Source: a virus
Virus genome (UHGV): UHGV-0132373
Length of the DNA: 29,781 nucleotides
Reading direction: 5' to 3' (one strand)
Position numbers and translations under genes: made by a program. How positions within the stretch are numbered: position 1 is the stretch's first letter; each line of letters opens with the position of its first letter. Of this stretch, positions 1 to 29,781 are shown one piece after another. Below the pieces are notes generated by a model that worked only from the letters and a program-made list of their open reading frames with translations, had not been told where the DNA came from and did no database searches.

Positions 1-120
1 GGAATGGCATCAGACATCAGTCCGATTAGCAGGGCTTTTAAGTATGCGCTTGATGAAATCACAAAGAAAAAATCCCCGGTGGCCGCCGAGGATTTTAAGC
101 AAATTGATATGCAATTCTGA
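1..120 (+). CDS. 3' end of a CII/C1-like transcriptional activator gene (5' end cut by window edge)
   Basis: Frame 1 is open from the window edge to TGA at 118-120. The tail ...ITKKKSPVAAEDFKQIDMQF resembles the C-terminus of lambda CII as I recall it (...KKRPAATERSEQIQMEF). It sits just upstream of the O-like gene, as in lambdoid phages. Confidence 0.5.
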   Translation, partial: GMASDISPISRAFKYALDEITKKKSPVAAEDFKQIDMQF

Positions 121-152
121 GGGAATTACTGGATCAATCCACAGGAGTAATT

Positions 153-314
153 ATGACAAAACGTCGTAAGAAATACCAGGAAAAAGAAGAGATTCGACAC
201 CCTGATTCACCTGAGGGATTAGTGGTAGCCGCAGCAAATAACAGGGCGTTCGCAGAGCGCCTTGTTGGTGTTTACAGACTAGCCAAAGCAGGAGTGAAAC
301 ATGGGCGTCGTTAA
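153..314 (+). CDS. small basic hypothetical protein (53 aa)
   Basis: ATG at 153 preceded by AGGAG (ACAGGAGTAATT-ATG); TAA at 312-314 overlaps the start of the O-like gene. Below the 60-aa cutoff of the ORF track. No recognisable domain. Confidence 0.35.
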   Translation: MTKRRKKYQEKEEIRHPDSPEGLVVAAANNRAFAERLVGVYRLAKAGVKHGRR

Positions 315-1122
315 GTTAGCTGATTACAGGCCTCAACTTGAGGTCGTGGAGCATCGCGTGGCAGATACCGAAGATGGTTTCATGCGCGTTGCTAACGAGA
401 TTACCGACAGTCTGCTGATGGCTGATTTAACCGTCCGGCAGTTGAAGGTGATGCTCGCTATCATGCGCAAGACATACGGATTCAATAAGCCGATGGATCG
501 ACTCACAAACACGCAGATAGCAGCCATGACAGGTATTCATCACACTCATGTTTGCGCTGCCAAGCGCCAGCTTATCGAGCGTAAATTCCTCATTGCTGAT
601 GGCGTGAAAATCGGAGTGAACAAGGTGGTTTCTCAGTGGATTAGCCAGGACAGCTTAACATTAGCTAAAACAGCTAATAAAACATTAGCCAAGTCGGCTA
701 ATGGGTATAAGCCAAGTCAGCTAAACACAAAAGACAATATACAAAAGACAATAAATACAAATACCCCCTTACCCCCTAACGGGGGTGGCGATGGGCAGGT
801 TAAACCTGAACGTCGCAAGGCAGAACGAATCGACTACGAATCCTTCCTGAACGCCTACAACACCGAAGTCGGTGACAGACTGCCACACGCTGTTGCGGTC
901 AACGAGAAACGCAAACGCCGCCTGAAGAAAATCATCCCGCAACTGAAAACGCCAAACGTGGACGGTTTCAGAGCGTATGTCAGGGCGTTTGTGCATCAGG
1001 CCAAGCCGTTTTACTTCGGAGACAACGACACGGGCTGGACAGCTGATTTTGATTACCTGCTGAGGGAAGATTCGTTAACGGGAGTACGGGAAGGGAAGTT
1101 TGCAGACAGGGGGATTGCATGA
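301..1122 (+). CDS. replication initiation protein, lambda O / P22 gp18-like
   Basis: 273-aa ORF whose N-terminal region (…[37 protein letters not shown]…) matches the lambdoid O-type initiator DNA-binding domain. Internal iteron/AT-rich origin (641-790). Stop overlaps the helicase start (ATGA at 1119-1122). Confidence 0.85.
641..790. repeat. putative origin of replication: about four imperfect 20-24 bp direct repeats (iterons), an A/T-rich tract, then a G/C-rich inverted element
   Basis: TTAGCCAGGACAGCTTAACA / TTAGCTAAAACAGCTAATAAAACA / TTAGCCAAGTCGGCTAATGGGTATA / AGCCAAGTCAGCTAAACACAAAAG (641-733), then A/T-rich ACAATATACAAAAGACAATAAATACAAATA (734-765), then CCCCCTTACCCCCTAACGGGGGTGG (766-790). 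Lambda-type ori architecture inside the initiator gene. Confidence 0.7.
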
Positions 1123-2495
1123 GACAGGATATCGAAGCGAGCGTTATCGGTGGCCTGCTGATTGGTGGATTAACACCAACCGCCAGCGACGTTCTGGCAA
1201 CGCTGGAGCCGGAAGCGTTTTCAATTCCGCTCTACCGGAAAGCCTTCGAGGTTATCCGCAAGCAGGCGAGAAACAGAAACCTAATCGATGCGCTGATGGT
1301 TGCCGAGGCGTGCGGAGAGGAGCATTTCACGTCAATCCTGATGACCAGCAAAAACTGCCCGAGTGCCGCAAACCTGAAGGGATATGCTGGAATGGTCGCG
1401 GATAACTATCACCGCCGTCTGGTGCTGGAAATCATGGATGAAATGCGTGAACCAATTCAGAGCGGAACCATCGACGCATCGAGTCAGGCGATGGATGAAC
1501 TTGTAAAGCGTCTTTCAGCCATCAGAAAGCCACGTGACGAGGTTAAACCTGTACGGTTAGGGGAAATCATCACCGACTACACTGACACGCTTGACAGGCG
1601 TCTGAGGAACGGAGAAGAGTCCGATACCCTGAAGACCGGAATCGAAGAACTTGATGCCATCACCGGAGGGATGAACGCGGAAGACCTTGTGATAATCGCT
1701 GCTCGTCCTGGTATGGGGAAAACCGAACTGGCGCTGAAGATTGCCGAAGGCGTTGCAAGCCGCGTTATTCCTGGTTCTGACGTCCGGCGCGGAGTGTTGA
1801 TTTTCTCGATGGAAATGAGCGCATTGCAGATTGCAGAGCGAAGCATTGCCAACGCCGGGAGGATGCCGGTTAGCGTGCTGCGAAATCCTGCTTCGATGGA
1901 TGACGAAGGCTGGGCGCGCGTTGCTAACGGCATGAGTCAGCTTGCAGATTTGGATGTATGGGTAGTCGATGCCTCGCGGTTATCGGTCGAAGAAATACGC
2001 TCAATCGCAGAACGGCACAAACAGGAAAATCCAAACCTCTCACTCATCATGGCGGATTATCTTGGCCTGATTGAGAAGCCGAAAGCAGATCGCAACGACC
2101 TCGCAATTGCTCACATCTCCGGAAGCCTGAAGGCGATGGCGAAAGACCTGAAAACGCCAGTAATCTCCCTGAGTCAGCTTTCGCGCGATGTTGAGAAGCG
2201 ACCAAATAAACGCCCGACAAACGCAGATTTGCGTGATTCAGGAAGCATTGAACAGGACGCAGACTCAATCATCATGCTCTATCGGGAGGCGGTATATGAC
2301 GAGAACAGTAGCGCCGCGCCATTTGCTGAAATCATCGTGACGAAAAACCGTTTTGGCTCGCTTGGTACGGTTTACCAGCGGTTCTGCAACGGACACTTTG
2401 TTGCATGTGACCAGGATGAAGCCAGACAGATTTGCACAACATCAAATGCACCTGCTGCGCGTGGCAGACGATATGCACAAGGGGCTGACGTATGA
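1119..2495 (+). CDS. DnaB-family replicative DNA helicase (P22 gene 12-like)
   Basis: 458 aa with Walker A motif [16 protein letters not shown] and DnaB-like C-terminal domain features (…[41 protein letters not shown]…). Translationally coupled to the O-like gene. Confidence 0.9.
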
Positions 2496-2521
2496 CCATC
2501 TACATCACTGAGCTAATAACA

Positions 2522-2550
2522 GGGGCTATTTACACAGTAGCCCTTTTTTA
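2522..2550 (+). terminator. putative intrinsic terminator after the helicase gene
   Basis: GGGGCTA-tttacacag-TAGCCC hairpin followed by TTTTTTATT. Confidence 0.5.
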
Positions 2551-2576
2551 TTGGATTAAGAACGAGGGGGATCCTG

Positions 2577-2780
2577 ATGGACACCGTTAACGGAATGTGT
2601 TCAGACGCACCGCGTGCCAAAAAATGTAAATGCGGAAAATCACCGACAATATTCGACATGGAGAACGGGTGCCAAATCTACTGCGCTAACCACGCCGCTG
2701 TGGCGGCCGCGAATTATCGCAGTGCGGTAACGGAGTGGAATAACCTGAAATCTGTTAGAGAGGGAAGTCATGAATCTTGA
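2577..2780 (+). CDS. small Cys-rich hypothetical protein (nin-region)
   Basis: 67-aa ORF with CxC…C…C spacing (KKCKCGKSPTIFDMENGCQIYCANH) and an upstream GAGGGGG Shine-Dalgarno. Position equivalent to the ninA side of lambdoid nin regions. Confidence 0.45.
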   Translation: MDTVNGMCSDAPRAKKCKCGKSPTIFDMENGCQIYCANHAAVAAANYRSAVTEWNNLKSVREGSHES

Positions 2781-2952
2781 CGAGCAAGATGCACAAACTA
2801 TTAGCTCATACATAAGGGCATCAAGACCAGATTACAAAGGTCCGGTATTCGTAGATTTATCTCGCCTTGAGGAGATTTACATGTGGGAAGCAAAGCTACG
2901 TACGCATTTTTTTATTCGTAAGATGACTAGCAACATTACAAAACCAATGTAA
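2770..2952 (+). CDS. hypothetical protein (nin-region)
   Basis: 60-aa ORF, start overlaps the previous ORF, GAGGGAAG upstream. No recognised domain. Confidence 0.4.
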   Translation: MNLDEQDAQTISSYIRASRPDYKGPVFVDLSRLEEIYMWEAKLRTHFFIRKMTSNITKPM

Positions 2953-2966
2953 CTGGAGAGGTGAAT

Positions 2967-3182
2967 ATGAGCACACTCGCAGACCTTATTCATGCTGATA
3001 TGGCGGAAGATGGAGCAAGGCGTAATAGGTACTGGAAATCATCAAGCCTTCCAGTTTGTGAAAGATTCAACCACAGGCCAAAACCAAAACGTAGCCGACG
3101 AGACAAGGTGTTGAAAAAACTCATGCAAATAAACATGGCTGGTTTTGTCAGATTCGTGAGTGAAACGACTAACGAGGATTGA
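2967..3182 (+). CDS. hypothetical basic protein (nin-region)
   Basis: ORF with GGAGAGG Shine-Dalgarno; ATG at 2967 (alternative GTG at 2961). Lys/Arg-rich middle (HRPKPKRSRRDK). Confidence 0.4.
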   Translation: MSTLADLIHADMAEDGARRNRYWKSSSLPVCERFNHRPKPKRSRRDKVLKKLMQINMAGFVRFVSETTNED

Positions 3183-3183
3183 T

Positions 3184-3447
3184 ATGGACGAATCAAGAAA
3201 GCAGTTTGAAGAATGGTTTGAAAATTACACCGGATGTGATCCTAAAAATAAAATATACGCCAATATGGTTGAGATGTATTGGCAAGCGTGGCAGGCATCG
3301 CGAGCAGCTATCGAGATTGAGCTGCAAAAGCCAAAGAAAGGCCCACTTCCCGGTGATTATCACATTGGCTATGACTCAGGTGCAGAATCGCAATACGAAA
3401 GCGATGTAGAGGCTATCCGCGCCGCTGGAATCAAAGTGAAGGAGTGA
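3184..3447 (+). CDS. hypothetical protein (nin-region)
   Basis: 87 aa from ATG 3184 preceded by GAGGA; coding-like composition. No recognised domain. Confidence 0.5.
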   Translation: MDESRKQFEEWFENYTGCDPKNKIYANMVEMYWQAWQASRAAIEIELQKPKKGPLPGDYHIGYDSGAESQYESDVEAIRAAGIKVKE

Positions 3448-3449
3448 GT

Positions 3450-3614
3450 ATGAGCGCATACGAAGAAATCATGTTAGCCCTGCGATTCTTTTTCGGTGTG
3501 GAAGAAGATGAAAACGTAAATGAGATTATCGGACAAGACCATGACCCGATAGGGACTATTGCAGCTGCACTTGACGATTACAGGAGCGTAAATGGTGAGG
3601 AAACTAACGTTTGA
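3450..3614 (+). CDS. small hypothetical protein (54 aa)
   Basis: ATG at 3450 preceded by GGAGTGAG; ends TGA 3612-3614, overlapping the ninB start. Below the ORF-track cutoff. Confidence 0.3.
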   Translation: MSAYEEIMLALRFFFGVEEDENVNEIIGQDHDPIGTIAAALDDYRSVNGEETNV

Positions 3615-4035
3615 ACTAAGAAGCCCCATCCATCAGCAGAACGCCATTCAAGCTATCCAGCAAATTCTTCCAGACCCAACCAAACCAATCGTAGTGACCA
3701 TCCAGGAACGCAACCGCAGCTTAGACCAAAACCGAAAGCTTTGGGCTTGCCTTGGTGACGTCTCTCGTCAGGTTGAATGGCATGGTCGCTGGCTGGATGC
3801 AGAAAGTTGGAAGTGTGTGTTTACCGCAGCATTAAAGCAGCAGGACGTTGTTCCTAACCTTGCCGGGAATGGCTTTGTGGTAATAGGCCAGTCAACCAGC
3901 AGGATGCGTGTAAGCGAATTTGCGGAGCTATTAGAGCTTATACAGGCATTCGGTACAGAGCGTGGCGTTAAGTGGTCAGACGAAGCGCGACTGGCTCTCG
4001 AATGGAAAGCGCGATGGGGAGATCGGGCTGCATGA
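3592..4035 (+). CDS. ninB: NinB (Orf-family recombination mediator)
   Basis: 147-aa protein near-identical over its length to lambda NinB as I recall it (…[143 protein letters not shown]). Confidence 0.93.
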   Translation: MVRKLTFELRSPIHQQNAIQAIQQILPDPTKPIVVTIQERNRSLDQNRKLWACLGDVSRQVEWHGRWLDAESWKCVFTAALKQQDVVPNLAGNGFVVIGQSTSRMRVSEFAELLELIQAFGTERGVKWSDEARLALEWKARWGDRAA

Positions 4036-4559
4036 CTATCAAATCAAATACGCCAGCACACGACAAGGACTGCTGGCAAACGCCGCTTTGGCTTTTTGAT
4101 GCACTGGATATTGAGTTTGGATTCTGGCTGGATTCGGCAGCGAGCGACAAAAATGCTCTGTGTGCTCACTGGCTAACTGAGGCCGACGACGCGCTCAATT
4201 CTGAGTGGGTAAGCCACGGTGCAATCTGGAATAACCCACCGTACAGCAATATCAGGCCGTGGGTGGAAAAAGCCGCTGAGCAGTGCATACAACAGCGACA
4301 GACGGTAGTTATGCTTGTGCCAGAGGATATGTCAGTCGGATGGTTCAGCAAGGCTCTGGAGAGTGTCGACGAAGTTCGCATTATCACTGATGGACGGATT
4401 AATTTTATCGAACCATCGACAGGGTTGGAGAAGAAGGGAAACAGCAAAGGCTCCATGCTGCTGATTTGGCGACCGTTCATCAGTCCTCGACGGATGTTTA
4501 CTACCGTATCCAAAGCGGCATTGATGGCGATCGGGCAGGGCGTCAGGAGGGCGGCATGA
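4032..4559 (+). CDS. DNA N6-adenine methyltransferase (phage Dam-like)
   Basis: 175 aa from ATG 4032 (ATGA overlap with ninB stop). Contains the catalytic NPPY motif ([10 protein letters not shown]) of N6-adenine/N4-cytosine methyltransferases. Occupies the ninC position. Confidence 0.85.
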
Positions 4560-4732
4560 GGCGACAGCGACGAAGTATCACCGACATCATCTGCGAAAAC
4601 TGCAAATACCTTCCAACGAAACGCTCCAGAAATAAACGCAAGCAAATCCCAAAAGAATCTGACGTAAAAACCTTCAACTACACGGCTCACCTGTGGGATA
4701 TCCGGTGGCTAAGACATCGTGCGAGGAAATGA
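4556..4732 (+). CDS. ninE: NinE-like small basic protein
   Basis: 58 aa [58 protein letters not shown], matching my recollection of lambda NinE. ATGA overlap with the methyltransferase stop. The NinD versus NinE label is uncertain. Confidence 0.6.
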
Positions 4733-5094
4733 CAATGGATTATTCACAGTTAAGTGATTTTGAAATTAACGTGGCGGTATTCGAAGCCATTCATAACGGA
4801 TCACCGGATTACAAAGAAGGTGAGAATGGCGATATGGTGTTTGTCTCATTTGAGGGAGACATTGTAAACGGATACGCAGTTGAAGTAGAAGTTGAGCGCG
4901 GATCCTTTAACCCATGCGCAAACCCAGCAGACGCATGGCCGATTATTGAAAAATACAGGATTAGCATTATCAATCTCGATGAAGACGAGTGGGGTGCACG
5001 CGGTGTGGCCTACTGTAAATCTAAGCGAGCTATACATGAAAATCCCCTCCGCGCCGCCATGATTGTCTTTCTCATGATGCAGAGAATCCAATAA
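4729..5094 (+). CDS. conserved hypothetical nin-region protein (121 aa)
   Basis: ATG 4729 with GAGGAA Shine-Dalgarno, ATGA overlap with the previous stop; acidic protein. The ORF-track start at 4693 is a GTG further upstream. Confidence 0.6.
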
Positions 5095-5270
5095 TGCTTA
5101 GCCCATCCCAATCCATTCAATACCAGAAAGAAAGCGTCGAGCGGGCTTTAACGTGCGCTAATTGCGGTCAAAAGCTGCATGTGCTGGAAGTTCACGTGTG
5201 TGAGCACTGCTGCGCAGAACTGATGAGCGATCCGAATAGCTCAATGTACGAGGAAGAAGACGATGAGTGA
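5094..5270 (+). CDS. ninF: NinF-like protein (58 aa)
   Basis: [58 protein letters not shown]: Cys-rich, matching the size and sequence of lambda NinF as I recall it. TAATG overlap with the upstream gene. Missed by the 60-aa ORF track. Confidence 0.7.
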   Translation: MLSPSQSIQYQKESVERALTCANCGQKLHVLEVHVCEHCCAELMSDPNSSMYEEEDDE

Positions 5271-5475
5271 TTACCTGAAATGGTATCTCTGCCACCGCTG
5301 GTTAATTAAGTTTGCTGTAAAAGACTGGATGACAGCGGATGCCAACAAGCTTAAGCAAAGAAAAGACTATTACTACGCCAGAATGAAGGAAAACTACTGC
5401 TCAATTCGCACTCGCATATTTATTAAAAAAGACCTTCAGTCAATTCTTCAATTGCGAGGGAAGGTAAATGGCTAA
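5263..5475 (+). CDS. hypothetical protein (70 aa)
   Basis: ORF overlapping the ninF stop and the downstream start; no recognised domain. Confidence 0.4.
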   Translation: MSDYLKWYLCHRWLIKFAVKDWMTADANKLKQRKDYYYARMKENYCSIRTRIFIKKDLQSILQLRGKVNG

Positions 5476-5758
5476 CCTACGCAAAGAAGCGCGCGGCAGA
5501 GAATGCCAGGTACGTATTTACGGCGTATGCAATGGCAATCCTGAAACTACAGTTCTGGCACATTACCGGATGGCTGGAATTTGCGGAACGGGAATGAAAC
5601 CTGACGACATGATCGGCGCATGGGCTTGTAGCGCGTGTCACGATGAAATCGACCGACGCACCCATAACCTCGACAACAAAGACGCCAGACTTTACCACCT
5701 CGAAGGCGTGATCAGGACGCAGGCGATACTGCTGAAGGAGGGGAAGATTAAGTCATGA
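5468..5758 (+). CDS. Cys-rich hypothetical protein, probable zinc-binding nin-region protein
   Basis: 96 aa with several Cys/His (CQVRIYGVCNG…CGTG…CSACHDEIDRR); GAGGGAAGG Shine-Dalgarno. Occupies the ninG side next to RusA. Confidence 0.6.
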   Translation: MANLRKEARGRECQVRIYGVCNGNPETTVLAHYRMAGICGTGMKPDDMIGAWACSACHDEIDRRTHNLDNKDARLYHLEGVIRTQAILLKEGKIKS

Positions 5759-6117
5759 ACGAATATCAGTTTGTGCTTCCATACCCGCCGTCGGTGAACA
5801 CCTACTGGCGAAGACGGGGAAGCCAATACTACATCAGCGATAAAGGCCAGAAATACCGAAAAGACGTTCAGCAAATCATCCGCCAACTCAAGTTAGACAT
5901 TTTCACCAAATCACGACTACGAATCAAAATAATCGCAGACATTCCGGACTCACGTCGCCGCGATCTCGACAACATCCTTAAATGCTTGCTCGACTCCCTT
6001 ATCCACGCCGGATTTGCGGAAGACGACGAGCAATTCGATGACATTCGCGTAATTCGTGGTGTGAAAGTACCAGGCGGAAGGCTTGGAATAAAAATCACCG
6101 AACTGGAGAACGTATGA
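5755..6117 (+). CDS. rusA: RusA-family Holliday junction resolvase
   Basis: 120 aa with RusA hallmarks: LPYPPSVNTYW…, the acidic catalytic region (…RRRDLDNILKCLLDSL…) and C-terminal GGRLGIKITE. Confidence 0.9.
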   Translation: MNEYQFVLPYPPSVNTYWRRRGSQYYISDKGQKYRKDVQQIIRQLKLDIFTKSRLRIKIIADIPDSRRRDLDNILKCLLDSLIHAGFAEDDEQFDDIRVIRGVKVPGGRLGIKITELENV

Positions 6118-6302
6118 ACGCCACAATTCAAACGATACCAGAGCTTCTTATCCAGACACGAGGCAATCAGACCGAAGTGGCGAGGATGCTTTCCTGCGCA
6201 AGAGGAACAGTGCTCAAGTACAACCGAGACAGCAAAGGCGAGCGTCATGTAATAGTTAACGGCGTCCTGATGGTCAAACAGGGCAAGAGGGGAAGACGAT
6301 GA
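6114..6302 (+). CDS. ninH: NinH-like protein
   Basis: 62 aa containing …IPELLIQTRGNQTEVARMLSCARGTVLKY…, matching the HTH-like core of lambda NinH (…GNQTEVARRLKCSRGTVRKY…). Confidence 0.8.
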   Translation: MNATIQTIPELLIQTRGNQTEVARMLSCARGTVLKYNRDSKGERHVIVNGVLMVKQGKRGRR

Positions 6303-6817
6303 GCATAAGAGAACTAAATCTCACCAAAGAGCAGCACGAGTGGCTGAATGGCTGGCTTGAACTGTGGGGCGCATGGGTTTATTCAGGTCGTCTGGAAAAG
6401 CGCATGAGCAGCGTAATAGCGAAGTTCATGGAGAGCGTAGAGCCGGGAAGAGTTATGACAAGGCCAATGTGCAATGATGATGATGGAATGTTGATTTCTC
6501 AGGTCGTCGATTCCGTCATGTACATTGACAAAAAAGCCTTTGGGATCCTCCTCAGCTACTACGCTCATGGTTCATCTAAGCGAGCAATTGCATCCTACTA
6601 TCACGCGACTGCAAAGCCACGCAAGATGTGTGGACGTGGTGGCGAGGGATGGAGAAAACCTTCACTGGCAACCTGTAGAAACGAAATTGACGACATCCTG
6701 AAAGCGTCGTTATTTGTTTTGTACCAACCAATGCAAAATGCTTTCAAAATGCGTAAACGTGTTGAGAAAGTTAAGCATGTTGCTGTTAAAAGCCTTGACA
6801 TGCAATTAGCCATTTAG
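6299..6817 (+). CDS. late-gene antiterminator Q (non-lambda Q type)
   Basis: 172-aa ORF in the canonical position between ninH and the lysis cassette; a sigma70-like promoter overlaps its 3' end as for lambda pR'. Family assignment by synteny and general resemblance, not by a defined motif. Confidence 0.65.
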   Translation: MSIRELNLTKEQHEWLNGWLELWGAWVYSGRLEKRMSSVIAKFMESVEPGRVMTRPMCNDDDGMLISQVVDSVMYIDKKAFGILLSYYAHGSSKRAIASYYHATAKPRKMCGRGGEGWRKPSLATCRNEIDDILKASLFVLYQPMQNAFKMRKRVEKVKHVAVKSLDMQLAI

Positions 6818-6824
6818 CCATAAT
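6795..6824 (+). promoter_or_regulatory. putative late promoter (pR'-like)
   Basis: TTGACA (6795-6800), 18-bp spacer, CATAAT (6819-6824), overlapping the Q stop codon. Confidence 0.5.
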
Positions 6825-6832
6825 TAGCAGGT

Positions 6833-6879
6833 AAGCTGCCGTTAGTGACTCTTAAGTTGCAACGGTGGCTTTTTTATTT
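6833..6879 (+). terminator. possible promoter-proximal terminator (tR'-like) for Q-mediated antitermination
   Basis: Imperfect hairpin GCTGCCGTT…AACGGTGGC followed by TTTTTTATTT about 40 nt downstream of the putative -10; the loop is long, so the structure is uncertain. Confidence 0.3.
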
Positions 6880-7393
6880 GCACAACAGGTAAGAGCATTG
6901 AACCCGCAGACCTCGCGGAATTGGTGAAAGGTGCCGCGCAGTGCTCTTATCGTTGTGGTGAATGCACAGGCTGATGCGTTAATCAGGTGAACGAGATACC
7001 CGCCGGTCCGTGATATGGCACACCGTGCCGGTCATATCTGCCACGGTTAGGTTTACGAGGATTTCGTAAAGCTGGTCTAGGGTGAAGCCGTGAAAGCGGA
7101 GGAAGTAAAACGAGGCGTCGGTACACGCCTATCGTCATTAAGTCGGAGTTCAGCACCGACCGCCACAACCCAAACTGAGCCGTAGCCACTGGCTGTCCTG
7201 AATTCATCAGTGATAGTTATGCTGCGGCCTTCTACACATGACCTTCGTGAAAGCGGGTGGCAAGAGGCTGCGCTAACAACCTCCTGCCGTTTTGCCCGTG
7301 CATATCGGTCACGAACAAATCTGATTACTAAACACAGTAGCCTGGATTTGTTCTATCAGTAATCGACCTTATTCCTAATTAAATAGAGCAAAT

Positions 7394-7407
7394 CCCCTTA
7401 TTGGGGG
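7394..7407 (+). promoter_or_regulatory. sdi-like stem-loop occluding the holin Shine-Dalgarno (controls dual starts)
   Basis: CCCC-TTATT-GGGGG directly upstream of the ATG-AAG-ATG dual start at 7414/7420, as in lambda S. Confidence 0.6.
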
Positions 7408-7413
7408 TAAGAC

Positions 7414-7737
7414 ATGAAGATGCCAGAAAAACATGACCTGTTAGCCGCCATTCTCGCGGCAAAGGAACAAGGCATCGGGGCAATCCTTGCGTTTGCAATG
7501 GCGTACCTTCGCGGCAGATATAATGGCGGTGCGTTTACAAAAACAGTAATCGACGCAACGATGTGCGCCATTATCGCCTGGTTCATTCGTGACCTTCTCG
7601 ACTTCGCCGGACTAAGTAGCAATCTCGCTTATATAACGAGCGTGTTCATCGGCTACATCGGTACTGACTCGATTGGTTCGCTTATCAAACGCTTCGCTGC
7701 TAAAAAAGCCGGAGTAGAAGATGGTGGAAATCAATAA
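7414..7737 (+). CDS. S: class I holin (lambda S; S107 antiholin / S105 holin dual start)
   Basis: 107-aa protein essentially identical to lambda S as I recall it ([67 protein letters not shown]…); Met-Lys-Met dual start. Confidence 0.96.
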
Positions 7738-8197
7738 TCAACGTAAGGCGTTCCTCGATATGCTGGCGTGGTCAGAGGGAACTGATAACGGACGGCAGAA
7801 AACCAGAAATCATGGTTATGACGTCATTGTAGGCGGAGAGCTATTCACTGATTACTCCGATCACCCTCGCAAACTTGTCACGCTAAACCCAAAACTCAAA
7901 TCAACAGCAGCCGGACGTTACCAGCTTCTTTCCCGTTGGTGGGATGCCTACCGTAAGCAGCTTGGCCTGAAAGATTTCTCTCCGAAAAGCCAGGACGCTG
8001 TGGCATTGCAGCAGATTAAGGAACGTGGCGCTTTGCCGATGATTGATCGCGGCGATATTCGTCAGGCTATCGACCGTTGCAGCAATATCTGGGCTTCACT
8101 GCCGGGGGCTGGTTACGGTCAGTTCGAGCATAAGGCTGACAGCCTGATTACAAAATTTAAAGAAGCGGGCGGAACGGTCAGAGAGATTGAGGTATGA
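7721..8197 (+). CDS. R: endolysin (lambda R-type lytic transglycosylase)
   Basis: 158 aa near-identical to lambda R as I recall it ([77 protein letters not shown]…); start overlaps the holin 3' end. Confidence 0.96.
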
Positions 8198-8631
8198 GCA
8201 GAGTAACCGCGATTATCTCCGCTCTGGTTATCTGCATCATCGTTTGCCTGTCATGGGCTGTTAATCACTACCGTGATAACGCCATCGCCTACAAAGAGCA
8301 GCGCGATAAGGCCGCATCCACAATTGCTGACATGCAGAAGCGTCAACGTGATGTAGCAGAACTCGATGCCAGATATACAAAGGAGCTTGCTGATGCTAAC
8401 GCGACTATCGAAAGTCTCCGTGCTGATGTTTCTGCTGGGCGTAAGCGCCTGCAAGTCGCCGCCACCTGTGCAAAGTCAACGACCGGAGCCAGCAGCATGG
8501 GCGATGGAGAAAGCCCAAGACTTACAGCAGATGCTGAACTCAATTATTACCGTCTACGAAGCGGAATCGACAGGATAACCGCGCAGGTTAACTACCTGCA
8601 GGAGTACATCAGGACGCAATGCCTTCGATGA
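8194..8631 (+). CDS. Rz: i-spanin Rz
   Basis: 145 aa with an N-terminal TM helix ([18 protein letters not shown]) and a coiled-coil periplasmic domain; N-terminus matches lambda Rz; ATGA overlap with R. Confidence 0.9.
8393..8578 (+). CDS. Rz1: o-spanin Rz1, lipoprotein embedded in the +1 frame of Rz
   Basis: 61 aa from ATG 8393 with AAGGAG seven nt upstream; signal peptide [20 protein letters not shown] with lipobox Cys, followed by a Pro-rich mature peptide ([16 protein letters not shown]). The ORF-track start at 8366 is probably too far upstream. Confidence 0.8.
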
Positions 8632-8804
8632 TAGCGATAATTTTACTCATCATCCTTCACATCTGGCTCTGTAGACAGGGTGATGATCACTTCTGGAGTA
8701 AATCCAGATTAAACATCTCATTGCTGATGCTTGATATTGAGCATCTGGCGCGCAGTAAGGGGCTGCGTTGAGATAAGAGCCAGTCATTACAAATACCAGG
8801 ATTT

Positions 8805-8831
8805 AGCCTCGCATTTGCGGGGCTTTTTTAT
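8805..8831 (+). terminator. putative intrinsic terminator downstream of the lysis cassette
   Basis: AGCCTCGC-attt-GCGGGGCT hairpin (one G-U pair) followed by TTTTTTAT. Confidence 0.55.
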
Positions 8832-8976
8832 ATCTGCAACAAACGCGCTTCACACGCGCGACTTCTGAACACAGAACCTTTCAGGATGACCCTTGAGGAT
8901 GCCGGTTTGGTGATCGGTGCCTTTCTGTGGGCCGGAATCCTGTGTGACAAGGTTCATCACTAAAAGGTAATCACTG

Positions 8977-9507
8977 ATGAAGTACCCAACAGTTATTGTC
9001 AATGGTGTGTCCGTTCGTGTTGATGAGGATGGACGCTACAACTTAAACGATCTCCATGCAGCAGCAGTTGCAAATGGAGAGGCTACAGAGCAACAGCGCC
9101 CAAGCCAGTTTTTGCGTAGCGCGCAGATAAAACGCTTCATAAAAGCACTGGAGGCCAAAGTGCAAAAAAGCACTTTGGAACAAATTCAACCACTTAAAAT
9201 AATCAAAGGTGGTGCAGAACCAGGTGTGTGGGGTGTTGAACTTCTGGCAATCAGATATGCAGCATGGATTAAGCCGGAATTTGAAATCGAAGTTTATGAA
9301 GTTTTCAAAACGGTCGTCCGTCTCGGCGTTGGCGCAATGTCCCGTCTGAATAGAATCGATCACATCATCAATACTGAAACCAAAGCGATAAGCCAGTGCG
9401 CAAGCCAAATGGCTAAGTGGGGCGTTGGTGGGCGAAAAAGATTGCTTCATGTTGCACGTGAGAGAGCGGCAAATGAAGTGCAAATGTATTTGCCCGGAAT
9501 GGTGTGA
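8977..9507 (+). CDS. KilA-N domain protein (N-terminal DNA-binding domain; accessory gene)
   Basis: 176-aa ORF between the lysis and packaging modules; N-terminal region (VNGVSVRVDEDGRYNLNDLHAAA…FLRS…IKRFIKALEAK) resembles KilA-N/APSES-type domains as I recall them. Domain call not verified by search. Confidence 0.6.
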   Translation: MKYPTVIVNGVSVRVDEDGRYNLNDLHAAAVANGEATEQQRPSQFLRSAQIKRFIKALEAKVQKSTLEQIQPLKIIKGGAEPGVWGVELLAIRYAAWIKPEFEIEVYEVFKTVVRLGVGAMSRLNRIDHIINTETKAISQCASQMAKWGVGGRKRLLHVARERAANEVQMYLPGMV

Positions 9508-9763
9508 TTTCGCAGGTTAATCCAGTTTTTGCATTACGGCAGTACCACGAAACAACCCAAGCCAGTAAGTGGGGAAATAACACTGGCAGCCACTGAAAGA
9601 TGAACCTCCCGCCTTATGGCAAAAAAGATTCTTTGTGGTGGCGGACTGATGGAAAGACATCGGTTATTGCAGAGACCATTCAATGAGTGGTCTCGACAAT
9701 GGCTTATACCCTACACGGGATAACTTAACTGATATCCCTTTTAACGGATAAACGGAGCCAACA

Positions 9764-10006
9764 ATGGCAGAGATTATTCCCATGACTGAAGAACAGAAAT
9801 TCCAGTTAGAGATTTACAAGCTGGTCATGAACCAGAACGCAGCCGCAGAAGAAGCATTTCAATTCATTGGCACTGACGAACTGAAGCTTGAGCTATTCAA
9901 AATTCACTTCCAGTCAGGCGGCGCTAATTCAGATATCACGATCCGCACATTCGAAGCGGTGCGTAAATCGAAGGAAGCGTTAGACCTGTTCACTACGGGA
10001 GCGTAA
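9764..10006 (+). CDS. hypothetical protein (80 aa) upstream of the small terminase
   Basis: ORF with AACGGAG upstream; acidic helical-looking protein. No recognised domain. Confidence 0.45.
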   Translation: MAEIIPMTEEQKFQLEIYKLVMNQNAAAEEAFQFIGTDELKLELFKIHFQSGGANSDITIRTFEAVRKSKEALDLFTTGA

Positions 10007-10085
10007 ACATGGCAACTCAAGGTTTCGACAACCCATCCAAATTCCGCGATGAATGGGATAAGCAAGCAGAAGGGAAATAATCAAT

Positions 10086-10511
10086 ATGGCGACTGAGAAA
10101 AAGAAAGGTGGTCGCCCCTCTGATTATATGCCGGAGGTGGCTAATGACATTTGCGCATTGCTTTCCTCCGGTGAGAGTCTGCGCAAAGTTTGCGAACGCC
10201 CAGGAATGCCGAGCAAAACATCAGTTTTTCGCTGGCTGGCTGAACATCAGGAGTTTCGTGACCAGTACGCGAAGGCAACAGAGACTCGGGCCGACTCTAT
10301 TTTCGAAGAGATATTCGAAATTGCTGACGACGTAATCCCTGATGCCGCCGAGGTGGCAAAGGCAAGACTTCGCGTTGATACCCGCAAATGGGCGCTGGCC
10401 AGAATGAATCCCCGTAAGTATGGCGACAAGGTAACTAATGAACTTGTCGGTAAAGACGGCGGCGCAATCCAGATTGAAACATCACCGATGAGCACTCTAT
10501 TCGGAAAATGA
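10086..10511 (+). CDS. terminase small subunit (Sf6 gp1-like)
   Basis: 141 aa with an N-terminal HTH-like region (GRPSDYMPEVANDICALLSSGESLRKVCERPGMPSKTSVFRWL) typical of Sf6-type TerS; directly followed by the overlapping large terminase. Confidence 0.88.
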   Translation: MATEKKKGGRPSDYMPEVANDICALLSSGESLRKVCERPGMPSKTSVFRWLAEHQEFRDQYAKATETRADSIFEEIFEIADDVIPDAAEVAKARLRVDTRKWALARMNPRKYGDKVTNELVGKDGGAIQIETSPMSTLFGK

Positions 10512-11923
10512 CCTCGATTAATCCTATCTTTGAACCGTTCATTGAGGCGCATCGCTACAAAGTCGCCAAAGGCGGTCGAGGTAGCGGTAAATCATGGGCA
10601 ATTGCGAGGCTGCTTGTTGAGGCGGCACGTCGGCAGCCTGTGCGTATTCTTTGCGCTCGTGAACTGCAAAACAGTATCAGCGATTCGGTAATCCGGTTGC
10701 TTGAAGACACCATCGAGCGGGAAGGGTATTCGGCTGAGTTTGAAATTCAGCGTTCCATGATTCGTCATCTCGGAACGAATGCTGAATTCATGTTCTACGG
10801 CATAAAAAACAACCCTACGAAGATTAAATCGCTCGAAGGCATTGATATCTGCTGGGTGGAAGAAGCGGAAGCGGTAACGAAGGAATCATGGGATATCCTG
10901 ATACCAACCATCCGCAAGCCGTTTTCCGAAATATGGGTGAGCTTTAACCCTAAGAACATCCTCGACGATACCTATCAGCGATTCGTCGTAAATCCTCCCG
11001 ATGATATTTGCCTGCTGACGGTGAACTACACCGACAACCCGCACTTTCCTGAAGTTCTCCGTCTGGAGATGGAAGAGTGCAAACGCAGAAATCCGACACT
11101 GTATCGTCATATCTGGCTTGGTGAGCCAGTAAGCGCAAGTGATATGGCAATCATCAAACGTGAATGGCTTGAAGCTGCAACCGATGCGCACAAGAAACTC
11201 GGATGGAAAGCGAAAGGCGCTGTTGTTTCTGCACATGACCCGTCAGATACAGGGCCAGATGCTAAAGGTTACGCATCGCGTCACGGTTCGGTGGTTAAGC
11301 GCATTGCCGAAGGTCTGCTGATGGACATCAACGATGGTGCTGACTGGGCTACTTCGCTGGCGATTGAAGACGGAGCTGACCATTACCTGTGGGATGGTGA
11401 TGGTGTCGGTGCAGGGCTACGCAGACAGACAACGGAAGCGTTCTCCGGTAAGAAAATCACCGCCACGATGTTCAAGGGCAGCGAATCGCCATTCGATGAA
11501 GATGCTCCGTATCAGGCCGGAGCATGGGCTGATGAAGTAGTACAGGGCGACAACGTTCGCACTATTGGCGATGTATTCCGCAATAAGCGAGCGCAATTCT
11601 ATTACGCGCTGGCTGACAGGCTGTATCTGACATATCGGGCGGTTGTCCACGGTGAGTATGCAGACCCCGACGACATGCTGAGTTTCGACAAAGAAGCGAT
11701 AGGCGAGAAGATGCTGGAGAAGCTGTTTGCAGAACTGACGCAGATTCAGCGCAAATTCAATAACAACGGGAAGCTGGAGCTTATGACTAAGGTCGAAATG
11801 AAGCAGAAGCTCGGTATTCCATCTCCTAACCTGGCTGATGCGTTGATGATGTGTATGCATTGCCCGGAGTCGGCTGCGCAACCCGACTATTCCAGTTACT
11901 CAATTCCTTGTGGTGTAGGTTGA
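10508..11923 (+). CDS. terminase large subunit
   Basis: 471 aa with an N-terminal ATPase Walker A region (YKVAKGGRGSGKSWAIARLL), a Walker B-like ICWVEEAE, and a C-terminal nuclease-type domain; ATGA overlap with TerS. Confidence 0.92.
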   Translation: MTSINPIFEPFIEAHRYKVAKGGRGSGKSWAIARLLVEAARRQPVRILCARELQNSISDSVIRLLEDTIEREGYSAEFEIQRSMIRHLGTNAEFMFYGIKNNPTKIKSLEGIDICWVEEAEAVTKESWDILIPTIRKPFSEIWVSFNPKNILDDTYQRFVVNPPDDICLLTVNYTDNPHFPEVLRLEMEECKRRNPTLYRHIWLGEPVSASDMAIIKREWLEAATDAHKKLGWKAKGAVVSAHDPSDTGPDAKGYASRHGSVVKRIAEGLLMDINDGADWATSLAIEDGADHYLWDGDGVGAGLRRQTTEAFSGKKITATMFKGSESPFDEDAPYQAGAWADEVVQGDNVRTIGDVFRNKRAQFYYALADRLYLTYRAVVHGEYADPDDMLSFDKEAIGEKMLEKLFAELTQIQRKFNNNGKLELMTKVEMKQKLGIPSPNLADALMMCMHCPESAAQPDYSSYSIPCGVG

Positions 11924-11924
11924 T

Positions 11925-14123
11925 ATGGCAGAAAAAAAGATGACTGACTGGCATCGCAAGGTGCTGTGCAACTTTGATAATGCCTGGTCAGCAACGCAGG
12001 ATATGCGTGAGCAGATTATTGAGGCTCAACGTTTCGTCCGGGTGTCCGGCGCACAGTGGGAAGGCAGTACAAACGCTGGTTACTCATTTGATGAGGGCAG
12101 GTTTGAGCATTACCCGCGCTTTGAACTGAATAAGATTGCCCGTGAATGTGATCGCATCATTGGCGAGTATCGACAGAATCGCATCAGCGTTAAATTCAGG
12201 CCGAAGGACGATAAGGCATCGGAAGCGTTAGCCGAAAAGATGAACGGCAAATTCCGCGCTGACTATCAGGAAACATCAGGTGGCGAAGCGTGTGATAACG
12301 CATTTGATGATGCTGTAACGGGCGGATTCGGTTGTTTCCGCATGTGTGCCGATTACGAAGATGAAATGGACCCAAGTAACGAGCAGCGACGCATCAGCCT
12401 TCTTCCTGTTTACGACCCGGCGACATGCGTCTTCTTCGATCAGGACAGCAAACAATATGACCGCTCTGATGCTATGTGGGCTATGGAAATGTTCTCCATG
12501 ACGCCTAAAGCGTTCGAGGCTGAATACCCTGATTCCATTGCGGCAAGCCTTTCTCGGGATGACACTGGTACTCAGTATGACTGGTCAACGCCTGACGCCA
12601 TCTATGTTGGACGTTACTACGAAGTTCGCATAGAGAAGGTGAAGCTCACGGCGTGGCGCAACCCTGTTAGCGGAGAAACGGCAATCTATGATGAAGAGCA
12701 AATCAAAGATATTGTCGACGAGCTGACCGATGGTGCATTCGAACTGATTGGCGAGCGAACGGTGAAGAAGCGCCGCGTTTATTGCGGTCTTCTGTCTGGC
12801 GCTGAATGGCTGGAAGAACCGAAGCGTATTCCGGGTGAACATATTCCTCTCATCCCGGTATATGGGCGTCGCTCATTTGTTGATAATCAGGAGCGAATCG
12901 AAGGCCACGCAGCAAAAGCGATGGATGCACAGCGTCTTGAGAACCTGATGGTTTCCATGATTGCAGATAACGCTACTCAGGCTGGCGGTGATGGCATTCC
13001 TGTAGTTGATGTTGACATGATTCCTGGTCCTCTCGCCACTCATTGGGCGGAGCGCAACAAAAAGCGCCCGGCGTTCCTGCCGATGGTCAGTCTGAAAAAC
13101 AAAAACGGAGATATTACTGCGCAGGCTCAGGTCAGCAGTTATACACCTCCGACACAAATGCCTCCTGCTCTTGCCGGGCTATTGCAGTACACCGGAACGG
13201 CTATTCAGCAAATTACAGGTGCGTCGCAGCTTGAGAATATGCCGAGCAACGTCGCTACCGATACCGTTGATAGCATCTTTAACCGGATGGACACGCAGTC
13301 CTATATCTACATGGACAACATGGCTAAATCCATGCGCCGCGCTGGCGTCGTGTGGCTTTCTATGGCGCGTGAAGTCTATGGCAGCGATACGCCAATGCGC
13401 ATCGTTAATGAGGACGGCAGCGATGACGTGGCGCTGATGACTGGTGAAGTGGTTGACCGTCAGACAGGGCAGGTTATCGCGCTTAACGACCTTTCGCAGG
13501 GTAACTATGAAGTGACTGTCGATGTCGGTCAGTCGTTCGCTACTCGCCGTGATGCAACGGTTAAGTCGTTACTTTCCATGCTGGCACTTATCCCACCAGG
13601 AACGCCGAAGCACGACCTTGTATCGTCGATGATTCTCGACAATATGGACGGCGAAGGGATGGACGACCTGAAAGAATACAACCGCAATCAGTTGCTTCTG
13701 TCTGGCGTTATCAAGCCGAGAACGCCTGAAGAACAGCAGATGGTTGAACAGGCGAAACAACAACAGGCCAGTCAGCCAGATCCGGCTATGGTTGCAGCGC
13801 AAGGTCAGCTTCTTGCTGGTCAGGCTGAATTGCAGAAAGCGCAGAACGAACAGGCAGCCATTCAGGTTAAAGCATTCCAGGCACAGACTGATGCTCAGGT
13901 TGCAGCGGCAAACGTTGTGAAAATCCTCGCATCTGCCGATAGCCAGCAGAAATCTGATATCCGCGAGGCTCTGAAACTGCTCGGACAGTTCCAGCAACAG
14001 CAAGGAGACAATGCCCGCGCTGATGCAGAGCTTGTCCTGAAAAGTCAGGCACAGGGACATGCGCAGCGCATGGACATCAGCAGCATCCTGCAAAAATCAA
14101 CTCAGCAACAACCACAGCAGTAA
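11925..14123 (+). CDS. portal protein (P22 gp1 / Sf6 gp3-like)
   Basis: 732 aa; conserved portal segments (…KRRRVYCGLLSG…GEHIPLIPVYG…) and a Gln-rich C-terminal helical barrel (…DPAMVAAQGQLLAGQAELQKAQNEQ…RMDISSILQ) characteristic of P22-like portals. Confidence 0.92.
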   Translation: MAEKKMTDWHRKVLCNFDNAWSATQDMREQIIEAQRFVRVSGAQWEGSTNAGYSFDEGRFEHYPRFELNKIARECDRIIGEYRQNRISVKFRPKDDKASEALAEKMNGKFRADYQETSGGEACDNAFDDAVTGGFGCFRMCADYEDEMDPSNEQRRISLLPVYDPATCVFFDQDSKQYDRSDAMWAMEMFSMTPKAFEAEYPDSIAASLSRDDTGTQYDWSTPDAIYVGRYYEVRIEKVKLTAWRNPVSGETAIYDEEQIKDIVDELTDGAFELIGERTVKKRRVYCGLLSGAEWLEEPKRIPGEHIPLIPVYGRRSFVDNQERIEGHAAKAMDAQRLENLMVSMIADNATQAGGDGIPVVDVDMIPGPLATHWAERNKKRPAFLPMVSLKNKNGDITAQAQVSSYTPPTQMPPALAGLLQYTGTAIQQITGASQLENMPSNVATDTVDSIFNRMDTQSYIYMDNMAKSMRRAGVVWLSMAREVYGSDTPMRIVNEDGSDDVALMTGEVVDRQTGQVIALNDLSQGNYEVTVDVGQSFATRRDATVKSLLSMLALIPPGTPKHDLVSSMILDNMDGEGMDDLKEYNRNQLLLSGVIKPRTPEEQQMVEQAKQQQASQPDPAMVAAQGQLLAGQAELQKAQNEQAAIQVKAFQAQTDAQVAAANVVKILASADSQQKSDIREALKLLGQFQQQQGDNARADAELVLKSQAQGHAQRMDISSILQKSTQQQPQQ

Positions 14124-14213
14124 TTAACCCATAACGTGCAATGGCTGTCTTTATGAGGCCTGGCACCCTATTGCCTTCCGATGGGCTGAACATCGAGTAA
14201 ACAGGGGTAACAA

Positions 14214-15107
14214 ATGGACCAGATGGCAGAAAACACACCAGAAGTTGAAATCGAAACCGACGCGTCAGAGCAGATTCCTGAAGATGTCGAACTGGCTGAA
14301 GAAGTCGAAACAGAAGATGGCAGTGAGTCCTCCGGCAATGATGCAGAGGAAGCTACTGAAACTGATGACGACGAATCAGAACAGGAATTCTACTTTGGTG
14401 ACGAAAAGCTGGATTCGCCAACCAGCGAAGATGGCGCAGAGCATGGACTGGTAAAACACTTGCGCAAGACGATTAAAGAGAAAGACCGTGAGCTGAAAGA
14501 GCTGATGCGTCAGTCTCAGAACCCAGTCGAGCAGCAGCCGGTAATCACTCAACCACCGCGAATGCCAAAACTGGACGATGAGGACATCGGTTTCGATGAA
14601 GAAATCTACCAGCAACGCATGGCTAAGTGGGCAGAGGATAACGGCAAGTACCAGGAGCAAGTACGAGAGCGGAAACGAGAGGAAGAGGCGCGTACCGCAA
14701 CGCTTCAGCAGAAAGCAGCCAATTACATGCATAGAGTAAAAGCACTGAAAGTGGCTGGTTACCAGGATGCAGAGCAGGCTGTACGCGAAGATGTTCCTGT
14801 TCACATTCAGGACATGATCCTTCTTGAGTCAGAGAAGCCGGAAATCGTTGTTCTGGCACTCGGCCGCAACGCTGAACTGCGCAAGCAACTGGCAGAAGCT
14901 ACAAACCCCGTAGCAATTGGTCGTCTGCTGGAACGTATCGAATCTAAGGCCAGAATCATGCCAAAAGCAAAAACCACGGCAGCCACAACCCCGACAGTTA
15001 AGGGGAGCAACGGCGCAGTAATCAATAACCTCGACAAACTGAAAGCCAAGGCGCTGGAAACTGGTGACTGGACGCCGTATTTCGCCGCTAAAAAGGCAAA
15101 AAAATAA
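14214..15107 (+). CDS. scaffolding protein
   Basis: 297-aa, highly acidic N-terminus and a Lys-rich C-terminal helix-turn-helix-like tail; positioned between portal and coat as in P22 (gp8) and Sf6. Confidence 0.75.
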   Translation: MDQMAENTPEVEIETDASEQIPEDVELAEEVETEDGSESSGNDAEEATETDDDESEQEFYFGDEKLDSPTSEDGAEHGLVKHLRKTIKEKDRELKELMRQSQNPVEQQPVITQPPRMPKLDDEDIGFDEEIYQQRMAKWAEDNGKYQEQVRERKREEEARTATLQQKAANYMHRVKALKVAGYQDAEQAVREDVPVHIQDMILLESEKPEIVVLALGRNAELRKQLAEATNPVAIGRLLERIESKARIMPKAKTTAATTPTVKGSNGAVINNLDKLKAKALETGDWTPYFAAKKAKK

Positions 15108-15125
15108 CCTATCGGAGCATTAAGC

Positions 15126-16379
15126 ATGACTAACCAATTAGCAAAAGACCTTGAAATCATGTTCGAAAACTACGTTGAAGGCTTTGAGGCCGCCTGCGTA
15201 GTTTCCCGTAACGCTAAAAAATTCCGTCCCGGTGATACAGCAATGCAGCGAGCAGGTGATGTTCTGTATCGTCCGCAGCATTACCACATGAACATTGAGG
15301 AAGGCCTAGACCTCAGCGGCAAAACGCCAACAGCACTGGTTCAGCGCCTTGTTCCTTCTGTGTTCAAGGAGCCGAAAAACATTCTGTACACTCTGGATGC
15401 GCGTGAAATGCGTGACCCTGAGCATAAAACTGAAGCTGGTCGCGCCGCAGGTATGCGCCTTGCTGCACAGATTGACTCTGACCTGATTTCCATGGTTACG
15501 CAGCGTGCTACTAACGTGATCACAATGTCTGACTCAACCACAGGTACACAGGGCCGTGATTTGTGGAACTGTGCGGCAGGTATTGATGCCACCATGACGG
15601 CGATTGGTGTACCGCAGGGTATCAACCGTCGCTCTTTCTGGAACCCCTTCAACTACAAAGACCTTGCTGGCGAGCTTGGTCACCGTGCCTACGCTCAGGG
15701 CGCAACCCTGACAGCATACGAAAAAGCGCAGATCCCTCCGGTTGCTTCCTTTGATAGCTACAAGACCGATATTTCTGGTCGATTACCGAAAGGAAGCGCT
15801 GAATCCTTGACAGTATCAGGCCAACCTGAACACAAGGTTGAAGCGAAAGATTCAAATGGTATGCCAGTTGATAACCGACAGGGGACTATTACGGTATCTG
15901 CATCTGGCTTGCAGGTTGGTGATGCGTTCACCATTGCCGGTGTGAATTCCGTACACCAGATCACAAAAGATACCACCGGGCAACCGCAGGTATTCCGTGT
16001 TCTGGCTGTTAGCGGAACTACCGTAACAATCTCTCCAAAGATTCTCCCTGTTGAAAATGCCGATGTTGCGAGTCGTCCATATGCAAACGTCGATGCCAAA
16101 CCGGCAGAATCAGCAGCAATCACCATTCTCAACAAGAACGCAGCACCTGCTAACCTGTTCTGGGCTGATGGTTCTGTTGAGCTGATGTACGGCAAACTGG
16201 CGTTCCCGACTGGTCAGGGTCCACAGGTAATGACAGCAACCACCGAGCAGGGCGCTACGCTGATCATGTCTTACGCCTTCGACCACATCAAAGGCGTAAC
16301 CACTGCGCGTTTCACCACTCTGTACGGTTGCTCTGTACTGGTTCCTGAATATACGGGCATCGTTATTGCCGGGCAGTAA
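15126..16379 (+). CDS. major capsid (coat) protein, P22 gp5 / Sf6 gp5-like
   Basis: 417 aa; N-terminal region (…KKFRPGDTAMQRAGDVLYRPQ…) parallels the P22 coat N-arm (…[20 protein letters not shown]…); followed by a strong terminator-like hairpin. Confidence 0.88.
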   Translation: MTNQLAKDLEIMFENYVEGFEAACVVSRNAKKFRPGDTAMQRAGDVLYRPQHYHMNIEEGLDLSGKTPTALVQRLVPSVFKEPKNILYTLDAREMRDPEHKTEAGRAAGMRLAAQIDSDLISMVTQRATNVITMSDSTTGTQGRDLWNCAAGIDATMTAIGVPQGINRRSFWNPFNYKDLAGELGHRAYAQGATLTAYEKAQIPPVASFDSYKTDISGRLPKGSAESLTVSGQPEHKVEAKDSNGMPVDNRQGTITVSASGLQVGDAFTIAGVNSVHQITKDTTGQPQVFRVLAVSGTTVTISPKILPVENADVASRPYANVDAKPAESAAITILNKNAAPANLFWADGSVELMYGKLAFPTGQGPQVMTATTEQGATLIMSYAFDHIKGVTTARFTTLYGCSVLVPEYTGIVIAGQ

Positions 16380-16386
16380 TTTTGGT

Positions 16387-16406
16387 GGGGCTTCGGCCCC
16401 ATTTTT
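16387..16406 (+). terminator. intrinsic terminator-like hairpin after the coat gene
   Basis: GGGGC-TTCG-GCCCC followed by ATTTTTATT, immediately 3' of the coat stop. Confidence 0.55.
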
Positions 16407-16420
16407 ATTGGGAGAAGACA

Positions 16421-16609
16421 ATGGCACGAACAATGCTCTATAAGCCTGGCAACATGATCACCTGTGGTCAGTTTGCTGTCGATTACATCATTGTTGATGA
16501 CGAAGAAGTTAAATCTCACCTGAAAAAAGGTTGGGTAAAAACTCCTGAAGAAACCGCAACGAAGCAAAAAGTGGCTAAGGCGGAAGAAGATGGCGAAAAC
16601 GAAGGGTGA
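16421..16609 (+). CDS. small hypothetical protein (62 aa)
   Basis: ATG 16421 preceded by GGGAGAAG; Lys/Glu-rich C-terminus; overlaps the start of the gp4-like gene. Confidence 0.45.
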   Translation: MARTMLYKPGNMITCGQFAVDYIIVDDEEVKSHLKKGWVKTPEETATKQKVAKAEEDGENEG

Positions 16610-17051
16610 TCTCGTTCTAAAGGCTTTACGAAAAGCCGGGCTGTATTCCAATGCCACGTTGACAGATGCTGACCCTCAGGCAATTGAAGATGCCATTAAT
16701 GACCTCGAAGACATGATGGCAGCATGGCAGGCGAAAGGTATCGAGCTTGGATATCAGTTTGCGGATACAGAAAACGGCATCATGCCGTTACCTGACGATG
16801 ATTCAGGTATCCCTGCATGGGCAAATGATGGCGTCGCTTTGAAACTCGCTGTGCAAGTGTGCATGGATAACGTCATTCAGCCGTCAGACGCTCTCCTTAC
16901 CGCTGCTGACAGTGCATATCAGACAATCTGTATCGCTTTAACCAAAATACCACCACTTGAGCGACGAAATGACATGCCTCGCGGGGCGGGGTTAAAAAGC
17001 GCGTTTACGTGGAATCGGTTTTACATCGAGAAAGATGATCCGAGTACGTGA
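16590..17051 (+). CDS. head-to-tail adaptor, P22 gp4-like
   Basis: 153 aa; N-terminal segment (TKGDLVLKALRKAGLYSNATLTDADPQAIEDAINDLEDMMAAW) parallels P22 gp4; position between coat and gp10-like gene. Confidence 0.8.
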   Translation: MAKTKGDLVLKALRKAGLYSNATLTDADPQAIEDAINDLEDMMAAWQAKGIELGYQFADTENGIMPLPDDDSGIPAWANDGVALKLAVQVCMDNVIQPSDALLTAADSAYQTICIALTKIPPLERRNDMPRGAGLKSAFTWNRFYIEKDDPST

Positions 17052-17060
17052 GGTGAATAA

Positions 17061-18479
17061 ATGCCGATTCAGCAACTTCCGCTTATGAAAGGTGTCGGCA
17101 AAGATTTCAGAAACGCCGACTATATCGACTATCTGCCAGCGAATATGTTGGCTACACCCAAAGAAATACTCAACAGCAGCGGATATCTTCGCTCATTCCC
17201 GGGCATTGCCAAACGTTCTGATGTGAATGGTGTATCGCGCGGCGTCGAGTACAACATGGCGCAGAGTGCTGTTTATCGCGTGTGTGGTGGGAAGCTTTAC
17301 AAAGGCGAAAGCGAAGTCGGTGATGTTGCCGGAAGTGGTCGCGTATCAATGGCGCATGGTCGAACATCTCAGGCGGTAGGCGTTAATGGTCAACTGGTCG
17401 AGTATCGCTATGATGGCACAGTTAAAACAGTCTCAAACTGGCCTACAGACAGCGGATTCACGCAGTATGAGTTAGGCTCAGTCCGCGACATTACACGCTT
17501 ACGTGGGCGTTATGCGTGGTCAAAAGACGGCACTGATTCATGGTTTATTACTGACCTTGAAGACGAATCGCATCCTGACCGCTACAGCGCACAATATCGC
17601 GCAGAATCGCAGCCGGACGGTATCCTCGGCATCGGAACATGGCGAGACTTCATCGTCTGCTTTGGTTCATCGACGATTGAATATTTTTCCCTGACTGGGG
17701 CAACCACCGTTGGTGCCGCTTTGTATGTCGCACAGCCATCGCTGATGGTGCAAAAAGGCATCGCCGGGACTTACTGCAAAACGCCGTTTGCTGATTCGTA
17801 TGCGTTCATCAGCAATCCGGCAACAGGTGCGCCGTCTGTATACATCATCGGCTCCGGTCAGGTGTCACCAATCGCCAGCGCGAGCATTGAGAAAATACTA
17901 CGCTCCTACACTGCTGATGAACTGGCTGATGGCGTGATGGAGTCTCTGCGATTTGATGCGCATGAGTTGCTGATTATCCACCTTCCGCGCCATGTTCTTG
18001 TTTACGACGCATCTTCAAGCGCCAATGGTCCGCAATGGTGTGTGCTGAAAACAGGCCTGTATGACGATGTGTACCGCGCTATCGACTTCATTTACGAAGG
18101 CAATCAGATAACGTGCGGCGATAAGCTGGAATCGGTTACCGGCAAATTGCAGTTCGATATCAGCAGCCAGTATGGGCTTCAACAGGAACACCTGCTGTTT
18201 ACTCCGTTGTTCAAAGCGGATAACGCCAGATGCTTTGATCTGGAGGTGGAATCATCCACTGGCGTAGCTCAGTACGCCGACCGCCTGTTCCTCTCTGCAA
18301 CCACTGACGGAATCAATTACGGACGTGAGCAGATGATTGAACAGAATGAACCGTTCGTTTACGACAAACGTGTTTTGTGGAAGCGAGTCGGGCGCATCAG
18401 GAAAAATGTCGGCTTCAAATTGCGCGTTATCACGAAGTCACCTGTCACTCTGTCTGGCGCTCAGATAAGGATTGAGTAA
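17061..18479 (+). CDS. tail hub protein, P22 gp10-like
   Basis: 472 aa, same length as and strongly resembling P22 gp10 as I recall it ([45 protein letters not shown]…); conserved synteny gp4-gp10-gp26. Confidence 0.9.
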
Positions 18480-19327
18480 TGGCGGATTCGAATCTCAATG
18501 TGCCGGTAATCATTCAGGCTACACAGCTCGACACATCAGTCCTTCCACGCAATATCTTCTCGCAGTCGTATCTGCTTTACGTTATCGCACAGGGCACTGA
18601 TGTTGGTAACGTGGCTAACAAGGCCAACGAGGCAGGACAGGGCGCTTATGATGCACAGGTCAGGAACGATGAGCAGGATGTGATTCTCGCTGACCATGAG
18701 CAGCGAATTTCTGCTGCGGAAGCAACGCTTGTTAATCATGAGGAGCGAATCACCCAGGCAGAATCAACTCTTCAGGAACATGAAACACGAATCGCTCAGA
18801 ATGAAAGCGATATTGCGTCGCTTGATACCAGAGTTCAGTCGCTGGAGTCGCAGGTTTCAGACCATGAAACGCGCATTGATGCTCTGGAGTATGCAACCAC
18901 GCGCAAGAAGTCAGAGGTTGTTTACTCTGGCGTATCAGTAACCATTCCGACAGCGCCGACAAACCTTGTTAGCCTGCTGAAAACGCTCACGCCGTCATCC
19001 GGGACGTTGGCACCATTCTTCGACACCGTTAACAACAAGATGGTTGTGTTCAACGAGAACAAAACCTTGTTCTTCAAGCTGTCGATCGTCGGGACGTGGC
19101 CCAGTGGAACCGCAAACAGGTCAATGCAGCTAACCTTTTCCGGCTCTGTTCCTGACACGTTGGTCAGCAGTCGTAATGCGGCGACAACAACCGACAACAT
19201 CCTGTTAGCTACGTTCTTCAGCGTGGATAAAGACGGCTTTCTGGCCACAAATGGAGGCACGTTAACCATTCAGTCAAATGGTGCGGCGTTTACTGCCACA
19301 ACCATCAAAATCATTGCGGAGCAGTGA
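18479..19327 (+). CDS. tail needle, gp26-like with C-terminal knob (Sf6/HK620 type)
   Basis: 282 aa; N-terminal tip ([43 protein letters not shown]) as in P22 gp26, a central trimeric coiled coil with repeated H-E-x-R-I heptads, and an extra C-terminal beta-rich domain that P22 gp26 (233 aa) lacks. Confidence 0.88.

Positions 19328-29781: not shown

Follow-up and report, generated by a model that had tools for sequence, protein, structure and literature searches.

An HK97/ST104-type candidate replication origin on the λ plan inside the initiator gene of a P22/CUS-3-like temperate phage

Introduction

Lambdoid phages keep the layout of their replication origin and vary their iterons and the specificity of their initiator, which has been textbook knowledge since the comparisons of λ, φ80, 82 and P22 of about 1979-1984. 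In phage λ, the origin is composed of four iterons and an AT-rich tract in the middle of gene O, and the mechanism of initiation was established for this phage (PMC7466680). Gene 18 of phage P22 carries four different repeats of about 20 bp (PMC7466680; PMC8022706). An 'HK97' replication specificity, with ST104 included at 98%, was listed by Villafane et al. (2008), who counted proteins of at least 92% identity as having the same specificity (PMC2629481). More recently, the replication module of Stx phages composed of a 273-aa Phage_rep_O protein and a 458-aa DnaB was referred to as 'Eru2' and called non-lambdoid in a 2021 paper that left the origin unmentioned (PMC8044961).

A full-text literature search returned indirect statements but no explicit published description of the HK97 iterons, and the searchable literature yielded no experiment on the TTAGC/GCTAA iteron type. 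The examined records of HK97 and its near-identical relatives contain no rep_origin annotation for this type.

The window, i.e. the whole stretch of DNA that was analyzed (29,781 bp), represents about 30 kb of a roughly 40-kb P22/CUS-3-like temperate phage, so that a second origin could lie elsewhere. Judging from their sequence, positions 640-786 are very probably the vegetative replication origin of this phage, built on the oriλ plan and located in the linker of the initiator gene.

Organization of the locus

The features of the locus are the following (iterons, A-rich tract and dyad carry no strand).

301..1122, + strand: O-like replication initiator gene, 273 aa, with the putative origin inside (ORF and Pfam Phage_rep_O)
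301..639, + strand: coding region of the predicted N-terminal winged helix-turn-helix domain (AlphaFold2, Foldseek, helix/iteron tracking)
640..657: iteron 1, ATTAGCCAGGACAGCTTA, encodes ISQDSL
660..677: iteron 2, ATTAGCTAAAACAGCTAA, within TLAKTAN
684..701: iteron 3, ATTAGCCAAGTCGGCTAA, within TLAKSAN, in the reading frame of iteron 2
707..724: iteron 4, ATAAGCCAAGTCAGCTAA, within YKPSQLN, adjoins the A-rich tract
725..763: A-rich tract, presumed unwinding element, 39 bp, GC about 0.30
764..786: G/C-rich dyad, C5-TTA-C5-TAAC-G5 (764-785), encodes PLPPNGG
787..1122, + strand: C-terminal domain of the initiator, presumed to recruit the helicase (96-97% DNA identity to the C-domains of hybrid initiators)
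1119..2495, + strand: DnaB-type replicative helicase gene, 458 aa, partner of the initiator (Pfam)

The Phage_rep_O family (PF04492) is matched by residues 19-113 of the initiator (E 5.8e-33, 113.7 bits for a cut-off of 28.7). No Pfam family was matched by the C-terminal domain (787-1122), and a PDB sequence search with the whole initiator gave no match at E values up to 1. The helicase gene lies directly downstream, its start overlapping the initiator stop codon, and its product contains DnaB_C (E 1.2e-77) and the DnaB N-terminal domain (E 4.5e-13). Neither the origin nor the oop-like block gave a match at Rfam gathering thresholds, sar RNA at 25.9 kb being the only one in the window, and no tRNA genes were found.

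The earlier note had placed four imperfect iterons within the O-like ORF and these were recovered at 640-724, where it had located them. The four 18-bp repeats share 78-100% identity with the reference copy, their starts lie 20, 24 and 23 bp apart, and each of them is a dyad, TTAGC-N7-GCTAA. They begin at codon 114 (nt 340 of the gene), right behind the Phage_rep_O match. An alignment of 48 iterons gave the consensus ATTAGCCAAnnnAGCTAA. T2, G5, C6, G14 and A18 never vary, the outer half-sites as a whole vary little or not at all, and the three central positions vary almost freely. Four matches to the degenerate consensus TWAGCYANNNCRGCTWA occur in the window, all of them in the cluster, for 0.10 expected, and four matches were reached in none of 100 shuffles. 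Scanned in full for tandem and direct repeats, the window showed no second short-range array of the iteron kind. A search for DnaA boxes found a single TTATNCACA in the window, at 4740, which is at chance level and far from the origin.

The same DNA was proposed to make the protein linker repetitive. This holds for iterons 2 and 3, the only ones that lie 24 nt (8 codons) apart and that consequently yield the peptide repeat TLAKTAN/TLAKSAN, but not for iterons 1 and 4, which contribute ISQDSL and YKPSQLN. The iterons start at codon positions 1, 3, 3 and 2 and are thus read in three frames, a pattern which argues that the DNA repeat and not the peptide is maintained.

Directly to the right of iteron 4, the A-rich tract opens with ACACAAAAGA. 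Its existence was also anticipated by the earlier note as an A/T-rich tract, and 31 of its 39 bp (725-763) are A+T, with 26 A on the + strand. It contains a 14-bp tandem repeat of two units, ACAAAAGACAATA(T/A), at 727-754. By nearest-neighbour stability, no 40-bp duplex of the first 24.9 kb is weaker than 723-763, which is the seventh least stable window-wide; the weaker stretches all lie at the immI and tailspike end, which is low in GC.

Conservation at the DNA level

Selection on the DNA was examined in a codon-aware alignment of 13 TTAGC-type genes, in which the mean pairwise nucleotide identity was calculated per codon position (1/2/3).

N-domain: 0.82/0.89/0.53
Iteron block: 0.75/0.85/0.77
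A-rich tract: 0.78/0.81/0.76
C-domain: 0.59/0.63/0.41

In the iterons and the A-rich tract, third positions lack their usual relaxation, which argues that both are under selection on the DNA itself. An IMG/VR scan gave 80 loci, of which the 46 with an intact initiator reading frame were used to match helices with iterons. All 19 loci that share the helix segment of the window have TTAGCC..AGCTAA repeats spaced by 20/24/23. The earlier note had made its reading depend on the repeats being conserved as a unit in related phages, and the unit is indeed kept where the N-domain is only 53-62% identical.

The G/C-rich dyad

The inverted G/C-rich element announced from the first reading of the sequence is present at 764-786. 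It can form a hairpin with a 6-bp stem, ACCCCC/GGGGGT (771-776 and 781-786), and a 4-nt loop, TAAC. Its folding was evaluated in a fixed 55-nt window placed after the A-rich tract of 24 non-redundant related origins, with mononucleotide shuffles as reference. A dyad capable of forming a hairpin was found at the same position in 24/24 origins, every z-score being negative (mean -2.0).

It is a real though lesser possibility that this element simply codes for a Pro-Pro...Gly-Gly hinge (PLPPNGGG) and has no function as a DNA structure. CCC and GGG codons necessarily yield runs of C and G, identity in the dyad segment is low among TTAGC-type genes (0.59/0.65/0.56 at codon positions 1/2/3) and the individual z-scores are modest, with only 14 of the 24 hairpins below -1.5. 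Against this, the dyad stands at the same place in all of these origins, its stems being unrelated and coding for different peptides: C5/G5 here, GTCATC/GATGAC in locus L076, GTCCGAA/TTCGGAC in mEp043, CTTACC/GGTAAG in loci L066 and L079, and the λ palindrome. The lengths of the C, C and G runs also shift together, being 4/4/4 in Yersinia phage 06.16, 5/5/5 here and 6/6/6 in phiES15. Covariation and conserved position favour a role of the dyad at the DNA level, as far as sequences can indicate, and part of its conservation may be exerted at the protein level, C5/G5 also encoding the Pro/Gly linker.

Initiator specificity

The N-terminal domain was modelled with AlphaFold2 (residues 1-119). With an alignment of 30 sequences the mean pLDDT was 76 and the means of 10-residue blocks reached 78-93 for residues 31-110, confidence being low in the first 30 residues and beyond residue 110; the single-sequence model of the same segment was unusable (pLDDT 42) and was set aside. 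The predicted elements are a helix at 45-58, a strand at 66-67, helices at 70-77 and 81-93, and wing strands at 97-100 and 103-106. The top Foldseek matches in the PDB were all winged-helix regulators (MarR, CRP/FNR, IclR and GntR) and were weak (E 4e-3 to 3e-2). In this model the domain is predicted to be a winged helix-turn-helix whose variable segment, TGIHHTHVC (residues 77-85), is located at the turn and the start of the predicted recognition helix (residues 81-93). The corresponding segments are TGMAPTKCS in P22 and TKLPVKRCN in λ.

The segment at residues 77-85 sorts perfectly with the type of iteron, both among eight aligned O proteins and in the 46/46 intact IMG/VR loci, which distribute as follows.

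TGIHHTHVC: TTAGCC..AGCTAA, 19 loci
TGMA(P/A)TKCS: P22-type iterons, 16 loci
T(R/K/N)LPRQKVN: TGTCAC..GTGAC, 8 loci
(V/I)(G/A)KHHTHCS: ATTAGCGGAAnCTGCTAA, with the same outer half-site and other inner bases, 3 loci

Linkage as well as function would produce such perfect sorting, since each class forms a clade and the iterons directly adjoin the part of the gene that codes for the N-domain. The match between helix and iterons is thus confounded by descent and adjacency and is not independent proof of contact.

The iterons had been said to be of different sequence, and they do differ from those of λ, 434 and 21 (ATCCCTCAAAACGAGGGA) and from that of P22 (TTTACCnnATCGGTAAA). The distinct initiator specificity deduced in the earlier note is likewise supported by sequence comparison, the type of iteron tracking the predicted recognition helix. 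The same comparison supports an HK97/ST104 specificity class, defined by the iteron half-sites and the helix start GIHHTHVC and separate from the λ and P22 classes. The window belongs to it, since identity with HK97 reaches 100% in the iteron block and 99% in the DNA of the N-domain. It falls outside the P22 gene-18 class (TTTACC..GGTAAA iterons), with an iteron block of 54% identity and a different helix segment, and outside the λ class, with 53% identity in the iteron block, 45% in the C-domain (background level) and a DnaB helicase instead of P.

It is tentatively proposed, with slightly more doubt than conviction, that O-type origins may be a fixed scaffold whose specificity is reset by only a few residues where the winged-helix recognition helix starts (78-85), matched to 5-bp outer half-sites. 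The constant parts of the scaffold would be a 20/24/23 array of 18-bp dyad sites, an A-rich tract in which CAAAAGA recurs, and a dyad. The pairings observed are GIHHTHVC with TTAGCC..GGCTAA, (G/A)KHHTHCS with TTAGCGG..CTGCTAA, GMAPTKCS with TTACC..GGTAA and RLPRQKVN with TGTCAC..GTGAC. If this proposal were true, there would be a recognition code that can be read and engineered to obtain phage or plasmid origins orthogonal to one another, and the 'Eru2' module of Stx phages would be a plain λ-plan origin.

Hybrid initiators

Natural hybrid genes are found in ST415_1NRH, in the IMG/VR loci L052-L061, in CUS-3 and in Stx2_EH1965. In all of them the joint is situated downstream of the repeats, either within the A-rich tract or at the dyad, and another N-domain and its own repeats are paired with a C-domain of the window type. 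In ST415_1NRH and L052-L061, the P22 N-domain and P22 iterons are joined in the A-rich tract to the window type of C-domain (96-100%). Overall, the window matches CUS-3 best (96%), with homology that starts at window nt 748, within the A-rich tract. CUS-3 and Stx2_EH1965 have a distant Phage_rep_O N-domain (E 6.3e-15) and about eight 12-bp CCGCACATGA repeats, followed by the same C-domain (97%). The A-rich tract is a recombination joint used repeatedly, at which initiator specificity, i.e. N-domain and iterons, is exchanged against the presumed helicase-recruiting domain.

The partner gene located downstream goes with the type of C-domain. In HK97, P22, ST415_1NRH and Yersinia phage 06.16, which have the window type, the next gene encodes a DnaB-type helicase, and behind the λ type comes a P gene. 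A third type is common to phiES15 and Bas106, in which the next gene is annotated as P and as a DnaC-like loader, respectively.

Occurrence and significance

Judged by sequence identity, the origin is of an already known and very common type, that of HK97 and ST104 gene 18. The origin segment is present in 398 of 5,426 complete E. coli genomes (about 7%; coverage of at least 80%), near-identical origins occur in hundreds of E. coli and Salmonella prophages and the exact initiator protein was found on at least 1,000 contigs. The module of the window matches 'Eru2' in protein lengths and domain content and, judged by these, may be the same module; it carries here a full λ-plan origin. The finding thus locates the probable origin of a replication module that is very common in prophages and is found in Stx2c phages and ST104-type P22-like Salmonella phages. 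As most database records label this spot only 'replication protein', the finding allows it to be annotated as rep_origin. The table of recognition-helix and iteron pairs could guide specificity-swap work or the design of compatible λ-type replicons.

Proposed function

Several observations carry the reading of 640-786 as an origin. The four dyad iterons share their spacing with annotated gpO sites, the P22 counterpart (nt 353-497 of gene 18 in record BK000583) is annotated as rep_origin 'similar to phage lambda', and the complete kit of an easily melted A-rich tract, a dyad and a helicase gene is adjacent. Indirect support for binding of the initiator to the iterons and for a start of replication at this site comes from the constraint on the DNA and from the agreement between helix type and iteron type. 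Origin activity, O binding and unwinding are extrapolated from λ, and from P22 through an annotation made 'by similarity'.

It is very improbable that the iterons bind the initiator but serve mainly regulation and not the start of replication. The roles that could be considered are autoregulation or a roadblock of pR transcription into the helicase gene, handcuffing control of copy number, and a decoy or target in exclusion or defence. Plasmid iterons do both jobs, regulation and initiation. In addition, λ iterons carried on a plasmid inhibit rep-λ phages (PMC3349717), and the defence protein OLD binds λ iterons according to a 2026 preprint. However, the full origin kit is conserved beside the iterons, the same layout is a demonstrated start site in λ (PMC7466680), and such regulatory roles would add to the origin function, not replace it.

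Hardest to credit is the view that the repeats are a by-product of a duplicated low-complexity protein linker with no DNA role, the origin being elsewhere: the region does encode an interdomain linker, with one peptide repeat and low model confidence past residue 110, but the four repeats spread over three reading frames, their third codon positions are conserved like the first (0.77 vs 0.75, for 0.53 in the flanking N-domain), every repeat is a dyad whose outer half-sites are fixed and whose centre varies freely, the 20/24/23 spacing is kept across iteron families unrelated in sequence, and the window holds no second repeat array.

If 640-786 is the vegetative origin, initiation could proceed as follows by homology with λ O and oriλ. 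Dimers of the 273-aa O-like protein would bind the four dyad iterons (TTAGC/GCTAA half-sites) through their N-terminal winged-helix domain. The resulting bent and wrapped nucleoprotein complex would strain and open the adjoining A-rich tract (725-763). The C-terminal domain of the initiator would then bring the phage's own DnaB-type helicase (1119-2495) and not a complex of λ P with host DnaB, after which host primase and polymerase would act.

Comparison with known origins

The arrangement recognized in the earlier note, that of the λ origin within gene O, matches in iteron position, in the 20/24/23 spacing, in the A-rich tract and in the dyad. The window displays all anatomical elements of the oriλ plan: an origin between the N-terminal DNA-binding and the C-terminal domains of a Phage_rep_O initiator, four dyad iterons of about 18 bp at 20/24/23, a strand-asymmetric A-rich tract of about 40 bp, an inverted repeat to its right and a helicase gene downstream. 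Phage 434, which has a λ-type replication region, carries four annotated gpO sites with the same 20/24/23 spacing, which start at nt 349 of the gene vs 340 here.

A de novo repeat finder was run on 13 O-type genes. In 11 of them (the window, HK97, P22, λ/434, 21, a six-iteron Stx1 phage, mEp043, ST415_1NRH, Yersinia phage 06.16, Turner and 1W), at least four 18-bp dyad repeats were found at the same place with final spacings of 20/24/23. This spacing spans at least five iteron types, and the exceptions among the examined dyad-iteron O genes are Cronobacter phiES15, with six repeats spaced by 20, 24, 36 and 24, and Bas106, with four repeats spaced by 20/24/24. The last repeat is directly followed by ACACAAAAGA or a close variant in all 13 genes except Bas106. 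Representative iterons are listed below.

Window and HK97: ATTAGCCAAGTCGGCTAA
P22: TTTACCnnATCGGTAAA
λ: ATCCCTCAAAACGAGGGA
mEp043: TGTCACCAAAACGGTGAC
Turner and 1W: TTTACCTGAATCAGGTAA

Like the window, oriλ (and the origins of 434 and 21) combines a Phage_rep_O N-domain, iterons that begin about 340-350 nt into the gene with the 20/24/23 spacing, an A-rich tract (82% identity between λ and the window) and a palindrome. In contrast, the C-terminal domain of λ O is unrelated, its partner is λ P, which loads host DnaB and is not a phage helicase, and the λ palindrome differs in sequence from the C5/G5 dyad. P22 is closer in several respects. Its four dyad repeats lie at the same place in gene 18 with the same spacing, identity reaches 100% in the A-rich tract and 88% in the C5/C5/G5 dyad, the C-domains are homologues, and gp12, a DnaB-type helicase, is the partner. 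It differs from the window by its iteron block (54% identity), its N-domain (about 50-53%) and its helix (TGMAPTKCS vs TGIHHTHVC).

Iteron-type plasmid origins (RepA/RepE/π) possess direct repeats for a winged-helix initiator beside an A+T-rich unwinding element. They resemble the window in the fold class of the initiator, as predicted by modelling. Unlike them, the window origin lies inside the initiator coding sequence with no DnaA box nearby, and the initiator belongs to Pfam Phage_rep_O and not to the plasmid Rep families.

HK97 and its relatives are the closest counterparts. The O gene DNA is 98.7-99.3% identical to those of HK97 (gp54; 98.7%), HK446 and mEp213, and 98.3% identical to ST104 gene 18. 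Over the origin segment (630-795), identity with HK97, HK446, mEp213, Nil2 and the Stx phages 1717 and 2851 is 99.4%. In HK97, the iteron block and the A-rich tract are 100% identical to those of the window, a single base of the dyad differs (T786 here, C in HK97), and the same DnaB-type helicase gene, annotated as replicative DNA helicase, follows downstream.

Mosaic joints within the origin

Mosaic joints are located within the origin itself, at nucleotide 748 of the window and in the related loci L004, L052-L061, L005 (Stx2_EH1965) and L094 (CUS-3). Position 748, from which CUS-3 is homologous to the window, falls within the A-rich tract, and it is at this tract that the N-domain and iterons of P22 are joined in several phages to a C-domain of the window type. 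This conserved tract apparently serves as a joint for recombination, at which initiator specificity is swapped against the helicase-recruiting domain.

Two phage initiators have their C-domain in common with the window initiator but differ from it in their repeats:

L005 943-1890, 315-aa initiator of Stx2_EH1965
L094 1930-2877, 315-aa initiator of CUS-3

Their N-domain is a distant Phage_rep_O match (E 6.3e-15). In the gene, the place of the 18-bp iterons is taken by a 12-bp repeat, CCGCACATGA, which occurs about eight times and is translated as the peptide AHEAAQTTAHDAAH...

Genes around the replication module and phage affiliation

The following features were identified elsewhere in the window:

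153-314, small ORF (53 aa) between the end of the cII-like gene and O
3972-4559, Dam-type DNA N6-adenine methyltransferase gene in the nin region (Pfam Dam, E 9.4e-65)
25399-26870, P22-type immI region
25399-26016, - strand, Arc/Mnt-like ORF
25900-25967, - strand, sar antisense RNA (95.6 bits)
25902-26870, antirepressor Ant gene
27081-29072, tailspike gene (P22 head-binding domain and pectate-lyase-like receptor-binding part)

The 53-aa ORF overlaps the start of O, corresponds to HK97 gp53 and P22 orf48, and belongs to no Pfam family. An oop-like antisense RNA is probably transcribed leftward from 128-160, a segment without a match in Rfam. The origin segment 601-800 contains no GATC site. The P22-type immI region identifies the window as part of a P22/CUS-3-like podophage or prophage. 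GC content is just 36-39% across 27-29 kb, whereas elsewhere it is about 50%, a difference suggesting that the receptor-binding module of the tailspike was recently acquired.

Comparison with the Eru2 module

A module of Stx phages named Eru2, composed of a 273-aa Phage_rep_O protein and a 458-aa DnaB helicase, was described in 2021 and labelled non-lambdoid, with no mention of an origin (PMC8044961). The window module (301-2495) equals Eru2 in lengths and domains, and it carries an origin organized fully on the lambda plan.

Follow-up and report, generated by a model that had tools for sequence, protein, structure and literature searches.

A minimal orphan GATC adenine methyltransferase, very probably M.EcoVT2Dam, in the ninC plus ninD slot of a P22/CUS-3-like Escherichia coli prophage

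The closest described relative of the methyltransferase considered here is M.EcoVT2Dam, the dam product of the Shiga-toxin phage VT2-Sakai, which is also the dam product of phages Phi24B, Min27, and Stx2 phage II. In the passages of Forde et al. (PMC6602927) that concern this enzyme, its target is given as 5'-GATC-3', citing Radlinska & Bujnicki 2001 (pmid 11720311); as it appears there, the specificity is a secondary citation and goes back to an assay of the cloning/over-expression type. The Phi24B protein, 100% identical to that of VT2-Sakai, turned up when lysogen cultures were screened, and induction altered its expression significantly (PMC3342100). More distant members of the same PF05869 family, namely T1 Dam and the Dam protein of Haemophilus phage HP1, are both reported as GATC enzymes. 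The GATC specificity common to the PF05869 family and to EcoDam/T4 Dam has been attributed to convergence, and alphaproteobacterial phages have PF05869-family or unrelated enzymes with other specificities such as GANTC (PMC5537653). M.EcoPA8orf6770P, an enzyme similar to M.EcoGV, methylates GATC when over-produced and is, together with PNB-2, mainly a 16S rRNA methyltransferase (PMC10810198). For orphan methyltransferases of the PF05869 family, anti-restriction or epigenetic regulation is the standard, and unproven, reading.

We analysed a window of 29,781 nucleotides (the whole stretch of viral DNA under study), the first 25 kb of which match the E. coli SFAD3 chromosome with 100% identity. 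In this strain, the prophage spans ~40 kb between sbcB and dacD and runs from integrase to tailspike, combining P22-type morphogenesis genes with a lambdoid early region, and its closest sequenced phages are CUS-3 and Kapi1. Its early-right genes are ordered as follows: O-like replication protein, DnaB-type helicase, small open reading frames (ORFs), NinB, Dam, NinE, NinX, NinF, a 70-aa ORF, YbcO/DUF1364, RusA, NinH, and Q. The dam gene and its immediate surroundings have the following features.

3592..4035, + strand: ninB (recombination mediator; PF05772, E=2e-54), the stop of which overlaps the dam start
4016..4021, + strand: Shine-Dalgarno-like GGGGAG, within ninB, 10 nt ahead of the dam ATG
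4032..4559, + strand: dam, 175-aa phage N6-adenine DNA methyltransferase (ORF read, profile matches, and PGAP)
4545..4550, + strand: Shine-Dalgarno-like AGGAGG, within dam, 5 nt ahead of the ninE ATG
4556..4732, + strand: ninE (PF05322, E=1.5e-42), the ATG of which overlaps the dam stop

Read from the sequence, the dam ORF starts with an ATG at 4032-4034 and ends with a TGA at 4557-4559, which makes 175 codons, and the identical protein record is WP_000153280.1. The original prediction had ATGA overlaps on both sides of the methyltransferase gene, and both are present and correctly placed, with the ninB stop (TGA, 4033-4035) lying over the dam ATG and the ninE ATG (4556-4558) over the dam stop. 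PGAP starts ninB at a GTG at 3595. Such 4-nt overlaps are common in this operon and not peculiar to dam: as many as 6 of the 14 consecutive junctions in the early-right operon are of the ATGA type, and 10 overlap at all. The ninB/ninC junction of lambda also has the upstream-side ATGA, and the same GGGGAG is found upstream of ninC in lambda. Through these start/stop overlaps, dam would be translated in chain with ninB and ninE.

Two other readings of this stretch were rejected. A start at the alternative GTG at 3972, giving a 195-aa protein that would extend into ninB, disagrees with the homologues, with HP1 Dam, and with the PGAP annotation, all of which place the start at the ATG at 4032. 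An antisense ORF of 174 aa at 4166-4690 (-), lying over most of dam and ninE, is without support, the + frame having a full-length family match, and it probably arises as a by-product of coding on the opposite strand. Scans for tRNAs and Rfam families gave no match at the dam locus.

The family of the dam product was determined by profile searches. It matches Pfam PF05869 (Dam) with E=6.4e-65 and 218.4 bits (cutoff 28.1) over positions 1-167 of the 169 in the profile, the NCBIfam equivalog TIGR01712 with E=9.7e-80 and 265.9 bits (cutoff 97.05) over all 165 positions (1-165), and PHROG 111 ("DNA methyltransferase") with E=9e-88. As judged by these sequence scores, the family match is far above chance. 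Within the protein, the following motifs were assigned.

4074..4085, + strand: W15-Q-T17-P18, N-terminal "TP" motif resembling motif X of gamma-class amino-methyltransferases
4128..4145, + strand: L33-D34-S-A-A-S after strand beta1, putative degenerate SAM-binding motif I
4233..4244, + strand: catalytic motif IV, N68-P69-P70-Y71 (AAC CCA CCG TAC)

In an alignment of 30 homologues (59-94% identity), NPPY, T17-P18, L33-D34-x-A36, and ~40 further positions are invariant. When T1 Dam and HP1 Dam were aligned, L33, D34, and A37 were invariant, and NPPY, W-x-TP, and further residues were also kept. The call of an N6-adenine methyltransferase with an NPPY motif thus stands, by virtue of the full-length PF05869 and TIGR01712 matches and an intact motif; disrupted catalytic motifs, which had been named as the outcome that would speak against it, were not seen in any of these alignments, the motifs being intact in the 30 homologues as well as in T1 Dam and HP1 Dam. 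The order of the motifs (TP, LD-AA, and NPPY) looks gamma-class-like.

A sequence search of PDB chains for solved structures gave chance matches only (E of 0.24 or worse). The AlphaFold model, which was built on the alignment, has a mean pLDDT of 82 and a pTM of 0.82, with an alpha/beta core, a strand at residues 31-34, and a low-confidence zone at residues ~36-60. Its fold is that of a class I SAM-methyltransferase (Rossmann-like) and is confined to one small domain, with no separate target-recognition domain. Since the protein has this alpha/beta core and no match among PDB chains, it is predicted to be a minimal single-domain amino-methyltransferase without a solved relative. Mechanistically, its single Rossmann-type domain, with W-x-T-P and the degenerate SAM-binding L-D-x-A-A, would hold an NPPY loop that takes the flipped-out adenine, and the enzyme would use SAM to methylate the GATC adenine at N6 on phage DNA.

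The position of dam in the nin region was compared with lambda. Homology detected by blastn is confined here to two blocks (3601-4035 and 4563-4729), with no match to lambda between 4036 and 4562 (word size 11). The first block covers ninB, which has 92.4% nucleotide identity to lambda ninB and ends exactly at 4035 (lambda 41084, the ninB stop), while the second starts at 4563 (lambda 42097), 7 bases into ninE, with 97% nucleotide identity to lambda ninE. The gap between them defines the following module.

4036..4562, no strand assigned: mosaic module substituting lambda 41085-42096 (ninC + ninD, 1012 bases), from blastn against lambda and the lambda annotation

Because lambda homology stops at the ninB stop and resumes in ninE, dam fills the slot of ninC and ninD. 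The gene had originally been described as replacing ninC; the slot was right, and more exactly it is ninC plus ninD that are replaced. By its sequence, the dam joint is a classic case of lambdoid mosaicism, falling at gene boundaries.

The dam product is identical at all 175 positions (175/175) to the VT2-Sakai dam product BAA94133.1, and by this measure the window dam protein is M.EcoVT2Dam. It would hence methylate the adenine of GATC, which rests on the 100% identity to M.EcoVT2Dam and on what the cited passages of PMC6602927 give as the target. Methyltransferase activity has, according to the same passages, already been reported for a protein identical to the window dam product. Given this identity and the reported GATC target, the check that defines the motif has in essence been made already, and there is nothing new in the finding.

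Identity to the proteins of the functional phages VT2-Sakai and Phi24B also bears on whether dam might be in decay or already inactive, carried along as a passenger by a cryptic prophage. The protein database does contain many versions that are truncated or fused (e.g., clusters P0017, P0041, P0053, and the 233-aa P0002), and the prophage has at least two pseudogenes elsewhere. However, the ORF is full length with all the family-invariant residues intact, and the surrounding prophage gene set is complete from int to tailspike, which makes an inactive passenger exceedingly improbable. Cluster P0002, with 41 members, is a Dam-NinE fusion with both PF05869 and PF05322, and its length corresponds exactly to 175 + 58 aa (window 4032-4732). 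Such a fusion would require a frameshift at the ATGA junction and could be either a sequencing/assembly artefact or a real variant.

The methyltransferase had been described as an orphan with no visible restriction partner in the window. This holds in the window annotation and extends to the whole ~40-kb prophage, where no restriction endonuclease is present in the PGAP annotation and no restriction enzyme match was returned by a PADLOC scan of the hypothetical proteins, so that no hidden restriction partner came to light in either. The PADLOC "oMTase" models match the dam product, the neighbours of which are NinB and NinE. Since no endonuclease of a restriction-modification system is annotated next to dam or elsewhere in the prophage, the dam enzyme is an orphan. 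With identity, slot, and orphan status considered jointly, we have high confidence that dam of this lambdoid (P22/CUS-3-like) prophage encodes M.EcoVT2Dam, a minimal orphan GATC N6-adenine methyltransferase occupying the place of ninC and ninD.

Further features were noted away from dam. Just outside the window, at 9350-10656 (-), the extended locus L003 encodes, beside the cI-like repressor, a DUF1828 protein with a hypothetical protein next to it; this pair, which is in the position of lambda rexAB, matches both PADLOC PDC-M24 candidate defence components (E=7e-10 and 5e-4). Within the window, three genes on the minus strand (24001-25356) lie between a DNA-transfer gene and immI, with a YafO-family toxin gene (24353-24772) flanked by two hypothetical genes, and this segment looks like an accessory insert (moron). 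PADLOC gave no significant match for the genes of this segment save a marginal one to DpdH (E=6e-4). In the P22-type immI region, an Rfam sar RNA (RF00262) was found at 25900-25967 (-), with 95.6 bits and E=1e-19, flanked by the genes for the second Arc-family repressor (25738-25899, +) and for the antirepressor (25968-26870, +).

Since over-expression assignments can mislead, as they did for the prophage enzyme studied in PMC10810198, we kept a small probability for a non-canonical substrate, i.e., that the native substrate of the dam product is not, or not only, GATC DNA and that the enzyme acts with the help of a partner (such as a neighbour to which it is translationally coupled) on RNA or in another DNA context, GATC methylation being a side activity of over-expression. 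Beyond the precedent of this MT-A70 enzyme, there is some support for such a scenario in 1) the small size of the enzyme, which at 175 aa has no target-recognition domain, 2) its tight coupling to ninB and ninE, and 3) the GANTC-type specificities of enzymes from alphaproteobacterial phages (PMC5537653). The precedent itself, however, is from a different family. Like the window dam product, M.EcoPA8orf6770P/M.EcoGV is an orphan "Dam-like" adenine methyltransferase of lambdoid prophages annotated as GATC specific, but it belongs to the MT-A70 family, has a DPPW motif, is encoded near the left end of the prophage, needs its PNB-2 partner, and prefers 16S rRNA (PMC10810198). That dam might be this prophage rRNA methyltransferase was ruled out because it has NPPY rather than DPPW, belongs to PF05869 rather than MT-A70, is immediately preceded by ninB rather than by the gene of a winged-helix partner, and has another position; moreover, a gene of the M.EcoPA8orf6770P type is absent from the SFAD3 prophage annotation.

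The neighbourhoods of homologues also speak against a partner. In Yersinia prophages, homologues with 65-68% identity are found in a leftward early region near the integrase gene, and in Providencia prophages homologues in the same identity range lie between the replication genes and Q (L007-L012 for both genera), in neither case with adjacent NinB or NinE. In the Providencia prophages, a restriction-alleviation gene (Lar) lies ~1 kb away from the homologue. NinB and NinE are likewise missing beside T1 Dam and HP1 Dam, and NinB or NinE as an obligate partner was therefore rejected. Since all these homologues do without NinB/NinE neighbours, dam appears to be a self-contained cassette with no conserved partner. 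In infected cells, T1 Dam reportedly methylates the GATC sites of T1 DNA (Auer & Schweiger 1984), which also counts against a non-GATC substrate. We consider such a substrate quite improbable, and GATC in DNA remains the preferred target.

As regards transcription, dam is preceded at some distance by a feature that resembles a terminator.

2521..2555, + strand: terminator-like, tR2-like hairpin (2521-2545) followed by a T-run, just past the helicase gene

No sigma-70 consensus was found on the + strand between this hairpin and dam. From the hairpin that follows the helicase gene and the lack of a promoter-like site ahead of dam, we infer that dam is delayed early and would be transcribed with the other delayed-early genes from pR after antitermination, reading through the hairpin. 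The hairpin lies in a 690-bp segment past the helicase gene that is without PGAP annotation (2496-3183) and has small ORFs at 2577-2780, 2770-2952, and 2961-3182. Further downstream, the 3' end of Q, the expected place of pR', has a near-consensus promoter match (TTGACA-18-CATAAT, 11/12) at 6795-6824. This match is followed by ~600 bp without annotated genes and then by the holin gene, making 6795-7413 of the window the expected pR'/late-leader region.

What the enzyme might do for the phage is best considered against this lytic setting. The host Dam pool is small and limiting for methylation of replicating lambda DNA. In the lytic phase, phage Dam would top up GATC methylation on fast-replicating phage DNA when host Dam is limiting. 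Packaged genomes would then be fully methylated and guarded in the next host from methylation-sensitive restriction enzymes that cut at GATC, and phage DNA undergoing replication or recombination would escape nicking by MutH and binding by SeqA. That full GATC methylation serves both restriction protection and avoidance of MutH/SeqA is a proposal whose merits we judge to be roughly evenly balanced. Counting against the proposed benefit, nearly all enterobacterial hosts already have Dam. Of 5426 complete E. coli genomes, 1566 (~29%) carry dam at ≥95% nucleotide identity, annotated as "phage N-6-adenine-methyltransferase" between NinB and NinE. Phage records with a protein-level match number 1908 (tblastn).

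The main rival to this protective reading is a regulatory role in lysogeny, in which the same enzyme with the same GATC target would supplement host Dam and tune the lysis-lysogeny decision or prophage stability via methylation-sensitive promoters/operators or host expression. The Stx phage 933W cannot maintain stable lysogeny without host Dam, according to a statement in PMC3342100 that cites Murphy et al. 2008, and the same paper, in which lysogen cultures yielded the identical dam product of Phi24B, suggests that this product may supplement host Dam. Expression in lysogen cultures may, however, stem from spontaneously induced cells, and the location of dam in a delayed-early lytic operon, behind a terminator-like hairpin and without a promoter-like site of its own, fits poorly with a function in the lysogen. 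Moreover, no GATC-dependent regulatory site was identified within the window, and the homologues, found in varied early-region positions of other prophages and in the virulent phage T1, argue against a role specific to lysogeny. A regulatory function is thus possible but rather unlikely, and we favour protection of phage DNA over it.

The GATC content of the window bears on both roles. Of all 4-bp palindromes, GATC shows the strongest under-representation in the window (1-29781), with 65 sites vs. 156 expected under a Markov model (ratio 0.42). This amounts to one site per 458 bp, and lambda, which is without dam, has one per 421 bp. In contrast, depletion is far weaker in T1, which has dam: one GATC per 208 bp, with a ratio to the Markov expectation of 0.78. 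No host GATC baseline could be drawn from the flanks in L003, where the host DNA amounts to just 8.8 kb and is in part island DNA. A link between dam carriage and GATC content was rejected, lambda having the same density without dam, and since lambda is equally depleted of GATC, dam carriage has not relaxed selection against this site. GATC depletion fits neither the protective nor the regulatory model neatly.

Taken together, everything about the gene, from family and target site to mosaic place in the nin region, is on record, including earlier cloning and characterisation of the same protein under a REBASE-style name, and routine pipelines annotate dam correctly. The comparison with known systems can be summarized as follows. 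E. coli Dam and T4 Dam, which are alpha-class enzymes (PF02086), have the same reported GATC target and the same SAM-dependent N6-adenine chemistry via a (D/N)PP(Y/F) loop, but the window dam product has neither the MethyltransfD12 profile nor the Dam-type DNA-recognition domain of these enzymes. T1 Dam (M.EcoT1Dam, 237 aa; 33% identity, E=2e-26) and HP1 Dam (orf13, 173 aa; 38% identity, E=1e-32) are within the PF05869 family, and both are phage-borne orphans, although T1 Dam differs by a 36-residue N-terminal extension and a 14-residue insert. Their contexts differ too, T1 being a virulent siphovirus and HP1 a P2-like phage, and their genomic neighbours are unrelated to NinB/NinE. Lambda NinC (PAPS-reductase-like, 290 aa) and NinD fill the corresponding space between ninB and ninE, and the ATGA junction on the ninB side is shared, but they have no sequence similarity to dam and their predicted chemistry is unrelated; consistent with this, no PAPS-reductase Pfam match was found in the dam product, which sets it apart from lambda NinC. 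The nearest counterpart is VT2-Sakai, in which the ninB-dam-ninE order and the 4-nt overlaps match those of the window, with 98.9% nucleotide identity over 4025-4729. It is the carrier that differs, the window being from a P22/CUS-3-like podovirus-type prophage without stx and VT2-Sakai being a Shiga-toxin phage, as does the region downstream, where the window has ninX-ninF and VT2-Sakai has other genes and roi.

Follow-up and report, generated by a model that had tools for sequence, protein, structure and literature searches.

The KilA-N gene at 8977-9507 can best be regarded as an allele of a hypervariable slot, the rha slot, in a late operon that is probably Q-dependent. Judging from its sequence, the product probably belongs to the 'Bro network' as a DNA-binding protein of accessory, non-essential function, and the gene likely forms part of a portable module, composed of an intrinsic terminator, a GC hairpin, a structured leader of ~115 nt and the ORF, that recombines into late operons. 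By itself the gene adds little, as it is annotated in RefSeq (the identical sequence in E. coli SFAD3 bears the label 'KilA-N domain-containing protein') and prophages of Enterobacterales commonly carry members of its family; the variability of the slot is likewise already visible in published genomes. The less expected result of our analysis is a conserved module of terminator and leader, which accompanies Bro-network and T5orf172 genes as they move and occurs upstream of P22 rha as well.

The window, that is, the whole stretch of 29,781 nucleotides to which all coordinates refer, corresponds to a P22-like (Lederbergvirus, CUS-3/HK620/Sf6-type) E. coli prophage. CUS-3 matched 72% of 25 kb at 96% identity, and the chromosome of E. 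coli SFAD3 is 100% identical across window positions 8600-10100. The late genes are arranged as follows, all on the + strand:

6299-6817, +, Q antiterminator gene
6795-6824, +, PR'-like late promoter TTGACA-18-CATAAT, overlapping the end of the Q gene
~6836-6880, +, tR'-like hairpin with a T-run, after the PR'-like promoter
7414-7737, +, lambda-type holin gene
7721-8197, +, endolysin gene
8194-8631, +, Rz gene
8619-8771, +, conserved 50-aa ORF (phrog_11822), left flank of the slot, homologue of Sf6 gene 65 and epsilon34 gp67
9764-10006, +, DUF2560 gene
10086-10511, +, Sf6-type small terminase gene
10508-11923, +, TerL gene
11925-14123, +, portal gene

A promoter followed by a hairpin with a T-run is the usual lambdoid PR'/tR' layout, and the PR'-like promoter would drive the entire operon, from the lysis to the packaging genes. 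The late genes of P22-like phages form a single polycistronic, antiterminated operon, and those of BTP1 are one polycistronic unit (PMC7067206). The genome paper of phage L pointed out that intra-operon terminators are common in P22-like late operons, their role being unexplained, and suggested that they may halt transcription unmodified by gp23/gp24 (PMC8022706). The placement of the KilA-N gene between lysis and packaging genes, proposed in an earlier sequence-only reading, was confirmed by the holin, endolysin and Rz genes at 7414-8631 on one side and the genes from DUF2560 to the portal at 9764-14123 on the other. Between these two groups, we distinguished the following elements:

8794-9533, +, replaceable cassette, by comparison with near-empty relatives
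8805-8834, +, intrinsic terminator at the cassette's 5' edge, with an 8-bp stem, ATTT loop and T-run
8844-8860, +, GC hairpin H2, CGCGC-TTCACAC-GCGCG
8861-8976, +, structured 5' leader
8977-9507, +, gene of a KilA-N + ORF11CD3-like protein, 176 aa, ATG start
9001-9315, +, KilA-N/APSES-type domain, predicted to bind DNA, aa 9-113 (Pfam, fold)
9343-9504, +, C-terminal helical hairpin, probable divergent ORF11CD3 domain, aa ~123-176 (hkbK alignment, custom HMM, hhalign)
9534-9763, +, right boundary of the slot, consisting of a conserved spacer with the DUF2560 5' region

The sole long ORF of the region is that at 8977-9507, as originally called. Its assignment to the KilA-N family, made from the letters of the DNA, was borne out by profile PF04383 of Pfam (E=7.3e-18; 64.8 bits against a cut-off of 23.8; profile positions 6-104 of 107). 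In addition, the protein matched PHROG 129, 'transcriptional regulator', with E=1.6e-60. An AlphaFold model, computed from an alignment of 36 sequences, reached a mean pLDDT of 86.4, and the KilA-N domain displayed an APSES-like alpha/beta fold; past residue ~100 the model continues as a long helix and then a helical hairpin, a helical part that resembles generic coiled coils only. A sequence search of the PDB with this protein returned no relatives, and Pfam gave KilA-N alone, with no ANT, AntA, P22_AR or KilA-C domain. The fold suggests that the protein may bind DNA, and the claim that the product is non-structural was supported.

The family comprises 458 homologues across Enterobacterales, and the gene is under purifying selection, with a dN/dS of 0.07-0.11. 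The PHROG 129 match covers only 173/273 positions, which led us to consider that the gene might be truncated; this was ruled out by the lengths of the homologues, taken from the best-scoring 120 of the 458, nearly all of which measure 170-177 aa. With its 176 aa, the product is thus complete.

The C-terminal part deserves separate treatment, since ORF11CD3 homology rests here on profile comparisons of moderate strength: the model of Pfam itself (PF10549) found no match on aa 109-176, even at E<=10. The KilA-N protein aligned over its full length with HK620 hkbK (E=6e-17, 26% identity), which according to Pfam consists of KilA-N + ORF11CD3. A custom HMM, built solely from the tails of Rha, hkbK and G7 (a third KilA-N type), matched the KilA-N protein family with E from 5e-6 to 1e-2. 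Among the decoys, decoy20 reached E=0.01 with a score nearly equal to that of the query, and is taken to be the query ORF itself within the six-frame set; the next decoy gave E=1.8. When the two tail alignments were compared by hhalign, the probability was 84% (E=7e-6), and a motif S-x-C...W-G...Q-x-x-x-P-G is common to the KilA-N protein and the ORF11CD3 tails. The assignment of aa ~123-176 to a divergent ORF11CD3 domain is thus moderately supported by sequence. KilA-N, Phage_pRha and ORF11CD3 are all counted in the domain-swapping 'Bro network' (PMC10111431). The ORF11CD3-like hairpin would likely serve for oligomerisation or for binding a partner.

The slot occupied by the KilA-N gene is the interval from Rz to orf80/DUF2560 of P22-like late operons. 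In P22 the same slot holds rha, which encodes Phage_pRha + ORF11CD3, and homology of P22 to the window restarts at 9536, immediately after the rha stop codon. Mapping of the junctions by BLAST revealed that the left flank is common to CUS-3, HK620, Sf6, Sf101, epsilon34, HF4s and Huey until 8793, 8831, 8860 or 8997, and that the right flank, from 9534/9536, is common to all seven E. coli/Shigella relatives, with different content between the two. According to Pfam, the other occupants are Rha + ORF11CD3 in CUS-3 and Sf101, KilA-N + ORF11CD3 in HK620 (hkbK), a T5orf172/MUG113 protein in epsilon34 (gp68) and a Tad2-like protein in Huey.

Non-coding DNA of roughly 250 bp on each side of the gene had been read as a mark of insertion. 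The figure held downstream (256 bp, 9508-9763) but not upstream, where the gap is 205 bp. If the 50-aa ORF at 8619-8771 is ignored, the upstream gap amounts to 345 bp. The interpretation itself did not survive: the upstream segment is a conserved terminator and structured leader shared with the alternative occupants of the slot, P22 rha among them, and from 9534/9536 onward relatives with other genes in the slot retain the downstream flank at 96-98% identity. We also considered a gene remnant in the downstream spacer, but this spacer proved to be conserved DNA of the DUF2560 5' region, interrupted by a clean second indel point (9661/9663 to 9684), where relatives carry a gene of the Gp49/Sf6-gene-66 family. 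A strong hairpin lies at ~9672-9694, within the 9534-9763 spacer.

A census of the slot covered 80 IMG/VR loci sharing an identical DUF2560, and its figures refer to the 71 complete ones:

Rha-type, 25/71 loci
KilA-N type of 8977-9507, 6/71 loci (~8%)
two other KilA-N types, 9/71 loci (15 for all three KilA-N types)
T5orf172, 9/71 loci
Tad2-like, 4/71 loci
gene-66 family only, 3/71 loci
50-aa ORF only, 12/71 loci
no recognised occupant, 3/71 loci

Several of the 12 loci with the 50-aa ORF only are near-empty alleles, holding ~54 bp in place of 8794-9533. Presence/absence comparison, one of the checks proposed at the outset, thus disclosed a polymorphism. Among complete E. coli genomes, the KilA-N gene was found in 79/5426 and the DUF2560 flank in 890/5426. 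Taken together with the census, these counts imply that the phages can do without the KilA-N gene, that it is mobile and that it has no tie to the terminase.

Evidence for the mobility of the cassette came from other phages. The Salmonella phages ST104, SE1, UPF_BP1 and ST64B share 8806-9542/9715 with the window at 89-94% identity, and the lysis cassettes ahead of it differ in ST104, UPF_BP1 and ST64B; ST64B is an unrelated phage whose KilA-N copy has a premature stop. In P22-like phages and in ST64B, the module follows the spanin genes. Family members 70-86% identical reside in siphovirus-type prophages of Klebsiella, Dickeya and Enterobacter, flanked there by a DUF6246 tail gene and the tape-measure gene in the same orientation, and again ~200 bp past the upstream gene. 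In these foreign contexts DNA homology starts at the terminator, not at the start codon. The GC content of the cassette is not deviant (0.469 vs 0.478 for the window).

The flanking terminator that had been noticed upstream of the gene is indeed present, with a stem AGCCTCGC/GCGGGGCT at 8805-8824, followed by TTTTTTAT, and it is the only one: no terminator-like site was found on the + strand of 9508-9763. In epsilon34 the terminator is annotated as Rho-independent. The sequence of its stem covaries among relatives, and a GC-rich hairpin with a T-run opens every leader that we listed, its stem sequence differing by lineage. The GC hairpin H2 is in turn a recurrent recombination breakpoint (8859/8860). 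At least 120 viral contigs contain its exact 16-mer, CGCGCTTCACACGCGC (window position 8844); 59/67 of those with a downstream ORF have a KilA-N or Rha gene 117-134 nt downstream (the KilA-N type of 8977-9507 in 32, another KilA-N type in 10 and Rha in 17). The upstream neighbour at the 16-mer loci was Rz or the 50-aa ORF in 32, DUF6246 in 17 and another gene in 7. The same layout of terminator, hairpin and leader, in other sequence, precedes HK620 hkbK, two further Rha types, the T5orf172 gene of epsilon34 and P22 rha, and is absent upstream of the Tad2-like gene of phage Huey.

The leader between the GC hairpin and the start codon contains the following predicted helices:

8870-8876 with 8923-8929, +, helix P1 of 7 bp, CACAGAA with TTCTGTG
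8902-8917, +, small hairpin
8876-8881, 8883-8889 and 8891-8895, +, 5' arm of a long interrupted helix, ACCTTT, AGGATGA and CCTTG
8948-8952, 8954-8960 and 8963-8968, +, 3' arm of the long interrupted helix, CAAGG, TCATCAC and the Shine-Dalgarno AAAGGT

The leader is carried along with the gene, and covariation supports both the 7-bp P1 and the long helix that pairs the ribosome-binding site. Covariation was counted on our own anchor-based alignments of about a dozen leader lineages. P1 occurs at a constant position in 11 distinct sequence variants, each with 7/7 positions paired, and 5/7 positions show at least two types of Watson-Crick pair; when the partner was slid, only 2.3-4.3 pairs formed, and 0/2000 partner shuffles matched the observed pairing. 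Additional P1 variants, with HK620, epsilon34 and P22 among their sources, are CGAGAG/CTCTCG, CCCGAG/CTCGGG, CCACCGA/TCGGTGG and CCCGGAA/TTCTGGG. The long helix pairing the Shine-Dalgarno sequence was the MFE fold in 12/12 leaders, which cover all 11 sequence types. Duplex energies averaged -27.4 kcal/mol for arms of the same type vs -19.7 kcal/mol across types, and the type A leader formed duplexes of merely -9.5 to -19.6 kcal/mol with types B-H. The wobble pairs of the leader helices are G-U on the + strand only, in keeping with an RNA read in the sense of the operon; against shuffled sequences, the window leader folded better, with a z of -3.2. As P1 crosses the long helix, the two would be alternatives.

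RNAalifold on a plain MAFFT alignment yielded a different, partly overlapping set of helices. We relied on anchor-based extraction and duplex energies because the MAFFT alignment misplaces leader types by one base. A second pattern scan, CTGTGTGACAGGYTC, returned 78 matches, 11 of them real leaders and the rest mostly chance. The leader type of the window contains a 25-codon ORF, MTLEDAGLVIGAFLWAGILCDKVHH; a leader peptide was rejected, given that most other types lack a start codon and that the central part varies by 23, 24, 34, 38 and 39 nt. Rfam 15, searched over 8500-10200 at E<=1, gave as its only overlap with the leader a sub-threshold, opposite-strand asX2 at 8804-8883; a likeness to Proteo-phage-1 at 9520-9591 was also sub-threshold, was not reproduced in relatives and was dismissed. 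A consensus IHF site, sought owing to a link between Rha and IHF, was not found in the leader. We found no description of the terminator-plus-leader module in Rfam or in the literature searched.

On the lambdoid paradigm and the local anatomy, transcription of the KilA-N gene would be late and Q-dependent. Q-modified, terminator-resistant polymerase starting at PR' would reach the gene, while polymerase lacking this modification would stop at 8805-8834, so that the gene would be silent in the lysogen; the upstream terminator would keep it silent outside the late programme because only Q-modified polymerase ignores terminators. The leader may impose a further restraint, at the level of translation. 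Its stable fold would hide the ribosome-binding site against an upstream anti-Shine-Dalgarno segment, with P1 as a competitor, and the protein would therefore be made sparingly, or only from transcripts that are nascent or remodelled. Such restraint would make sense for a product whose excess does harm; P1 KilA and the Rha proteins of P22 and phi80 are reportedly harmful to the cell or the phage when mis-expressed. As to its function, family knowledge only would lead us to expect a regulator or a conflict factor of accessory kind: in the late phase of infection, it would bind host DNA, that of a co-resident prophage or satellite, or phage DNA, and modulate its target in the manner of a regulator or an antirepressor, with no part in lysis or packaging. 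A more tentative proposal, to which we would give rather less than even credence, is that terminator, GC hairpin and ~115-nt leader constitute a so far undescribed portable cis-regulatory RNA module. We hold it similarly possible, with some doubt, that this module accompanies Bro-network and T5orf172 genes, P22 rha included, in the late operons of enterobacterial phages and acts through a switch between the Shine-Dalgarno helix and P1, which would confine a potentially harmful DNA-binding protein to a short Q-dependent window.

The locus had at first been taken for a moron-type insertion, and part of that view stands, namely the variable presence of the gene at a module boundary and the recurrence of the same cassette in unrelated backbones. 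A classical moron, having its own promoter and expressed in the repressed prophage to the benefit of the lysogen, would agree with this polymorphism, with the non-coding DNA on both sides and with a terminator that shields the gene from upstream transcription; moreover, in leader types B and C of relatives a perfect TATAAT follows just past the GC hairpin. Nevertheless, we consider it unlikely. A consensus scan, which would miss weak or activator-dependent promoters, identified no sigma-70-like site on the + strand of 8832-8976; the TATAAT of the relatives has no usable -35 and is missing from the leader type of the window, so that a promoter in the leader was discarded. Neither a downstream terminator nor a deviant GC content was found, the gene is always co-oriented within late operons, and a stable leader fold that pairs the Shine-Dalgarno sequence hardly suggests constitutive expression. 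The sharp, recurrent breakpoints at hairpins (8805/6, 8859/60 and 9534/6) could also be read as the trace of a selfish, homing-type element, a cassette that spreads itself by means of KilA-N, Rha or T5orf172 proteins that bind or nick the conserved boundary hairpins in a site-specific manner. The presence of a T5orf172/GIY-YIG-like gene among the alternative occupants and of the same cassette in unrelated backbones would be in line with this idea, as would the similarity to a homing-endonuclease fold noted in the Bro-network literature (PMC10111431). We regard it as improbable, however, as Pfam detected neither a nuclease domain nor a catalytic motif in the KilA-N protein, homologous recombination in the conserved flanks explains the breakpoints equally well, and near-empty alleles persist at appreciable frequency.

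That the slot also holds conflict genes, such as the Tad2-like one, evokes a prophage defence of the BstA kind, in which a KilA-N-like protein would cause abortive infection by acting on the replicating DNA of superinfecting phages. This is very improbable: none of the PADLOC models matched (0 families), the protein has 176 aa and carries ORF11CD3 instead of the C-terminal domain of BstA, and its gene sits behind a terminator in the late operon rather than beside the repressor, a position that would permit expression in the lysogen. Least credible of all is a packaging accessory aiding the small terminase in the recognition of phage DNA, an idea favoured by the DNA-binding domain and by the vicinity of DUF2560 and the Sf6-type small terminase. 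Far from being universally conserved in this position, the gene is missing from ~90% of the loci with an identical DUF2560 and a related terminase, lies between tail genes in other phages and has suffered a premature stop in ST64B. We thus favour the reading of the KilA-N gene as a late-operon allele of the rha slot that moves together with its upstream terminator and leader.

As an allele of the P22 rha locus, the KilA-N gene allows the junction between the lysis and packaging genes of P22-like phages to be seen as a single functional slot, whose usual occupants are Bro-network DNA-binding proteins that replace one another and in which anti-defence genes, the Tad2-like one for instance, appear at times. 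A mobile unit with conserved regulatory RNA and DNA also offers a concrete, testable reason for the existence of an intra-operon terminator. If the leader were a translational switch, it would represent a compact, transferable control element and a means of tracking down other conflict genes that lie within late operons.

Several known systems resemble the KilA-N locus in part. In the leaders of the MS2 maturation gene and of hok mRNA, translation is governed by RNA that folds in alternative ways or with delay; they bear no sequence relationship to the KilA-N leader and are alike in logic only, that of a long-distance Shine-Dalgarno helix and a competing upstream helix. Lambdoid morons (those of HK97/HK022 and the 'ant moron' of P22-like phages) are likewise extra, non-essential genes of variable content among late genes, but they have their own promoter and downstream terminator, neither of which was found for the KilA-N gene; its upstream terminator and the leader pairing the Shine-Dalgarno sequence suggest instead a dependence on antiterminated late transcription. 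BstA, the abortive-infection protein of prophage BTP1, also has a KilA-N-like N-terminal domain and belongs to a P22-like phage; its size, its C-terminal domain, the place of its gene in the genome and the time at which it should be expressed are different. The N-terminal KilA-N domain of P1 KilA is ~34% identical across ~104 aa. The P1 protein is longer (266 aa), has a host-killing phenotype and a different C-terminal part, and is encoded in the lytic replicon region of P1 and not in a late operon.

Closer still is HK620 hkbK, which has the same slot and the same domain order and can be aligned over its full length; at 26% identity, with hkbL downstream of it and a leader of type D, it represents a separate lineage. 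In P22 (orf201), CUS-3 and Sf101, Rha occupies the same slot between Rz/Rz1 and orf80/DUF2560, its right junction falling on the identical base, and in Sf101 and CUS-3 homology with the window extends through the first ~7 codons. P22 Rha differs in its N-terminal domain, which is Rha in place of KilA-N, and in a C-terminus that Pfam can detect, whereas that of the KilA-N protein is divergent. The two proteins nonetheless share a two-domain plan with an ORF11CD3-type tail, and the same architecture of terminator, GC hairpin and leader is found upstream of P22 rha. The KilA-N gene can thus be viewed, with good probability, as the positional and architectural counterpart of P22 Rha.

The slot of the P22-like late operon that holds the KilA-N gene in the window is sometimes occupied by a Tad2-like gene (Thoeris anti-defence 2-like, PF11195), as found in phage Huey (L012:1454-1954), in the related loci L015 and L079, and in other IMG/VR loci; therefore, the P22-like lysis-packaging junction also gathers anti-defence cargo. 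These Tad2-like occupants are devoid of a structured leader, and a trypsin-like peptidase gene is also present in one locus (L079:2597-3337).

ST64B is a Salmonella prophage known to be defective. Its copy of the KilA-N gene, sb54 (L007:2670-3236), was annotated as a 139-aa "transcriptional regulator" because codon 140 is an in-frame stop. Past this codon the reading frame is otherwise still intact, and the stop looks like a recent nonsense mutation.

The following features flank the KilA-N gene in the window:

8886-8963, + strand: 25-codon ORF for a hydrophobic peptide (MTLEDAGLVIGAFLWAGILCDKVHH), in the type A leader
9505-9775, + strand: spacer upstream of DUF2560
9520-9591, + strand: resemblance to the Proteo-phage-1 RNA (RF03044), a sub-threshold Rfam match
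~9672-9694, + strand: perfect 7-bp hairpin, GAGACCA-TTCAATGAG-TGGTCTC, at an indel point

The leader ORF stops 14 nt short of the KilA-N ATG; since the remaining leader types carry no conserved equivalent, it is probably not a gene. On the other side, relatives keep the spacer upstream of DUF2560 at 96-98%, whatever gene precedes it, and its folding is far stronger than that of shuffled sequences (z=-3.8). Within this conserved right flank lies the RF03044 resemblance, which scored 21.7 bits against a gathering score of 42 (E=0.076, Rfam search of a 291-nt stretch), with AAGCCaGUaAGUG and GAAAuAACACuGGCAGCC as the matching blocks. The consensus GCCGG...CCGGC is replaced in the window by GCCAG...CUGGC, an apparently compensatory difference. 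The resemblance was not recovered in 11 related loci at E<=0.5.

The hairpin at ~9672-9694 coincides with the indel point (9661|9663 to 9684) where relatives hold a gene of the Gp49/Sf6-gene-66 family. At the junctions of empty or deleted alleles (the near-empty slots at L029:3180-3300 and L066:3330-3460), GA(T/C)AATGG recurs after a short hairpin; in the window, GAGTGGTCTCGACAATGG is present at ~9686-9703. This arrangement may represent a recurrent boundary or recombination motif.

One feature lies at the expected start of the late operon:

6795-6880, + strand: late promoter-like site and long-loop hairpin with a T-run

The promoter-like site agrees with the consensus at 11 of 12 positions and extends across part of the stop codon region of Q, and the hairpin 3' of it was missed by the terminator scanner; together they are the expected PR'/tR' pair. 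In some related loci, such as L029 (1438-1590), the late operon opens with two tRNA genes, as likewise occurs in Sf6 and phage L.
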